From positions 105,467 to 169,466 of the forward strand of contig JACPES010000003.1 in the NCBI GenBank assembly GCA_016183365.1: a stretch of DNA of 64,000 nt, in the 5' to 3' direction. This document shows, in pieces, positions 1-64,000 of the stretch. The stretch comes from Candidatus Collierbacteria bacterium (GTDB lineage Bacteria; Patescibacteriota; Microgenomatia; UBA1400; JACPES01). The notes under the pieces are model-generated. The model saw nothing but the letters and a program-made list of their open reading frames with translations. It did no database searches and was not told the DNA's origin. Position numbers and translations under genes: made by a program. Numbering within the stretch: the first letter of the stretch is position 1; each line of letters opens with the position of its first letter.

Positions 1-349
1 GTCGATATTGTCGACGACTAAAGTGGGAACATTGTTGGTAGTGCTGGGGGTCCCGATTGTTGACGCTTTATTTATTATAGCCAGAAGGGTAGCGGGCGGA
101 AAATCTCCGGTATGGGGCGACAGGGGCCATTTGCACCATCGGCTTTTGGACGACTTGCACATGTCAAAAAGATCAGTGGCCATAGCTTATTGGGCGACTA
201 CCGCTATTTTGGGATTGATAGCTTTGCGTTTGAATAGCCAGCAAAAGTTCTATACAATGTTAGCGGTATCTTTAATTGTCGGAGGTATTTTATTGTGGAT
301 AAAGTATTTTGGGCGGTTATCAAAACAGCCAGACCGCAAAGGTGGGTAA
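1..349 (+). CDS. C-terminal part of a glycosyltransferase family 4 protein (MraY/WecA-like undecaprenyl-phosphate sugar-phosphate transferase); 5' end lies outside the window
   Basis: ORF runs in from the window start. Translation ends with the family-typical motif VWGDRGHLHHRLL and C-terminal TM helices. Confidence 0.6.
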   Translation, partial: SILSTTKVGTLLVVLGVPIVDALFIIARRVAGGKSPVWGDRGHLHHRLLDDLHMSKRSVAIAYWATTAILGLIALRLNSQQKFYTMLAVSLIVGGILLWIKYFGRLSKQPDRKGG

Positions 350-1224
350 GAAATTTATCCCTGTTTGCGGCTCTGACATTTTCAGGCCAACTATTGGAGC
401 CGGCTTTATTTTGGCGGGTGGCCGCCGCCGCCGCCATTTTTTCCTTGGTCAGTTCGACGGTATATTTTTTCAACGATTTAATTGATGCTCCCCTGGACAG
501 AAAACATCCGTTTAAAATGAAACGGCCGATAGCTTCGGGAGCTCTACAGGCGCCGGTGGCTGTTTTTTTAACCACCATAGGTTTTTTTGTTTCCCTGGTT
601 TTAGCTATAAAACTGTCATATTTCTTTTTTGTAGCCTGCCTGGCGTATTTCGTTTTACAGGCGGCGTATTCTTTAAAACTTAAGCATATTGAGATAATTG
701 ACCTGTTGGTGATTGCCACAGGATTTATTCTTAGGGCATATTCCGGAGCCCTGGTGATTGACAGCCACATTTCCGTTTGGTTTTTGCTGTGTGTAATCGC
801 CGTCAGCATGTTGTTGGCGGTAGGGAAGAGGCGGGCGGAATTATCGCTATTGGCTGAAAAGGCCAGCGAAGTCAGGGCGACTCTCGGAGGCTACCCGGAG
901 CATTTAATGGATGTATGGGTTGGAATGTTCGGAACCATGACAATTTTGTCTTATATCCTTTTCACTTTTCAGCAGCAATTTGACGAGCCCAGCCGCCGGT
1001 TAATTCCGTTATTGTTAATCCTCCCTAGAGCATTAACGGTCCAAAAATGGTTGATGATAACTATTCCGGTGGTTATTTATGGGGTGATGAGGTATTTACA
1101 GCTGATTTACAAAAAAGGTCAGGGCGAGGCGCCGGAAAGAGTCTTATTGACAGACGCTCCTTTGTTGATCAGCGTAGTTCTGTGGGGATTTTTGTCAGTA
1201 GTTGTCCTTTATGTTATAGGCTAG
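295..1224 (+). CDS. UbiA-family prenyltransferase (decaprenyl-phosphate phosphoribosyltransferase-like)
   Basis: 309 aa polytopic membrane protein with the UbiA Asp-rich motif NDLIDAPLDRKHP and a second D-rich region. Overlaps the upstream gene by about 55 nt. Confidence 0.6.
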   Translation: MDKVFWAVIKTARPQRWVRNLSLFAALTFSGQLLEPALFWRVAAAAAIFSLVSSTVYFFNDLIDAPLDRKHPFKMKRPIASGALQAPVAVFLTTIGFFVSLVLAIKLSYFFFVACLAYFVLQAAYSLKLKHIEIIDLLVIATGFILRAYSGALVIDSHISVWFLLCVIAVSMLLAVGKRRAELSLLAEKASEVRATLGGYPEHLMDVWVGMFGTMTILSYILFTFQQQFDEPSRRLIPLLLILPRALTVQKWLMITIPVVIYGVMRYLQLIYKKGQGEAPERVLLTDAPLLISVVLWGFLSVVVLYVIG

Positions 1225-1249
1225 GATTTATCCCGGAATGGTAGAATAG

Positions 1250-1595
1250 ACTTGGTTTGGGGTAGCGAAACGAGGCTCCGATATTATCGGAGAGGAAAGT
1301 CCAGACAGCAGGAAAACAGGGTGTCCCGCGCAAGCGGGATTCTCCCGCCGAATTTTATATTCAGGCGGGGGACAAGACAGGGCCACAGTGACGATTCGGG
1401 TAGCGCCGAGTGAAACGTCCAAGCGGAACCCGCGAAGCTTTACGCGGAGTGGGTCGGCAACCCTCCCCGCTGCAACTCAATAGCCGTTCGTTATACCAGT
1501 TTTCCGGAAGAACGGCGGTAGAGGCGCTAGATAAATCTCGTTATAAGCCCCGCTTAGCGTGGTAAAACAGAATCTGGCTTACAGTCCCAAACTAA
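1250..1595 (+). ncRNA. rnpB: RNase P RNA (bacterial type)
   Basis: Contains GAGGAAAGTCCAGAC (the P4 5' strand, consensus GGAAAGUCCGG) and ACAGAATCTGGCTTAC (the P4 3' strand, consensus ACAGAACCCGGCUUA), with compensatory changes CCAGA/TCTGG. Also has a GTGAAAC element and a GCAA-tetraloop hairpin CCCGCGCAAGCGGG as in E. coli M1 RNA. P1 helix closed by ttggtttgggg ... cccaaac. No ORF on the + strand. Confidence 0.75.
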
Positions 1596-1626
1596 AACTA
1601 GACAGATAAGTTTAGGCCAAAAAAAT

Positions 1627-1676
1627 CCACAAAATCCTGCCTTATATTTAATCTTTAAGGTGAGGATTTTGTGGGG
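1627..1676 (-). terminator. Intrinsic terminator hairpin (12-bp stem ccacaaaatcct/aggattttgtgg) followed by a T-tract on the minus strand
   Basis: Perfect 12-bp inverted repeat. On the minus strand it is followed by TTTTTTT directly downstream of the small zinc-ribbon ORF stop. Confidence 0.55.
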
Positions 1677-1705
1677 GAAACCGGCTTATCTTCAAGAAAA
1701 AGCTA

Positions 1706-1849
1706 TTAAGCTTTTCCCATTATTTTATACATGCCGGTTCCGCATTTCGGACAAACTGATTTGGCGGCCTTGCGACCGTTTTTGGTTACGACTTCCTGAA
1801 AATCGGCGACTCGTTGTTTAGCTCGGCATTTAACACAATACATTTCCAT
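1706..1849 (-). CDS. Small zinc-ribbon protein (47 aa, CxxC...CxxC; DUF5679-like)
   Basis: Not in the ORF track because it is shorter than 60 aa. Hand translation: MEMYCVKCRAKQRVADFQEVVTKNGRKAAKSVCPKCGTGMYKIMGKA. Preceded by RBS GGGGGTG and followed by a terminator hairpin. Confidence 0.5.
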   Translation of the reverse strand: MEMYCVKCRAKQRVADFQEVVTKNGRKAAKSVCPKCGTGMYKIMGKA

Positions 1850-1933
1850 TTTTTCACCCCCTTTCTGTTTAACACGCTTGGACTATAGCATAGCCACAAA
1901 CAGGTTTGCAACCGGAACAGACAAACGATACAA

Positions 1934-2410
1934 TTGATAATTATGTGGTCAGAATCATTGTCAGGAGTCGCCAGCATCGCGGCGCTTATTTTGTCGTCTA
2001 TATCCATATTTCTTTTTTACAGGATTTATTTTATTTTAAAGATATTGAAAACTTCGGACGATCGGCGTTCGATCAATAATGTTTTGACTGATTTAAATAA
2101 TCATCTGAAAGAATCAAAAACCGCGGTGATCGATCTAAAAAAAATAGTTGAGTCTCACCAGCGTTCGTCACTGAAACATCTACAAAAATTCGGGCTTATC
2201 AGATTTAATCCTTTTATTGATACCGGAGGAGATCAAAGCTTTACTCTGGCCATTTTAAATGGACACAATGATGGTTTTGTGATAAGCTCGCTTCACAGTC
2301 GCGATCAAACGCGGACATTCGCCAAATCTGTTAAGGCGGGACTTGGCCAAAAATTTGAGCTATCCAAAGAAGAAAAGTTGGCCATAGAAAAGGCCATAAA
2401 AAGTTTGTAA
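1934..2410 (+). CDS. DUF4446 family protein
   Basis: N-terminal TM helix, then the FNPF-DTGGDQSF ... VISSLH pattern typical of DUF4446. Confidence 0.5.
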   Translation: MIIMWSESLSGVASIAALILSSISIFLFYRIYFILKILKTSDDRRSINNVLTDLNNHLKESKTAVIDLKKIVESHQRSSLKHLQKFGLIRFNPFIDTGGDQSFTLAILNGHNDGFVISSLHSRDQTRTFAKSVKAGLGQKFELSKEEKLAIEKAIKSL

Positions 2411-2418
2411 GGCATTCT

Positions 2419-3633
2419 ATGTTTTCGAAGAGAACGTTAACTCTAATTATTGTTTATATCGGAATTTATTTATTATCCACCGGAGTTTCGGCTTGGGGAT
2501 TCGGGGCTTTCCGCCGGCCCGCATCTGCCCCGGCGTCTTCTTTGCCCGTAACTTCTGCTGACGGGAAAATAGTCGTCAACCCCAGCGAGCCTAAAGATCG
2601 GCCTTGTCCTATTAATGGCGAACTTTTCACTAAATCTGAAGAGGCGGTCTGGAAGAATCGCCGGCCGGTTTTGGCAATAGTGGAGAATCATACCGAAGCT
2701 AGACCGCAATCGGGATTGTCCTCTGCTGATTTAATCTATGAAGCTTTGGCGGAAGGGGGAATTACCAGATTCATGGGAGTATTTTATTGCAAGGCGGTAG
2801 CGGACGGCAATAAAATCGCTCCGGTCAGAAGCGCCAGAATTTATTTTGTAAATATTGCCGCGGAATACAATACTCCGGTTTATGTCCACGTCGGCGGCGG
2901 CAACTGCAGCCGCGATCAAGCCAGCGGCCAATGCACCTCGAACAAAAAAGCTTGGGCTTTGGAAGAAATGATAGACATGGGATGGCGGAAACGCGGAGGT
3001 AATGATTTCGATACTACTCTTGATACCGGCTATCCGGCTCTGGGCCGGGACTACAACCGCTTAGGAGCAGATATAGTTTTAGCGACAGAGCACACCATGG
3101 TCGGATTTCTACCAAAGATTTGGGATCAGGCCGAAAAACGCGGCTATGGCGGAATTAATGAAGACGGCTCTACTTGGGAGTCCGGATTCCGTCAGTGGAA
3201 ATTCCGTGAAGACGCCAAAGAATCTGACCGCGGCAGCGTGCTGGCTATTAACTTTGATTTTTGGGAAGGTTACAAAGATTTCACCGCCCATTGGGATTAC
3301 GACAGGCAGTCAAATTTATATTTAAGGTCTACCGGCGGGCAACCCCATCTGGATTTGGAAACTAACAAACAATTGTCGGCTAAAAATGTGGTGATTCAAT
3401 TTGTTAAAGAACAGGGCCCGTTAGACGAGCACAAGCACATGTTTTATGAGATTATTGGTAAGGGCAATGCCTTAATTTTCCAAAACGGCAATGCTATCGA
3501 GGCTGTTTGGGAAAAACCAAATCAACTTTCCAGGACTTTGTTTAAAGACAAAAAATCAGGGGCAGAAATCGCTTTTGTCAGAGGATCTACTTGGATCGAG
3601 GTTGTGCCTGCCGGCAACGAGATCGTATATTGA
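2419..3633 (+). CDS. DUF3048 domain protein (YerB-like secreted/lipoprotein)
   Basis: Signal/TM N-terminus and the motif RP-LAIVENH-EARPQSGLSSADLIYEALAEGGITRF characteristic of DUF3048. Confidence 0.55.
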   Translation: MFSKRTLTLIIVYIGIYLLSTGVSAWGFGAFRRPASAPASSLPVTSADGKIVVNPSEPKDRPCPINGELFTKSEEAVWKNRRPVLAIVENHTEARPQSGLSSADLIYEALAEGGITRFMGVFYCKAVADGNKIAPVRSARIYFVNIAAEYNTPVYVHVGGGNCSRDQASGQCTSNKKAWALEEMIDMGWRKRGGNDFDTTLDTGYPALGRDYNRLGADIVLATEHTMVGFLPKIWDQAEKRGYGGINEDGSTWESGFRQWKFREDAKESDRGSVLAINFDFWEGYKDFTAHWDYDRQSNLYLRSTGGQPHLDLETNKQLSAKNVVIQFVKEQGPLDEHKHMFYEIIGKGNALIFQNGNAIEAVWEKPNQLSRTLFKDKKSGAEIAFVRGSTWIEVVPAGNEIVY

Positions 3634-4214
3634 TGAGTGATTTATCGGACTTTATAGTCTCGCGCGTCAGAATAAAATTGCTACAGGTCTTACTGTCGTC
3701 TCCGGAGGAATTATTTTACGTCAGACAACTTGGCCGGAAGATTGACGAAGAAATAAACGCGGTCAGGAGAGAACTGCTGCATTTGGCTAAAGTCGGGATT
3801 TTAAAATCCCAACCGCGGGGAAACAGATCGTATTATTGGGTTAACAAAGATTATTTATATTACCCCGAATTGTTGGCTTTGGCGGCTAAATCCACCGGAT
3901 TGGGACAGGCCGTCATTAAACATAAAGATAAATTAGGCCGGATAACATTTTCTTTTATGTCGATGAGGCTGGTGAAACGGTTGGCCGTAAAGACGGGCCA
4001 GGTAGATTTATTAGTTGTGGGCGAAGTGGTTCTGCCGCAGTTGTCGGCTTTGGTAAAAACCGCCGAAGCAGAAACCGGCCGGGAAATAAATTACTCCGTC
4101 ATGTCTTTGGAAGAATTCAGTTTCCGCAAACGCCGCCGCGACCCGTTTTTAATCGACGTCCTTAGAGAATCCAGAGTTATGCTCATTGGCGACGATCAGG
4201 CTTTGGTAGCTTAA
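3633..4214 (+). CDS. Hypothetical protein with an N-terminal winged-helix-like region (putative transcriptional regulator)
   Basis: ATG overlaps the upstream stop (TGATG). No family recognised with certainty. Confidence 0.4.
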   Translation: MSDLSDFIVSRVRIKLLQVLLSSPEELFYVRQLGRKIDEEINAVRRELLHLAKVGILKSQPRGNRSYYWVNKDYLYYPELLALAAKSTGLGQAVIKHKDKLGRITFSFMSMRLVKRLAVKTGQVDLLVVGEVVLPQLSALVKTAEAETGREINYSVMSLEEFSFRKRRRDPFLIDVLRESRVMLIGDDQALVA

Positions 4215-4245
4215 ACCCCGACTTTGCGGTTATAATCAACAAATC

Positions 4246-5637
4246 ATGCGAAAACAAAAGCTATTCGGCCGGTTGTTGACAATCGCGGTAATTTCGCTCT
4301 TATCCCTATATATCAGTTTGCCCAGAAGAATTCCGGTTGATCTTCAATTGGGGAAATGGCGGTTGGGAAAAACCCTTTCTTTGCCGGGGATAGAATGGAA
4401 ATTAGGACCGTTGTCTTTCAGCCGCGACCTGGAAATTAAACAAGGCTTGGATTTAAAGGGTGGAACCCAAATCGTTTTGGAAGCTCAAGTTCAGGATGTT
4501 CCGGAATCGGAAAGAGCCGCCGCGCTGGAGAGCGCCAAGATGGTGATTGCCAGAAGAATTGATTTGTACGGTATTTCCGAATCAGTGATCCAGACCGCCA
4601 AAAATGACCAGACCTATAGATTGATTGTTGAATTGCCGGGGATAACCGACGCCAATGAGGCCAAGTCGCTTATCGGCCAGACCGCCAAGTTGGAATTTTG
4701 GGAAATGCCCCAAGATCAGTTGGTCGAGCATGCGCCAACTGGACCGGAATCGCCGCCACCACAATCTCAACCAACTAATTTAACCGGTCAAGATTTGCAA
4801 AAAGCCGCGGTGGAATTCGAGCAAGCCTCTGGCGAACCGGTGGTGTCTTTGGTGTTTACCGACGAAGGCCGAGAGAAATTTGCCGAGATTACCAAGCGGA
4901 ATGTCGGCCAAAGGGTGGGAATTTATCTGGACGGAACCCCTTTGACGGTTCCGGTGGTCCAGGTTCCGATTACCGACGGCCGGGCCATAATTTCCGGGAG
5001 CATGGGAGTCAAAGAAGCCAAACAGTTGGCCATTAGTCTGAACGCCGGAGCCCTTCCGGTCGGAATGACCGTTGTTAAAGAAACCAATATCGGAGCCACT
5101 TTAGGCAAAGAAAGCATTGCGGCTTCGGTTAGAGCCGGATTGGTGGGATTGTTGGCGGTGGCCGCGTTTATGATTATTGTTTATCGTCACTTAGGAATTC
5201 TAGCCGATATCGCTTTGGTGATTTACGGGCTGATTACCATGGCGATTTACAAACTTTTTCCCATTACCCTAACCTTGCCGGGTGTGGCCGGATTTTTATT
5301 GTCAATCGGGATGGCCACCGATGCCAATATTTTAATTTTTGAGCGCTTAAAAGAAGAATTGGCCCGTGGCTTACCGCTAAGGGCTGCGGTGGAATTGGGA
5401 TTCGGAAGGGCCTGGGATTCGATTAAAGACGCTAACGTTACCACTCTTTTGGTGGCTTTCATTCTGTACAATCCATTTGAATGGCAATTCTTAAACACCT
5501 CTGGAATGGTCAGGGGTTTTGCTTTGACTTTGACTGTCGGAATTTTAATCAGCCTGTTTACCGGAATTGTAGTGTCAAGGACTTTGATTAGGATGTTTTA
5601 TGTTAATGATCAAAAAACAAAAAGCAAAAAACAATAA
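4246..5637 (+). CDS. secD: Protein translocase subunit SecD
   Basis: GLDLKGGTQIVLEA motif, a large periplasmic domain and six C-terminal TM helices. Followed by secF. Confidence 0.9.
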   Translation: MRKQKLFGRLLTIAVISLLSLYISLPRRIPVDLQLGKWRLGKTLSLPGIEWKLGPLSFSRDLEIKQGLDLKGGTQIVLEAQVQDVPESERAAALESAKMVIARRIDLYGISESVIQTAKNDQTYRLIVELPGITDANEAKSLIGQTAKLEFWEMPQDQLVEHAPTGPESPPPQSQPTNLTGQDLQKAAVEFEQASGEPVVSLVFTDEGREKFAEITKRNVGQRVGIYLDGTPLTVPVVQVPITDGRAIISGSMGVKEAKQLAISLNAGALPVGMTVVKETNIGATLGKESIAASVRAGLVGLLAVAAFMIIVYRHLGILADIALVIYGLITMAIYKLFPITLTLPGVAGFLLSIGMATDANILIFERLKEELARGLPLRAAVELGFGRAWDSIKDANVTTLLVAFILYNPFEWQFLNTSGMVRGFALTLTVGILISLFTGIVVSRTLIRMFYVNDQKTKSKKQ

Positions 5638-5641
5638 GCAT

Positions 5642-6535
5642 ATGAAACAAATTAATTTTATAAAACACATCCCACTCTATTTTTCTATTTCCGGAGTAGC
5701 CCTGGCGATCGGGATTTTTTCGCTGGTTGTCTGGAAAGTCCGACCGGCGATTGATTTTACCGGCGGGTCGTTGGTCGAAGTGGAATTGCAGGCCCAAGAG
5801 GGAAATGTAGTTAATGAAGGCACGATCAGATCCACTTTGTCGGACAAAGCAATTGAGATTAATTCAATTCAGCCAGCCGGTGGAAACCGCTGGTTGATCA
5901 GAACGAAAATGGCCGAAGGCATAGACAAAAATGTCCAATCAGCTTTGGCGGAAAAGTTTTCGGTGGTCAATATCACTCGGTTTGAATCAATCGGCCCGGC
6001 CTTGGGGAAAGAGCTTTTGACCAAAACATTTTTCGGGATCACCCTTTCCTCATTGGGAATTCTGTTGTATGTCGCCTATAGGTTCGGCGGCGGCAAGTAC
6101 GGAGTCTGTGCGGTTTTAGCCATGATCCACGACAGTTTGGTGGTTTTGGGAGCGTTCAGTCTGCTCGGGCATTTTTACGGAGCCGAAGTCGACGCCCTAT
6201 TTGTGACGGCCCTGTTAACAATTTTGAGCTTTTCGGTCCACGACACGATTGTGGTTTACGACCGGATCCGGGAAAATTTAAGAAAATTCCCCCAGGAAAA
6301 ATTTGAGCCTTTGGCCAACCGTTCCGTCAATGAAACCTTAAGACGTTCAATCAATAATTCTTTAACCATCATTGTGATGTTGGTAATTTTAACCTGGTTG
6401 GGCGGGGCGACAGTCAGATTTTTCTCGCTGGCGCTTTTAATCGGGACAATTACCGGTACCTATTCATCTCCGTTTGTGGCAGTGCCGCTATTGGTGGTGT
6501 GGAATAAGCGGGCGAACAAAAAGAAAAAATCCTAA
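5642..6535 (+). CDS. secF: Protein translocase subunit SecF
   Basis: SecF-type TM topology and motifs, directly after secD. Start chosen at MKQINF, after the secD stop. Confidence 0.85.
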   Translation: MKQINFIKHIPLYFSISGVALAIGIFSLVVWKVRPAIDFTGGSLVEVELQAQEGNVVNEGTIRSTLSDKAIEINSIQPAGGNRWLIRTKMAEGIDKNVQSALAEKFSVVNITRFESIGPALGKELLTKTFFGITLSSLGILLYVAYRFGGGKYGVCAVLAMIHDSLVVLGAFSLLGHFYGAEVDALFVTALLTILSFSVHDTIVVYDRIRENLRKFPQEKFEPLANRSVNETLRRSINNSLTIIVMLVILTWLGGATVRFFSLALLIGTITGTYSSPFVAVPLLVVWNKRANKKKKS

Positions 6536-6556
6536 AAAATCAGATATAATCTTCTC

Positions 6557-7450
6557 ATGTTTGCCCATTTGATTCGCTCTTGCCTGCATTTATTTACTCC
6601 TCGGCACAGTAATAATCACCGGCCGAAAATTTTCCACCCTAAATCTTTGGTAGTTTTGGCGGCAATGGTCGTCGGTTTAAATAGCGGTATCAGACCTTTG
6701 GCCGGATTCAGCGGCGGAGTTTTGGGATATGCCAGTGATATTCAAATAACCCAAGTTTTTGAGCAGATAAACAGTCAACGGGTTGAGGCCGGATTGCCGG
6801 GATTGAAATTAAATGACAAATTATCCGAAGCCGCCCGCCGTAAAGCTTCGGATATGTTTGTTTCTGATTATTGGGCCCATGTTAATCCGATCACTGGCCG
6901 GGAGCCGTGGTATTTTTTTGATGCAGTCGGTTATGATTACCGTTACGCCGGCGAAAATATGGCCCGTGATTTTTCAACCACAGCACCGATGATTAAAGCT
7001 TGGATGAATTCTACGACTCATCGGGATAATATTGTTTCATCAAGATATCAGGAAACCGGGATTGCCGTCGTCAACGGAGTTTTAAATGGAGTTGAAACCA
7101 CGTTGGTGATTCAGTTGTTCGGAACCAAAAAAACAGCCGTAGCCGCGGTCCCGCAGATAACCAGTACCGGTTTACAAGCTGAATCTTTAGCCAAAGCTCC
7201 GGCGGTTTTACCGGCCGAAACCGAAAAAACATCCGTTGCCGTTCGCTCTCCGCTGGTGTCGCCGTTTGATCTGTCCAAGTCTTTGGCTTTGGCGACCTTA
7301 GGACTGCTGGCGGTAGTTTTGATGGTTGATTCGGTCATTATCTGGCGGCGGCGGATCCCGCGTTTAGTCGGCCACAATTGGGCCCATTTGATGTTCTTGA
7401 TTGCCCTGACCGGAGTTGTGAGTATTATGTCGCAGGGGGTGATTCAATGA
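6557..7450 (+). CDS. CAP (SCP/PR-1-like, YkwD-type) domain protein with a C-terminal TM anchor
   Basis: Motifs NSQRVEAGLPGL, YAGENMA and W-NSTTHRDNI typical of the CAP domain. Start codon uncertain. Confidence 0.6.
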   Translation: MFAHLIRSCLHLFTPRHSNNHRPKIFHPKSLVVLAAMVVGLNSGIRPLAGFSGGVLGYASDIQITQVFEQINSQRVEAGLPGLKLNDKLSEAARRKASDMFVSDYWAHVNPITGREPWYFFDAVGYDYRYAGENMARDFSTTAPMIKAWMNSTTHRDNIVSSRYQETGIAVVNGVLNGVETTLVIQLFGTKKTAVAAVPQITSTGLQAESLAKAPAVLPAETEKTSVAVRSPLVSPFDLSKSLALATLGLLAVVLMVDSVIIWRRRIPRLVGHNWAHLMFLIALTGVVSIMSQGVIQ

Positions 7451-7608
7451 TAGTTTACGCTTTACTGCTTGGTGTTTGTGCCTATCTGATCTGGGGAATA
7501 ACTCACCATTGGCACCGCGGAGACTTACACCCAAAAATCGTGTTAGAATACCTGGGAATTGCGACCTTAGGAACAGCGATCGTTCTTGGAGTCTTAAACT
7601 TGCTTTAA
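7447..7608 (+). CDS. Small membrane protein (about 53 aa)
   Basis: Two hydrophobic helices. ATG overlaps the upstream stop (ATGA). Low confidence. Confidence 0.3.
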   Translation: MIVYALLLGVCAYLIWGITHHWHRGDLHPKIVLEYLGIATLGTAIVLGVLNLL

Positions 7609-7623
7609 TGTTTTAATGATTTT

Positions 7624-8355
7624 ATGAAAGGCATAATTTTGGCAGGCGGACTTGGTACTAGATTGAGACCGCTCACTTTTATAACCAACAAACATTTGCT
7701 TCCGGTTTACGATAAGCCGATGGTATATTACCCGATTCGGACTTTGGTCCAGGCCGGAGTGACCGAAATTATGATCGTAACAGGCGGGCCGCATTGCGGC
7801 CATTTTATGCGGGTATTAAAAAATGGCGAAGAATGGGGAATTACTCATTTGGAATACGCTTATCAGGAAACCGAGGGCGGAATTTCTCATGCGCTTAGTT
7901 TAGCTGAAAGTTTTGCCGACGAGGGGCCGGTAACAGTGATTTTAGGCGACAATACGACTGACGCTGACATCAGTCTGGCGGTAAAATCTTTCGATAAAGG
8001 CGCCCGGATATTTTTGAAAAAAGTTCCCGACCCGCACAGATTCGGAGTTCCGGTTTTTGATAAAAAAGATCCGTCAAAGGTTGTAGAAATAATTGAAAAG
8101 CCCAAAAATCCGGTTAACAATTTTGCGGTGGTCGGGCTGTATATTTTTGACCGTACTGTTTTTGACCGGATCAGAAAATTAAAACCATCTGCCCGGGGCG
8201 AACTGGAGGTTACCGATTTGAACAATTCATATATCGCCGACGGCCAACTGAAATCGGCGGAATTAAAAGGATTTTGGTCCGACGCCGGAACTTTTGAATC
8301 ACTATTTAGATCCAACGAATTTTGGGCCAAAAAAGCTTTAGAAAAATCCGCGTGA
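7624..8355 (+). CDS. Sugar-phosphate nucleotidyltransferase (glucose-1-phosphate thymidylyl/uridylyltransferase-like, short form)
   Basis: N-terminal GIILAGGLGTRLRPLT motif. Confidence 0.7.
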   Translation: MKGIILAGGLGTRLRPLTFITNKHLLPVYDKPMVYYPIRTLVQAGVTEIMIVTGGPHCGHFMRVLKNGEEWGITHLEYAYQETEGGISHALSLAESFADEGPVTVILGDNTTDADISLAVKSFDKGARIFLKKVPDPHRFGVPVFDKKDPSKVVEIIEKPKNPVNNFAVVGLYIFDRTVFDRIRKLKPSARGELEVTDLNNSYIADGQLKSAELKGFWSDAGTFESLFRSNEFWAKKALEKSA

Positions 8356-9506
8356 TGCTTTTGGCTGATTCTTCCCGTCCTTTAAATTTAAACGATTTTA
8401 TCGGCCAAAAACATTTGGTTGGTCCTGATGGCCCGATCCGAAAAATGCTGGCTGCCGGCCAAATTTTTCCGATGATTTTTTGGGGACCGCCCGGCTCCGG
8501 CAAAACCACCCTGGCCCGCATCATCGCCAAGTCCACCGGCGCCGACTACCACGAACTTTCCGCCGTCTCCGCCGGCAAATCAGACATTAAAAAAATTATC
8601 GACACCCCTAATTCCCCCAAAATCTTATTTCTCGATGAGATCCATCGCTTTAATAAAGCCCAACAAGATTATCTATTGCCTTTCGTCGAGAAAGGGATTA
8701 TCACCCTGATCGGAGCCACCACTGAAAATCCCAGTTTTGAAGTTATTTCCCCGCTTCTCTCCCGCTGCCGGACGTATGTGTTTTATGGGTTAACTGAAGA
8801 GGATTTAGGCGAAATTATTAAAAGAGGACTTTCGGAGGTCAAGCTTTCATTAGCCAAAGAAGCGATTGAGATGTTAGCTCAATATTCCAATGGAGACGGG
8901 AGAACGGCGCTCAATGTTATTGATTTAGCCAGAAAATTGTTTCCGAAAAAGAAATTATTGTCGAAGGAAGATTTAGTTCTTGTCATCCAAGACAAACGTT
9001 TGCGTTACGACGCCGCCGGCGAAGAACACTACAATACTATTTCGGCATTTATAAAAAGTATGCGGGCTAGTAATGTCGATTCGGCTCTGTATTATCTGGC
9101 GCGGATGGTTGAATCAGGCGAAGACCCGTTATTTATTGCCCGACGGATGGTGATTTTTGCCAGTGAAGACATCGGCATGGCCCAGCCCACCGCCCTGGTC
9201 GTCGCCAACGAAGTTTTCCGGGCCTGCGAAACCATCGGCTACCCGGAATGCGCGATAAATCTGGCCCATGGCGCAGCTTATTTATCCTTGGCCAAAAAAG
9301 ACCGAGGGGCATACAACGCTTATTTTGCCGCCCTCAACGACGTTAAACAATTTGGCAATCTCCCGATTCCTCTAAACCTTAGGAATGCCCCGACAAAATT
9401 AATGAAAGAATTAGGTTATAGCAAGGGCTACGAGAAATACTCCAAAGAAGATTTGCTCCCCGACAAATTAAAAGGTAAAAAGTATTATTTCTCAAAAATC
9501 AAATGA
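8355..9506 (+). CDS. rarA: Replication-associated recombination protein A (AAA ATPase RarA/MgsA)
   Basis: Walker [20 protein letters not shown], and a MgsA C-terminal region. ATG overlaps the upstream stop. Confidence 0.85.
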
Positions 9507-10477
9507 CAAAAAAGGCTATTATAGACATTCCCCCGACCACAGAAAAAGATATAGCCAGGTGGAATAACCTTAATCCTCAAAACTACGAACGAATTATCTG
9601 GTCATCAATTCGTGATTACAACTATAAAGCACAACTTGATATTTCAGAAATGCTATTCAAAAAGTTACAGGAGCTCAAAAAAGCTGGTAAACAGGATACC
9701 TCTTTAGCAAAAAACATTTCATTCAGGATGATGCAACTATTTTTTGAAGCATCTGACCAGTTTGCTCTCGTATTTATGAGCGTAATTAACAAGGCAATAA
9801 TACCAGTTTTTGAAACCTACGTTGAGGGAAGCAATATTAAAACCAAAGATTTTTTCGCTAAATGCATAAATGGAAAAATCGGTAAAAGGAAGATATTAAG
9901 TGTCTGGGGGCTAGATAAATTAAAGATCAAGTCCATCTCCGACGTTGTAATGAGAATTAAAATGCAAACTATCGTAGATGACACTGTTAAAAAAGAGAAA
10001 AGGAACTTAAAAATTTATGGAAAATCATATGCGGATTACAATAGAAAAACAAAAAAGACAGAATATTCTTCTTCATTGAAAGGCTCTTTTTCTATAAAGC
10101 ACGGATACAAACAAATATCTTCTAACAGCCTATCATTAAGTGTGTGGAAATTCGCTAAGAGTGAACCAATTATTATGGAAGAAATCGTAGAAATAACCAG
10201 AAAAGACAATAACGAAACCAAAAGAGTAATTAAAGTGGGCAGTTTGTTTAATAGTAAAAACAGAGATATTGAAGATATTTGTAAAAGGATTTTAGAGCAT
10301 ATAGCATTTTTATCTAGAGAAATACAAGCAATTGCTAGCATACAACTCTCGCTTATAGATGACCCTTATGGTTCACTAACACTGTATGCAAAAAATGGAA
10401 TATTAAAGATCGGAAGAAACGAATCGTGTCCTTGTAATAGTTTCAAAAAATGGAAAAAGTGTCATGGTAAATACTAA
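9503..10477 (+). CDS. Hypothetical protein with a C-terminal SEC-C metal-binding motif
   Basis: Ends GRNESCPCNSFKKWKKCHGKY (SEC-C motif). Markedly AT-rich and Lys-rich. 4-nt overlap with rarA. Confidence 0.45.
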   Translation: MTKKAIIDIPPTTEKDIARWNNLNPQNYERIIWSSIRDYNYKAQLDISEMLFKKLQELKKAGKQDTSLAKNISFRMMQLFFEASDQFALVFMSVINKAIIPVFETYVEGSNIKTKDFFAKCINGKIGKRKILSVWGLDKLKIKSISDVVMRIKMQTIVDDTVKKEKRNLKIYGKSYADYNRKTKKTEYSSSLKGSFSIKHGYKQISSNSLSLSVWKFAKSEPIIMEEIVEITRKDNNETKRVIKVGSLFNSKNRDIEDICKRILEHIAFLSREIQAIASIQLSLIDDPYGSLTLYAKNGILKIGRNESCPCNSFKKWKKCHGKY

Positions 10478-10858
10478 TACCAATACTATTTTCGCATAAA
10501 TGACACAGCCCTCTCTATGACAAAACTACAAAAATGTACAACCTCAAAAAACTAATTGTTAGACAAAAGAACTTCTCACGAGATAAAAAGGGAAACTAAT
10601 AACAGGAAGTCTGCATAATTCATGGAATGAAAACTATGTACTGACGATTGTTAGATACTTAATCCCAATTAGGCAAATTGGAAATCCGCCCCGGAATCTT
10701 TCGCCAACCTTCTTATCACTTTAATCCACCTCGAAACATATCTCCTCGACCAATTGCTGCGTTCTCTGGAGAAAAAATTCATCACCGAAGGCGGATATAC
10801 CGAGAATTTGTTTAAGAAAAGATTGGATTATCGAAAACAAAATATTGGCTACTAATCT

Positions 10859-11410
10859 TTATTTATTCAAAAGATAAAGGCAAAACGCCACGATGGTCGG
10901 GCCATCAATAACCCTACCACTTTTAATGGCGTTATTTATTTCATTTTCGCTCATTCTAACGGTAATCATATCCACCTCTGATCCTTCAAGTTTCCTTTTA
11001 ATCTTACGGCAATCTAATGCAAGATAAATAAAGAACCCCACTGTATTATGGCCCGGAGCAACATTAGCAAAACCCAATCGGACAAATTTAGCCGCCTTCA
11101 ACCCTACTTCTTCTTCAAGCTCTCGTCGAAGAGCTGACTCTATAGATTCATCTTTTTCTATAGCTCCGGCCGGAAACTCCAAAGACTTTCGCTGGATAGG
11201 ATATCGACATTGCTCGATTAAATAAAAATTGTTGTCTATCTTGGGAATAATCTCTACAAAATGTCGCCCCTCCACTACGCCATAAATTCCCGGTTTCCCA
11301 TCTGGTCTAACTACCTCGTCTTGCCGAACCGTTAACCACGGATTTTCGTAGACTCGCTTCGAGGAAATAGTTTTCCAAGGATTATTTATCATAGTATCAT
11401 CCCAAATCAC
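10859..11410 (-). CDS. NUDIX hydrolase
   Basis: Nudix box GAIEKDESIESALRRELEEEVG. Confidence 0.8.
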   Translation of the reverse strand: MIWDDTMINNPWKTISSKRVYENPWLTVRQDEVVRPDGKPGIYGVVEGRHFVEIIPKIDNNFYLIEQCRYPIQRKSLEFPAGAIEKDESIESALRRELEEEVGLKAAKFVRLGFANVAPGHNTVGFFIYLALDCRKIKRKLEGSEVDMITVRMSENEINNAIKSGRVIDGPTIVAFCLYLLNK

Positions 11411-11463
11411 GCCGAATTAATGACCTTATTTTACTCTATAAACTGCAATGAAAATAAAAAAAT

Positions 11464-12024
11464 CTATATCAATAACTTTTCAATAGTGTCAACAGCAATA
11501 ATAGTATTAGAATCTGTAATTAATCCTCTGGCTGTATCAAAACTCAACCACTTCATTTCATGAAACTCCTTCGTCAACCTTACCTCATCCGGCGAAAAAC
11601 CTGTTTTGTCCACCGGCGCGAAATACCAAATATCATAATGCCGCCGGCAAATTTGCCTGCCATTTGTAATCTCGGTTATTGTCAACAGCGACGGCTCCAA
11701 AGTTTTGGCCGCCGGATGAACAAACCCCCACTCTTCGCCCATCTCTCGCTCCAAAGTTTCCCCCAGAGTTTCACCTCGGTCAACATGCCCACCGTTAAAC
11801 AACCATAAATCAGACTTTTTATGCTGGCCGACAAAAACTTCTCTTACCTTCGGGTCAAAACCGGCAAAATACACCCCAAAATGCGTCGCCGGATTTTCAT
11901 CCCGCGTCAACTTCCCTTCTCCAATCCTTCTTAAAAACTTTTTCGACAGGAGACTACCCGCAAACTTGGTCTCAACCAAACTTCTGATTTCTCTCGCCAA
12001 AGAAATGCGATTCCGAATCTTCAC
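11464..12024 (-). CDS. NUDIX hydrolase
   Basis: Nudix box GGHVDRGETLGETLEREMGEEWG. Confidence 0.8.
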   Translation of the reverse strand: MKIRNRISLAREIRSLVETKFAGSLLSKKFLRRIGEGKLTRDENPATHFGVYFAGFDPKVREVFVGQHKKSDLWLFNGGHVDRGETLGETLEREMGEEWGFVHPAAKTLEPSLLTITEITNGRQICRRHYDIWYFAPVDKTGFSPDEVRLTKEFHEMKWLSFDTARGLITDSNTIIAVDTIEKLLI

Positions 12025-12068
12025 GCCTCCAATTGTAAACCATCACCATCACCATCAACATATAACTA

Positions 12069-12094
12069 GGTTAAATGATTCAAATCATTTAACC
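12069..12094. promoter_or_regulatory. Perfect 26-bp palindrome ggttaaatgattCaaatcatttaacc (family C, copy 1), 45 bp upstream of the NUDIX gene start
   Basis: Inverted repeat read directly. A second copy of the core is at 14053-14072. Confidence 0.4.
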
Positions 12095-12264
12095 TTCATT
12101 TATAAATTTCTTTTCTATGTCCCACCGCCAGAACAATGATGTTTTCCCCTTTAACGTCAACAGTCACCCGATAATCGTTAAGTCAGTCGAATCCACTAAT
12201 TCTTCCCAACCCCCCTCATCCTCTCAAAAAATGTCAAAGAGAATAGAGTAAAATAAATTTATCC

Positions 12265-12839
12265 ATGCCCAAACAAAGCCTCTCCAAGAAACATCTCAAG
12301 CTTCGTCAAGTTATTTACGCCTTTATCGATAGCCAGAATTTGAATTTAGGGACGGGTAAAGATATTTATAAAGGTAAAAAACTTATATACAAAGGTTGGA
12401 AATTGGATTTTAAAAAATTCCGGCAATATTTGTCTGATAAATTCCGCGCCGCAAAGGCGGTTTTATTTATCGGCTACATTAAGCAAAATGAAAAACTTTA
12501 TAGGCAGCTAAAATCATATGGATACGATCTCGTTTACAAACCCACTGTAAAAGATAATCACGGAAAAGCCAAGGGTAACGTGGACGCCGAGCTTGTTCTT
12601 CACGCGGCCGCCATTGAATATTGCATTACGACAAAGCCGTTATTGTGTCAGGAGACGGAGATTTCCATTGTTTATATGAGTATTTAGGAAAGCACAATAA
12701 ACTTTTTGGAATAATCATCCCTAACGAGAAATCAGAATCATCCTTACTAAGACAATTTCAATTATTTAAAACATTTCTCGTTTTTGACAGGAATAAGCTG
12801 GAGTTTAGGCCATTAAAAAATGGAGGGCGTCGCCCATAG
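12265..12839 (+). pseudogene. NYN (LabA-like) domain gene split by a frameshift
   Basis: ORF 12265-12687 carries the N-terminal NYN motifs (IDSQNL, GNVDAELVLHAA). ORF 12621-12839, in another frame, carries the downstream NYN motif DKAVIVSGDGDF. The frame shift is near 12625. Confidence 0.6.
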
Positions 12840-12910
12840 ACACGTAGTCTAAGGTTCGTATTCCTCCTTATGATGAGAGTATTATAGCTGTAGCAAACAC
12901 CTCAAGTCAA

Positions 12911-13477
12911 ATGAAACTTAAACACCACAATTTCCATTGGAGATATAAGAATTTAATCTTGACTTTTATTAGCATACTGTTGGCGGTATCGATTTCAAAG
13001 ATCGAATCAATCCATCAATTTTTAGCCGGTTTGGGAAATTTTGGATACGTCAGCGCTTTCATTGCCGGCGGATTATTCGTTTCCACTTTTACTGTGGCTC
13101 CGGGAGCCATAATTTTATTTTTCTTAGCCGAAACTTTTACTCCTTGGGAAATCGGTTTGTTTGCCGGATTGGGGGCGGTAGTTGGGGATTTAACTATTTT
13201 TAAATTCGTTAAAACCGGCTTGGCCGGCGAAATAACCGATATCTACAACCATGTTGACACCAGACATCATTTGAAAAAACTGTTTCATTCCAGATATTTC
13301 AGCTGGACCTTGCCGGTAGTCGGGGCGCTGATTATCGCCTCGCCTTTACCGGATGAATTGGGAGTGACTCTGATGGGCATTTCCCGTTTAAACAGTTTGC
13401 AGTTTTTAATAATCTCTTTCTTCTTAAACTCCATCGGAATATTCCTGATAATCTCCGGCGCGGCTTTGATTAAATAG
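12911..13477 (+). CDS. Hypothetical polytopic membrane protein
   Basis: 188 aa with 5-6 predicted TM helices. No family assigned. Confidence 0.45.
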   Translation: MKLKHHNFHWRYKNLILTFISILLAVSISKIESIHQFLAGLGNFGYVSAFIAGGLFVSTFTVAPGAIILFFLAETFTPWEIGLFAGLGAVVGDLTIFKFVKTGLAGEITDIYNHVDTRHHLKKLFHSRYFSWTLPVVGALIIASPLPDELGVTLMGISRLNSLQFLIISFFLNSIGIFLIISGAALIK

Positions 13478-13637
13478 CCATTTCAACCAGCTGATTTTCT
13501 TTCCCCCAATCCCCTCATCTCCTGTATCTTCTTCTTGACTTGGATTGATTAAATCCTTCGCCGACTATCGGAAAATGGTGAAACGGAAAGCAAACCTTGA
13601 TGTACAATGATTGATTTAAGAGAAGAAATAATAATTT

Positions 13638-13970
13638 ATGACTGAATATTTTAATTCACCGGCAGAAGCGACGGACGTCAGAAACGAATTAAAAAAAGCC
13701 AAGAAACAAGGAGCGGTTAGTGGCGGAGTGTTTGGGAGTATCTTAAAACCCGGCGGACGTAAACCTAACAGCGATATTGATATCGTTATCAATGATCATA
13801 AGGCGCCATATTTTGGTGAAATCGAGCAGAAAAAGGGCAAGAAGAGCGGAACCTGGCTACATATTTTCAGAAAAAAACCGGGGATGACCGAGGGCAAAAG
13901 CCGTTACGAAGAAATTCTAGATGAGGCTGAAATCGAGGGCAGAAAATTGTTTGGCGGCAAGAAACCCTGA
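13638..13970 (+). CDS. Minimal nucleotidyltransferase (MNT/Pol-beta superfamily) domain protein
   Basis: Signature GS-x(10)-DIDIV in VFGSILKPGGRKPNSDIDIVI. Confidence 0.5.
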   Translation: MTEYFNSPAEATDVRNELKKAKKQGAVSGGVFGSILKPGGRKPNSDIDIVINDHKAPYFGEIEQKKGKKSGTWLHIFRKKPGMTEGKSRYEEILDEAEIEGRKLFGGKKP

Positions 13971-14052
13971 ATATTCAGCAGTCTCCTGAATCAGCATTTT
14001 CTTCGTCAGATTCCCGAAATCCACACCCGTCTCAAATATAGTATAGTAATGT

Positions 14053-14072
14053 AAAATGATTTAAATCATTTT
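14053..14072. promoter_or_regulatory. 20-bp palindrome aaaatgattTaaatcatttt (family C, copy 2)
   Basis: Inverted repeat sharing the AAATGATTyAAATCATTT core with 12069-12094. Confidence 0.4.
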
Positions 14073-14101
14073 ATAGTTTTATTCCAAAATTATCGTGGGT
14101 C

Positions 14102-14335
14102 ATGGGTTTGTACAGACTCTTGATTTGGTTATTTAAAACTGTTTACAATAGAGTTATAATCTGTTTATATGAAAAAGAAGCAAACCCAAAACCAGTTTAT
14201 TTTATAGCTACTAAACATAAGAATAGTCCGGCGAAGGTTGCTTTCTACACAAAAGACGGTGGGCAGGTACCAGAGGATAAGGTAGAGAAAGAACCTACCA
14301 AGTCCGGCGTGCGTCTTTATACTTTTGCGTATTGA
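14102..14335 (+). CDS. Hypothetical small protein
   Basis: ORF only, AT-rich island. No homology recognised. Confidence 0.25.
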   Translation: MGLYRLLIWLFKTVYNRVIICLYEKEANPKPVYFIATKHKNSPAKVAFYTKDGGQVPEDKVEKEPTKSGVRLYTFAY

Positions 14336-14371
14336 TTCTCTCCTCATGTCGAAGAAAAAAATCGAGCCCCC

Positions 14372-14608
14372 TTGCCTCTGTCGATTTTGATATCGGGATC
14401 GGAGAAAATATTCCCTCTACACAGGAAGCCTTTAGAACTGGGACACATTCTTAAGAGGTTAGGAAAGAAGAGAAAAAAAGAATATAGATCTCGCAATATA
14501 GATAATATAGCAAAAACTGTTCTTGACGTTTTAAAAGAGTCGGCCGTCGGCGGAATGATGAAAAGAAACCTAAGCTTTAAGCAACTCCTTGATTCTGTTT
14601 TGCACTAA
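14372..14608 (+). CDS. Hypothetical small protein
   Basis: ORF only. No homology recognised. Confidence 0.25.
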   Translation: MPLSILISGSEKIFPLHRKPLELGHILKRLGKKRKKEYRSRNIDNIAKTVLDVLKESAVGGMMKRNLSFKQLLDSVLH

Positions 14609-14663
14609 GCGTTTCAGGACCGTCAGGCAAACTAATGCTGATAATTTAAGTTATAATAAAGTT

Positions 14664-14855
14664 ATGAATGACAAGCGAGCGCGCACCAGCGAGGGGAAGT
14701 ATCGGTCGATAAGAAGCGATACGAAAGTCGGTACTATTGAGCGAAAGTATGGCGTCGATTTGGGCGTTCGGCCGGATATGAAGCTGGGTAACTATCTTCA
14801 AAAGAAGGGCTATCCGTCGCTATCCAGCATGCTTAGAGATGCCGACTCTAAATGA
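14664..14855 (+). CDS. Hypothetical small protein
   Basis: ORF with a 4-nt overlap (ATGA) to the next gene. Start taken at MNDKRAR. Confidence 0.25.
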   Translation: MNDKRARTSEGKYRSIRSDTKVGTIERKYGVDLGVRPDMKLGNYLQKKGYPSLSSMLRDADSK

Positions 14856-15391
14856 GCAATTTCCCTTTTATCCAGAATCAAATTCTCCGTTTTAATCTAG
14901 ATGAAGCTTTTGTGCATATTGTTGACCTGCTTACCCTTTCCGAATCCGAGTCTTATAAAGGCAAAAATACTCTGGTAAGCAGCTTAAGAAAAACGATTAT
15001 TATTCATACGGCTTCCATAATTGAGGCCTTGCTATTATGGAAATTTAAACAAGTTTGCAATACGACAAAAATCGAACTTGCCGATGAATGGAAATATTTT
15101 TACATCAAACCAATTTATAAGATAAGCGAGTCGCAAGAAGTAATAGCCGGTTTTCGTAGAAAGGAACAAAGAGATATCGACAGAATCGAGTTTATCAGAG
15201 TAACAGAGTTGTGCCAAAAATATAACATTCTTCGTTCAAAGACACTGAGGACCGACATCGATACAGTCAGAGAGTTAAGAAATAAAATGCATATCGGGGG
15301 ACTTCCCGAAACAGAAGAAGAGTATAAGAAAAACGACCTTGAATTTTGTTTTGATGTTGCCAAGCGAATGAAAAAGTTGGTATCAAACTAA
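14852..15391 (+). CDS. Hypothetical protein, possibly a HEPN-like domain
   Basis: Contains an R-x6-H motif within RELRNKMH, resembling the HEPN R-x4-6-H signature. Weak evidence. Confidence 0.3.
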   Translation: MSNFPFIQNQILRFNLDEAFVHIVDLLTLSESESYKGKNTLVSSLRKTIIIHTASIIEALLLWKFKQVCNTTKIELADEWKYFYIKPIYKISESQEVIAGFRRKEQRDIDRIEFIRVTELCQKYNILRSKTLRTDIDTVRELRNKMHIGGLPETEEEYKKNDLEFCFDVAKRMKKLVSN

Positions 15392-15520
15392 TCTTTTTCC
15401 TTCGTGATTTGACTAGCTGAAGCCTTGGCGAAAGAAGGCCGCGGAGAGTTAATGACGAGGGGAATAATGACATTCTCAAATTATTCAGAATATTAGAATA
15501 ATGGATGGGGAGTTTGAAAA

Positions 15521-16246
15521 ATGAGAAATTATTTAACAATTGTTTTTATTGTGGGGATACTGGTTTTGGTGGTGGTCTTTGGCTATCGAAAAATATCTAG
15601 GCAGATAAATCAAGTGCCAAAACCTCAACTGGTGGAGGCGGCTGTTTTTTCCAAATTGGCAAAAGACGAAAACAATTTTCTTTTAGACGTCCATATTCCG
15701 GAGCAGACTCATATTCCGGGAACTAAAAAATTTATTCCATTCGATAAAATCTCTGAAAACTCTGACCAGCTTCCCGATGATAAAAATACTCCGATATTGG
15801 TCTATTGCCGGTCGGGGAATATGAGTAAAATCGCCGCGCAAAAAATTTCCCAACTTGGGTATACAAAAGTTTATGATCTGAAAGGCGGAATTGACGGATA
15901 TAAAGAATCCAATGTTGAGGTAAAAATTTATCCGTCAAGTCAGGATTTAGGCGAAGTAATTTACGGTGATGTGGCAACGACCACTTTTACTTTGACTAAT
16001 TTTTCGCAGGCGTCGTTAAAAATTACCGGAATCTCAACTTCCTGCGGTTGCACCAAAGCCGGAATGGAAAAGAAGGAATTAAAAGCTTACGAGACGGCTG
16101 AAATCAAGGTGTCTTTCGATCCGGCGGTGCATAAAGACGATACTGATTTGGGAGATCTTATCAGAACTATTTATATAGAAACCGACAATCCGAATTTTCC
16201 GCGGCTGACGAGTAACATTACCGCCAAAGTGATTAAGGGGAACTAA
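15521..16246 (+). CDS. Rhodanese-domain protein with a C-terminal DUF1573 domain
   Basis: N-terminal TM helix, rhodanese active-site loop VYCRSGNMS, C-terminal DUF1573-like region with a CGC motif. Confidence 0.6.
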   Translation: MRNYLTIVFIVGILVLVVVFGYRKISRQINQVPKPQLVEAAVFSKLAKDENNFLLDVHIPEQTHIPGTKKFIPFDKISENSDQLPDDKNTPILVYCRSGNMSKIAAQKISQLGYTKVYDLKGGIDGYKESNVEVKIYPSSQDLGEVIYGDVATTTFTLTNFSQASLKITGISTSCGCTKAGMEKKELKAYETAEIKVSFDPAVHKDDTDLGDLIRTIYIETDNPNFPRLTSNITAKVIKGN

Positions 16247-16776
16247 CCTTCCGGTTCGGGGGGTAGAAATTCTTCTCCGCCGGAATCGCTTTTGGAAGCA
16301 TAATCGCCGGGTTTAAGCCATTGGATATAAGTGCAGCCGGTGGCTTCGCGTTTGGCGCTGTCCCAACCGCTGGTGGAGCATTTCTTCATTTTCTTACCCT
16401 TGGCGGTGGTGTAAAACACCAATTTTTTGCCGCATTGCGGGCAGTCTTCGTTAGACTCTTCAGTTTTTCCGCTTATCCATTCGATAAAATCGCAGCCTTC
16501 GGCTTTTCTGGTGTCTTTATTCCAAGTATTAGTTGAACACTTTTTCATCTTCTTGCCAAACCGGGTGACGGCCATAACCAGGGGCGAACCGCACTTGGGG
16601 CATTTTTCATCTAACTCTTGGGGTTGGGGAACCAGCCATTTAACATAATCGCAACCCTCATTTTTCCGGGTGTCTTTATTCCAGTTGCCCTTGGAGCAGC
16701 GCTGGAGTTGGCGGCCGGTCGAAGTTTCCGCAACCGCCGATAAGCTGGCCCCGCATTTAGGACATTTTTCTTCCAT
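16243..16776 (-). CDS. Protein of three tandem topoisomerase-type C4 zinc-ribbon domains (zf-C4_Topoisom-like)
   Basis: Three repeats of CP(K/Q)CG-x-L ... CS-x-W-x ... GC-x-(Y/F)-x-W. Confidence 0.6.
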   Translation of the reverse strand: MEEKCPKCGASLSAVAETSTGRQLQRCSKGNWNKDTRKNEGCDYVKWLVPQPQELDEKCPKCGSPLVMAVTRFGKKMKKCSTNTWNKDTRKAEGCDFIEWISGKTEESNEDCPQCGKKLVFYTTAKGKKMKKCSTSGWDSAKREATGCTYIQWLKPGDYASKSDSGGEEFLPPEPEG

Positions 16777-16832
16777 ATAAATAATATATCAGATTTTGAT
16801 TTGTAAAGATATAGATTATTTTGTCTATCCCT

Positions 16833-16854
16833 AGATATCGATATTTTAAAACAT
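16833..16854. repeat. Family A palindromic motif (partial copy) agatatcgatattttaaaa
   Basis: Matches the left arm and centre of the 26-bp palindrome atatcgatattttaaaatatcgatat found at 25867, 26353 and 35821. Confidence 0.4.
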
Positions 16855-16886
16855 TAAACCTTTGTCAATCAGCATGTTTGGCGGAA

Positions 16887-17762
16887 TTACAGGACTATAC
16901 TTGTTTCGTCGGGGCTGGAATTAAAACCGGGCTTAGCGACGATATAAACATCTTGCTTAAAATCATTGATCCCGACCTGCTCGCCTTTTCCGGCAATTAT
17001 AGCCAAATACGGCTGGCAAACCCGGCAGCCGCTTTCGCCCTGCGGGCATTTAAACCGGTTTAACTGCCGGGCCAGTTTTAGCTGTTTGGCGATTATTAAC
17101 AATTTTTCGTGGGATTCTTTTTTATCCGGCAATTTCATTTCATTCGGCGTTTTAGAGTGGCCCAGGTACCAATAGCTGGCTTTGGCGACGACCCGATCCT
17201 GGCAATTCTCGACTAACAGATAGTAAATCGAGAGCTGAAGGGAGTCAGCGTCTTGTTTCTGCTTGCCGGTTTTAAAGTCTATGATATGAATCTTATCCTC
17301 GTCTTTTAAGTATTCCAGCCAGTCTATTTTGCCACACAAAATAATATTGTCTTCTTCCGACAGCCAAAAATACGGCAGGCCGGCCTTTATTTTAACGGCC
17401 AAATTTTTTAAAGGCCCGGGATTTTCTTCAATCATTTTAAGCATCTTCAAACCCTGATCTTTGTAATGATTTTCCGTCGCAATATCTAAAAATCCGCCCT
17501 GTTTGCCGCTGACTTTTTTCCAAGTAGGTTCAAATTTTTTCCACAACGGCTGTCTGAACCTGTCCTCAACCGCCAAAACCGACAACGATTCAACCACTTC
17601 GTGAACCGCCTGTCCCAAAGCCAATGACGGATTTATTAAAGTAATTTTATGTCCAGTGGCTTTATCGCGGTAAACGTTGTGCAGATAGTAGGCTCGGGGA
17701 CATTTGAGGAAATCCGAAATTGACGAATGCGATACCCAAACTGCGGTAAATTTATCTTTCAT
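16887..17762 (-). CDS. PD-(D/E)XK nuclease family protein (Cas4/RecB-like, DUF83 type) with an Fe-S cysteine cluster
   Basis: N-terminal Cys (CPRAYYL), core IDFKTG, and a C-terminal CPQGESGCRVCQP cysteine triad as in Cas4-like exonucleases. No CRISPR array in the window. Confidence 0.6.
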   Translation of the reverse strand: MKDKFTAVWVSHSSISDFLKCPRAYYLHNVYRDKATGHKITLINPSLALGQAVHEVVESLSVLAVEDRFRQPLWKKFEPTWKKVSGKQGGFLDIATENHYKDQGLKMLKMIEENPGPLKNLAVKIKAGLPYFWLSEEDNIILCGKIDWLEYLKDEDKIHIIDFKTGKQKQDADSLQLSIYYLLVENCQDRVVAKASYWYLGHSKTPNEMKLPDKKESHEKLLIIAKQLKLARQLNRFKCPQGESGCRVCQPYLAIIAGKGEQVGINDFKQDVYIVAKPGFNSSPDETSIVL

Positions 17763-17837
17763 TATTTATATCTTACTACTATTTATAATGGACTCATCTT
17801 CAGCTGATTCTCAGCCGTTTGGGAATATAATTCACTT

Positions 17838-17960
17838 ATGAGGATTTTGGTAGTTGAAGATGAGCGCAAAATTGCCGATTCGATCAAGAAGGGATTAGAG
17901 CAGGAGCGCGCGGAGCGCCGCAAAAAGAAGACTCTCGCTGGGGCGGCGAAGTCGCCAATT
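17838..17960 (+). pseudogene. Truncated N-terminal fragment of an OmpR-type response regulator receiver domain
   Basis: 41-aa ORF MRILVVEDERKIADSIKKGLEQE... matches the receiver-domain N-terminus, then reads into non-homologous sequence. Its stop abuts the 3' end of the CBASS effector gene. Confidence 0.5.
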
Positions 17961-18559
17961 TAAAAACGCTTTCTTAATTCTGTGGTTTCGTATTCAAAAA
18001 ACATATCACCTTGATTCCCTATGCTGTTCCAATAAAAACCTTCAATTCGATTATCTGCTGGAAGATATCGTATTTTCCCACTACCCTTATGTTGTTGCAT
18101 TGTGCCGCATTTTAGTGTGTTAGGGTCATTGTCATATGCATAGAACAAATATATTTCACTATTTAATTTTGTGAATGCACAAACCACACTTTCTGATTTA
18201 GATTTTTCGTAGTACCCCCTTACCAACACGGAAGAAAAAGTTTGTTCTATCTCAAGACAACCTTTTACCTCAACGTTTTTACCATTTTCTTGATAAGAAG
18301 ATCGCTGTTTTCCTTTCCACCGTCTGTTCAAATTGGGAATTGAAACTATCCCAAATGCTGTAAAAATGGGGCACCGCCATAAATATCGATCAAAGAGCAA
18401 GTATATTAATCCGTAACCGTAGATCGGAGACAAAGTGTCCACCCAGTATGGCAAGCTTGGTAAGATTTTACTGAACAGCCATGCTATAAGCAGGCTCAGC
18501 AATGGCATGACGCCTGCAAATAAAATAATGTGGCTTGTCTTTTTAAAATCCACTCCCAT
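17960..18559 (-). CDS. CBASS effector, two N-terminal TM helices plus a beta-rich C-terminal domain (Cap15-like)
   Basis: 199 aa. Two hydrophobic helices at residues about 10-70, C-terminal domain with no catalytic motifs. Sits directly downstream of a CD-NTase gene in the same orientation. Confidence 0.55.
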   Translation of the reverse strand: MGVDFKKTSHIILFAGVMPLLSLLIAWLFSKILPSLPYWVDTLSPIYGYGLIYLLFDRYLWRCPIFTAFGIVSIPNLNRRWKGKQRSSYQENGKNVEVKGCLEIEQTFSSVLVRGYYEKSKSESVVCAFTKLNSEIYLFYAYDNDPNTLKCGTMQQHKGSGKIRYLPADNRIEGFYWNSIGNQGDMFFEYETTELRKRF

Positions 18560-18574
18560 ATACTATTAGTTGTT

Positions 18575-19477
18575 TCAGTTGTTAATGTAATACTGCTCTG
18601 CCAGTGTGAAAAAATTTGATGCATCAAGTTTATTCCATTGCCAGAGTTTATCTCCGAAAAGCTTGTGTTGATGGCTTACCGTCAATAATTGATCCGCATC
18701 GCATTTCCTTAATATAAAATCAAATACGTAGGTAAGCGAAGTTTGATGATCGCCGTTAAAATGACCATTCGGAGCATTATAAATGGCACATTCAATAAAA
18801 TATGAAGGTGCTGTTTTTTGGTCAAAGCATTCACCCTCAACTAACTTTCGGCGTATATTTTTGACCACTCTCACAATATCTTTATACATCTCATCAGTTC
18901 TGTGCTGGGCATTTTTGTCTTCGCCGTGCTGAATATGTACTCGCGGATAATTGATTATTTCCGTGTTTTCTCTAATGGTCCGGAATTTCATTCCCTCTAC
19001 ATAGTCTTTTTTGTTGGATAAATCAAAACTGTTGTAGTTTCGATGTTGGAGACAAGGTACAACGTCTGCATTTAGTAAATTTTGATCTCCAATCAATTTT
19101 ATGCTTTTATTTCCGCTTGTTTTAATTTTTGATGTCCCAAAATGTGAAATTAACGCATTGATAACATCTTGCCGAAAATCTGACCAGTGGTAGGCTGCAT
19201 TGGAATATGTTAAATCAAAAAGGCTTTTTTGAAACGCATTGACCCTGGTGGTGTTGGGTGAAAACGTTGAGTTCAGCTGGACAACGATGTCAACATCACT
19301 GTCTGACTTGGTGTTGGTGCTATTAGCGTAAGAACCCTGCAAGTACACTTCAAAATTTCGGAGTTTGAGAGCCTCACTTAGAGATAGAGCTTTTCTTATC
19401 TGCTCATTGGTATGTTGAATTTTTGCACTCGCAGGTGCGTTTGCCCACGTTTGTAATTGATCGTTGCTAATCGCCAT
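18575..19477 (-). CDS. cGAS/DncV-like nucleotidyltransferase (CD-NTase, SMODS domain, clade-E-like)
   Basis: Nucleotidyltransferase signature GSYANSTNTKSDSDVDIVV, a downstream catalytic Asp in NADVVPC, and a helical C-terminal domain. 300 aa. Confidence 0.7.
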   Translation of the reverse strand: MAISNDQLQTWANAPASAKIQHTNEQIRKALSLSEALKLRNFEVYLQGSYANSTNTKSDSDVDIVVQLNSTFSPNTTRVNAFQKSLFDLTYSNAAYHWSDFRQDVINALISHFGTSKIKTSGNKSIKLIGDQNLLNADVVPCLQHRNYNSFDLSNKKDYVEGMKFRTIRENTEIINYPRVHIQHGEDKNAQHRTDEMYKDIVRVVKNIRRKLVEGECFDQKTAPSYFIECAIYNAPNGHFNGDHQTSLTYVFDFILRKCDADQLLTVSHQHKLFGDKLWQWNKLDASNFFTLAEQYYINN

Positions 19478-19536
19478 ATTTTCCCTATTGACATGAGTAG
19501 TAAAAAAGTAATAAACTAATAATATAACAACTGCCT

Positions 19537-20139
19537 ATGAAAGTCAATGTTCAAATGACCATAACTCCGAAGCAGAAGCGGGTACTTGATTTTATTAAGA
19601 GCTTTGTCAAGGACAACGGTTATTCGCCGTCGCTTCATGAAATAGCGAAACATTTCCGAAAATCCGTCAGTACCGCCCAGCATTTCGTGGAAGAATTGGG
19701 AAACAGGGGATTTCTCCAAAAAACCGATAACATGGCGCGCGGAATTAGCACAACAATTCAGCAATCCGGTCGCATTTTTAAGCTTGGCATCATTGCCGCC
19801 GGAGAACCGATAGAACCGATTGAAAATCCCGAACCGATAGACGTGCCGTTATCCATGATCAGCAGAAAAGGCGATTATTATGCACTCGAAGTTAAAGGGA
19901 CAAGCATGGAGGACGATAATATCCTCGATGGTGATGTTATCGTAGTCCGGCATCAGAAAACTGCGCAGGACAGTGATCGCGTGGTTGCCATAACTGAAAA
20001 AGGCGCAACCCTGAAAGTTTATCGGCAAAAAAACGGAATGGCTTATCTTGAACCCCGAAATAAATCATTGGCGAATATCTATCCGAAAAAGCTTGAAATA
20101 AGAGGAAAGTTTTGTGGTTTAATAAGAAAGGGAGATTAA
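19537..20139 (+). CDS. lexA: LexA repressor (S24 peptidase)
   Basis: N-terminal wHTH (SPSLHEIAKHF), linker AAG, catalytic Ser in GTSM and Lys in RKGD-region. Transcribed divergently from the CD-NTase gene. True start may be the internal Met at about 19555. Confidence 0.8.
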   Translation: MKVNVQMTITPKQKRVLDFIKSFVKDNGYSPSLHEIAKHFRKSVSTAQHFVEELGNRGFLQKTDNMARGISTTIQQSGRIFKLGIIAAGEPIEPIENPEPIDVPLSMISRKGDYYALEVKGTSMEDDNILDGDVIVVRHQKTAQDSDRVVAITEKGATLKVYRQKNGMAYLEPRNKSLANIYPKKLEIRGKFCGLIRKGD

Positions 20140-20166
20140 TGAACAGCTTGCCCGATTTCCAAAAGA

Positions 20167-20568
20167 ATGACAGATGTTTTTTCAAAGAAAAAGCGAAGCA
20201 GCATAATGTCCCTGATCGCCGGGAAAAACACGAAACCGGAGGTTATGGTCAGAAAAATTTTGTTTTCTTTGGGATATCGCTATCGATTGCATGTCTCTAA
20301 ATTACCGGGAAAGCCTGATATAGTTCTCGGTAAACAAAAAACGGCAATCTTCATAAACGGTTGTTTTTGGCATAAACATAATTGCGGTAAAAATGTAAAA
20401 CCAAGTACGAACATCAAGTTCTGGAAAAATAAACTGGATGAAAACGTAGAAAGACAAAAACAAAATATAAAAGAACTCAAAAATCTTGGTTGGAAACCAA
20501 TTATCATATGGGAATGCCAAACCAAGAAACAAAACCGACTGATTAACTTGTTACATAAAAGATTATGA
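20167..20568 (+). CDS. vsr: Very short patch repair endonuclease
   Basis: FINGCFWHKHNC ... FW-NK ... IWECQ motifs. Confidence 0.8.
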   Translation: MTDVFSKKKRSSIMSLIAGKNTKPEVMVRKILFSLGYRYRLHVSKLPGKPDIVLGKQKTAIFINGCFWHKHNCGKNVKPSTNIKFWKNKLDENVERQKQNIKELKNLGWKPIIIWECQTKKQNRLINLLHKRL

Positions 20569-21680
20569 AAAACAATATAAATCCAACATTCATAGATTTA
20601 TTTGCCGGAGCCGGGGGTTTGTCTATCGGACTTGAGCAGGCGGGGTTTAAGTTGGTTGCCGCAACCGATTGGGATCATTGGAGTTGCGAAACGTTGTGTG
20701 CAAATCATAAAAATATCATTGTAGAAGAAGGAGATATTTCCCTAGTTGATCTCGATGTGTTTCAAAAGAAGCTTCCGGTATCTGATGTAGATATGATAGT
20801 AGGAGGGCCGCCGTGTCAAGGATTTAGTGCTTTAGGCAAAAGATTAGTGAATGATCCAAGGAATCAGCTGTGGCGACAATACATGCGTTTTGTTGAGCAC
20901 TTTCTTCCAAAAGTATTTTTAATGGAAAATGTTCCCGAATTACTGAAGAGTCAGGAGTTTGCAGAAGTTAAATCTACGGCGGAACGACTCGGTTATATTA
21001 TTGAAGCAAAAATATTGCATGCAGTTGATTACGGAGTGCCGCAAAAACGGAAACGAGCAATCATAATCGGAAGCAGAATAGGAGCGCCAAAACACCCGGA
21101 GCCAACGCATCATGGCTTTGGTCAAATGTCGATTGATTCAAACGGAAAGGATCCGTGGAGGACAGTGGGTGATGTTATTCGAGATCTTCCGTTGGAGCCG
21201 GATGGAGAGAATTGGCACGTGGGAAGAAACCCAACGGCTAAATCACTAGCTAGATATAAGACAGTGCCTCCGGGCGGGAACAGATTTAATCTGCCGATTG
21301 AGCTCATGCCGAATTGCTGGATAAAAAAGAAAACGGGATCGACGGACGTTTTTGGAAGGTTAGAATGGAGTAAGCCCTCGTTGACAATAAGGACGGAATT
21401 TTTTAAGCCGGAAAAAGGAAGATATTTGCACCCGCAAGCCCATCGGCCGATTACGGTTAGGGAGGCGGCTAGGCTTCAGACATTTCCGGACAATTATATA
21501 TTAGTCGGATCTCATATAAACGTCGCCAAACAGGTTGGTAATGCCGTTCCGTGTGAATTGGCGAGAAAAGTGGGATTAGAAATACGTAAATTATTTGAGG
21601 TTGTTCTTGATGAGATCAAGCAGAAGAGCGTTGACAGTGATGCCTCTTTTCCCCGCGACTTCAGTTATCTTCAAACGTAG
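20565..21680 (+). CDS. dcm: DNA (cytosine-5)-methyltransferase
   Basis: Motif I DLFAGAGGLS, motif IV GGPPCQGFS, ENV, and a C-terminal QVGNAV. 4-nt overlap with vsr. Confidence 0.85.
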   Translation: MKNNINPTFIDLFAGAGGLSIGLEQAGFKLVAATDWDHWSCETLCANHKNIIVEEGDISLVDLDVFQKKLPVSDVDMIVGGPPCQGFSALGKRLVNDPRNQLWRQYMRFVEHFLPKVFLMENVPELLKSQEFAEVKSTAERLGYIIEAKILHAVDYGVPQKRKRAIIIGSRIGAPKHPEPTHHGFGQMSIDSNGKDPWRTVGDVIRDLPLEPDGENWHVGRNPTAKSLARYKTVPPGGNRFNLPIELMPNCWIKKKTGSTDVFGRLEWSKPSLTIRTEFFKPEKGRYLHPQAHRPITVREAARLQTFPDNYILVGSHINVAKQVGNAVPCELARKVGLEIRKLFEVVLDEIKQKSVDSDASFPRDFSYLQT

Positions 21681-22190
21681 GTCATCAGACAGGTTAAGGG
21701 TAATAATTTTATTTTTTGCCGTTTCGGGGTAAGCTAGGAGAGATTTTTTACCCGCATTGCATCTGCTGCAGAGTGTCCATAAGTTATTTTCTGTCGTTTT
21801 TCCTCCGAGTGTTAGCGGCTTTATGTGATCAATCTCCAATTTTACCCGTATCCCATCGGAAGATTTATCCTTATTTGTGTTCCCGCAAGTCTGACAGGTG
21901 TAATTATCCCGTTCAAGAATTTTAGACCGTAGCTTCAGGTTAATATATTTGTCCGCCGACTTTGTAGATTTTTTTACTGATTTAAGAATGTAACCTCTGT
22001 CACTATTTACGTATTTAATTTTCCAGCCCTCCGCGCGCAACTCTCGAATTCTTCGCGCGTAATTGTGTTGGCCGGAAACTTGTATCAATTCCTCGTTGGT
22101 AACGATTTTACCAAGCTTGGCATACAACGCATCGAGCAACTTTTGCCAGACTCCGTTTTTTGAGCTGGTTGGTTTATCGATTGCTTTCAT
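21591..22190 (-). CDS. HNH-family restriction endonuclease (N-terminal winged helix, C-terminal RHH-like tail)
   Basis: HNH core CQTCG ... DHIKP ... NLWTLCSRCN. The 3' end overlaps dcm convergently by 90 bp. Confidence 0.65.
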   Translation of the reverse strand: MKAIDKPTSSKNGVWQKLLDALYAKLGKIVTNEELIQVSGQHNYARRIRELRAEGWKIKYVNSDRGYILKSVKKSTKSADKYINLKLRSKILERDNYTCQTCGNTNKDKSSDGIRVKLEIDHIKPLTLGGKTTENNLWTLCSRCNAGKKSLLAYPETAKNKIITLNLSDDLRLKITEVAGKRGITVNALLLDLIKNNLK

Positions 22191-22402
22191 AAATTATCGA
22201 GTAAGTCAGAAATTCTTATTTTTAGCGCTTTGGCAATTTTTTCGATGTTCTCAAGTGTAATATTTTTTTCCGCACGTTCAATCATTCCTATATATGTTCT
22301 GTGCACTCCCACAATATCTGCAAACTGCTCTTGCGACAATTTTTGTTTAAGTCGCTCTTCGCGGACTTTTTGTCCAAATTTAATAAGGATATCTTTTTTC
22401 AT
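22187..22402 (-). CDS. XRE-family HTH controller (C) protein of the restriction-modification system
   Basis: 71 aa HTH_3 (LSQEQFADIVGVHRTYIGMIERAEKNITLENIEKIAKAL). 4-nt overlap with the downstream HNH gene. Confidence 0.7.
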   Translation of the reverse strand: MKKDILIKFGQKVREERLKQKLSQEQFADIVGVHRTYIGMIERAEKNITLENIEKIAKALKIRISDLLDNL

Positions 22403-22744
22403 TGTTCTGACAAGAATTATAGGTAGTTGCTAACTTTGATGCTACATACTATAGTTAGCGAAGATATTTTTGAAAATTTTTGTGGGGAAGTTTTGGGTTG
22501 AAATTTCAACCGTTCGAACAGGCCCGCATCGCGCAGAACTTTCCAACGTATTCACCCTCTTTGTCATTTCTAGTCGGGTTTTCGGGACCGAAAATTCCGA
22601 CGGCAGCGTGACGGCTCAAAATATTCAACTAGATCCAACACGGGGAGGAATGTTTGGCCAACACTCAGGTAATTGAGATAGATAATGTTGACGTCTAATA
22701 CCCCGGTGGAATATTCTATTTCTTGAGGAAAGGAGGTGAAAAAT

Positions 22745-23011
22745 ATGAAGCATGAACCAAATGCCACTGCCAACGCCGCGGCTGTAACAGTGGCAATAAT
22801 TTTTATTTTTTGCCGGTTGGCTGTGGCTCTTTTACCTGATCTGACGATGGCGATTGCCCAATCGTGGTTCCATGGATTGGAAATAAGCAAGATTTCCGGA
22901 TGGAATCTGTCGCTTAGTTCATTTATCCTGGGATTGGTTACGTCTGCCGGAGGGACTTGGCTAGTTGGCTACGTTTTTGCCAATACTTACAACTATTTTG
23001 TAAAAAAATAG
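22745..23011 (+). CDS. Small membrane protein
   Basis: Strong RBS AAGGAGG 9 nt upstream of the ATG. Two TM helices. The antisense ORF 22570-22890 was rejected. Confidence 0.45.
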   Translation: MKHEPNATANAAAVTVAIIFIFCRLAVALLPDLTMAIAQSWFHGLEISKISGWNLSLSSFILGLVTSAGGTWLVGYVFANTYNYFVKK

Positions 23012-23059
23012 CCGTCAGGAACATTCGATTCATTGAATATTTTCCCGGGGTACTCTATA

Positions 23060-23236
23060 ATGGCGGGGATGAATGGTAAAAAAATCTTTGTCGTCTGTCT
23101 AGGATTGGCCGTTATCGCGGTCATCGCAGTTTCTGTTTTCAAAGTATCTGCCGGAACGTTGTTTTTTGCCGGCGCTATTTTGGCATGTCCGCTTATGCAC
23201 GTCTGGATGATGAAAGATGGAAAACACAAACATTAG
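23060..23236 (+). CDS. DUF2933-like small membrane protein
   Basis: TM helix followed by CPLMHVWMM. Start ambiguous (23033, 23060 or 23069). Confidence 0.45.
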   Translation: MAGMNGKKIFVVCLGLAVIAVIAVSVFKVSAGTLFFAGAILACPLMHVWMMKDGKHKH

Positions 23237-23239
23237 TTT

Positions 23240-24103
23240 ATGAATTCTCTGATCGGCTTTTCGGCAGTTACTTCTTTTATCGCCGGCAGCGCGGCGTTAT
23301 TCGCCCCTTGCTGTATTGGTGTTTTGCTCCCTTCGTATTTCGGTTCAGTCTTCAAACAGAGAACAATGATATTTTTTATGACGTTTGTCTATTTCTTAGG
23401 ACTGTTAACGGTATTTTTGCCGATCGGTTTGGGAATCTCGTTTGTAGGGATTGTTTTAAGGGAATACCACAGTGTCCTTTTTTCCGTAGGAGCTATTTTT
23501 ATGATGCTGTTGGGGATTTTTCTTTTAGCCGGAAAGCAGTTTGCCATACCTTCGCCGGTCCATCCGCGACTATCTAAATATACCGTTGGTTCGATTTTTA
23601 TCCTGGGAATTTTTTCAGCCATTTCGACTACCTGCTGCGCGCCGGTTTTAATCGGAGTATTGACAGTTTCATCTCTGGCCGGATCTTTGATATTGGGCGG
23701 ACTCTATACCGTAAGTTACGTTTTAGGGATGGCGTTGCCGTTATTTCTGATTGCCGTGGTTTTAGATAAAACCGGCATAACCAACAAACTCTGGCTGTTC
23801 CGCCGGAGCATAAAAATTAAAGTTGCTGGAATTAGTTGGTCTATCCTAATTTCCAATTTGATTGCCGGGACAACATTTGTTCTTTTTGGCGCTTATGTTT
23901 TATATTTATCTTTGACAAATAAATTATTAATGCAATCAGACGCGCAATTTAAGGCAAACCTTTGGTTGGCTGGGATTAATCGGACAGCCTCAAATTTAAC
24001 CAGTCCGGTAATTGAGTATCTGGGAGCCGGGCTGGTTATAGCTATCATGATTTTGATTGTCAAATTATCCATTAGACAATTTAAGGAAAGGGGGTGGAAA
24101 TAA
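23240..24103 (+). CDS. ccdA: Cytochrome c biogenesis protein CcdA / DsbD-like thiol-disulfide transporter
   Basis: Polytopic membrane protein with paired Cys motifs (APCCIGVL, STTCCAPVL). Confidence 0.65.
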   Translation: MNSLIGFSAVTSFIAGSAALFAPCCIGVLLPSYFGSVFKQRTMIFFMTFVYFLGLLTVFLPIGLGISFVGIVLREYHSVLFSVGAIFMMLLGIFLLAGKQFAIPSPVHPRLSKYTVGSIFILGIFSAISTTCCAPVLIGVLTVSSLAGSLILGGLYTVSYVLGMALPLFLIAVVLDKTGITNKLWLFRRSIKIKVAGISWSILISNLIAGTTFVLFGAYVLYLSLTNKLLMQSDAQFKANLWLAGINRTASNLTSPVIEYLGAGLVIAIMILIVKLSIRQFKERGWK

Positions 24104-24738
24104 TGAAAAGAAAAGATTGGATATTATTATTGTTTGGTAGCGGTATTTTAACGTCTCTAATAGTACTAATTTTGCGCTTACCTCCGGTTTCGCCCAAGCC
24201 CCAGATCAGTCAGGCCACATCCACGGACGATCACCACAAACCACAACCCGCAAATGAGGCGGTGTTTAAGAACTTGCTGAATAAACCGGCGCCGGATTTT
24301 TCTTTGGTTGACTATAATGGCCGGACCGTCAATCTCAAGTCGTTGCAGGGAAAAAATGTATTGCTGTTTTTTAACGAAGGGCTGATGTGTTATCCGGCTT
24401 GTTGGAATCAAATTGTCGCTTTTGGAAAAGATGCGGCTTTGAAACAAGCCGGGGTGACGATTCTAAACATCACCGTTGATACCAAATCCCAGTGGGCGGA
24501 AGCAATCGCCAAAATGCCGGAATTGGCCCCAGCCACCGTTCTTTTTGACAAAGATAAAAAAGCATCTGCCAGTTATGGTGTTTTGGATCTGGCATCGTCG
24601 ATGCACCGGGGCCAATTTCCGGGGCATTCTTATGTTTTGATTGATAAAAACGGAGAAGTGAAGTTCGTTTGGGATGACCCGCAAATGGCCGTTAGAAATT
24701 CCGAGTTATTGGCCAAGGTTAACGAGTTGCCAAAATAG
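24094..24738 (+). CDS. Thioredoxin-fold (TlpA/ResA/redoxin-like) thiol-disulfide oxidoreductase
   Basis: TM anchor, PAPDFSLVDYNGRTVNLKSLQGKNVLLFF, and an unusual CYPAC (CxxxC) active-site spacing. Confidence 0.6.
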   Translation: MEIMKRKDWILLLFGSGILTSLIVLILRLPPVSPKPQISQATSTDDHHKPQPANEAVFKNLLNKPAPDFSLVDYNGRTVNLKSLQGKNVLLFFNEGLMCYPACWNQIVAFGKDAALKQAGVTILNITVDTKSQWAEAIAKMPELAPATVLFDKDKKASASYGVLDLASSMHRGQFPGHSYVLIDKNGEVKFVWDDPQMAVRNSELLAKVNELPK

Positions 24739-24778
24739 GCTTTGACAAATAGTGGGTCAATCGGCTACATTAGTTTCA

Positions 24779-25615
24779 ATGATGAGAGTCTTAAAAAATT
24801 CCGGCCAAATGGAACCGTTTGACCCCAAAAAGGTCGAGCGGTCTTTGCGGAATTCCGGGGCTGATGATAGATTGATTGATTCAATTTTAATTAAGATCAA
24901 TCAGGAGATATTTGACGGGATTTCCACCCGAAAGCTTTATGAGCGGATTTATGGCTTACTCCATAAAGAGAAACAGTCTGTTGGCGACAGATACAATTTG
25001 AAATCGGCGATTGCGGAATTGGGGCCGACCGGATACCCGTTTGAAAAATTTATCGCCAGGCTTTTGACCCACAGCGGCTATCAAACCCAAACCAACATTA
25101 TCGCTCCCGGAAAGTGCGTCACCCACGAAATTGATGTGGTGGCGATTAAAGGGAAAGAACGGCTGATGGTGGAGTGTAAATTTCATACCCGGCCCGAAGG
25201 CCGGTCCGACGTCAAAGTGGCTTTGTACATTAAGGCCAGATTTGATGATTTGGTATCCGGATCCAAAAAATCTGCCCAAAATTTAAAATTTCATCGGGCA
25301 TGGCTGGTAACCAATACCAAATTGACCTACGACGCCATCACCTATGGAGAATGCGTCGGATTAAAAATGTTGGCCTGGAGTTATCCTAAAATTGGATCTT
25401 TGCAGTATTTAATTGAAGGATCCGGCCTTCATCCGGTCACCTGTTTGTCTTCGCTGTCGGCAGATCAGAAACAGAAACTATTGTCAGCAGATATAGTTTT
25501 ATGCCACGACATGATGAATAAAAAAGATGAGGTGATTAAGCTACTCGGCCTGCCAAGACCAGCCGCCAATCTTCTGTTTAAACAAATATCCGCCCTCTGC
25601 GGAATCGATTCTTAA
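24779..25615 (+). CDS. ATP-cone domain protein fused to a restriction-endonuclease-like (Mrr_cat) domain
   Basis: N-terminus MRVLKNSGQMEPFDPKKVERSL (ATP-cone). Middle region with the PD-(D/E)XK-like motif IDVVAIKGKERLMVECKF. Confidence 0.55.
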   Translation: MMRVLKNSGQMEPFDPKKVERSLRNSGADDRLIDSILIKINQEIFDGISTRKLYERIYGLLHKEKQSVGDRYNLKSAIAELGPTGYPFEKFIARLLTHSGYQTQTNIIAPGKCVTHEIDVVAIKGKERLMVECKFHTRPEGRSDVKVALYIKARFDDLVSGSKKSAQNLKFHRAWLVTNTKLTYDAITYGECVGLKMLAWSYPKIGSLQYLIEGSGLHPVTCLSSLSADQKQKLLSADIVLCHDMMNKKDEVIKLLGLPRPAANLLFKQISALCGIDS

Positions 25616-25866
25616 TTGTGACTTTAGAAGTATTTAGCAATGACCAGCGGGTTTGTTATGTATATAAAAAAATGGGATTTACGGAGTTTGAAGTTTTGCC
25701 AAAGTCAGTGGTTCACCGGGGAGAAATTATTAATTTGATACAAATGTATAAAAAAGATGACTTCTAATCTCCAAAATAAAATCGGAAAATCCCGATTTCT
25801 TACTTCATCATCCCGAAGAATCGGTTAGTCTAATTGCTTCCGAAGCATAGAATATACTTGACAATA

Positions 25867-25894
25867 GATATCGATATTTTAAAATATTGATATA
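25867..25894. promoter_or_regulatory. Family A palindrome gatatcgatattttaaaatattgatata overlapping the putative promoter of the TrpR-like gene
   Basis: Near-perfect 28-bp inverted repeat. TTGACA lies a few bp upstream, at 25858-25863. Confidence 0.45.
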
Positions 25895-26351
25895 TTATAT
25901 GGCGCAAATTTCCCGTCGTTTTATAAAACCAAAAGTCGGAGCCAAGATCCAGAATCTTTTAATTGATTGCATCCAAAGATGCAACGATCAGAAAACTACC
26001 GTTAGTTTTGTTGAAAGTCTGTTGACTGAAACCGAAAAAACAATGTTGGCCAAGCGGATTGCCATCGCCCTAATGATCCTTAAGGGGGAGGATTACGAAA
26101 GAATTGATAATACTCTCAAAGTCTCAAAGGCTACGATTTGGAGGGTAAAAATATGGCTGGATACTAAGGGCTTCGGTTTCCGCTCTTTACTAAACGAAGT
26201 TCTTAAACATGATTCTGCTAAAGACCGTGAGAAAAAAAATCGGCTCGACAATGCAATAAATGATAATCCACTGTGGAGTGGCCCAGGAAACTGGTCGGCC
26301 AGAAAAAAGAACCAATGGCAGAAAGTTAAAGAAGCCGAGGAACCATTTTAA
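25887..26351 (+). CDS. TrpR-like / YerC-YecD family DNA-binding protein
   Basis: LLTETEKTMLAKRIAIALMILKGEDYERIDNTLKVSKATIWRV matches the Trp-repressor-like fold. The start may be MAQISRRF at 25902. Confidence 0.55.
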   Translation: MIYYMAQISRRFIKPKVGAKIQNLLIDCIQRCNDQKTTVSFVESLLTETEKTMLAKRIAIALMILKGEDYERIDNTLKVSKATIWRVKIWLDTKGFGFRSLLNEVLKHDSAKDREKKNRLDNAINDNPLWSGPGNWSARKKNQWQKVKEAEEPF

Positions 26352-26352
26352 T

Positions 26353-26382
26353 TATATCGATATTTTAAAATATCGATATAAT
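26353..26382. promoter_or_regulatory. Family A perfect 30-bp palindrome ttatatcgatattttaaaatatcgatataa
   Basis: Directly after the TrpR-like stop and upstream of the alkD-like gene. Confidence 0.45.
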
Positions 26383-26399
26383 TTATTTTTCAAAACTTT

Positions 26400-27140
26400 T
26401 TGGAAATGGATATAGATTTCGATAATGAACATGATTGGTTTAGAGAGAGATTGAAAGAGTCGGGAGATGAAAAACGGGCAACTGGCGAGAAGAAATATTT
26501 GAAGTCGCCATGGAAGTTTTACGGAGTTTCGGTGCCGCAGCGGTACAAAATTATCAAAGACTGGTTTAAAAAACATCAACCGCTTCAGCCTGATGAGGCC
26601 GGGAAATTAGCAGAAAGTTTATGGGATAGTGAATGGCATGAAGAGAAATCCTTGGCGATTGAAATTCTACAATTGGTTTCCGGTCGTTTGACTGTTAAAC
26701 AAATGCCGCTGGTGGAGAAAATGATTAACGAAGTCACCGGTTGGGACCACTTGGACGAAATCGCCATCCATGTCGTTGGCGCCATGATTGATAATGATAT
26801 GGCGGCATTGAAATATCTGCCCAAATGGACCAAGTCAAAAAATTTTTGGGTTCGGCGGGCGGCGATTTTATCTCAAATTCTGCAATTTAGGCGCCGTGAC
26901 GGTGACAAGAAATTATTTTGCGAACTGGTTGTACCGATGTTTGATGAAGGCGTGCGTTGGTCAAAAGAAGAAAGATTTTTCATCCGCAAAGCCATAGGTT
27001 GGACCTTAAGAGAAATTGCCAATGTTGAACCGGAAGTAGCATTTAACTTTGTCAAGCGGTATAAACATAAAATGTCCGGCCTGACTTTCCGCGAAGCCAG
27101 CCGTAAATTGCCGGTGAAATTTCGCGACCTTCTCGGCTAG
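26400..27140 (+). CDS. DNA alkylation repair enzyme (AlkD/AlkC-like HEAT-repeat glycosylase family)
   Basis: KYLKSPWKFYGVSVPQRYKI, WVRRAAI, and a HEAT-like architecture typical of pfam DNA_alkylation. Confidence 0.65.
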   Translation: MEMDIDFDNEHDWFRERLKESGDEKRATGEKKYLKSPWKFYGVSVPQRYKIIKDWFKKHQPLQPDEAGKLAESLWDSEWHEEKSLAIEILQLVSGRLTVKQMPLVEKMINEVTGWDHLDEIAIHVVGAMIDNDMAALKYLPKWTKSKNFWVRRAAILSQILQFRRRDGDKKLFCELVVPMFDEGVRWSKEERFFIRKAIGWTLREIANVEPEVAFNFVKRYKHKMSGLTFREASRKLPVKFRDLLG

Positions 27141-28048
27141 GCCTTTATTTTGTTTTTTTTAGTCAAGAACCAGGCAATCAAGGAAATCGGCACCCAAACC
27201 GGCGAGTAAACTCCGATCCAGATTATGGCCGAGCCGATATTACGCAGATTGGTAACCAGCGACCGCACTGCTAGTTTAAATACCACATTCGGCCGCCAGG
27301 GATCGGCCGGAGAATACGGCAGCGAAAATTCGTCGGTGGACAGATACACCGTAATTTTCGACAATTTCGCCGACTGCGACAAATACTGCTGCTGGCCTTT
27401 TATCGAATCAATTTGCGACTGCAGATTAATCAGTTCCCGCTGAACATTCAATAAATCCTGCACTTGTGTCGCTTTATCCAAAATTTCTTCAAACTTCGCT
27501 TTTGTTTTATTCAATGTCGCCAACCTAGCTTCCAAATCCACATACTGATCAGTAATATCCCTTCCCGACACATTTTCGTCAACTACTCGCAGTCCCGCCC
27601 GCCGGAATGCCTCCAACGCTTCTGTCAATTTTTCTTCCGGCACCCGCACCGTAATCGTCCCGTTGGCCGATTCCTCCGGTTTAGACAGATGAGAGTTAAC
27701 CATGTATCCGCCCAAACTCTCTGTTTTCTGCTGGATGGTTTTGAGCGACTTGGAAGCGTCTTTGACTACCATAGACAGAGTTGTTTCACGGATTATCAAC
27801 CGATCTTGTCCGGAAGTCGGTGGGGCTTCAGAATCAGGCGGCAAGATTGAGCGCATCATGTTAGCGGCTCCTCCGCCAGTTTTAGGCAAAACCGCACCTG
27901 TCATCATTTCGCCGCCGAAGCGCTGTTGATTGAGTGACAAAGGACGAATCGGTCCGGGATAATTTTGTTGCCACAATAAATAGCCGACGGCGATTATCAA
28001 TACCACCGTCAGTTTATTTGATTTGAGCCAGTTAATTAATTTGCCCAT
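27137..28048 (-). CDS. DUF4349 domain protein
   Basis: N-terminal TM helix, central coiled coil (LNVQRELINLQSQIDSIKGQ), C-terminal TM helix. Confidence 0.55.
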   Translation of the reverse strand: MGKLINWLKSNKLTVVLIIAVGYLLWQQNYPGPIRPLSLNQQRFGGEMMTGAVLPKTGGGAANMMRSILPPDSEAPPTSGQDRLIIRETTLSMVVKDASKSLKTIQQKTESLGGYMVNSHLSKPEESANGTITVRVPEEKLTEALEAFRRAGLRVVDENVSGRDITDQYVDLEARLATLNKTKAKFEEILDKATQVQDLLNVQRELINLQSQIDSIKGQQQYLSQSAKLSKITVYLSTDEFSLPYSPADPWRPNVVFKLAVRSLVTNLRNIGSAIIWIGVYSPVWVPISLIAWFLTKKNKIKA

Positions 28049-28052
28049 AAGT

Positions 28053-28358
28053 TTAGTTTACTGTCCGGCTACCTGTTTGTCCAGTCTTTGAGTTGTTATC
28101 CAATTGATCTTTAAGCACCATCAGGAATTTTTTGGCGTGAGCCGGACTCATTCCGATCCGGGCCACCACTCTGGCTTGGGGAGTATTCCCCACCCGCTGG
28201 CAAAAATCAAATACCACCCCGTCTTCGCCGGCAGTGATCAGAATATTATTGGTATACAGAATTGGAGTCGTGTCCAGATTGATAGCCAGTTGCCCGCTTG
28301 CGGGCGAGGCAGACCCCGAGTTTTTCTTGTCTTCGCTCACAAAAATATTATATACCAC
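28053..28358 (-). CDS. Hypothetical protein (DUF3467-like)
   Basis: 101 aa. Weak resemblance to DUF3467 (VVFDF ... ARIGMSPAHAKKF). Confidence 0.35.
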   Translation of the reverse strand: MVYNIFVSEDKKNSGSASPASGQLAINLDTTPILYTNNILITAGEDGVVFDFCQRVGNTPQARVVARIGMSPAHAKKFLMVLKDQLDNNSKTGQTGSRTVN

Positions 28359-28402
28359 TTTTGTTTGTGTGGTTGGTTAAAGAATAACGACTAATAAGAT
28401 AT

Positions 28403-28755
28403 ATGAACGAAGGCTGGAGAATTTCGTGCGAATGGAGGCTGCAGAATGCCAGATACGGTACGATATCAGGGGGACTACGGGGGAGTATTTGTCCGGAAGG
28501 ACATTTACAGTTTCCGCCTAGAGAAATTTGCCCCGAATGCGCGGCAATTGGATATCATGGCTTGCGCCAATTTGATGAGAAGCCGGGAACTGTTGAAATA
28601 AAGCAATTTGAGCCATTGTTTTATCGGCAGAGACGACTGCTGCCGTAGAAAACTTATGATGAAGATCGTTGAGCTATCAGGCAAAGGAACTATTTATTCC
28701 TGGACAAGAGTCGGGAGGGATCATGCCTCGGCGAATACAAAACTTCAATTATTTA
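28403..28755 (+). pseudogene. Fragmented DUF35-type zinc-ribbon/OB-fold gene remnant
   Basis: One frame has the zinc-ribbon segment LQFPPREICPECAA. Another frame, downstream, has the OB-fold segment MKIVELSGKGTIYSWTRV. Interrupted by stops and frame changes, and truncated at the family B palindrome. Confidence 0.35.
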
Positions 28756-28770
28756 AATAATTGAAGTTTT
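28739..28770. terminator. Family B palindrome aaaacttcaattatttaaataattgaagtttt, a candidate bidirectional terminator
   Basis: 13-bp AT-rich stem flanked by A-tract and T-tract. Overlaps the stop of the convergent NUDIX gene. Confidence 0.45.
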
Positions 28771-29268
28771 TCCCCAGCTTTCAATTGCGGCGACGTTTGA
28801 AGAAAAGGCCATGTCCGGCAAATTATTTGGTTCAAACCAGCCGACTTCGACGACGTCACTGCCTTCGACTGCTTTTATTTCGCCATCGGGAATTTTAACT
28901 TCATAATAAATATCGGTGTTATATACATCTTGGCCTCCGAACGGATAATAGGTTGGTCCAAAAATGCCGGCCAACCTGACAATTTCTATTTCAATTTTCA
29001 GTTCTTCCCGCATTTCTCTTTTTATGCCCTCTTCTGCCAATTCCTGTTCTTCTAAAAATCCTCCCGGCAAATCCCATTTCCCCGCAAACGGCCCGGCCGC
29101 GCGCTTGCACAGCAGTACTTTCTTACTCTTGGCAATAATCGCCGATACCGTCGGCCGGGGATTATGGTAATGGACCCATCCGCATTTGCCGCATTTCTCC
29201 CGTGGAAATCCATCTTCGGTAAACGGCTCCATCCCCGTCCCGCATAAAGGACAAAACCTAAAAGTCAT
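28753..29268 (-). CDS. NUDIX hydrolase with an N-terminal zinc ribbon (NudC-like)
   Basis: CPLCG ... CGKCG zinc ribbon, then the Nudix box GGFLEEQELAEEGIKREMREELKIE. Confidence 0.75.
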   Translation of the reverse strand: MTFRFCPLCGTGMEPFTEDGFPREKCGKCGWVHYHNPRPTVSAIIAKSKKVLLCKRAAGPFAGKWDLPGGFLEEQELAEEGIKREMREELKIEIEIVRLAGIFGPTYYPFGGQDVYNTDIYYEVKIPDGEIKAVEGSDVVEVGWFEPNNLPDMAFSSNVAAIESWGKTSII

Positions 29269-29344
29269 AATTTGATTGTATCGTATCGGATGAAAGACGG
29301 TTTGAGAGGCCTGGCCTTGCGAAGTAAGGCCAGGCCTTATTTGA

Positions 29345-30127
29345 TTAGCAATTTTTTGCCTTGCGCCAGCCGGCAGAGATGGCTTCTGATTCGGCGCAAA
29401 ACCAGCGTTCCCCGCGGGAGTCGTCTATCGCTGTTTTGTCGTATGAGCCACAGCCGGGAAGATGATAAATTTTTTCGCCGGAGGCAGAAATATTGCCTTT
29501 GATAAAACAATCGCCGGAAACTTCCGCATCCAGGCGGACAGGTGAAGAGGTCGGGTCCTGCGGAACAGGATCTCGCTCCGCGAGACAAGAACTCCATAAG
29601 CCCAGATTTTTTTCTCGGGCTTTGGCTTGGGCGACAACGAATAAATCCTGGAATTTCACATCCGGTGGGTAACTGTAAGAATGAGCAAAACCTTGTTTGA
29701 CTAATTCCAAGTTAACGAATACTGACGATTCTTGATCCGGATCGCCTAAATAAACATATCGCAATGATCGGCCGTATTTATCCTTGTCGGTTATATCTTT
29801 GGTTAGCCACACCGGTTTTCCTTCCACCAATTCTCTGTTTTTCTGCGCCGCCTCTTTGCCAAAACACTGGATCGGCTTTCTTGGATCCAAAGTCTCCGGC
29901 GTATCAATCCCGATATATCTAATTTTTTCTCCGTTTTCCAATTCTATGGTGTCGCCATCGATAACCCGTTTAACATTGATACCCTCTGATTTCGTTTCGA
30001 TAGTCAATTGCGGAGACTGCAAAATATTAGGTATAAGGGTTACCCGAGTTCGTTTTCCCAGCCAAAACCCGATCCCCAACAGAATAATTCCCAGCAGTAT
30101 TAAAATCGGCCAGCCTAGCTTAATCAT
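29345..30127 (-). CDS. Thermonuclease (SNase-like) family protein with a C-terminal Cys-containing domain
   Basis: N-terminal TM helix, VIDGDTIELENGEKIRYIGIDTPE, and a C-terminal GDCFIKGNIS ... WFCAESEAISAGWR domain. Confidence 0.7.
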   Translation of the reverse strand: MIKLGWPILILLGIILLGIGFWLGKRTRVTLIPNILQSPQLTIETKSEGINVKRVIDGDTIELENGEKIRYIGIDTPETLDPRKPIQCFGKEAAQKNRELVEGKPVWLTKDITDKDKYGRSLRYVYLGDPDQESSVFVNLELVKQGFAHSYSYPPDVKFQDLFVVAQAKAREKNLGLWSSCLAERDPVPQDPTSSPVRLDAEVSGDCFIKGNISASGEKIYHLPGCGSYDKTAIDDSRGERWFCAESEAISAGWRKAKNC

Positions 30128-30334
30128 TCAATTTGGACTGATCGGCCCTGACACGCTTCTCCCGACAGGCTTGAATTTTTTATTTACTTCGCTAATAGTC
30201 TGTCTCTCATCGGGATTTAAATCTTTAGACCCCCTATTCTTTGCGCTGAACAATTTGGCCAAAAATTCCTCTTCTTCTTTTGAGACCCGATTCCCGCCGG
30301 TGTTCACGGACGGTAAATCTTTTTCGCCTTCCAT
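30128..30334 (-). CDS. Hypothetical small protein
   Basis: ORF only. Confidence 0.25.
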   Translation of the reverse strand: MEGEKDLPSVNTGGNRVSKEEEEFLAKLFSAKNRGSKDLNPDERQTISEVNKKFKPVGRSVSGPISPN

Positions 30335-30340
30335 TCTATC

Positions 30341-31390
30341 TCACCCCCCTGCTAACAAATTTGTTCTCAACAATGTCCATCTGATTTTATCTGCTAAATT
30401 ATAAATAGTATAAATAGGCTGATTGAGGACTAAGTCCCAAGTGCCGACAAATTCAACCAATTTTCCGCCATAACCTTCTTTGAAGCGATGAAATCCGTAC
30501 CACTGGTCTTTGATATCGGGCTCCGGCCCCAAACTTCCCCAGAAGTCGAACATTTTGCAGCCGGATTTTTTGGCCATCAGCAATGCCCGCCAAGCCACCA
30601 GGTTGCTCGCCATCAATTCCCGGTTTTCACTTGAACTGGCGCCGTAAGGATAGTACCCGATGCCATTGAAGAAAAACAAAATCCAGGCGGATAAAACTGG
30701 TTGTTGGTTATTAGTTGTTAGTTGTTGGGGCAGTCTGGCGACCAATAAATGAGCGATGCCAGCGGATTTCATAGTTTTCCACATCAATTGGCGGTATTTC
30801 CGGCCATGGGCGTAAAAGCGTTGGCGTGAAGTTGTTTCTTCCGTCAATTTCTGAAACGCTTCAAACGCTTCATCCGAATTATCCTCCTTAACGACAATCC
30901 CCTTCTTTTCTGCCAGCCGAATGTTGTAACGGGTTTTGGGCCTCATTGTCGCCATCAGCTCGTCTTCAGATTTAGTCAAGTCAAGTTGAAAAGAAAATGG
31001 AGTAAACAAAGACTTCCCAGATTTCAATCCTAAATCTGATAAGGCCTGGCCTTGAAACTCCAAGGTCAAGCCTTTATGGACTTGAATGTTCGGTTCGAAT
31101 TTTACGAATATGCAATTATATTTTTTTACTTCTGATTTAACCGCATCAATCCATTCTTTATCCAACATTATTCCTCTGGGACAATATCCAATCGTCCACT
31201 TCGTGCGGGGAATTTGGTGAATTGAGATTTGTATCCCCTCAATTAATTTGCCACCTGTAAATTTCCCTAAGCGGATAACCTTTTGCCCCAACTTCTCCCG
31301 AAATTCCCCCCAGCTCCAGGATTGGAGAGGGTGGGCTGCTGTTTTGTCAAATTCTTGACGGAAGTCTGTGTCAACTGTTTTGATTTCCAT
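30341..31390 (-). CDS. FemAB-family peptidoglycan interpeptide-bridge aminoacyltransferase
   Basis: MRPKTRYNIRLAEKKG and a YYPYGASS region typical of FemAB/FemX. Carries a low-complexity insert QQLTTNNQQP. Confidence 0.65.
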   Translation of the reverse strand: MEIKTVDTDFRQEFDKTAAHPLQSWSWGEFREKLGQKVIRLGKFTGGKLIEGIQISIHQIPRTKWTIGYCPRGIMLDKEWIDAVKSEVKKYNCIFVKFEPNIQVHKGLTLEFQGQALSDLGLKSGKSLFTPFSFQLDLTKSEDELMATMRPKTRYNIRLAEKKGIVVKEDNSDEAFEAFQKLTEETTSRQRFYAHGRKYRQLMWKTMKSAGIAHLLVARLPQQLTTNNQQPVLSAWILFFFNGIGYYPYGASSSENRELMASNLVAWRALLMAKKSGCKMFDFWGSLGPEPDIKDQWYGFHRFKEGYGGKLVEFVGTWDLVLNQPIYTIYNLADKIRWTLLRTNLLAGG

Positions 31391-31480
31391 AAATTTTTAT
31401 TTTTCCTGTCATTCCTACGAAAGCAGTAATCTATTTATATGATATATAGATTCCGGATCAAGTCCGGAATGACAATGGAT

Positions 31481-33343
31481 TTACACTCTCTCTAAATTCT
31501 CCTCCCCGATTTCAGAAATAAACCGGCTCGGGATCGATATTCCCCTGGATCCAAAATACATCCGGTTTCTGGCGTTAGTCAAATATAAATTATCCATGGC
31601 CCGGGTAATCCCGACGTACATCAGCCGTCTTTCTTCTTCGACGTCCTCTGATTTTAATAAGCTGCGACTATGAGGCAGCAAGCCTTCTTCCAATCCTGAC
31701 AAAAATACCGTCGGGAACTCCAAACCTTTGGCGGCATGAAGCGTCATCAAAGTGACGGCGTCGGTTTCGCCGCTGCGGCGGCGCATTTGTTGATCCTCAA
31801 GTAAAGCCACCTGCTCTAAAAATCTTCCTAAGTCAGGATAATTTTCCGCCACAGACAACAATTCTTTGACGTTTTCTATCCGACCGACGTCTTCCGGGTC
31901 TTCCGGATCCAGTTTATCTAAGTATTTAGTGGCGGCGATGACTCCTTCCAAAATCTCCCGGGTGGTTTTGATGATCAAGTTATCTATGAATTTACGGAAT
32001 TCCTGATAACGTTTTTGGCCGATTTTTAGAGCTCTAGTTAAAGACAGTTTATCTGCCGGATTATAAATTAATCTTAAATACGCCAGACAATCTTTTATTT
32101 CCGCCCGTTCGTAAAATCTGATCCCTCCGACCAAAATATACGGAATACCTGCTCCCAACAGGGCTTCTTCAAAAATCCGGGATTGGGCGTTGGTCCGGTA
32201 CAGGACCGAAAAATCTTTAAACTTAAATTGACCATTTGCCTTGGCCTTTTCATAACCGATTGAGGTGACTACGAATTTGGCTTCTTCCAGTTCTGAAAGA
32301 GCGGTATAAAGCTTTGGTTTGAAAACTGATTTTTTGTCGGTCCAGAGTTTTAAAATCGGATGCTGTTTATTGCGGGAAATCAGGCTGTGGGCGGCGTCTA
32401 ATATCGGTTGATTGGAACGGTAATTTCTCTCCAGCCTGATTTCTTTTAGATTCGGATAATCTTTTTTTAAATTCATTAAATTCCGAAAATTAGCCCCGCG
32501 GAAAGTGTAAATGGACTGCGACATATCTCCGACCACGGTGATATTATTGTATCTACCTGATAATTGCTTGGCCAATTTGTACTGGACGGAATTGGTATCC
32601 TGATATTCATCTATTAATAAATATTTAATTTGCTCCTGATAGCGGGATAATAGCTCCTGATCGCGGTTGAATAATCTAACGGTTTCAAACAGCAAATCGT
32701 CAAAATCCAGTCCGCCGGATTGGGTCAACCGCTTTTGATATTCGCTGTAAATTTTGGCGATGGTTTCCTGCCACTCGCCGCTACTTACCCCCATATATTC
32801 AACCGGAGTCACCATCTCATTTTTAGCCTCGGAGATTATGGCCGAAACCGAATTGGGGCGGAATTTTTTGGAATTTAATTTAGAATCGGAAATGATTTCT
32901 TTAATCAATTGGCGCCGATCCTCCTCGTCGTAAATCAGCCATTCCGGTTTTAATCCGGCGCGGGAGGCATGTTTTCTTAAAATCCAGGCGCACCAGGAGT
33001 GGAAGGTGCCGGAAAATGGTAGGGATAAGTTGTTAGTTGTTAGTTGTCCCGCGAAGCGGGATCCTGCTTCGCCAAGTACAGTCCTGTACCTGGCTTCGCA
33101 GGATTGATTGTTGAGCAGAGTCTCAACTCTGCGTTTCATTTCGCCAGCGGCCTTGTTGGTAAAGGTCAGCAGCAATATTTTATCCGGATCTACCAGTTTT
33201 TCGGACATTAACCAGGCTACCCGGTAAGTTAAGCAGCGGGTTTTGCCGCTGCCGGCTCCGGCTAAGATTAATAGCGGTCCGTCGCCGTGAGTGACGGCTA
33301 ACCGCTGTTCTGGATTTAGCTCTGATAAAAACTCTCGCGTCAT
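31481..33343 (-). CDS. uvrD: ATP-dependent DNA helicase UvrD/PcrA
   Basis: AGAGSGKTRCLT Walker A, TFTNKAAGEM, DEYQDTN and other SF1 motifs. Carries an in-frame insert of about 22 aa between motifs Ia and Ib. Confidence 0.9.
   Translation of the reverse strand: MTREFLSELNPEQRLAVTHGDGPLLILAGAGSGKTRCLTYRVAWLMSEKLVDPDKILLLTFTNKAAGEMKRRVETLLNNQSCEARYRTVLGEAGSRFAGQLTTNNLSLPFSGTFHSWCAWILRKHASRAGLKPEWLIYDEEDRRQLIKEIISDSKLNSKKFRPNSVSAIISEAKNEMVTPVEYMGVSSGEWQETIAKIYSEYQKRLTQSGGLDFDDLLFETVRLFNRDQELLSRYQEQIKYLLIDEYQDTNSVQYKLAKQLSGRYNNITVVGDMSQSIYTFRGANFRNLMNLKKDYPNLKEIRLERNYRSNQPILDAAHSLISRNKQHPILKLWTDKKSVFKPKLYTALSELEEAKFVVTSIGYEKAKANGQFKFKDFSVLYRTNAQSRIFEEALLGAGIPYILVGGIRFYERAEIKDCLAYLRLIYNPADKLSLTRALKIGQKRYQEFRKFIDNLIIKTTREILEGVIAATKYLDKLDPEDPEDVGRIENVKELLSVAENYPDLGRFLEQVALLEDQQMRRRSGETDAVTLMTLHAAKGLEFPTVFLSGLEEGLLPHSRSLLKSEDVEEERRLMYVGITRAMDNLYLTNARNRMYFGSRGISIPSRFISEIGEENLERV
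33027..33102. repeat. GC-rich double-hairpin element inserted in frame inside uvrD
   Basis: gttgtCCCGCgaaGCGGGatCCTGC ... GCAGGa. Same architecture as the copies at 37538-37590, 37626-37678 and 38047-38087. Confidence 0.6.
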
Positions 33344-33358
33344 TGGTATAATCGTACC

Positions 33359-34069
33359 ATGCCCTTTGATCTGATAGTTGCTAATTGGAAAGCCAATAAA
33401 AACGAGAAAGAGGTAATTAGTTGGATGGAGAGGTTTTCTTCCAAGAAGTTTGAATTAAAGAATTTGCAGGTGGCGATTTGCCCGCCGGCGGTTCATTTTT
33501 CGTTAGTTCAATCTTTGATTCAGCAACATAATCTTTCAATTAACGTAACGGTCGGTTTGCAGGACGTTTCTGCGTATCCCGGCGGAGCTTACACCGGGGA
33601 AATCACCGCCAGAATGGCCGCTAAATCAGCTTCTTACGCTATATTGGGACATTCGGAAAGAAGAAAATGGTTTAAGGAAACGGTTCAGCAAACCGCTCAA
33701 AAAGTAATTCAGGCTTTGGACAATAATATTATTCCGATTGTGTCGATGGACCGGGAAAACTTCCGTCAACAATTGGGGCAGTTTGACAATGACATATTGG
33801 CCAAAATTATGATTATGTATGAACCGCCGGAAGCCATTAGCGTTCAGGAGGGGCCGATCGGCAAGGGAAAATCAGCTGAAATTACAGATATTGAAGACAT
33901 GATTAAAGTTTTCAACCATTTGGCGCCAAAAACGAAGATTCTTTACGGCGGAAGCGTCAAAAGCGCCAATATTACCAATTTTTCATCTTTGCCGAGATTA
34001 TCCGGAGTCGTAGTCGGCAGCGCCAGTTTGAATCCTGATGAATTTATCAAAATTATCCGCCAGATTTAA
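33359..34069 (+). CDS. tpiA: Triosephosphate isomerase
   Basis: ANWKAN, AYEPPEAI, and the active-site region. Confidence 0.8.
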   Translation: MPFDLIVANWKANKNEKEVISWMERFSSKKFELKNLQVAICPPAVHFSLVQSLIQQHNLSINVTVGLQDVSAYPGGAYTGEITARMAAKSASYAILGHSERRKWFKETVQQTAQKVIQALDNNIIPIVSMDRENFRQQLGQFDNDILAKIMIMYEPPEAISVQEGPIGKGKSAEITDIEDMIKVFNHLAPKTKILYGGSVKSANITNFSSLPRLSGVVVGSASLNPDEFIKIIRQI

Positions 34070-34073
34070 CGTT

Positions 34074-35207
34074 ATGAAGCGCCAATTGGTGCCCTATAGG
34101 CTGCCGGTTTTTTGGGCGTCGATTATTGTTTTAGTTGTGGCGGTAGGAATTATTTTAGTGAAAATTGTTTTACCGCTGGTTTCCGCGGCCGGAAATTACC
34201 TTTTTAAACCCTTGTCGACAATTTCGATTCTCAAAGATCCGGCCGGGGCCTTAAAATCAAATGACGGCCGGACAAATATTTTAATTTTGGGCCGGGGCGG
34301 AGCGTCGCACGAAGCCCCTGATTTGACGGATACGATGATTGTTTTATCTACCAGGTTAAAAGATAAGCAAATCAGCTCCATTTCAATTCCCCGCGACATT
34401 TGGATCAATTCTATGAAAGCCAAGATAAATTCGGCCTACTATTACGGCGAGAAAAAACAGCCGGGGGGCGGATTAATTTTGGCCCGGGACGCGGTATTTC
34501 AAGTTACCGATCTGCCGATTCATTACGCCATATTGGTTGATTTTGAAGGGTTTAAGAAAGCTATAGATTTGGTTGGCGGGGTGGAGGTGGAGGTAAAGAG
34601 GGGGTTTACGGATGAGAAATACCCTGTGGAACAAGGATTAGCCCCAAACCAATTTTCCTTCGCGCCGGAGGCTTCCAGCCTCGCGCTCGCGAAGAGCGAT
34701 GGTTCGGGGTTCGGACGTACAGGCGTCCCGCTTAACGGGACGGGTCCGTCCGAAGTTTATGAGACGGTGAAGTTTGAGGCTGGATGGCAACAGATGGACG
34801 GAGATACGGCCTTGAGATTTGCCAGGTCCAGATATAGTAATGACCCGGAAGAAGGCAGTGATTTTGCCAGGTCCCGGCGGCAGCAGCAGATTTTGGTGGC
34901 TTTGGCCTTAAAAATAAAGCAAAAAGAAACCGTCTTGAATGCCGATAGAATTAAACAACTGCGTCAGATTTTCGACGACTATACCGAAACCGATTTAGGA
35001 GATGACGAAATGTTGGCTTTGGGGAGAATCGGAATCGGAATAAATTTATCCCAGATCCAACAGATTTCTTTAGACGAAGGAACTAAAGAACAGCAGGGAT
35101 TGTTGATTAATCCGCCGACTTCTAAATATGGACAATGGGTGTTGGAGCCGCGAGCCATGGATTGGTCAGAAGTTCAAAAATATATCAATTCTCAACTTGA
35201 ACAATAA
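34074..35207 (+). CDS. LytR-CpsA-Psr (LCP) family protein
   Basis: TM helix, NILILGRGGASHEAPDLTDTMIV, IPRD, and LDGDTALRFARSR. Contains a GC-rich insert of about 35 aa. Confidence 0.8.
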   Translation: MKRQLVPYRLPVFWASIIVLVVAVGIILVKIVLPLVSAAGNYLFKPLSTISILKDPAGALKSNDGRTNILILGRGGASHEAPDLTDTMIVLSTRLKDKQISSISIPRDIWINSMKAKINSAYYYGEKKQPGGGLILARDAVFQVTDLPIHYAILVDFEGFKKAIDLVGGVEVEVKRGFTDEKYPVEQGLAPNQFSFAPEASSLALAKSDGSGFGRTGVPLNGTGPSEVYETVKFEAGWQQMDGDTALRFARSRYSNDPEEGSDFARSRRQQQILVALALKIKQKETVLNADRIKQLRQIFDDYTETDLGDDEMLALGRIGIGINLSQIQQISLDEGTKEQQGLLINPPTSKYGQWVLEPRAMDWSEVQKYINSQLEQ

Positions 35208-35679
35208 TGATAAGCCTTCAGGATATTAAAGAATCATTGTTAACGAAGAATAAATTTTGGATTGTGTTTACCGGCGATTCGATAACCAGTTGCGAGTGGA
35301 TTCACCCAAAAAGGCTAATAACTGCGGATCGAAAGTAATTTGGTGCACTTCAACTCCGGCCGGAAAAAACTCTAAGAAAAATCCAGAATATGAGTCTTAT
35401 GCCAAAGTCTGCATGAGTATTCCGGAAAATGACAGTCTTCAATTGATTGACTTATTCAATATTTACCAGCAGTTTCCACTGAAAAGAATATTTACATTTA
35501 TATCTGAAGAAAATCAGGTTGAAGGCATTAAGGTCGGAGAGATAGACTTACAGCATCTAAATCAACTCGGCAATGCTTATATCGCCAAGGTAATTTTAGA
35601 AAAGGCTTTTTCCGTCGGATTTGATCCGGAGAAATATATAAAAGAAACTCTGTCCGGTGAAAAGTATCCGGGATATTGA
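35208..35679 (+). pseudogene. SGNH/GDSL hydrolase gene disrupted by a frameshift
   Basis: Frame 1 (35208-35339) carries the block I motif FWIVFTGDSITSCEW and then stops. The 140-aa ORF continues in another frame. Confidence 0.4.
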
Positions 35680-35775
35680 GATTATTGCATTGGATAGGTA
35701 CATAGCAGGAGAAACCAAAAAATAATCTTTCCAAAATAAATATTTTTCAGTCAGTGTTTGCGCCTTACAGAAAAC

Positions 35776-35801
35776 ACTTCAATTATTTAAATAATTAAAG
35801 T
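35776..35801. repeat. Family B palindrome acttcaattatttaaataattaaagt (one mismatch)
   Basis: Inverted repeat read directly. Lies 20 bp from the family A copy at 35821. Confidence 0.45.
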
Positions 35802-35820
35802 AGTATGCCTCACACGCAGA

Positions 35821-35854
35821 ATATATATCGATATTTTAAAATATCGATATATAT
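35821..35854. repeat. Family A perfect 34-bp palindrome atatatatcgatattttaaaatatcgatatatat
   Basis: Inverted repeat read directly. About 350 bp upstream of gap. Confidence 0.5.
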
Positions 35855-36204
35855 CTATTGGCGTAATGTTCCAATATGACAACTAAAAATAGAATTCTGA
35901 TATTGGCTCTATCCTAATTTGACAACCATTAACCAGAAGATATAATAACCGTCACGATGCCAAACAAACAGCAATTTAGCCATTCTCCAGAAGAGATATC
36001 AATGGTGATCCCCAAGATGCTATTGCAGTTATGTTTGCTAATATCCCCGTAGCTAGAGTTAAATTCTCTAGGGGCGAAGTAAAAATCTAAAACTACTTCG
36101 CGTGAAACAATTCTATTGTTATATAGTATAGTATTTCTTTATCAGAAGAAGAACAGAATTAAACCTGTTGCGCTTGAGGTAGAGACAAGATAAGATGAGA
36201 TGTA

Positions 36205-37260
36205 ATGATTAAAATTGCAATTAACGGATTTGGTAGGATTGGAAGAACGGCGGTTAGGATTTTGGCGGAAAAATACGCCGATAAAATCGAGTTAGTGGCC
36301 ATAAATACTTCCGGTTCAATGGAAACGGAGGGTTGGGCGCATTTATTAAAATACGATACCGCTTACGGCCGGTTTAACCGTAGCGTGAAGTTTACGAAAC
36401 TTCACGCTACGGCCGAGGCAACGGATAACGATCCGGTTATCGGACAGTTGATGATCGAGGATTTGTCGGCGCCGATTTTATTGTTGGCCCAACGCGATCC
36501 GGCCAAATTGCCGTGGAAAGATTACGGAATTGATGTCGTGTTGGAATGTACCGGGATATTTGTAACTGCCGAAAAAGCCAAAGCTCATTTAAGTGCCGGC
36601 GCCAAAAGAGTGTTAATTTCCGCTCCACCCAAAGGCGGCGGAATCGGGACTTTTGTTTTGGGGGTCAATCAATACCAAAAAGGTGAAATTATTTCCAACG
36701 CCTCCTGTACTACCAATTGCGTGGCGCCGGTGGCGGCAATATTACACTCTAAATTCGGAGTCGAAAAAGCTTCGCTGTTAACGATTCATGCCTACACCGA
36801 CGACCAAAATTTGCAGGACAATTCCCATAAAGATTTGCGCCGGGCCCGGGCCGCGGCTCATAATCTGGTGCCGACGACTACCGGAGCGGCAATTTCCACC
36901 GCAGAAACAATTCCGGAATTAAAAGGCTTGTTTGACGGCCTGGCTATCCGAGCCCCGGTAATTTCCGGTTCGATTTGCGATATTACCGCGGTTTTAAAAA
37001 AAAACACCACGGTAGAAGAAGTTAATCTTGCTTTTATTGAAGCCAGCCAATCGCCGCGGTGGCAGGGAATTCTGGCAGTGACAGACGAACCCTTGGTCAG
37101 TTCCGATATCATCGGCCGGCCGGAATCGGCGATTGTGGACTTATCCTTAACCCAAGTTATCGGGGGGAATCTGGTCAAAGTTTTAGCTTGGTACGACAAT
37201 GAATACGGCTACTGCTACCGCCTGATCGAACAGACGATAGAGGTGGGTAAAAAGATTTAG
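36205..37260 (+). CDS. gap: Type I glyceraldehyde-3-phosphate dehydrogenase
   Basis: INGFGRIGR NAD-binding N-terminus, active-site ASCTTNCVAP, WYDNEYGY. Confidence 0.9.
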   Translation: MIKIAINGFGRIGRTAVRILAEKYADKIELVAINTSGSMETEGWAHLLKYDTAYGRFNRSVKFTKLHATAEATDNDPVIGQLMIEDLSAPILLLAQRDPAKLPWKDYGIDVVLECTGIFVTAEKAKAHLSAGAKRVLISAPPKGGGIGTFVLGVNQYQKGEIISNASCTTNCVAPVAAILHSKFGVEKASLLTIHAYTDDQNLQDNSHKDLRRARAAAHNLVPTTTGAAISTAETIPELKGLFDGLAIRAPVISGSICDITAVLKKNTTVEEVNLAFIEASQSPRWQGILAVTDEPLVSSDIIGRPESAIVDLSLTQVIGGNLVKVLAWYDNEYGYCYRLIEQTIEVGKKI

Positions 37261-37512
37261 TAGCACGAGTTCCTCACACACTGGCTCGTTGGCGGAATTT
37301 GCTCGTTTGCTGTCACCCCTCGTTGCTACTCGGGGCAAGCCCACTCGCTGTCGCTCGGGGTGGCCTCGGGTGGCAGCTAGCTCACTTCGCAAATTTGCCA
37401 ACTTCGCTAGTGCTCAAACGCGGAACTCATAAGCAGTAGAACGCTGATTTGCGCCAGTTTATATATCTGGCAATATTTGGAAATATTTGGTAAAGACAGA
37501 CTTAGCATTTTT

Positions 37513-37689
37513 GAGGCGCGTGAGGGAATCGAACCCTTGTATAGCGGTTTTGTCCTGCAGAGCAGGATCTAGCTTCGCTAGACAGACAGTTCCCTTCTTT
37601 GAGGCCTGGAAGGGAATCGAACCCTTGTATAGCGGTTTTGTCCTGCAGAGCAGGATCTAGCTTCGCTAGACAGACAGTTCCCTTCTTTG
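37513..37689 (-). repeat. Two tandem 88-bp direct repeats, each a double-hairpin element plus a copy of the tRNA-Cys 3' half (pseudo-tRNA units)
   Basis: 37513-37600 and 37601-37688 are near-identical. Each ends with CAAGGGTTCGATTCCCTTCCAGGCC, identical to the T-arm and acceptor 3' strand of the adjacent tRNA-Cys, but has no D-arm or 5' acceptor strand. Confidence 0.6.
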
Positions 37690-37761
37690 AGGCCTGGAAG
37701 GGAATCGAACCCTTGTATAGCGGTTTTGCAGACCGCCGCGTTACCACTTCGCCACCAGGCC
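37690..37761 (-). tRNA. tRNA-Cys (anticodon GCA)
   Basis: Minus-strand read GGCCTGG..GGCG..GCGGT-CTGCAAA-ACCGC..AAGGG-TTCGATT-CCCTT-CCAGGCC-T folds as a cloverleaf. Anticodon loop CTGCAAA carries GCA. No encoded CCA. Confidence 0.7.
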
Positions 37762-38013
37762 CTATTTCAAACTTTCTTTAATTTGCTTCATCAAATTGTT
37801 CTTCACCGCATGCATTTTCAGTTGTACTTCTCTTTTCGTCGCATCGGGCTTTTCTTTATATGCCTCATAATATACCAATATCCAAGGTCGATAAGACTTT
37901 GTCGATTTAACTTTTCCAGAATTATGTCTGAAAAACCGATTTTTTAAATCATCGGTGCAACCAACATAAAGCCTATGATCAACAGCACTTTTTAACAGAT
38001 ACACGTAATGCAT
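37762..38013 (-). CDS. GIY-YIG nuclease superfamily protein (YhbQ/YazA UPF0213-like, 83 aa)
   Basis: VYLLKS ... RLYVGCTDDLKNRFFRHNSG ... RPWILVY ... KREVQLK. Its stop abuts the 5' end of tRNA-Cys. Confidence 0.65.
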   Translation of the reverse strand: MHYVYLLKSAVDHRLYVGCTDDLKNRFFRHNSGKVKSTKSYRPWILVYYEAYKEKPDATKREVQLKMHAVKNNLMKQIKESLK

Positions 38014-38046
38014 TTATTATTTTAAGGCTGACTTCTCATAAAGAAG

Positions 38047-38115
38047 TTTTGTCCTGCAGGGCAGGATCCCGCTCCGCGGGACAGACCGCCACATTACCCT
38101 GGCTTTGCCAGACCA
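38047..38115 (-). repeat. Double-hairpin element copy fused to a tRNA-Cys-like 5' half, upstream of the GIY-YIG gene
   Basis: Minus-strand read GGTCTGGCAAAGCCAGGGTAATGTGGCGGTCTG. This resembles an acceptor strand, D-arm and anticodon stem 5' strand. It is followed by TCCCGCggaGCGGGATCCTGCcctGCAGGAcaaaac. Confidence 0.5.
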
Positions 38116-38169
38116 TTTACCTTTAGACTATTCTACCAAAGCTGATATACTTAATTCCTAAAGCTTAAG

Positions 38170-39066
38170 ATGAGAAGATTACCGCTATTACTTTTAGTTT
38201 CTTGGTTGTTATCCGGTTGCGCCATTCCGTTTATCGGCGCCGGAAAAGCCGGCTTGAAAGCCGTAACTTCTGTCCCAGCCACGGTAATTCTGGACGGCAA
38301 GCAGGAAGGGACTACACCGTTTGAAAAAACCGATCTGAAATCAAAAACTTACCGTTTGCAGCTTATTCCCCAATCCGGCCAACCGTGGGAAACTACTCTG
38401 ACGCTTCACGATGATTTATTGGCAGTAGTCGAACGGACAACCGGCGATAACGATCAGGAGTCAGAGGGTTATATTATGGAACTGGAAAAAATTTCCGATA
38501 AAACTCAGTCTCAATTAGCGGTGGTGACGATTCCCGATCCGGCCGCCGTCCGGATCGACGGTCAGCCCAAAGGTTTTGCCCCGATTACCATCCCGCTTGC
38601 CACCGACGGGAATCATGAAGTAATAGTTTCTTCGGCCGGATATAACGATAAAAAAGTCCCGTTGGCGGTTCCAAAGGGACATAAATTGACTTTAACAGTC
38701 CAATTATCCCGGACCAAAATTGTGTCTCCTTCTCCGGGAACAACCGAATCGGCTGCGCCGGACGAAACTTCAATTACGCCAACCCCCACTCCGACCGCAG
38801 CTAAGGGTCAAACTAAGGTAATTCCAACTCCAAAGCCGACTCAGGCCGCCCCGACTAAACCCTATGTAGAAATTTTGGATACTCCTACCGGTTGGTTGAG
38901 GGTTCGCGGCGAGCCCAACTCTACTAGCGGCAAGGAGTTGACCAAGATTTACCCCAAAGAAACTTATAAATTCCTGGAATCGACAGATAACGGTTGGTAT
39001 AAGATTAAACTTCCTGACGGACAAGAAGGCTGGATTTCCGGCAAATACGCCAAACTATTCCGTTAA
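38170..39066 (+). CDS. Lipoprotein with PEGA domains, a Pro/Thr-rich linker and a C-terminal SH3b domain
   Basis: Lipobox LLSGC. Two PEGA-like repeats. TPTPTPT linker. SH3b region GWLRVRGEPN ... GWYKIKLPDGQEGWISGKY. Confidence 0.6.
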   Translation: MRRLPLLLLVSWLLSGCAIPFIGAGKAGLKAVTSVPATVILDGKQEGTTPFEKTDLKSKTYRLQLIPQSGQPWETTLTLHDDLLAVVERTTGDNDQESEGYIMELEKISDKTQSQLAVVTIPDPAAVRIDGQPKGFAPITIPLATDGNHEVIVSSAGYNDKKVPLAVPKGHKLTLTVQLSRTKIVSPSPGTTESAAPDETSITPTPTPTAAKGQTKVIPTPKPTQAAPTKPYVEILDTPTGWLRVRGEPNSTSGKELTKIYPKETYKFLESTDNGWYKIKLPDGQEGWISGKYAKLFR

Positions 39067-39132
39067 ATTAACCCATAACTCCTACTTGACCGATTCGTAT
39101 TTCTTCTGTATAACAAAGCCCGAAAGGCAGAT

Positions 39133-40191
39133 GTGATCAAATCAGCTAAACCGGTTAAAGACCATAAGGTTACAGGTCATCCCAAAGACATGGATCAAAG
39201 ATTGGAAGCGGTAAACTTGGCGATGCAACAAATCCAAAAAAATTATGGAGCCGGGGCCATCATGCGTTTTGGCGAAAGCAGTCCCGAGAGCCGTCATGTT
39301 CAGTCCATCTCTACCGGAGTTTTATCTTTAGACCATGCTATCGGAGTTGGCGGCATGCCTCGGGGAAGGATTGCCGAGATCTTCGGGCCGGAATCTTCGG
39401 GCAAGACCACCTTGTGTTTGCACATAATCGCCGAAGCCCAAAAGATCGGCGGAGTCGCGGCTTTTATTGACGCCGAACACGCTCTAGATCCGACCAGAGC
39501 CGTCGGTATCGGAGTTAATTTAGATGAATTGTTAATCAGCCAACCGGATACCGGCGAGCAGGCTTTGGAAATCGCCGATACTTTGATTAGATCGGGTGCC
39601 GTGGATGTAATTATTGTGGATTCAGTGGCGGCCTTGGTCCCAAAGGCAGAATTAGAAGGCGAAATGGGTGATTCCATCATCGGACTTCAGGCCAGATTGA
39701 TGAGTCAGGCCATGAGAAAGTTGGCCGGGGCCATCAATCGCAGTAAAACGGTGATGATTTTTACCAATCAAATCCGGATGAAAATCGGGGTCATGTTCGG
39801 CAATCCGGAAACCACCCCCGGCGGCAAGGCCCTGAAATTTTTCGCTTCGGTTAGATTAGACATGCGGAAAATTGCCAATATTACCGATTCTTCAGACGTG
39901 ATCACCGGCAGCCGCCATCGGGTCAGAGTGGTTAAAAATAAAATTTCTCCGCCTTTTAGGCAGTCGGAGTTTGATATTATGAATGCTGGCGGCATCAGCC
40001 GAACCGGAGATCTTCTAGATTTGGCCGAGGAACATGGGGTAGTTGAAAAGTCCGGTTCGTTCTACAAATTCGACGGTCAGGTTTTAGCCCAGGGCCGGGA
40101 GGGGGCCAAAGACGTTTTAGCCGGGGACCCTAAACTATTCGGCGCGATTAAAACAAAAGTCGTTGAGATTTTATCCGCTAAGAAACCATAA
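39133..40191 (+). CDS. recA: Recombinase RecA
   Basis: Walker [10 protein letters not shown], an L2 loop region, and full-length conservation. Start is GTG at 39133, or alternatively ATG at 39190. Confidence 0.92.
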
Positions 40192-40194
40192 GAT

Positions 40195-40650
40195 GTGATT
40201 AACGAAGAGCTGGAAATGGCCAAAAGGCAAACGCTCCATTTTCTATCATTTAGATTAAGGTCAATTAAAGAAGTTAGAGCGTTTTTAGGAAAGAAGGGCC
40301 ATTTGCCTGAATTAGTTCAAAAGGCAATAGACGAGCTGGCGGAACAAAATTTTTTGGATGACCGTGGATTCGCCGGTTGGTGGGCCGAAGCCAGAATTAA
40401 ACAAGGTTGGGGTCAAGTGAAAATCAAAAACGAACTCAAGATGAAAGGGGTGGAGGAAGAAATTATAAATTCCGTAGTGGATCGGGATTGGGGGAAAATA
40501 ATCAATCAAATGATTGATAAACAGTCCGCAAAATTTGCGGGGTTGCATGGGAGAGATCAAAGGTCAAAGATGAGACAGTGGTTGTTCGGAAGGGGTTTTA
40601 CCTGGAGCCAAATTCAGAGGGCGTTTGACGATATCACCATTAACGGATAA
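40195..40650 (+). CDS. recX: Regulatory protein RecX
   Basis: 151 aa three-helix-repeat protein immediately downstream of recA. Confidence 0.7.
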   Translation: MINEELEMAKRQTLHFLSFRLRSIKEVRAFLGKKGHLPELVQKAIDELAEQNFLDDRGFAGWWAEARIKQGWGQVKIKNELKMKGVEEEIINSVVDRDWGKIINQMIDKQSAKFAGLHGRDQRSKMRQWLFGRGFTWSQIQRAFDDITING

Positions 40651-40707
40651 AATACATCTTAAGGATGACCAACAGACTAAATAATTTTAATCCCCAGAAA
40701 GGATCTT

Positions 40708-42045
40708 ATGAATCGAGTCTCTTACTCCGATCCCAATTCCGGAGTTTCTAATTCTGCCGACGAACTTCTAAAAGTTGCCAAAGAAGAGTTGGCCCAGATT
40801 AAATCCCAAAGCCAACTTATTCAAAAACAAGTCGACGAAGCCAAACAGGATAAAGACGCTTTGGATCGGGCCAGAGAATTATTGTCCCTTGATCGCCAGG
40901 AATTAATTGATAAGTTGGCCAAAATTTCTTCCCTGACTAAAGACGAAGCCAAAAAAGAACTATTAGAAGCAGTTGACAAAGAATTGGACGAAGAAGTGGC
41001 TAAAAAAGTCAGAGGGGCCGCCCAAAGAATTAAACAGGAGTCCGATAGGCTGGGGCGGGAAATATTAGCCGATGCCATGCGTCACGGGGTGACTGAAATT
41101 ACGGCAGAGTACACCATTTCGGCCGTTAAATTATCTGATGAAGGCGCCAAGGGCCGGATTATCGGCCAAGGCGGCCGGAATATCCGGGCTTTTGAAAGGG
41201 CGACCGGAGTTGACGTCGATCTGGACGAAACCCCCGGAGAAATTCGTTTAAGCTCATTTGATTCTGTCCGGCGCGAAATCGCCCGGATTTCACTTGAGAA
41301 ACTATTGCGCGACGGCCGGATCCAACCCTCCAGAATAGAAGAGATAGTCTTTAAGACTAAAGAAGAGGTTGAGAAGATTATGCTCGAGGAAGGCAAGAAA
41401 CTGGCAGAAGCAGTCAAAGTATTCTCGCTACCGACTGAATTATTACAGATACTGGGCAGATTTAAGTATCGTTTCTCTTACGGCCAAAGCATGATAATTC
41501 ACACTTTGGAAGAGACCAAAATCGGGATAGCCTTAGCCCACGAGTTAAAGGCAGACGTAGACACTGTCAGATTGGGATGCTTGTTGCACGACATTGGCAA
41601 GATAGTGGCCGACGAAGAGGGCAGCCATATTGAGTTAGGGGTTAAGCTTTTGAAAAAATTCGGGTTGCCGGATAAAGTTATCCGCTGCGTGGCAGAACAT
41701 CATGAAGATGAGCCGCTTAGTTCGGTGGAGTCGGTCATCGTCTATATTTCCGACGCAATTTCCGGCGGCCGGCCCGGCGCCAGATATGAAGATTATGAAG
41801 AGTACGCCACCAGATTAAAGAAGCTGGAAGATTTGGCAATGTCGTTTGCCGGAGTTCAGGAGGCTTTTGCGATTCAAGCCGGCCGGGAGATCAGAGTGAT
41901 TGTTAAACCGGAAGAAGTAACAGATGCCTCGGTTACCCGTTTAGCCCATGATATCGCCAAAAAGATCGAGACGGAAATGACTTACCCCGGAACGGTCACC
42001 GTCAATGCCATCCGCGAGGTCAGAGCCAGCGATGTGGCCAAGTAA
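40708..42045 (+). CDS. rny: Ribonuclease Y (KH + HD domain), lacking the usual N-terminal TM helix
   Basis: Coiled-coil N-terminus, KH motif IIGQGGRNIRAFE, HD domain HTLEE ... LLHDIGK. Confidence 0.85.
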   Translation: MNRVSYSDPNSGVSNSADELLKVAKEELAQIKSQSQLIQKQVDEAKQDKDALDRARELLSLDRQELIDKLAKISSLTKDEAKKELLEAVDKELDEEVAKKVRGAAQRIKQESDRLGREILADAMRHGVTEITAEYTISAVKLSDEGAKGRIIGQGGRNIRAFERATGVDVDLDETPGEIRLSSFDSVRREIARISLEKLLRDGRIQPSRIEEIVFKTKEEVEKIMLEEGKKLAEAVKVFSLPTELLQILGRFKYRFSYGQSMIIHTLEETKIGIALAHELKADVDTVRLGCLLHDIGKIVADEEGSHIELGVKLLKKFGLPDKVIRCVAEHHEDEPLSSVESVIVYISDAISGGRPGARYEDYEEYATRLKKLEDLAMSFAGVQEAFAIQAGREIRVIVKPEEVTDASVTRLAHDIAKKIETEMTYPGTVTVNAIREVRASDVAK

Positions 42046-42160
42046 TTGGTTATTGACAAAAATTTTCCCCTTGTTATCCTTGTTATATAGGAATGCAAAC
42101 AATTTATTCCGCTATATCTTATTTAAATGGTAAATTAGATTAGAGGGGAGGTGAAACAAA

Positions 42161-42436
42161 ATGACAAAATCAGATTTATACGCTGTTGTAGCTAAAAAAG
42201 CCCATTTGCCGAAGAACGCCGCCGAAGAAGCTGTTAACCTTTTCTTGGAAGAAGTTAAAAAAGCTTTGAAGAAAGGCGAAAAAGTAGTTTTGTCCGGTTT
42301 TGGAACCGTGTACGTATCTAAAGTTGACGACAAAAGAGTTGTTCCATTTGGACGCGAGAAAGAAGCTCGGGTGATCAAAGCTCACAGAGTCGTTAATTTC
42401 AGGGTTGGCCGGCCGTTGAAGAAATTGATTTGGTAG
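42161..42436 (+). CDS. hup: HU-family nucleoid-associated DNA-binding protein
   Basis: RBS GGGGAGGTGA. LSGFGTF-like arm (VLSGFGTVYV) ... R-x-GRNP-like (FRVGRPL). Confidence 0.85.
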   Translation: MTKSDLYAVVAKKAHLPKNAAEEAVNLFLEEVKKALKKGEKVVLSGFGTVYVSKVDDKRVVPFGREKEARVIKAHRVVNFRVGRPLKKLIW

Positions 42437-43043
42437 TTTTAGATTGTTTTAACGGGGCGAAGAAGATAGGGATATGTCGTGGCCCAAAATGCCTCAGGTC
42501 GGATTTATAAACTATGATCCGATGGATGGGAATCTCAAAATCCCGAAGGTTAATTTGGGTATCCTCGATGAGTTGCCGAAGGTCAGAAAATTGGCGATGC
42601 TTCCCCTTTCTTTTGATACGGGCTAAAGTTATATGCGGGGAATAAATATCTCCCGATGTGATAATCTTGATTCCAAATCTCATTAATATATCAATTAGTT
42701 TCTTGGTAAGGAGATTCAGCTTTTCTGATTCTCCGCCTAATCCCACCCAAATAACCGAAGGCCGGTTTATTCTGGGAAAGGCTGAAAGAGAAGTAGGATA
42801 AACCGAGAATTCCGGGATAGAAGCCGCTACAAAGGCAACGGCGCGTTCCACCCGCTTTTTAGTTTCTTCGGATATCCACCCCAAAAAAGCCAAAGTAATA
42901 TGCAGTTGATCGGAATTAACAAAATTTAAATTGGACGAATTTTCGGCCAGATGCCTTTGGACTTTAGCCAGTTCTTTTTTCAGTTCATCCGGAATTTTTA
43001 AGCTTAAAAATATTCTTTCCGGAGATTTTTTTAATGTCCTCAT
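42399..43043 (-). CDS. thpR: RNA 2',3'-cyclic phosphodiesterase (2H phosphoesterase, ThpR/LigT)
   Basis: Two H-x-T-x motifs (HITLAFLG and HITLAR). Start taken at MRTLKK (43043) rather than the extended ORF start at 43112. Confidence 0.7.
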   Translation of the reverse strand: MRTLKKSPERIFLSLKIPDELKKELAKVQRHLAENSSNLNFVNSDQLHITLAFLGWISEETKKRVERAVAFVAASIPEFSVYPTSLSAFPRINRPSVIWVGLGGESEKLNLLTKKLIDILMRFGIKIITSGDIYSPHITLARIKRKGKHRQFSDLRQLIEDTQINLRDFEIPIHRIIVYKSDLRHFGPRHIPIFFAPLKQSKTTKSISSTAGQP

Positions 43044-43110
43044 ACAGGTATTGTACCAATCTGACCAGCAAAATCCTGCCTTTATAAGCCCGGCGGGGTA
43101 AAATAGCCCC

Positions 43111-43893
43111 ATGAGGAAATATTGGGCCCTGGCTAGAGCCGAGCTTTTAGATGCTATTCAGGAGAAAGAAGAAATCTTCATTTGGATCATTATTGAAGCC
43201 ATTCCGGTCTTTGTGATGGGGTCTTTGTGGTTGGCTAATCAGAAAAGCTTGGTTCGGGTCAGCATCTCGGAAATGGTGACATACTATTTAGTAGTAATGG
43301 TTACCGCCAGGTTGACGGAGTTTTATTTTGACGAGTACGTTCAGGAAGATATCAGAGACGGAACTTTTGCCCGGTATTTGATTAAACCTATTAGGTCACC
43401 GGAGCTGTTTATTCCGGTGACCTGGGGTCGGAAATTATTCGCGAATTTAATACTACTGCCGATAATCGCCCTGATGATTATTGGTTTCAGGCAATATTTG
43501 GTGTTCCCGGATTTAGCCGGCGTTTTATTGTTTGCGGCCTTTCTATTTATTTCTTCGTTTATCCGTTACTCGCTGTCAGTTTTAGTGACTACAGGGGCTT
43601 TCTATTGGGAGCAGACTCATTCTTTAGTTCATTTGCGCTGGATTTTGGAAACTGTGGCCGGCGGATATGTCTTGCCGCTGATTTTTTATCCAGATTGGTT
43701 GAGATTTATTCCAGACAGTCTGCCATTTAAGTATATTTATTTTGTGCCGACGGCTGTGTTTACCGGCATGATTACCAATAGTGAAGCCGCCAACAATTTG
43801 CTGCCGGCTTTCTTATGGATGATTGGGTTACTGGTGATTAGTCATTTGGCGTGGAGGATCGGAGTCAAAAGGTACATCAGTGTCGGAGGTTAA
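43111..43893 (+). CDS. ABC-2 family transporter permease
   Basis: Six-TM permease of the ABC-2 type. Paralogous to 46973-47767. Confidence 0.55.
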   Translation: MRKYWALARAELLDAIQEKEEIFIWIIIEAIPVFVMGSLWLANQKSLVRVSISEMVTYYLVVMVTARLTEFYFDEYVQEDIRDGTFARYLIKPIRSPELFIPVTWGRKLFANLILLPIIALMIIGFRQYLVFPDLAGVLLFAAFLFISSFIRYSLSVLVTTGAFYWEQTHSLVHLRWILETVAGGYVLPLIFYPDWLRFIPDSLPFKYIYFVPTAVFTGMITNSEAANNLLPAFLWMIGLLVISHLAWRIGVKRYISVGG

Positions 43894-44685
43894 ATGAAAA
43901 CTTTCTTTCGATATTTATCGCTTTACCGCCGAGTATTCATTCAGGCAGTGATGCAAAATTTGGCATATCCGCAAAATTTCGTGGTTTGGATGCTGGTGGA
44001 TGTTGCTTGGGCTGTCGTGAATATCGGATTTTTCAGGATTATATTATTTAACATCCCGGAAATATCCGGTTGGACTTTTGACCAGCTGGCTATTCCGTTG
44101 GGGATTTTATATTTATTGAATACATTTATATGGGGGTTTTTCTACGGAAATATGAAGTCAATTCCGGAATATGTCAATAAGGGAGAACTAGATTTGCTAT
44201 TGGTTAAGCCGGTAAATTCGCAATTTATGGTTTCAACCCGCCAAATCGGGTTGGGTACTTTGCCTTCCGCGGCTGCCGGGCTGTATTTATTGTGGTATGG
44301 GTTTCAGGTTAACAGCGTTTCTTGGCAAATGGCAGGAGTGGTTCCGTTGGCGTTGCTGGCTTCCGGGATAATCTCGTACTCTTTGTGGTTGATGACTGTA
44401 ACCTTGTCTTTTTGGACCAACCGATTGTATAACGTTCCTGATTTATTTGCCAACGCCGTGGATATAGCCAGATATCCTGTTGCTATTTTCCGCCAGCCGG
44501 CCAAGTTTATCCTGACCTTTATTTTGCCGTTTGCCATATTGGGATTTTTGCCGGCCGAAATTATTCTGGGGAAAATCAGCCCCCTTTGGCTGTTATGGCC
44601 GATGGGGCTGACTATTTTATTGCTATTTATTAGTAGCCGGTTTTGGAAATTCTCCCTGTGCCGCTACCAAAGCGCCAGTTCATAG
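43894..44685 (+). CDS. ABC-2 family transporter permease (ends ...CRYQSASS)
   Basis: Six-TM permease. Paralogous to 47943-48728. Confidence 0.55.
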   Translation: MKTFFRYLSLYRRVFIQAVMQNLAYPQNFVVWMLVDVAWAVVNIGFFRIILFNIPEISGWTFDQLAIPLGILYLLNTFIWGFFYGNMKSIPEYVNKGELDLLLVKPVNSQFMVSTRQIGLGTLPSAAAGLYLLWYGFQVNSVSWQMAGVVPLALLASGIISYSLWLMTVTLSFWTNRLYNVPDLFANAVDIARYPVAIFRQPAKFILTFILPFAILGFLPAEIILGKISPLWLLWPMGLTILLLFISSRFWKFSLCRYQSASS

Positions 44686-44698
44686 TACAATTAGATGA

Positions 44699-45037
44699 AT
44701 GATTATTACCAAGTCAAAACCGTTCACTACAAAAGAAATCGCCAAGCTACGTCAACTATTTGACGTCTATATTAAAACCGTAATTGACGTTCGGAAGAAA
44801 ATTTGTTCCGCCGGATGCGACAGGCACTTCGAATCAGAAAAAGTTCTTCTGGATCAGGGCTCGTCACAAAAAGATTTATGGGGAGGCGGAATTGACCTTG
44901 AAACCAGGATTATCGACTGCAATTCTGTTATCAATATCAGGCCTAATCAAGGTAATACCAGCAACGAAATCCAAGATCCGACCACACGAGCACAGTTTGA
45001 ACAGCTGACAAAATTCTTCGTCCAATCAATCTTATGA
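44699..45037 (+). CDS. Hypothetical protein
   Basis: ORF in an AT-rich insert between permease and ATPase genes. Confidence 0.3.
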   Translation: MIITKSKPFTTKEIAKLRQLFDVYIKTVIDVRKKICSAGCDRHFESEKVLLDQGSSQKDLWGGGIDLETRIIDCNSVINIRPNQGNTSNEIQDPTTRAQFEQLTKFFVQSIL

Positions 45038-45303
45038 ATAACCAAGTTGTCTTAGAATCTCTAGCAAGCGATTTGAGACGAGTCGCCTTAGGTCTTCAAC
45101 GAGGATCAACAACAATGGCCAACCGATTCGCCCAGGAGGCTCTTCGTCGCAGAAATGAAGTTGAAATCTCATCAGTGGACGAATATATCAAGAAACTCTT
45201 AAGGCAATTAGACAAGGCAATGGAAGACCCGGAAGATGCCCTTATGTACAGCACCATTCTCCAAAATTACGCCCTTCATCGCTACCAAAGCGCTTCGTCC
45301 TAA
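45034..45303 (+). CDS. Hypothetical helical protein whose last 8 codons (HRYQSASS) duplicate the permease C-terminus
   Basis: DNA cgctaccaaagcgc is shared with the 3' end of the 43894-44685 gene. Confidence 0.3.
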   Translation: MNNQVVLESLASDLRRVALGLQRGSTTMANRFAQEALRRRNEVEISSVDEYIKKLLRQLDKAMEDPEDALMYSTILQNYALHRYQSASS

Positions 45304-45542
45304 TTTTCATTGTTTCTCTCTTCTTGCATCTTGATCGCCAAAGCTACGCCCGCTCCGATACAAGATTCTGCATCCCTCATTGGCGGCAATTCTTTGTAAA
45401 GGTTTCCTGTTTCCGTTAATTCGGACATACTTTAATGCTAGTATAGATTTTATATTTATATATTCAACCAGAAGTTTAAACATCCTTATTTTTTAAATTT
45501 CCACCCAGATGGTCTTAAATAGAGTTGATATAATCTTTAGAT

Positions 45543-46547
45543 ATGCCGATTATCACAGTCAAGAACCTGACTAAGTATTATAAAATCCATCAGAAGGAAC
45601 CGGGGCTTTGGGAATCGCTGAAATCATTGGTGGCTCGTAAATATTATGACGTTAAGGCGGTGGATGATATTTCTTTTGAAATTGAAGAAGGGGAATTAAT
45701 TGGCTTCATCGGTCCAAATGGCGCCGGCAAAACCACTACCTTAAAAGTTCTCTCCGGCCTGCTCTACCCCACTTCCGGCCAGATCAGCGTTTTGGGTTTC
45801 GAACCCTGGAAACGGGATCATAAATATCTAAAACAAATGAGTTTGGTGATGGGGCAGAAGAATCAATTATGGTGGGATTTGCCGGCCCAGGAAAGTTTTA
45901 TTTTGAACAAAGAAATTTATGAGGTCCCCGACGATCAGTACAAGAAAGTGTTAAACGAGCTGGTTGAATTACTTGATGTAAAGGACGTTTTGAATATTCA
46001 GGTACGGAAGTTATCTCTCGGACAGCGGATGAAGTGCGAATTGATTGCCGCCCTGCTTCACTCTCCAAAGGTATTGTTTTTAGACGAGCCGACCATCGGG
46101 CTAGATGTAGTCATGCAAAAAGCGATGCGCGATTTTATCGCCGAATATAATAAAAAATATAAGGCAACTATTATTTTGACCAGCCACTATATGGAAGACG
46201 TCAAAAAACTGGCCAAAAGAGTGGTCATAATCGACCACGGGAAAATAATTTTTGACGGGAAATTAAAAGAAATCATTGACAAATATGCCGAGCATAAAAT
46301 TTTAACTTTGGAATTTTCAGAAGAATTTCCCAAAGAAAGATTGGAAAAATTCGGAGAAATCGACAGTTGGGAATATCCCAGAGCTGTCATAAAAGTTCCC
46401 CGGCTGGAGGCGTCAAAAAGGGCGGCGGAATTGTTAGAAACTCTGCCTGTGGCCGATATTAATATCGAAGAACCGCCGATAGAAGCGATAATCCGCCGCG
46501 TCTTTAGCGGCGGAAAGAAACAAGAAGCAAAAAGCAAGAAACAATGA
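45543..46547 (+). CDS. ABC transporter ATP-binding protein
   Basis: Walker A GPNGAGKTT, signature LSLGQRMK, Walker B LFLDEPTIGLD. Confidence 0.9.
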   Translation: MPIITVKNLTKYYKIHQKEPGLWESLKSLVARKYYDVKAVDDISFEIEEGELIGFIGPNGAGKTTTLKVLSGLLYPTSGQISVLGFEPWKRDHKYLKQMSLVMGQKNQLWWDLPAQESFILNKEIYEVPDDQYKKVLNELVELLDVKDVLNIQVRKLSLGQRMKCELIAALLHSPKVLFLDEPTIGLDVVMQKAMRDFIAEYNKKYKATIILTSHYMEDVKKLAKRVVIIDHGKIIFDGKLKEIIDKYAEHKILTLEFSEEFPKERLEKFGEIDSWEYPRAVIKVPRLEASKRAAELLETLPVADINIEEPPIEAIIRRVFSGGKKQEAKSKKQ

Positions 46548-46559
46548 CATAAAAAAATT

Positions 46560-46922
46560 ATGCAAAGCGTGTGGAAAGAAAATATCATCTTACGAAAAGC
46601 AAGTTCTCTTGCTCATTTGGTCTACCAAATTATAAAAACATTTCCTACTTCTGAACGATTTGGTCTTACCTCACAACTAAACAGGGCAATTGTTTCTGTT
46701 ATTTTAAACATGATCGAAGGATATTCGAGATTCTCTCGTACAGAACACGCTCGATTTTTGGAGATGTCATTCGCTTCTCTAAAAGAATCACAGTATCTTA
46801 TCGAATTCTGCACAGAAGAAGGTTTTATTAAAGAGGATAACTCGCGCGAACTTTTATCCCAAAGCGAAGAAATATCTAGAATGCTCTACGCTAAAATCAT
46901 GACAATGAGGATAGGAAGGTAA
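46560..46922 (+). CDS. Four-helix-bundle protein (23S rRNA intervening-sequence protein family)
   Basis: FPTSERFGLTSQLNRAIVSVILNMIEGYSRFS ... FLEMSFASLKESQYLIEF matches the TIGR02436-type pattern. Confidence 0.6.
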   Translation: MQSVWKENIILRKASSLAHLVYQIIKTFPTSERFGLTSQLNRAIVSVILNMIEGYSRFSRTEHARFLEMSFASLKESQYLIEFCTEEGFIKEDNSRELLSQSEEISRMLYAKIMTMRIGR

Positions 46923-46972
46923 ATTAGAAAATATCATTGCTTCCCGTTTCTTGTTTCTTGCTTCTTTTTACA

Positions 46973-47767
46973 ATGAAAAAATACCTTACCTTGGCGAAAA
47001 TCTCTTGGTCTAATGGGCTAGTATATCGCCTGAATTTTGTCATGTGGCGGGTAAGACTGGTACTGTCGTTGATGACGGCATACTTTTTGTGGGCGGCGGT
47101 TTTCGGTCAGCATCAGGAATTATTTGGATACACCAGAGATAAAATGTTGGCCTATATTTTTATTTCATGGGTGATTCAATCGTTGGTGTTATCCAGCAGA
47201 TCAATTGACTTGGCGGGAATTATTAATTCCGGCGATCTCTCCAACATTTTAACCAAGCCGTTAAGCAACTTAAAATATTGGTTTTTTCGTGATATAGCCG
47301 ACAAAACCCTGAATTTATTATTTTCTGTCGGGGAGCTGGCATTTTTGTTTTTGATTTTGCGGCCGGAAATTGCGGTTCCGGCACCGGGGAATTTAGGGAT
47401 GTTGGCGATTTTGGTTTTGCCGTTAGCGACCTTGCTGTACTATTTTATTAATTATCTGTTCGGGTTGTTGGGATTTTGGACGCCGCAGGTGTGGGCACCA
47501 CGGTTCTTATTATTCGTGATTCTGCAATTCGTGGCCGGGAGCTTGTTTCCTTTAGACGTTTTGCCGGTCGGGCTGCAAAATGTCCTGAATTGGACGCCGT
47601 TTCCATACCTGATTTATTTTCCGACACAAATATTTTTGGGGAGAACAGGTAACATTGGAATGGTTGGGGGAATCGGATTGACGCTGGTTTGGACGGTTAT
47701 TTTCTACTTGATAGTCAAGTTGGTGTGGAAGAAAGGAATATTAGTTTATTCGGCGGAGGGAAGGTAA
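46973..47767 (+). CDS. ABC-2 family transporter permease
   Basis: Six-TM permease. Start taken at MKKYLTL. Confidence 0.55.
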   Translation: MKKYLTLAKISWSNGLVYRLNFVMWRVRLVLSLMTAYFLWAAVFGQHQELFGYTRDKMLAYIFISWVIQSLVLSSRSIDLAGIINSGDLSNILTKPLSNLKYWFFRDIADKTLNLLFSVGELAFLFLILRPEIAVPAPGNLGMLAILVLPLATLLYYFINYLFGLLGFWTPQVWAPRFLLFVILQFVAGSLFPLDVLPVGLQNVLNWTPFPYLIYFPTQIFLGRTGNIGMVGGIGLTLVWTVIFYLIVKLVWKKGILVYSAEGR

Positions 47768-47942
47768 TGACTGCTTAGCGGGACGGCTTGAAGAGCGGTT
47801 GGTCGACTGGTTCGGACGTGACAACTGATTTTCCGCTGTGCGAAAAATCAGGTCTCGTCCGAAAAAGGAAGATAAAAAAATCATTTAAAATTAATGTCAA
47901 TACTTTATTGCTATAGCTTTAAAGTATTGACGTAACATAAAT

Positions 47943-48728
47943 ATGAAAAAATATTTTAAGGTTTGGCTGCAGCTGGCGCACATCAGTTTCGCCGAACAGT
48001 TGGCGACGAGATTCAGTTCGGTATTATTTTTAATCGGTAAAACCGCCAGATTTGTTTTCTTTCTGGTATTTTTGTTCAGCTTAGTCAACCGGACCGGAGG
48101 GTTGGCGGGGTATACCAAAGAACAGGTGATTATTTTCTTTTTGATGTATAACTTGGTGGATATTTCCACCCAGTTTTTTTTCCGCGGGGTGTATTTTTTC
48201 CGCCAAAAAGTGGTGTCGGGAGAGTTTGATTTTTATTTAGCAAAACCGATGAACCCCCTATTCCGGATTATGGCTGGATACACGGATTTTTTGGATTTGG
48301 TTACCTTAGCGGCTTTGGCGGTTTATGGGGCTTGGTTTGCCGGCCAAAGTTCGATCCGACCTGACCCGATGACAGCAATCTTACTACTAATAATGTTAGC
48401 GGTCAGCTTTTTGATTGCCTTGGCAATTCATATTATCGTAGTGGCTATAGGAGTGATTACCACCGAAGTAGACCACTCGATTATGGTATATCGGGATTTG
48501 ACCAGCATGGCCCGGGTGCCACTGGAAGTTTACAGCCAGCCGGTGAGAATTTTTTTGACTTATTTAATCCCGATTGGATTTATGATCACGGCCCCAGCGA
48601 AGGCTTTATTAGGATTGTTGACGCCGCCAACCTTTTTGTTCTCATTGCTTCTCGCTTCCTGCTTCCTGTTTCTCTCTCTCCGTCTCTGGCGTTACGCCCT
48701 ATCCCAATACAGCAGCGCAAGCAGTTAA
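47943..48728 (+). CDS. ABC-2 family transporter permease (ends ...QYSSASS)
   Basis: Six-TM permease. Confidence 0.55.
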   Translation: MKKYFKVWLQLAHISFAEQLATRFSSVLFLIGKTARFVFFLVFLFSLVNRTGGLAGYTKEQVIIFFLMYNLVDISTQFFFRGVYFFRQKVVSGEFDFYLAKPMNPLFRIMAGYTDFLDLVTLAALAVYGAWFAGQSSIRPDPMTAILLLIMLAVSFLIALAIHIIVVAIGVITTEVDHSIMVYRDLTSMARVPLEVYSQPVRIFLTYLIPIGFMITAPAKALLGLLTPPTFLFSLLLASCFLFLSLRLWRYALSQYSSASS

Positions 48729-48836
48729 TGAGTTGAGAGTAAAGAGTAAGGAGTAGAAAATAATGAGTAATGAAAATCAAGTAGCCGCGAAGCGCACAGT
48801 GTGGAACAAAAAACATGTGAGTCAGCGCGTGGTTTT

Positions 48837-49631
48837 TTATATCCGCGAAGAAGGGCAAAGTTTTTGTAGCGGACAATGCGGGCAATCGGGATTTTGGGCT
48901 TTACAGATGGCACGGCCATGATCTATCAATAAATATGTAAGTGCGAACCAATCTTCTTTTGGAATAATTTTCATAAGTTTCTGTTCAATCTTTTCCGGTG
49001 AGGCGTCTTTGTAATAATCGAGAATGAGATTGCCACGCCCGCGACCCAGGGTCGTGGCTCGCAATGACGGAGAAAGGTTCTTAGTAAAATAGACAGGTTT
49101 TTTGTTGGATCCAATTTTATCTTGAGAAACCAAATGCAGGCGTTGACTCAAGCGCAGGACGTGAGTATCAACCGCAATGCCCTCAACAATTCCGTAAGCG
49201 TTGCCTAAAACTACATTGGCGGTTTTCCGGGCAACACCGGGAATTGTCAGCATTTTTGCCATTGTCTTTGGAAGTTTTCCGTCAAACTTTTCAAGCAGTA
49301 TGCGTGCCGCCGCCTGAATATTTTTGGCTTTATTCCGGTAAAATCCTGTAGATTTGATATCTTTTTCCAATTCTTGTATCGGGGCTGTTGCAAAATTTTC
49401 CATCTCTTGCTCTTCTTCTGTCTTTCCCTTAGCCCTTAGCCCTTGTCCCTTAGCCTTGCGAAGCTTCATAAACAATTTCACCGTCACCTTATTAACTTTC
49501 TTATCCGTACACTGGGCCGAGAGAATGACGGAAACCAGCAATTCCCAGTTGTTTCCATAATTGAGGACAATTTTGGCGTTGGGATAAGTTTGTTTGAGAA
49601 TGTTAATAATTGCAGAGGTGTGTTTGTTCAT
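48837..49631 (-). CDS. nth: Endonuclease III
   Basis: HhH-GPD with FYRNKAKNI, and a C-terminal 4Fe-4S loop CKAQNPDCPHCPLQKLC. Carries a Lys/Gly-rich insert. Confidence 0.8.
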   Translation of the reverse strand: MNKHTSAIINILKQTYPNAKIVLNYGNNWELLVSVILSAQCTDKKVNKVTVKLFMKLRKAKGQGLRAKGKTEEEQEMENFATAPIQELEKDIKSTGFYRNKAKNIQAAARILLEKFDGKLPKTMAKMLTIPGVARKTANVVLGNAYGIVEGIAVDTHVLRLSQRLHLVSQDKIGSNKKPVYFTKNLSPSLRATTLGRGRGNLILDYYKDASPEKIEQKLMKIIPKEDWFALTYLLIDHGRAICKAQNPDCPHCPLQKLCPSSRI

Positions 49632-49642
49632 ACTTAATTTGT

Positions 49643-49674
49643 ATTACTTCAATTATTTAAATAATTGAAGTAAT
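49643..49674. repeat. Family B perfect 32-bp palindrome attacttcaattatttaaataattgaagtaat in the divergent nth/miaB promoter region
   Basis: Inverted repeat read directly. Confidence 0.5.
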
Positions 49675-49774
49675 AATTATATTGTGACTAGGAAGATAAT
49701 GTACAACGGATTTTTTTATGATCATGATTGTTATACTACCAGTTAAAGAAATAATAAGTAAGAAATAATGAGTT

Positions 49775-51007
49775 ATGGGAAAAACATACTTTATTAAGAC
49801 ATTTGGCTGTCAGGCTAATAAATCCGATTCAGAGCGGATCGAGGGAGATTATCAGGCCAGAGGATATAAAAAATCCGCAAGCTGGCGGAAGGCTGACGAA
49901 ATTATCGTCAACACCTGCGCGGTCCGCGAGCGGGCCGAGCACCGGGCGAGAGGGTTTATCCATAATGTTGTTAGTTATTTTGAGATGAATCGTTCGGCTG
50001 CCCTTCTACAAAGTTCCTTCCGCCCGCCAGCGCAAGCCGCAGGCGTTACGGGCGAGGCAGGACAACCCGTCAGAATTAGACCTAAAATAATTTTGACGGG
50101 TTGCATGACGCATCATGGAGAAAAAAAACTACTGGAAATGATTCCGGAGTTGGATCAAGTTTTACCAATCAATGAAGTGGGTTTCAACCAGTCGTCAATA
50201 AGAAGGGATAAAATTCATGCTTGGGTGCCGATTTCCGAAGGGTGTAACTCCTTTTGCACTTTCTGCATTGTTCCCTATTCCCGAGGTCGGGAAAAAAGCC
50301 GGCCGATGGAAGATATTTTAAAGGAGGTGGAAGACTTGGCTAAACAGGGGTACAGGAAGATAACGCTATTAGGACAAAACGTTAATTCTTACGGATTGGA
50401 AAGGATAGGAATTGGATATCGTAAACTTTTATTGAACAATAATTTCACGCGATCAAAAATTCCCCCCAATCAGTCTCAATACATTAAGCCAAAGGGAATT
50501 CCGCCTTTCGTGAAACTATTAAAAGAAATTTCTAAAATTAGAGAAATTGAAAAAATCGGATTTTTAACCAGCAACCCTTGGGATTTCTACGACGAATTAA
50601 TTGAAGAAATTGCCGGAAACACAAAAATTGACAGATTTATTCATTTGCCGGTTCAATCCGGCTCCGACCGGATCTTGAAGTTAATGAATCGGGGATATAC
50701 CCGCCAGGACTATTTGGGATTAATCTTGAGGTTAAGAAAGGCCGTCCCCGACGTAGTTATAGGAACGGACATTATTGTCGGATTTCCGACGGAAACAAAT
50801 GAAGATTTTAAGCAAACGGTTGATTTGGCTAAAAAGGCCGATTTGACAGTAGCTTTTATGGCCCAATATTCTCCCCGGCCGGGAACTGCGGCTTGGAGAA
50901 TCTATAAAGATGATGTTCCGGCTGAAGTAAAGAAAAAAAGGTGGTTAATCCTGGAGAAATTGATTAACAGAAAGAATCTGGACAAAAGGCCGGTATTTTA
51001 TGAATAA
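49775..51007 (+). CDS. miaB: tRNA-2-methylthio-N6-dimethylallyladenosine synthase (radical SAM methylthiotransferase)
   Basis: MTTase N-terminal domain (FGCQANKSDSE), radical-SAM CNSFCTFC, C-terminal TRAM. Carries a GC-rich insert. Confidence 0.8.
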   Translation: MGKTYFIKTFGCQANKSDSERIEGDYQARGYKKSASWRKADEIIVNTCAVRERAEHRARGFIHNVVSYFEMNRSAALLQSSFRPPAQAAGVTGEAGQPVRIRPKIILTGCMTHHGEKKLLEMIPELDQVLPINEVGFNQSSIRRDKIHAWVPISEGCNSFCTFCIVPYSRGREKSRPMEDILKEVEDLAKQGYRKITLLGQNVNSYGLERIGIGYRKLLLNNNFTRSKIPPNQSQYIKPKGIPPFVKLLKEISKIREIEKIGFLTSNPWDFYDELIEEIAGNTKIDRFIHLPVQSGSDRILKLMNRGYTRQDYLGLILRLRKAVPDVVIGTDIIVGFPTETNEDFKQTVDLAKKADLTVAFMAQYSPRPGTAAWRIYKDDVPAEVKKKRWLILEKLINRKNLDKRPVFYE

Positions 51008-51914
51008 ATTGCTGGTTATATCAGGCCCAACCGCAACTGGTAAGACGCAATTAGCATTTAAGCTGGCGAAATTACTCAATGGCGAACTGATCTCTGCCGA
51101 TTCCCGTCAAGTGTATAAAGGTATGGATATTGGCACCGGCAAAGAATTCTCCGCTGAAATTCCAACTTGGGAATGTGATGTCGTCAGACCCGATGAGGAA
51201 TGGAGTGCTGCCCACTTTGTAAAATTGGCGAACAAACTGATTCCTGAAATTCAAAACAGACAAAAACTCCCCATAGTTGTCGGGGGAACCGGATTATATA
51301 TAGTCAATCTATTGAATCCGCCGGAAACCTTGAATATTCCGCCAAATAATGAGTTCCGTCAAAAACTTGAAAGATTGACCTTATCGGAGTTGCAAGGCGC
51401 GTTAAGACATCTTAATGAGAAGCGTTTTAATCAAATGAACGATTCGGATCAACGCAATCCCCGCCGGTTAATCCGTGCTATAGAAGTTGTGAAGTTTCGT
51501 AAACTTCACAAGTCCCGGAACGGTAAGGAGACTCCTTATTATCCTTGTTATAATGTTCTGCACGTTGGTTTAACTGTTCCAATTAAGGAGATAGATCGTC
51601 GAATTGAAGAGAGAGTTCGACAGCGATTACAGAACAGGGTCGAGCAAGAAGTGCGCCGATTGGTTAAGAAATACGGCTGGGATAGCGCCTTGAGCTTTAC
51701 TATCGGATATCAAGAATGGAAACCATACTTTGATGGGGAATGTTCCATAGATGAAGCTGTAAAAAGGTGGACCACTCACGAAAAGCAATACGCCAGAAGA
51801 CAATTGGTGTGGATGGCTAAATATTCCCCGGATAAGTTGTTTGACAGCGGCGAGTCTAACCATTACCAGGATATTGAAGCTCATGTCTGTCGGTGGTATT
51901 ATGGAAAAGAATGA
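51000..51914 (+). CDS. miaA: tRNA dimethylallyltransferase
   Basis: ISGPTATGKT P-loop, SADSRQVYKGMDIGT. Confidence 0.85.
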   Translation: MNKLLVISGPTATGKTQLAFKLAKLLNGELISADSRQVYKGMDIGTGKEFSAEIPTWECDVVRPDEEWSAAHFVKLANKLIPEIQNRQKLPIVVGGTGLYIVNLLNPPETLNIPPNNEFRQKLERLTLSELQGALRHLNEKRFNQMNDSDQRNPRRLIRAIEVVKFRKLHKSRNGKETPYYPCYNVLHVGLTVPIKEIDRRIEERVRQRLQNRVEQEVRRLVKKYGWDSALSFTIGYQEWKPYFDGECSIDEAVKRWTTHEKQYARRQLVWMAKYSPDKLFDSGESNHYQDIEAHVCRWYYGKE

Positions 51915-52912
51915 AATCTATGGCAAAAAATATTCTGTCGGAAGGCCGCCACACTGTAGAAATTAGCCATAAGACAATTGTCTTTGTGGCTTTATTTGTA
52001 GTTTTCTTGGCTGCTTTAAAAAAAATAGACGGGATTTTAGTAGGAATATTCGTTTCTTACTTAATTATGGCTGCGGTTAATCCTTTGGTCAATATTCTGG
52101 AGAAATTTAAGATTCCCCGCTCGATTTCGGCTTTAATAATTTTGATCGGAATTTTGTCCGCTATTGTTTCCGCGATAGCGGCTTTGGTTCCTCCGATAGT
52201 GGACCAGACCGGAGCGTTTTTGTCCCAGTTGCCGAAACTCTTGGGACAATTAGGGGTTCAACTTGATCAATCGTTAGTTAGCAGCCAACTGGGGTCGATT
52301 CCGCAAAATGCTTTTAAAGTGATAAGCGGAGTGTTTTCTAATGCTTTAGCGGTATTTACTATTTTAGTCATGAGCTATTACATGATTCTGGAGCGCCAAC
52401 ATTTATCCGGACGGCTGACCCAGTGGTTTGGCGACAATGAGGTGGTAGTCGAGGATTTATTGGTTAAAATCGAAACTAAAATCGGTGGTTGGATCAGAGG
52501 TCAAATAGTTTTATCGCTGATTATAGGAATAGCTGTATATATAGGTTTGATTTCTTTATCTATACCCTACGCGGTTCCCCTGGCAATCATTGCCGGTTTG
52601 ATGGAGTCTATTCCTAACATTGGCCCGACGGTATCCATGGTCCCGGCGGCGGTGGTCGGTTTTACCATTAGCCCCCTGCACGGCGGGGCGGTAGTCCTGT
52701 TATATTTTTTGATCCAACAATTTGAAAACAATTTAATAGTTCCGTTGGTGATGCGCCGGGCAGTCGGATTAAACCCCCTGATAGTTATAATATCGCTAAT
52801 GGTTGGATTGACTTTGGGCGGTCCGGCCGGAGCAATTTTGTCAATCCCGATTGTATTGATAGGAGAAGTATTAGTTCCTTATTTTATCGGCCGTTCGCGA
52901 AAAATGATTTAG
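51893..52912 (+). CDS. AI-2E family transporter (UPF0118 / PerM-like)
   Basis: Eight-TM architecture and conserved G-rich C-terminal helices. Start codon uncertain. Confidence 0.55.
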   Translation: MVLWKRMKSMAKNILSEGRHTVEISHKTIVFVALFVVFLAALKKIDGILVGIFVSYLIMAAVNPLVNILEKFKIPRSISALIILIGILSAIVSAIAALVPPIVDQTGAFLSQLPKLLGQLGVQLDQSLVSSQLGSIPQNAFKVISGVFSNALAVFTILVMSYYMILERQHLSGRLTQWFGDNEVVVEDLLVKIETKIGGWIRGQIVLSLIIGIAVYIGLISLSIPYAVPLAIIAGLMESIPNIGPTVSMVPAAVVGFTISPLHGGAVVLLYFLIQQFENNLIVPLVMRRAVGLNPLIVIISLMVGLTLGGPAGAILSIPIVLIGEVLVPYFIGRSRKMI

Positions 52913-52943
52913 CGTTTTCAGCTTCTCCGTTATAATTGCCACC

Positions 52944-54497
52944 ATGCGGGTTAGCGACTTAGATTTAGTAAAAGAAAGTTTATCTACCGGATTGCCGTCA
53001 GTTTTGACCGAGGGCGACGCGTCTTATATTGACATTCGGGTTGAAGCCAGTGAGGGAGTTGGGGCGTATTCCGAGAATGGGAATTCTAAAATTACCAGTC
53101 AGGATTGGTCGTTTGCGCTGGGAGTGAGGGCTATCGATAAAGAAGGTTTCTCGGCGGCCGGATTTTATGGTCGTCAGTTGGGCGGAAATGATCTGAAAAA
53201 TTTTACGAAAACTGCGCGGGAAATGATCAGGGTCGCCAAAGTTCGGGCTCGGGCAAATTCTTTAGCCAAGTCAGGGTTTAAAAAGCGCTATGGTAAATTC
53301 GCGGAATCTATAATGCCGACTTTTTTGACTCCGGTTAAAGCTGTTATTGACACCGTTCCGGCCGTCTACGAAAAAGATCCGCGGAAAGTAACTTCCAAAG
53401 AAATGACAGAATTGGCCAAGAGCGTTTCATCTGCGGCTTTGTCTTTTAATGGTTGCATCAAAAGGTCCGATGTGGTGGTTAATACCGGGATAACCAGACA
53501 AATATTTTTTTCTTCCGAAGGGGCCTTGATTGATCAATCCTGGTGCAGCAGCGGAGTAACCATATTCGTTTTAGCTCAAAACGATTCCGGCGACAAACCG
53601 GTTGATCTTTATCACCATACTGGGAATCAATTAGGGCTGGAGGCTTTGATAGATGGCCGGAATTCCCATAACAAAACTGCTGAAGAGTTTGCCAAGCAAA
53701 TTGCCAAAGAAGCGGTGATATTGGCCGACGCCAAACCGGCCCCGGAAATTAACCGTCCGGTAACTGTGGTTTTGGATCCGGACCTGATCGCTCTTTTTGC
53801 TCACGAGATTATCGGTCACCCGTCTGAATTAGACCGGGCCTTAAAAATGGAAACCGGCTACGCCGGCAGATCATGGTTATTCGGGGATATGGAAAATAAT
53901 ATGGCGGGTAAACAAGTCGGATCCTCTATTTTGACCGCGTTTTCCGATCCGACTTTGACAGGGGGATACGGAGTTTATAAATATGACGACGAAGGGACAA
54001 AGGCTAAAAGGGTTTATCATATAAAAAATGGGATATATCACGATTTTATGAATAGTCGGCAAACAGCTTCGATTGTCGGCGCCGCGCCCAACGGCCATTA
54101 CAAGGCTAATAACGCTTCCGCCGTCCCCTTGATTAGAATGTCGGTTTCGGCCATTGCCGGCGGTTCTACTCCGCCTGCAAAAATCATTTCCGAAGTGAAA
54201 AACGGATATTATTGTGTCGGCCACCGGATACCGTCAATTTCGGAAGCGCGGGAAAATTTTCAAATCGCTCCCAGGCTGATTTACGAAATAAAAAATGGCC
54301 GGATCGGCCAAGCTTACCGTGACGGAAGAGTCACGGCGGATTCAAAGGATTTTTTTATGTCAATTGATGCTCTGGGAAATGATTTTACCGTCTTTTCGAT
54401 TCCGAATTGCGGCAAAGGCCAGCCAATGCAAGCCAAACAGGTGGGTAACGGCGGTCCGACGGCACGGGGAAGGGCGAAGATTGCCAGAGGGGAATAA
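52944..54497 (+). CDS. tldD: TldD/PmbA family metalloprotease (peptidase U62)
   Basis: HEIIGHPSELDR (HExxxH). Confidence 0.75.
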   Translation: MRVSDLDLVKESLSTGLPSVLTEGDASYIDIRVEASEGVGAYSENGNSKITSQDWSFALGVRAIDKEGFSAAGFYGRQLGGNDLKNFTKTAREMIRVAKVRARANSLAKSGFKKRYGKFAESIMPTFLTPVKAVIDTVPAVYEKDPRKVTSKEMTELAKSVSSAALSFNGCIKRSDVVVNTGITRQIFFSSEGALIDQSWCSSGVTIFVLAQNDSGDKPVDLYHHTGNQLGLEALIDGRNSHNKTAEEFAKQIAKEAVILADAKPAPEINRPVTVVLDPDLIALFAHEIIGHPSELDRALKMETGYAGRSWLFGDMENNMAGKQVGSSILTAFSDPTLTGGYGVYKYDDEGTKAKRVYHIKNGIYHDFMNSRQTASIVGAAPNGHYKANNASAVPLIRMSVSAIAGGSTPPAKIISEVKNGYYCVGHRIPSISEARENFQIAPRLIYEIKNGRIGQAYRDGRVTADSKDFFMSIDALGNDFTVFSIPNCGKGQPMQAKQVGNGGPTARGRAKIARGE

Positions 54498-54605
54498 ATT
54501 AAAGCGCAAAGTGCAAATATCAAAGCGCAAAGTTAAGCTAAAAGTTAAAAACTTTAAGCTTTGAATTTGGTTTTGATCTTTGAGTTTTGATCTTTTAGTT
54601 TATAT

Positions 54606-56159
54606 ATGATAGAACTATCTAAACTAAAACAAATAACTAAGAATGGGTTAAATTACGTCAAGTCTGAACCAGGGATTATCGAGGCTCTCGTCTACGCTTC
54701 GGTAAACCACCGGACGGTGGGGCGGATTGTTTACACCACTCATTTACCGTGCAATGGCCTGGAAGAGCCAAAATCGGAAGAGGATTCGGGAATCGCCGTC
54801 GAGATTTGGTTTAAAAAAGGAAATAAAAAACTAATCGGGTTTGGCCACGAGCCCAACGATATTTCCTTGGCAGGGGTAAAAAAAGCTTTGGAGAAAGCCA
54901 AAAGGGACGCGGTGGAAGATCTGGATTTTGGCGGATTTTTAAAACCAGATAAAGATGTTTCCAAAATAAAAGAAACTTTTAACAGTAATAAACTGATGGA
55001 TGTTGATTTCAAAAAAGAGGCTGAATTATTGGCCAAATTGAGTTGGGAAGTTATCGAGGGTTCAATTGACGGATTGGAGCAATACGCCAAGAAGAAAGAT
55101 TTGTCTCCCAAAGAACTGGCTTTTATTTTAAACGGCGACAATTTCATTATCCGCGAGCGGATGGCCTTGGCTTCCACTAATGGAATCGAAGATTCTGACG
55201 AATCGACCGTATTTTTATCGTTTTTGACCGCGATGCTGGAAAAAGAAAATGCTAAAGGCTCAGCTTGGGGAAGTGAATCGGCGATTGATGAAGGATTCTC
55301 GACTTACGCAATTGGCAAGAAAGCGGCTTTGGCGGCGGTCAACGCGGTCGGGGGCAAAAGAATCGAGGGCAAAAAATATAGAGTGGTATTCGGGCCGCAG
55401 GCGGTGACGGAATTATTCGGAAATTTGCTTTTGCCAAACCTGAATTTAGGGATGATGGATTTCGGGGCCTCCATATTTACCGCTAAATACGGCCAAGAAG
55501 TGACTTCCCCGCTTTTAACTTTATATGATGACGCGACGCTTTTAGGCGGCGCCGGTAGCAAACGGATCACCTGCGAGGGTTGTTCGACCGGCAAAACGTT
55601 ATTGATTGAAAAGGGGAAACTTGTTGGGTTTTTATCAGATTTCAGAACTACCAGTAAAATGCTAAGAAAATCTAAAGAGTCGACTGCTAAACTAGGTGTT
55701 GATCCCCATGAGATCCGTCACGCCATCAGTCCCAGGAACGGATTTCGGTTTTCCGAAGGCGGCGGCCGGGTGGCGGCGGCATCGGTCGGAATCCACGCCA
55801 CCAATCTGGTGATTGAATCTCATCAGCCGATGACCGAAGGGGAAATTTTAAATAAAGTCGGGGACGGAATTTATATTGGCCGTTTGTGGTACACCTATCC
55901 GGTCGGGGGAATTTCTTCCGGGATTATTTCCGGGACCGCGATTGCCGATAATTACATTATCCGCAGAGGCAAATTGGCCGAGCCGATTTTGCCAAATACT
56001 TTAAGGATAGAAGATAATATCGGCGAGATGATAAAAAGGATTATCGGCATCGGCAACAATCAAATTCCGACCATCCTCTGGGCCTCCGACGAAATCACCC
56101 ACGCCCCCTGGGTAGCGATGGACAAGATCAATTTTGTGGAGATAAATAAGGGAGAGTAA
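54606..56159 (+). CDS. pmbA: TldD/PmbA family protein (second subunit)
   Basis: Paralogue of the upstream gene lacking the HExxxH motif. Confidence 0.65.
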   Translation: MIELSKLKQITKNGLNYVKSEPGIIEALVYASVNHRTVGRIVYTTHLPCNGLEEPKSEEDSGIAVEIWFKKGNKKLIGFGHEPNDISLAGVKKALEKAKRDAVEDLDFGGFLKPDKDVSKIKETFNSNKLMDVDFKKEAELLAKLSWEVIEGSIDGLEQYAKKKDLSPKELAFILNGDNFIIRERMALASTNGIEDSDESTVFLSFLTAMLEKENAKGSAWGSESAIDEGFSTYAIGKKAALAAVNAVGGKRIEGKKYRVVFGPQAVTELFGNLLLPNLNLGMMDFGASIFTAKYGQEVTSPLLTLYDDATLLGGAGSKRITCEGCSTGKTLLIEKGKLVGFLSDFRTTSKMLRKSKESTAKLGVDPHEIRHAISPRNGFRFSEGGGRVAAASVGIHATNLVIESHQPMTEGEILNKVGDGIYIGRLWYTYPVGGISSGIISGTAIADNYIIRRGKLAEPILPNTLRIEDNIGEMIKRIIGIGNNQIPTILWASDEITHAPWVAMDKINFVEINKGE

Positions 56160-56507
56160 ATTTTTATTCGCGACTGCCGACCCGTCTGCAAGCGCCTATA
56201 GCGCTAGCGACTGGCGGGTAGGTCGGCACTGTGGAATAAAGCTCGTGAAATGTAAATAAAACCTTACGATCGTGAGAGAGTATTAACGTTATTCAGTTTT
56301 GGGTTTAAGTGAGCTTAAATCTTCTAATAGAACATTGGCGTAGCCGGTGGCGGCGAGAACCCGATCGATAAACTCGTTTGCTCAAGTAATTTCTGCCGCA
56401 GTCCGCAGTGAGGCCGGGGTGTCGTCGCCAAGTTGCATTTTCCAGATTACCGATTACTCCGTTCCACCATGCCCCCCCTTACTTTATATTGATTGTCCGG
56501 GTTATTG

Positions 56508-57272
56508 CTATGAATAACTTTTGCCGGAATTTCGTCTTTGACTAAATGCCGTATGGCAGCCAAGTGTTTTAAAAGATGGTAAGGACTTTTTAATGGATTG
56601 TATTTTTCTTCCGACATGAGGATATTTTACATCTAGAGATTTTTTTATTCTCGGTAGAGCTTTGGTGACGGCAATTTCGCGGTGGGTCAGGAATTTTTGC
56701 CTTTTTTCAACCGGCATTTGATGGACTTCGCCTAAAACCAATTTCCATTTGGGAATGTAAAATAGGGACTCAAACGGGACGCCTTCAATTCTTAAGGGAA
56801 TTGGTTTTTCCAAAATTTCTCCTTCTAAAATTCCGTCAAATGTCTCAATTCGGCAGTCCGGAGAGGACCGTCCTCCGAAAGCTAAAGTGATCACTGTCCG
56901 GAATCGGGCTCCCCGTTTTCTCTTTGGAACATTTTTCATTTTGTAAAGGCAATAGTCGATCGCCTCCTGATCCGTCATTCTGGTTTTTCCGTCGCGCCAG
57001 CGGCGGGCGTGAATTCCTGGTTCGCCGTTTAAAGCTTCAATTTCCAGTCCGGTATCGTCGGCCATAACCGCATAATTTTCTGCGGCCTTAAAATAAGCTT
57101 TGGCCTTGATGGCTGAATTTTCTTCCAGAGTCGATCCGGCTTCTTCAACTTCAATATCCAGCCCCAAATCTTTTAGGGATACCATTTTTATTCCGTAAGC
57201 CTTAAGAAGTCTGTCAACTTCAAATATTTTTCCCGGATTGGTGGTGGCGTAGAGAATTGTTTTAGAAAACAT
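56508..57272 (-). CDS. rdgB: Non-canonical purine NTP pyrophosphatase (RdgB/Ham1 family) with an unusual C-terminal extension
   Basis: ATTNPGKIFE and a conserved D/E pocket. Flanked by 29-nt direct repeats. Confidence 0.7.
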   Translation of the reverse strand: MFSKTILYATTNPGKIFEVDRLLKAYGIKMVSLKDLGLDIEVEEAGSTLEENSAIKAKAYFKAAENYAVMADDTGLEIEALNGEPGIHARRWRDGKTRMTDQEAIDYCLYKMKNVPKRKRGARFRTVITLAFGGRSSPDCRIETFDGILEGEILEKPIPLRIEGVPFESLFYIPKWKLVLGEVHQMPVEKRQKFLTHREIAVTKALPRIKKSLDVKYPHVGRKIQSIKKSLPSFKTLGCHTAFSQRRNSGKSYS

Positions 57273-57389
57273 AAAAGAATATTATCATTTAAATTCTTTA
57301 TTCCAGACTGTCGATCGGCATCATGGAATAAAGCTCGTGAAATCAAAAAATACATTGAACACTTTTAAGTATTCTGTTAGAGTGGCTTA

Positions 57390-58925
57390 ATGTTAGCCAG
57401 GGTTTTTTCCGGCGCGAATGTCGGTCTGGATAGCTTGGTGGTTGAAGTTGAAGTTGACGTCTCCGAGCATGGTCTGCCTCATTTTGACATTGTCGGTTTG
57501 CCTTCGCAAGCGGTCAAAGAAAGCAAACAAAGGGTTTGGGCGGCTTTAAAAAACAGCGGAATTAAAAATCCGGCCCGGCGGATAACCATTAATTTGGCTC
57601 CGGCCGATCTGCCCAAAGACGGTCCGGCTTACGATCTGCCGATTGCCGTCGGAATCATGCTGGCGTTTAATCAAATTAATTTTGATTCCAGTCAGGCCAT
57701 GTTTTTTGGCGAATTATCTTTGGACGGTTCTTTGCGGCATACTTCGGGAGCCTTACCGTTGGCGCTTTTGGCCAAAGGTCACGGGTTTAAACAGGTGTTT
57801 TTACCAAAAGCCAATGCTAAAGAGGCGGCGGTGGTGGCCGGGATTGAAACCATGCCGGCGGTTTCGATTCAACAATTAATCGGTCATTTTTCAGGGATAG
57901 AAAGTTTAAAAATTTCTCCGCATCCGCCGATTGATTTCGGCCGGATTTTATCCGAACCGACAGCGGAATTTGATATGAGTGAAGTCCGCGGGCAAGAGGA
58001 AGCCAAAGAGGCGGTAAAAATTGCCGCGGCCGGAGGCCATAACGTCTTTTTACAAGGGCCGCCGGGGTCCGGGAAAACCATGTTGGCCCGAGCCATGCCG
58101 TCAATATTGCCGGATTTAACCCAAGACGAAGCCTTGGAAGTTACCAAGATTTATTCGATTTGCGGTTTGGTGCCGGAAGGGGAATCTATCATTAAACTTA
58201 GGCCGTTTCGATCTCCTCACCATACCACCAGCAGGGTGGGCTTAATCGGCGGCGGAACCCATCCCCGGCCCGGAGAAATATCCTTGTCTCACCGCGGAGT
58301 TTTGTTTCTGGATGAATTTCCGGAATTTCCCCGGAATGTTTTGGAGGCCTTGCGCCAGCCATTAGAAGACGGGGTGGTGACAGTTAGCCGGGCGGTGGGG
58401 ACCTGGACTTATCCGGCCAATTTTGTTTTAGTGGCGGCGGCCAATCCCTGTCCCTGTGGTAATTACGGCAGCCGCTGGAAACCCTGCATCTGTCCCCCGG
58501 CAGGAGTGGAAAGATATCGTAAAAGAGTTTCAGGTCCTATTTTAGACAGAATTGATTTACATGTTTCCGTCAAAGAAGTCCGACCGACTGATTTGGAGAA
58601 TTTGTCGTCCGGCGAAACCTCTTTAGTTATCCGCCAGAAAGTTCAAGCAGCCAGAGAACGCCAGACTTTAAGATTTAAGGGGACTAAAATTGTTTGCAAC
58701 GCGGATATGGGGACAAAAGCGGTCAAAACTTTTTGCCGGTTGTCAGCCGAATGCAGTGAGTTGGTAACCAAATTATCTTTGCATTACCGGCTGTCGGCCA
58801 GAGCCCACGTCAAATTAATTAAAGTCGGGAGAACCATCGCGGATTTAGTTGGCGACGATAATATTTTGCCGACTCATTTATTGCAGGCCGTCAGATTCCG
58901 CCAAACCGGGACTATTCCCGCTTAA
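57390..58925 (+). CDS. comM: Mg-chelatase-like AAA+ ATPase YifB/ComM
   Basis: Lon-like N-terminal domain, Walker [10 protein letters not shown]-terminal zinc-ribbon-like region. Confidence 0.85.
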   Translation: MLARVFSGANVGLDSLVVEVEVDVSEHGLPHFDIVGLPSQAVKESKQRVWAALKNSGIKNPARRITINLAPADLPKDGPAYDLPIAVGIMLAFNQINFDSSQAMFFGELSLDGSLRHTSGALPLALLAKGHGFKQVFLPKANAKEAAVVAGIETMPAVSIQQLIGHFSGIESLKISPHPPIDFGRILSEPTAEFDMSEVRGQEEAKEAVKIAAAGGHNVFLQGPPGSGKTMLARAMPSILPDLTQDEALEVTKIYSICGLVPEGESIIKLRPFRSPHHTTSRVGLIGGGTHPRPGEISLSHRGVLFLDEFPEFPRNVLEALRQPLEDGVVTVSRAVGTWTYPANFVLVAAANPCPCGNYGSRWKPCICPPAGVERYRKRVSGPILDRIDLHVSVKEVRPTDLENLSSGETSLVIRQKVQAARERQTLRFKGTKIVCNADMGTKAVKTFCRLSAECSELVTKLSLHYRLSARAHVKLIKVGRTIADLVGDDNILPTHLLQAVRFRQTGTIPA

Positions 58926-59622
58926 GATCTTTTTTGACTCCGTTGTACCATTCTGTTAAAATTTCTTTAACCACATCTTTGCTTCCTAAACCTAAGGCCA
59001 ATCCTAACCCCAGCGAGAGCATGGCAATAGTTCCGGTAATCAGAGTGTTGATAAAATTGGCGGCGATCCCTAATTCTGAAATCGCGGCTAAAGTCGCGAA
59101 AATCATCACGATCCAACTGGCTAGTTTCCCTAAAAATCGGGAAAAGGAAACGGCGACGGAACCGACCGCGCCTTTTACTAAACTCTCGACTAATCCGGCC
59201 AAAAGGACTCCGGCCAATAAAACTATAGCGGCCGAAAAAACCTTAGGCATATAACCCAAGATATTATTTAAAACTTGGGATACGGTAGATAGTCCCAGAA
59301 TGTTGACCGCGGCGATAAAGAAAATAAAAATAGTCAGCCATCTGACAGTACTGCCCAGGATATCCTCTATTTTTCCCATGATTTCGGCCTTTTTTAGAAA
59401 CGAGTCCACTGCTGTTCCGGAAATCAGGGCGTTTAATTTAACCGCGCCTAAAACTTTAGACACTAAAAATTTAAGCCAAGCCCCGACTAACCAGCCGATG
59501 ATTAAGATTAAGATCGCCCCTAAAAAGTTTGGGATAAATATCGCCAGTCGGCTTAAAACAGAAGAACCGGCAACTATGATGGCGTCCTGCCAATTAGAAA
59601 TATTTTCAGGCATTTTTATCAC
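58912..59622 (-). CDS. Conserved-TM-helix-repeat membrane protein (mechanosensitive-channel-related family)
   Basis: Repeated TM helices with a G-rich periodicity. Confidence 0.4.
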   Translation of the reverse strand: MIKMPENISNWQDAIIVAGSSVLSRLAIFIPNFLGAILILIIGWLVGAWLKFLVSKVLGAVKLNALISGTAVDSFLKKAEIMGKIEDILGSTVRWLTIFIFFIAAVNILGLSTVSQVLNNILGYMPKVFSAAIVLLAGVLLAGLVESLVKGAVGSVAVSFSRFLGKLASWIVMIFATLAAISELGIAANFINTLITGTIAMLSLGLGLALGLGSKDVVKEILTEWYNGVKKDLKRE

Positions 59623-60059
59623 CCCCCGTCTGTCTAATTTAGATTATATACCCCTTCACTTTCAAAAATTGCAGGGGTATATGCCCAACGAAGCTTTGAT
59701 TTCTCTCCTGCTTTCGGTTGATAGATAAAACGATAGGTTTATTTTGAAAGCTACGGCAGTGCGCCGCCAAAGCTTTGAGCGACGAGGCGTAGGCATATTC
59801 CAAAACTAAGATTATCTATGGGAAACTCATGGTCGGGGTGGCCGGTACTGCCCCGGCTGCCTCGCGAACCCCATTCGCGCGTTCTGCTATTTGAACTACA
59901 CCCCGATTCCTACTGTTCATATTCTACCCCGCCTTCGCAAAAAAGCCATTGGTTTGATTACGGGGAATTGCGTTTCGGCGGGATGTCGTGTTATTTAAGG
60001 CGTGTCGCTAAGCGCCACGTGTTTTAAGCATAGGACTTCACCAGCAGAGGTGCTACAAT

Positions 60060-62198
60060 TTGGAAGCTATGGGAAGAAGACGCGGGCGGCGGCGGACGCC
60101 ATTCAAATTGGACATTAAAAAAGATACCGTTCTGTCGTTATCTTCATTGCTCATGTTTTTGTGCGGGATATTAATAATGGTCAGTTTTACCCGCCAAACG
60201 ACAGTATTCTCGAGATTAAACACGGATCTGATGAAATATTTGGGTTGGACGGCGTTTGCTTCACCCTTCATCTTTTTTTCTGCCGGTTTAATGTTAACCA
60301 GATTGAAGTGGCGGATCGCCAGCCCCAATCTTTTTTTGGGGAGTTTACTTTTAATGGTTTCCCTAGCGGCTTTGACTAAAGCTGGCAAGATCGGAGTTTT
60401 TGGTTGGGAAAATGTGGCCGTAGTCTTAACCGATTGGGGCAGCGGTATCCTATATACAGTCGTGGTTTTGTTGGCAATAGTCATAATGACTGAAGTCCAA
60501 TTAGACGAGATCTTAATGATTATGGCGGCCATAGTTAATAAAATAAAAATGATATTCGGTTGGTTTTTCAAAAAAAGAGATCGGTCGTGGGAAACCGAAA
60601 ACCCGATAGAAAAGATTAAACTGGATGAGGATAAAAAGTCAGCGGAGGCCGAAAAGCCGACCGGTTCCTCCGATCAATCTTCTCCGGCTGACAACGGGAC
60701 TGAAGTTTTACCCTCTACTGCCCTAATGGCGCCGACTATTCCCGGATCTTCGCCGGTGGTTTGGGAATATCCGCCCTTATCTCTCTTGTCTGATGTTATG
60801 GGTGGCGAGGCCGACAGGGGAGATGTTAAAAAGAGCGCCGAGATTATAGAAAATACTTTGGATTCTTTCGGAATTCAGGCCCGGGTGGTTGACTTGAACC
60901 GCGGTCCGGCAGTGACCCAATATGCCCTGGAAATCGCCCAGGGGACGAAATTAACCAAGATTACTACTTTGCAAAACGATTTAGCTCTGGCTTTGGCGGC
61001 TCCGACAGGACAAATCAGGATCGAGGCTCCGATTCCGGGAAAAAGTTTGGTCGGGATAGAAATCCCTAACCGAACTCCGAAATTTGTGTCGATGAAAGAA
61101 ATGATGGCTTCGGAGGAAATGAAATCCGCTCACTCCAAATTATCTGTAGGTTTGGGTTTGGATGTTTCCGGCAAACCGATAATCGCGGATATCGAAAAAA
61201 TGCCCCACGTTCTGATTGCCGGTGCCACCGGGTCGGGAAAATCAGTGGCCATCAATTCGTTTTTGTGCAATATTTTATTCAGGGCCAGTCCGGAGGAGGT
61301 AAAGTTGATGATGGTTGACCCCAAGCGGGTGGAATTAACCGGCTATAACGGCATTCCGCATTTAATCGCTCCGGTAATAGTTGACCCCAAACAGGTGCTG
61401 TCTGCCTTGAAATGGGCATTAAACGAAATGGAGCAAAGATACAAGCAATTTGCCGAAGTAGGGGCCCGCAACATTCAGGTTTTCAATGAATTGTCTGGAT
61501 TTCAGGCCATGCCGTACATTTTGATTGTAGTCGATGAACTGGCAGATATCATGTTATACGCTCCGGGTGAAGTCGAAACCGCCATTACCAGATTGGCCCA
61601 GATGGCTCGGGCCACCGGAATCCATTTAATAGTTTCTACTCAAAGGCCGTCAACCGATGTCGTTACCGGTTTGATCAAGGCTAACATTCCTTGCCGTATA
61701 GCTTTCAATGTGGCTAGTATGGTTGATTCCAGGGTTATAATTGATATGCCGGGAGCGGAGAAATTATTAGGGAGGGGCGACATGTTGTATATTCCTCCGG
61801 ATCAGGCTAAACCCACCAGAATTCAGGGAACTTACGTTTCTAACAAAGAGATAGACGCTTTGATCAAATATCTTCGGGATCAGGGAGTGCGGCCGATATA
61901 CGACCAGGCGGTGACGGAAAAATATCCGTCAGGAAAGATGATCGTTGCCGCTGACGGAGAAGTCGGAGAATTAGACGAATTGGCTGTCGAGGCTTTGAAA
62001 GTAATGTTTACGGATAAAAGGGCTTCAGCGTCATTGTTCCAAAGACGGTTTAAAATTGGATACACCCGTGCCGCCAGAATTTTAGACCAATTTGAAAAAT
62101 TGCGGATTATCGGACCCGGATCGGGAGCTAAAGCCAGAGAATTGTTGGTTTCCAATATAGAGGAGGGTTTGACGCGCCTTAAGGGGATAGCTAAATAA
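60060..62198 (+). CDS. ftsK: DNA translocase FtsK/SpoIIIE
   Basis: N-terminal TM domain, Walker A GATGSGKSV, C-terminal winged-helix gamma domain. Confidence 0.9.
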   Translation: MEAMGRRRGRRRTPFKLDIKKDTVLSLSSLLMFLCGILIMVSFTRQTTVFSRLNTDLMKYLGWTAFASPFIFFSAGLMLTRLKWRIASPNLFLGSLLLMVSLAALTKAGKIGVFGWENVAVVLTDWGSGILYTVVVLLAIVIMTEVQLDEILMIMAAIVNKIKMIFGWFFKKRDRSWETENPIEKIKLDEDKKSAEAEKPTGSSDQSSPADNGTEVLPSTALMAPTIPGSSPVVWEYPPLSLLSDVMGGEADRGDVKKSAEIIENTLDSFGIQARVVDLNRGPAVTQYALEIAQGTKLTKITTLQNDLALALAAPTGQIRIEAPIPGKSLVGIEIPNRTPKFVSMKEMMASEEMKSAHSKLSVGLGLDVSGKPIIADIEKMPHVLIAGATGSGKSVAINSFLCNILFRASPEEVKLMMVDPKRVELTGYNGIPHLIAPVIVDPKQVLSALKWALNEMEQRYKQFAEVGARNIQVFNELSGFQAMPYILIVVDELADIMLYAPGEVETAITRLAQMARATGIHLIVSTQRPSTDVVTGLIKANIPCRIAFNVASMVDSRVIIDMPGAEKLLGRGDMLYIPPDQAKPTRIQGTYVSNKEIDALIKYLRDQGVRPIYDQAVTEKYPSGKMIVAADGEVGELDELAVEALKVMFTDKRASASLFQRRFKIGYTRAARILDQFEKLRIIGPGSGAKARELLVSNIEEGLTRLKGIAK

Positions 62199-62200
62199 AA

Positions 62201-62830
62201 GTGAAGACTGCCGGAGAAATTTTAAAAGCTGCCAGAAAAGAAAAAGGCTGGACGGTAATTGAGTTGTCGGGACGGACCAAAATCCAGGAAAGATTTATTA
62301 GGGCTTTGGAAAATTCCAATTTGGCAAAGTTGCCGGCCATGCCTTTCGTTAACGGATTTCTAAGGACTATTTCTGTAGAATTGGACCTAAAGCCGGAGGG
62401 AATGGCAGCGGTTTTCCGGCGGGATTTCGGGGAAGACGATGGGAGTAAAATTATCTCTAACGTGTTGGAAAAAAAAGACAAAGGTTTCAGGTGGGCGCCG
62501 TCAACTTCAATCGCGATTGGAATTATAGCCATGATATTGGTTTTCGGTTCTTACCTAATTATCCAGCTGAAAGGTCTATTGGGGGTGCCGACTTTAGAAA
62601 TTTTTCAGCCCCAAGATCAGGCTGTGGTCAGTTTGGAAATTGCGATTGAAGGCCGGACTGACCCCGGTGCTTCGGTTTCGATCAACGGCCAAAAGATTAA
62701 GAAAAATCGAAACGGGACTTTCAGCCAGATTGTTAATTTATCCGAAGGAGTCCAAACCATAACTATCAGTGCTACCGGTCAAAATGGTAAGACAACAACT
62801 ATCGATAGAACTGTTCAGGTAAAAAAGTGA
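62201..62830 (+). CDS. HTH-domain cytoskeleton-associated protein (RodZ-like)
   Basis: N-terminal HTH (KGWTVIELSGRTKIQERFIRALE), a single TM helix, C-terminal beta-rich domain. GTG start. Confidence 0.5.
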   Translation: MKTAGEILKAARKEKGWTVIELSGRTKIQERFIRALENSNLAKLPAMPFVNGFLRTISVELDLKPEGMAAVFRRDFGEDDGSKIISNVLEKKDKGFRWAPSTSIAIGIIAMILVFGSYLIIQLKGLLGVPTLEIFQPQDQAVVSLEIAIEGRTDPGASVSINGQKIKKNRNGTFSQIVNLSEGVQTITISATGQNGKTTTIDRTVQVKK

Positions 62831-63174
62831 TTGAAGTTGAACTTCGGGGACGGTTGACGGCTTCTGCACGCAAAAAAGTATTGGCGTATTGCCGAACGCG
62901 CGGGATATTTCTTGGAGAGTTTCATCAAATTGCCATTTTTTGTGATACCCAAAATGAACGATTGGGGAATTTTTACGATCCGAAAGTCAGAATCGCGCTT
63001 CAATTATCCTACGATATTCAAGATAAGAAAAGAACATTGCAGTTGAAAGTTAAAAACGGCCATTGGGCAAATCCCGGGCGGGAGGAATTAATAACAGACC
63101 AAGATCCTACGGGAACGTCATTTTTTGACTCATATCGCAATGCCGTTTCTTCTCTGTATCCCTTCTATTCTTGA
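62827..63174 (+). CDS. Hypothetical protein, possibly a truncated CYTH-like domain
   Basis: N-terminal MIEVELRGRL ... FYDPKVRIALQ resembles the CYTH start. 115 aa. Confidence 0.3.
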   Translation: MIEVELRGRLTASARKKVLAYCRTRGIFLGEFHQIAIFCDTQNERLGNFYDPKVRIALQLSYDIQDKKRTLQLKVKNGHWANPGREELITDQDPTGTSFFDSYRNAVSSLYPFYS

Positions 63175-63324
63175 TTGTTCAACAATTTCTTCCCGGCTTA
63201 GACCTTCAGAAGCTTTATTCATCAAAATCGTGCCTTCAGTAAAAACCAATATTTTCATAAGTTAAATCCTGATTAATTTTTCCAGCCAAGGAATATTATC
63301 ATTTTTTCTTTTCCACAGTTTTAC

Positions 63325-63350
63325 ACTTCAATTATTTAAATAATTGAAGT
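63325..63350. terminator. Family B perfect 26-bp palindrome acttcaattatttaaataattgaagt between convergent genes
   Basis: Inverted repeat read directly. Confidence 0.45.
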
Positions 63351-63504
63351 AAATGGATTCATAACATTGTAGCAAAGCGTTTTCTTTAATAATATCTAAC
63401 AACGAGAGAAACCGCCTGTGAATATATCCCATTGGTGGTGTGGGATTCTTTTATTAGATTGCTACGTCTCCCTTGACTTTTGCTCGGGATTCTCGCAATG
63501 ACAA

Positions 63505-64000
63505 CTATGAAACTTGTAGATAGATGAAAATCCATTGTTTAAGAGATATGTCTTTGGGTTTGGCGTTGAGATTAAGTTTAAGTTTTTGGGAAAGATTAAT
63601 TATTTGAAATGGGTTAAATTCCCGCCGTAGATTTTGGCGCATCCGCCTGCCGCCTCCGAATATATCTGTAACAAATTTCTGAAATTGCGGTTTTTCTGAT
63701 TCCGGAAGCAGCGGGCAAGGCAGTTTCAAAACTCTCAACATGACGCTTTCGACCTGTGGCTTTGGAATAAAATCACTGCGTTTGAATTTGTGGAAAATTT
63801 CAAAGTCAAACCACGGTTTATGCATTACCGCGAATAATCCGTTTTTAGGAATTCCGGATAGCCTTTTTGCCAATTCTTCTCTCATAATAAGATAACAATC
63901 TTCCGGCGGATTTGCAACATCGATTAATTTGCGGACAATTTTTCCCTCGATTGAAAACGGAATATTGGCGAAAACTTTATATGGTTCGTTTGGCAATGGG
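63505..64000 (-). CDS. rRNA adenine N6-methyltransferase family protein (KsgA/Erm-like), C-terminal part; 5' end lies outside the window
   Basis: VFANIPFSI (the family NIPY-I motif) at the start of the visible portion. Confidence 0.55.
   Translation of the reverse strand, partial: PLPNEPYKVFANIPFSIEGKIVRKLIDVANPPEDCYLIMREELAKRLSGIPKNGLFAVMHKPWFDFEIFHKFKRSDFIPKPQVESVMLRVLKLPCPLLPESEKPQFQKFVTDIFGGGRRMRQNLRREFNPFQIINLSQKLKLNLNAKPKDISLKQWIFIYLQVS

Follow-up and report, generated by a model that had tools for sequence, protein, structure and literature searches.

Anatomy of the tRNA-Cys locus

The window analysed here, a stretch of 64,000 nucleotides from a Candidatus Collierbacteria genome, carries on its minus strand a tRNA-Cys gene accompanied by a nuclease gene, by partial copies of the tRNA and by a short double hairpin inserted into those copies. 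Neighbouring genes in the window encode GAPDH, a PEGA/SH3 protein, RecA, RecX and RNase Y, with the RecA and RNase Y genes marking the organism as bacterial.

Reading along the minus strand, the locus begins with a promoter-like extended -10 box (TGgTAGAAT, 38130..38138), 15 nt upstream of a diverged, orphan tRNA-Cys 5' half (38082..38114; 33 nt, tRNA positions 1-33/34, ending ...ggcggtctg). Between G34 and C35 of this orphan lies the first copy of a double-hairpin element (DHE; TCCCGC-GGA-GCGGGA / TCCTGC-CCT-GCAGGA, 38052..38081), followed directly by caaaac (38051-38046), and the whole element is upstream of the open reading frame. The GIY-YIG nuclease gene (37762..38013, 83 aa) comes next, its stop codon abutting position 1 of an intact tRNA-Cys(GCA) (37689..37761). 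Two units of 88 bp complete the array. The first (37601..37688) consists of an 18-nt spacer ending in ctgtctg (37688-37671), DHE copy 2 (TCTAGC-GAA-GCTAGA / TCCTGC-TCT-GCAGGA, 37670-37641) and a 40-nt tRNA-Cys 3' half, which runs from C35 to the 3' end and is the same as in the intact tRNA (37640-37601). The second (37513..37600) has an equal spacer, DHE copy 3 (37582-37553) and a 3' half (37552-37513) whose final 10 nt (cacgcgcctc) are unlike the intact tRNA.

The original prediction had described a tRNA-Cys 5' half broken after position 34 by a double hairpin, a YhbQ/YazA-like GIY-YIG frame, an intact tRNA-Cys(GCA) and two 88-bp direct repeats joining the double hairpin to a 3' half. ARAGORN, Rfam, Pfam and repeat analysis recovered all of these in place on the minus strand: the break falls after ...ggcggtctg, exactly where DHE copy 1 begins, both ARAGORN and the Rfam tRNA model (RF00005, 69 bits) report the intact tRNA, and a tandem repeat at 37523-37728 has a period of 88, 2.3 copies and 100% matches. 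The resemblance claimed for the 5' half held for the acceptor strand and for the stretch from the D-loop to position 34. Only these two parts are recognisably tRNA: divergence has turned the D-arm part into a separate small hairpin (ctggc-aaa-gccag). Counted on the sequence, 22 of the 33 bases of the orphan are identical to and colinear with the intact tRNA-Cys, and 15 of its last 17 nt match (88%; repeat family D11).

The -10 box is presumed to be the original tRNA-Cys promoter, and may now drive the orphan, the nuclease gene and the tRNA. A simple sigma-70 scan listed no minus-strand promoter upstream of the orphan; the box was therefore assigned by eye, and its support is statistical and comes from relatives. 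By consensus match, 5-of-6 -10 boxes lie upstream of the orphan in 22 of 39 metagenome loci, compared with 25% of random windows, and extended -10 boxes in 8 of 39, compared with 2.3%.

As the original prediction had supposed, the 88-bp units are fragments rather than unusual tRNAs. In both gathering and permissive modes the sole Rfam tRNA match is the intact gene (37690-37761), the permissive mode giving the units no tRNA score, and ARAGORN run on the window with introns allowed adds only a trivial join between the intact 5' half and the last 3' half. Both results speak against the units, or the outer halves, as real tRNAs. The 3' ending of unit 2 matches the tRNA-Cys acceptor end of relatives (loci L015, L021 and L026) and so looks like a relic of an older tRNA-Cys allele. 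We consider it extremely improbable that the two units arose during assembly, through the many repeats of the region. Seven short-read contigs with the identical nuclease gene all break inside the tRNA, so the region is hard to assemble; against this, assemblers usually collapse, not create, tandem repeats, other lineages that were assembled independently (L015, L018, L026, L101, L118 and L162) also have tandem units of DHE and 3' half, and the 3' end of the last unit is distinct and makes biological sense.

The nuclease and the double-hairpin element

The nuclease matches Pfam PF01541 with E=1.2e-15 (58 bits, cut-off 22.6), and its catalytic residues are conserved, with Y5, Y16, G18, R26, H30 and E62 invariant among 32 aligned homologues. 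Its closest PDB sequence matches are the UPF0213 (YhbQ/YazA) proteins 1ZG2 (E=3.2e-5) and 1YWL (E=9.1e-5), in line with the label that it was first given. The AF2 model (pLDDT 93.6) has the topology beta-beta-alpha-alpha-beta-alpha; Foldseek places 1ZG2 at rank 1 and Slx1 at ranks 2-11 (TM 0.65-0.70, 32-34% identity). The Pfam match and the conserved residues place the protein in the GIY-YIG superfamily, and these closest relatives in sequence and predicted structure place it in the UPF0213/Slx1-like subfamily. Model TIGR01453 gave 17.9 bits, below its cut-off of 56.

The original prediction had also spoken of a homing-type nuclease. The domain content speaks against this: a test for a Seg-like homing endonuclease found, in the 83 aa, a minimal Slx1/UPF0213-type catalytic domain and no separate DNA-binding domain of the kind that homing enzymes carry. 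A phage origin was considered and rejected, as a search of IMG/VR gave no viral relatives and no PHROG family matched. Eukaryotic Slx1 is a structure-specific nuclease for branched DNA (PDB entry titles, 6SEI and 6SEH); the protein described here differs from it in having neither a RING or zinc-finger domain nor an Slx4 partner. Branched or hairpin DNA may be its substrate too, a guess from the similarity of the folds. In the literature searched, we found no UPF0213 proteins linked to tRNA genes or hairpin repeats.

The original prediction overlooked that the double hairpin is itself a distinct element. It is a 30-nt quasi-palindrome with GATC at its centre and the consensus [TCnnGC-NNN-GCnnGA]x2, its hairpins being direct repeats rather than a complementary leader and trailer. 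Within the window, the 17-nt core pattern has 5 matches against 0.03 expected, and the strict hairpin motif 18 strand-wise matches (9 places) against 0.94 in shuffles, counts so far over expectation that chance is excluded. One hairpin (1324-1339) was rejected as a DHE copy because it forms a helix native to the RNase P RNA (1257-1594).

The pairing of the stems is under selection. The metagenome set of DHE copies was collected with stem positions 3-4 left free and so provides a valid test of pairing; 55 of its 59 distinct copies pair at all four unconstrained stem positions. The 39 copies of the genome set contain 111 double-sided stem changes, but as this set was chosen for pairing the count is circular as evidence of covariation. 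The two loops of a DHE are reverse complements of each other, far above chance, and this complementarity is the general property of the element; a rule of 'purine loop then pyrimidine loop' was discarded, since it is true of most copies in the genome set and fails in the metagenome set. We know of no mechanism for such loop-loop complementarity. A DHE also keeps its form when reverse-complemented, which suggests a symmetry at the DNA level.

Insertion of the element is precise. Insertions recovered by an unbiased seed-chaining scan are mostly exactly 30 nt long, comprise two hairpins and lack a target duplication. Their sites in tRNA are positions about 12, 17-25, 33-36 and 55, mostly in or next to loops. 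To our knowledge, there is no known mechanism by which a GIY-YIG enzyme would produce precise 30-nt insertions free of target duplication. A dispersed copy in the window (TCTCGC-GGA-GCGAGA / TCCTGT-TCC-GCAGGA, 29556..29585, minus strand) lies in frame in a nuclease-like ORF, in the linker after its SNase domain, where it encodes ...CLAERDPVPQD.... A PcrA-like gene in the window carries a hairpin-containing insertion.

The module in relatives and across CPR bacteria

The original prediction likewise missed that the whole arrangement is a widespread family. Loci were retrieved with a 14-sequence alignment as query and covered 80 species-level genomes. The architecture of the window is kept in relatives whose nuclease is only 55-70% identical, several of them at the same chromosomal place, and loci L008, L010, L013 and L014 (nuclease 64-70% identical) are built as in the window. 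Synteny with the PEGA/SH3 gene holds at merely 31-47% identity of the PEGA/SH3 protein, and the site is kept in 8 lineages. The upstream orphan 5' fragments of relatives derive from the same tRNA as the intact copy, are split by the hairpin element and are 58-100% identical to their own intact tRNA. No presence/absence polymorphism of the module was seen among close relatives.

Nuclease, tRNA and hairpin type are associated well beyond these relatives. Among the best 20 genome loci, 19 have a same-strand tRNA (Cys, Ile or Leu) within 150 nt of the nuclease stop codon, and in about 36 of 84 loci a same-strand tRNA starts -17 to +150 nt from the stop, mostly at 0-15 nt. More distant nuclease clades adjoin tRNA-Ser and have another type of hairpin, such that hairpin type tracks nuclease clade (TCnnGC with Cys, Ile and Leu; TCnGCC or longer with Ser). 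The architecture of orphan, DHE, ORF and tRNA is found at Cys, Ile, Leu and Ser tRNA genes, among which the tRNA partner switches; tandem copies exist, and one genome has two nuclease paralogues at two different tRNA-Leu genes. The reciprocal search, for DHEs in an anticodon loop, returned at least 120 metagenome stretches. A GIY-YIG gene lies within 700 nt of the DHE in 58 of 80 metagenome loci, and 76 of 92 DHE sites are 0-49 nt upstream of the nuclease ATG or shortly downstream of an intact tRNA-Cys. Hairpin density is 1.20 per kb around the module and 0.066 per kb elsewhere in the same loci, an 18-fold difference. The module is widespread in CPR bacteria (Patescibacteria), across many classes and at many tRNA genes; a search of the literature on GIY-YIG with tRNA and CPR, YhbQ and UPF0213 found no description of it.

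It is possible, though we think unlikely, that nuclease and hairpins have no functional link. The GIY-YIG protein would then be a housekeeping, domesticated component of a tRNA-Cys operon, and the hairpins independent REP-/RPE-like repeats piling up where they are tolerated, in dead tRNA fragments and protein linkers. Such a separation is favoured by the vertical inheritance of the module beside the PEGA/SH3 gene across deep divergence, the DHE in frame in the SNase-like gene and the hairpin-containing insertion in the PcrA-like gene. It is also favoured by the 22 of 80 metagenome loci in which DHE and tRNA fragments were found and a nearby GIY-YIG gene was not, and by the many distant GIY-YIG homologues with neither tRNA nor hairpins nearby. 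It is opposed by the 18-fold enrichment of hairpins beside the nuclease gene, by the joint change of hairpin type and nuclease clade, by the appearance of the same layout at four kinds of tRNA gene (Cys, Ile, Leu and Ser) and by fresh, 100%-identical duplications at the locus.

The first reading in the original prediction, scars of repeated integration and excision at a tRNA attachment site, here taken as the work of integrase-type elements at tRNA-Cys, fares considerably worse. The 3' fragments do begin at the anticodon loop and, in L008, L013, L021 and L050, also at the T-loop, and Williams is said to have described both, in 2002, as classical crossover sublocations of tRNA-targeting integrases. 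However, a scan of ORFs with Pfam found no integrase or recombinase near the locus, 5' fragments are duplicated as well, and the junctions hold a conserved, structured 30-nt element rather than the diverse ends of integrating elements. The partner in the association is a GIY-YIG gene, and the arrangement stays at one site across deep divergence. The comparison with relatives, which the original prediction had named as a test, goes in part against this reading, with the chromosomal position the same where the nuclease is 65-70% and the neighbouring protein 31-47% identical. The integrase reading is largely refuted by these observations, and we regard it as very unlikely.

A further alternative operates on RNA. 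One split or intron-containing tRNA-Cys would be formed jointly by the 5' half upstream and the 3' half downstream, with the DHEs bounding a large 'intron', containing the nuclease gene and the inner tRNA, that is removed or processed from the transcript; or the tRNA-like ends would cage and stabilise the mRNA. ARAGORN bridges 393-423 nt to join the outer halves of L008 and L010, though not those of the window; the upstream acceptor strand of L010 (ggcctag) pairs with its downstream counterpart (ctaggcc), the inner tRNA using gacctgg/ccaggtc. The window, L008, L010 and L015 have the break point at 34/35 on either side, and tRNA loops are favoured by the insertions. Group I introns are common at 35/36 in the tRNA genes of Patescibacteria, lie at or next to anticodon positions 34-36 and in some cases carry homing endonuclease genes (PMC13011429); they share with the module both the phylum and the zone of interruption. 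They differ from the module, which has no ribozyme core, retains an intact tRNA copy and also has insertions in the D and T regions.

We nevertheless judge processing at the RNA level to be quite improbable. A group I intron was rejected: with E values up to 10 allowed, Rfam returned neither Intron_gpI nor any other ribozyme in 37250-38200, and so no ribozyme core (P3-P8) between the tRNA halves. The pieces are always accompanied by an intact tRNA of their isotype, upstream and downstream break points are unequal in L019, L022, L029 and L087, and truncation is seen in many fragments. In the window itself the outer halves are mismatched (ggtctgg versus the relic end acgcgcc), the identity of decayed orphans is down to 58-80%, and the reverse-complement symmetry of the DHE points to the DNA level. 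ARAGORN joins in the metagenome loci are mostly trivial, linking the 3' half of the intact tRNA to an orphan 5' half. The other suggestion of the original prediction, a degenerate tRNA-intron-like arrangement with a homing-type nuclease, came closer: the GIY-YIG gene is truly nested in a tRNA gene, but the ribozyme, isotype and break-point results argue against an intron.

A model for the module and its relation to known systems

We are inclined to see the locus, with moderate confidence, as the Collierbacteria copy of a CPR module in which a resident Slx1/UPF0213-type nuclease and its cognate DHE occupy the space between a tRNA promoter and a regenerated tRNA, and in which partial copies and tandem units are by-products of break repair. 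The tRNA promoter would co-transcribe the nuclease mRNA and the tRNA, and the mRNA would be freed by RNase P cleavage at the tRNA 5' end. The structure-specific nuclease may nick DNA of the DHE or the tRNA gene that has folded into a hairpin, cruciform or cloverleaf. As the resulting breaks are repaired between copies of the tRNA, whether through gene conversion, template switching or unequal crossing-over, the DHE would spread locally and partial tRNA copies and tandem units would keep arising, the two 88-bp repeats among them. The DHE is inserted into tRNA-derived sequence precisely and free of target duplication, and occasionally into other sequence. On this model the partial copies would be neither integrase scars nor intron-containing tRNAs. 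Because it lies between an essential single-copy tRNA and its promoter, the nuclease gene would be hard to delete, which would explain its long vertical persistence. Deep synteny, orphans 58-100% identical to their tRNA and 88-bp units that are 100% identical suggest a module that is old yet still active. Its conservation at one site through deep vertical descent would be expected of a domesticated host gene no less than of a selfish one.

A bolder proposal, which we hold to be possible but doubtful, is that the DHE is a new kind of mobile DNA, moved by a structure-specific Slx1-like GIY-YIG nuclease instead of a transposase, integrase or reverse transcriptase. It would enter tRNA-gene loops precisely, perhaps at moments of transcription in which the non-template strand has folded into a cloverleaf, and the nuclease gene would survive by nesting between an essential tRNA and its promoter. 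In an even bolder variant, the hairpins would be removed at the RNA level, which would make the arrangement a protein-dependent bacterial tRNA intron or a split tRNA.

The closest known analogue of the module seems to be phage SegB, a free-standing GIY-YIG homing endonuclease whose cuts within tRNA genes lead to the tandem amplification of tRNA segments, and whose association with tRNA genes is statistically widespread in phages (PMC13096335). Both the module and SegB, in the tRNA clusters of T-even phages, combine a GIY-YIG gene adjoining tRNA genes with tandem tRNA units. SegB, however, has a DNA-binding part and is phage-borne, whereas the module encodes a bare 83-aa catalytic domain and is chromosomal and vertically stable. 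The module is also nested within the tRNA transcription unit and has a conserved DHE, while no DHE is reported at SegB loci.

In the REP/RAYT (REPIN) systems of proteobacteria, a single-copy, vertically inherited nuclease-type gene is flanked by cognate palindromic repeats, which are dispersed in the genome. The module similarly combines a nuclease gene with repeats of its own, a resemblance that is functional only: RAYT is a Y1 (HUH) transposase and REPs are intergenic, whereas the gene flanked here is GIY-YIG by Pfam, not HUH, and lies in a tRNA unit, with the repeats concentrated in tRNA-derived sequence. Rickettsia palindromic elements are comparable short inserts, also found in frame in protein genes. 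The DHEs of Allomyces and the RHEs of sponges are short GC-rich double hairpins of mitochondria that lie in rRNA genes, between genes and, with the reading frame kept, within protein genes; reportedly they are not removed from transcripts, and they show compensatory stem changes (PMC2800124). Unlike the module, neither the Rickettsia nor the mitochondrial elements have a consistently linked, dedicated nuclease or a focus on tRNA genes. In the Allomyces atp6 hybrid gene, a mobile GIY-YIG ORF entered together with a replacement gene end. There, as here, the gene that the nuclease ORF enters is made whole again, by a part that comes with the ORF or is regenerated, and a piece of the original stays behind as an orphan, but the gene is a mitochondrial protein gene with its 3' end replaced, whereas in the module it is a tRNA gene with its 5' part duplicated.

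CPR genomes are tiny and readily lose genes, and the module nonetheless persists inside essential tRNA transcription units. Short-read assemblies break at its tRNA fragments and repeats, which can also mislead the annotation of CPR tRNAs. If the link between nuclease, hairpins and tRNA is functional, 15-nt GC-clamped hairpins together with tRNA-gene DNA would be the first concrete substrate for the large, uncharacterised UPF0213/YhbQ family. The module would also constitute a cellular counterpart to the nuclease-driven tRNA amplification of phage SegB, and a simple system in which to study the origin of precise palindromic insertions, including those that lie in frame in proteins.

Anatomy of the tRNA-Cys locus

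The elements listed in the original prediction (a 5' tRNA-half-like sequence, a GIY-YIG gene, an intact tRNA-Cys and two tandem units) are all present on the minus strand between 38138 and 37513. Reading that strand, a -10-like box, TGgTAGAAT (38138-38130), precedes a 33-nt stretch (38114-38082) that is colinear with positions 1-33 of tRNA-Cys and ends ...ggcggtctg at G34. This orphan 5' half shares 22 of its 33 bases with the intact tRNA-Cys, and 15 of the last 17 (manual count); its identification as a tRNA-Cys 5' half stands, except that the D-arm claimed for it is not retained and is now a small hairpin. A 30-nt double hairpin follows (TCCCGC-GGA-GCGGGA then TCCTGC-CCT-GCAGGA, 38081-38052), and directly 3' of it caaaac represents the anticodon loop resuming at C35. 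The 83-residue GIY-YIG ORF (38013-37762, Pfam E=1.2e-15) comes next, and the first base of the intact tRNA-Cys(GCA) (37761-37689, Rfam 69 bits) lies immediately after its stop codon. The array is completed by a pair of 88-bp units (37688-37601 and 37600-37513), in each of which an 18-nt spacer ending ctgtctg is followed by the double hairpin TCTAGC-GAA-GCTAGA then TCCTGC-TCT-GCAGGA, and this in turn by the whole tRNA 3' half, beginning at C35. In Tandem Repeats Finder the period is 88, with 2.3 copies and 100% matches; the last unit terminates in cacgcgcctc rather than ttccaggcctc.

An RNA-level intron or a split tRNA, the second of four rival explanations by rank, is in our judgement improbable. 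Rfam covariance models fail to score the 88-bp units as tRNAs even when run permissively, and they match no ribozyme in the tRNA-Cys region. Ranked last is the proposal that the 88-bp units are an assembly artefact, to which we give next to no credence. Seven short-read contigs with an identical nuclease gene all end inside the tRNA, as expected because the region is a repeat. In one strain variant (L003, Logan SRR12113390) the last 20 nt continue the intact tRNA-Cys with ...caaaaccgccatg, not ...caaaaccgctatac; the population thus contains more than one form of the 3' half, which would be compatible with exchange among 3'-half copies.

A protein identical to the nuclease is assigned to Candidatus Collierbacteria, a lineage of the CPR/Patescibacteria. 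The nuclease retains invariant GIY-YIG catalytic residues, and by sequence the PDB entries that match it best are two UPF0213 proteins, BH0048 and EF2693. Its AlphaFold model is confident (pLDDT 93.6) and is next closest to the Slx1 nuclease domain (TM 0.65-0.70, 32-34% identity), with I-TevI and UvrC more distant; Slx1 is a branched-DNA endonuclease. Since the 83-residue protein has no DNA-binding domain, we rejected a classical homing endonuclease. The interval separating the GAPDH stop codon from the tRNA array includes a GC-rich block (37300-37420) in which a 19-nt palindrome accompanies two related 20-nt repeats, CCCCTCGTTGCTACTCGGGG and CCACTCGCTGTCGCTCGGGG; no terminator-like site turned up.

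A nuclease, tRNA and hairpin association across CPR bacteria

A scan with the nuclease alignment against one genome per species recovered 80 loci, spread over many CPR classes and a few other phyla. A same-strand tRNA starts between -17 and +150 nt from the nuclease stop at 19 of the top 20 loci and at about 36 of 84 overall, mostly at a distance of 0-15 nt; the partner is mostly Cys(GCA), but also Ile(GAT), Leu, Ser and in one case His. The ATG is usually preceded by an orphan 5' piece of the partner tRNA, split by a hairpin element 3' of which the tRNA resumes for 5-15 nt before the ORF begins. Hairpin-interrupted 3' partial copies are common 3' of the intact tRNA, often in tandem (L015, L018, L026, L029 and L087 among the related loci). 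Three metagenome loci (L121, L137, L133) carry two GIY-YIG genes, tandem or close, each adjoining tRNA genes (Cys, Phe, Gly). We found no description of this module in the literature searched.

The leading rival, to which we allow a modest chance, is that an unrelated housekeeping nuclease happens to lie beside REP-like repeats. GC-clamped hairpins occur at 1.20/kb around the module versus 0.066/kb in the rest of the same loci. Furthermore, in a neighbour-joining tree the tRNA partner tracks the nuclease clade: Ile and Leu clades are nested within a Cys clade, and Ser clades, whose hairpins are of a different type (TCnGCC-NNN-GGCnGA, or longer double hairpins), lie apart. One genome has two nuclease paralogues, at tRNA-Leu(CAA) and tRNA-Leu(TAA). 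Taking the hairpin as the starting point in a reciprocal test, the pattern GTCTG-TCNNGCNNNGCNNGA-TCNNGCNNNGCNNGA-CAAAAC matched at least 120 metagenome stretches; a GIY-YIG gene lay within 700 nt at 58 of 80 retrieved loci, and 76 of 92 hairpin sites fell either 0-49 nt upstream of the ATG of such a gene or a short distance 3' of an intact tRNA-Cys.

The module's neighbours in the window are GAPDH, a divergent PEGA/SH3 protein, RecA, RecX and RNase Y. Relatives with a nuclease 64-70% identical (L008, L010-12, L013, L014) share the window's order, including the adjoining PEGA/SH3 gene: a tRNA-Cys 5' half ending gtctg, double hairpin, caaaac and ORF, then intact tRNA-Cys, spacer, gtctg, double hairpin, caaaac and 3' half. 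Hairpin sequences vary among these lineages with pairing retained (L008 has TCCGGC-AAA-GCCGGA then TGTGGC-TCT-GCCACA). The PEGA/SH3 neighbour recurs in eight lineages, Woesebacteria among them, with a protein identity of only 31-47%, which indicates that the module at that site is old and vertically inherited. The original prediction had likened the locus to a hotspot of integration scars, and named the same arrangement in relatives, with no mobility signature, as grounds for giving this up; the conservation seen here argues against it. There is also no recombinase gene among the neighbours, and we regard integrase scars, third in rank, as very unlikely.

Insertion sites and symmetry of the double hairpin

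A seed-chaining scan of tRNA-derived stretches, with no hairpin knowledge built in, found splitting sequences of mostly exactly 30 nt, with two hairpins each, that neither duplicate nor remove target bases. Insertion points lie near tRNA positions 12, 17-25, 33-36 and 55, in or beside the D, anticodon and T loops. At locus L034, three insertions of 29-30 nt interrupt the orphan 5' half, at positions 12, 24 and 35. Stem positions 3-4 and their partners were unconstrained in the metagenome pattern, and 55 of 59 distinct metagenome copies pair fully at all four free positions (chance per copy about 0.02); the element is thus under selection for structure. The 111 double-sided changes among 39 distinct genome copies are descriptive only, that set having been chosen for pairing.

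In a set of 95 distinct copies, drawn from loci L008-L174 and the window, loop 2 is the exact reverse complement of loop 1 in 24 (1.5 expected) and complementary at two or more of three positions in 72 (about 15 expected), and the two stems are identical at variable positions in only two. The 30-mer is therefore quasi-palindromic about a central GATC, and its reverse complement also forms a double hairpin, a symmetry that points to possible recognition or copying at the DNA level.

Similar sequences occur elsewhere in the window. A double hairpin at 29556-29585 (minus strand) lies in frame in ORF 29345-30127, where it encodes ...SSCLAERDPVPQDP... in the linker C-terminal to the SNase domain of a nuclease-like protein, and resembles Rickettsia in-frame palindromic insertions. 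In a PcrA/UvrD-like helicase (ORF 31481-33343, minus strand) the conserved (G/S)TFHS motif is immediately preceded by about 25 extra residues (query 80-111 versus PcrA 83-89; DNA 33028-33100 in plus-strand coordinates), whose coding DNA contains a hairpin of the same type, TCCCGC-GAA-GCGGGA, followed by a second with a nested insertion in its loop. Directly adjoining this insertion is a heptamer repeat, (AGTTGTT)n, which is in frame in two neighbouring genes (30713-30726 and 33028-33048; three matches, none expected), giving ...QLTTNNQQ... in a FemAB-like ORF and ...QLTTNN... in the helicase.

Turnover and predicted expression of the module

Orphan 5' halves and downstream 3' halves are about 60% to 100% identical to the adjacent intact tRNA (medians near 78%), and the window's 88-bp units are identical to each other; old relics therefore coexist with fresh copies, which suggests that local turnover may be continuing. 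The relic end acgcgcc in the last unit equals the tRNA-Cys acceptor end of L015, L021 and L026, unlike the ccaggcc of the present intact tRNA, so that the present tRNA, or its ends, has probably replaced an older allele.

The explanation best supported by these data is that a nuclease gene and its hairpin element form a resident module within a tRNA transcription unit, with the partial tRNA copies and tandem units as possible by-products of break repair provoked by the nuclease or the hairpin. The closest experimental precedent is SegB, a phage GIY-YIG enzyme associated with tRNA genes; it makes its cuts within these genes and causes segments that contain tRNAs to be amplified in tandem (PMC13096335). 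REP/RAYT pairs are a partial analogue, as are the group I introns found at position 35/36 in tRNAs of Patescibacteria (PMC13011429) and mitochondrial double-hairpin elements, which reportedly stay in transcripts (PMC2800124).

The window also includes an RNase P RNA gene of the bacterial class A type at 1257-1594 (plus strand), missed by the default scan because its 90.1 bits fall just under the Rfam gathering score of 100. A hairpin at 1324-1339 that fits the double-hairpin motif was rejected as a native helix of this RNA.

Relatives, like the window, have a -10-type box a short distance 5' of the base at which the orphan begins. Boxes matching at five of six positions occur at 22 of 39 loci (25% of random windows) and extended -10 boxes at eight of 39 (2.3%); the window's own box is absent from the output of a simple promoter scan. 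Transcription of the nuclease ORF thus appears to start from the tRNA promoter. RNase P processes tRNA 5' ends and, with the first tRNA base at the stop codon or only a few bases away from it, this processing would also define the 3' end of the nuclease mRNA.
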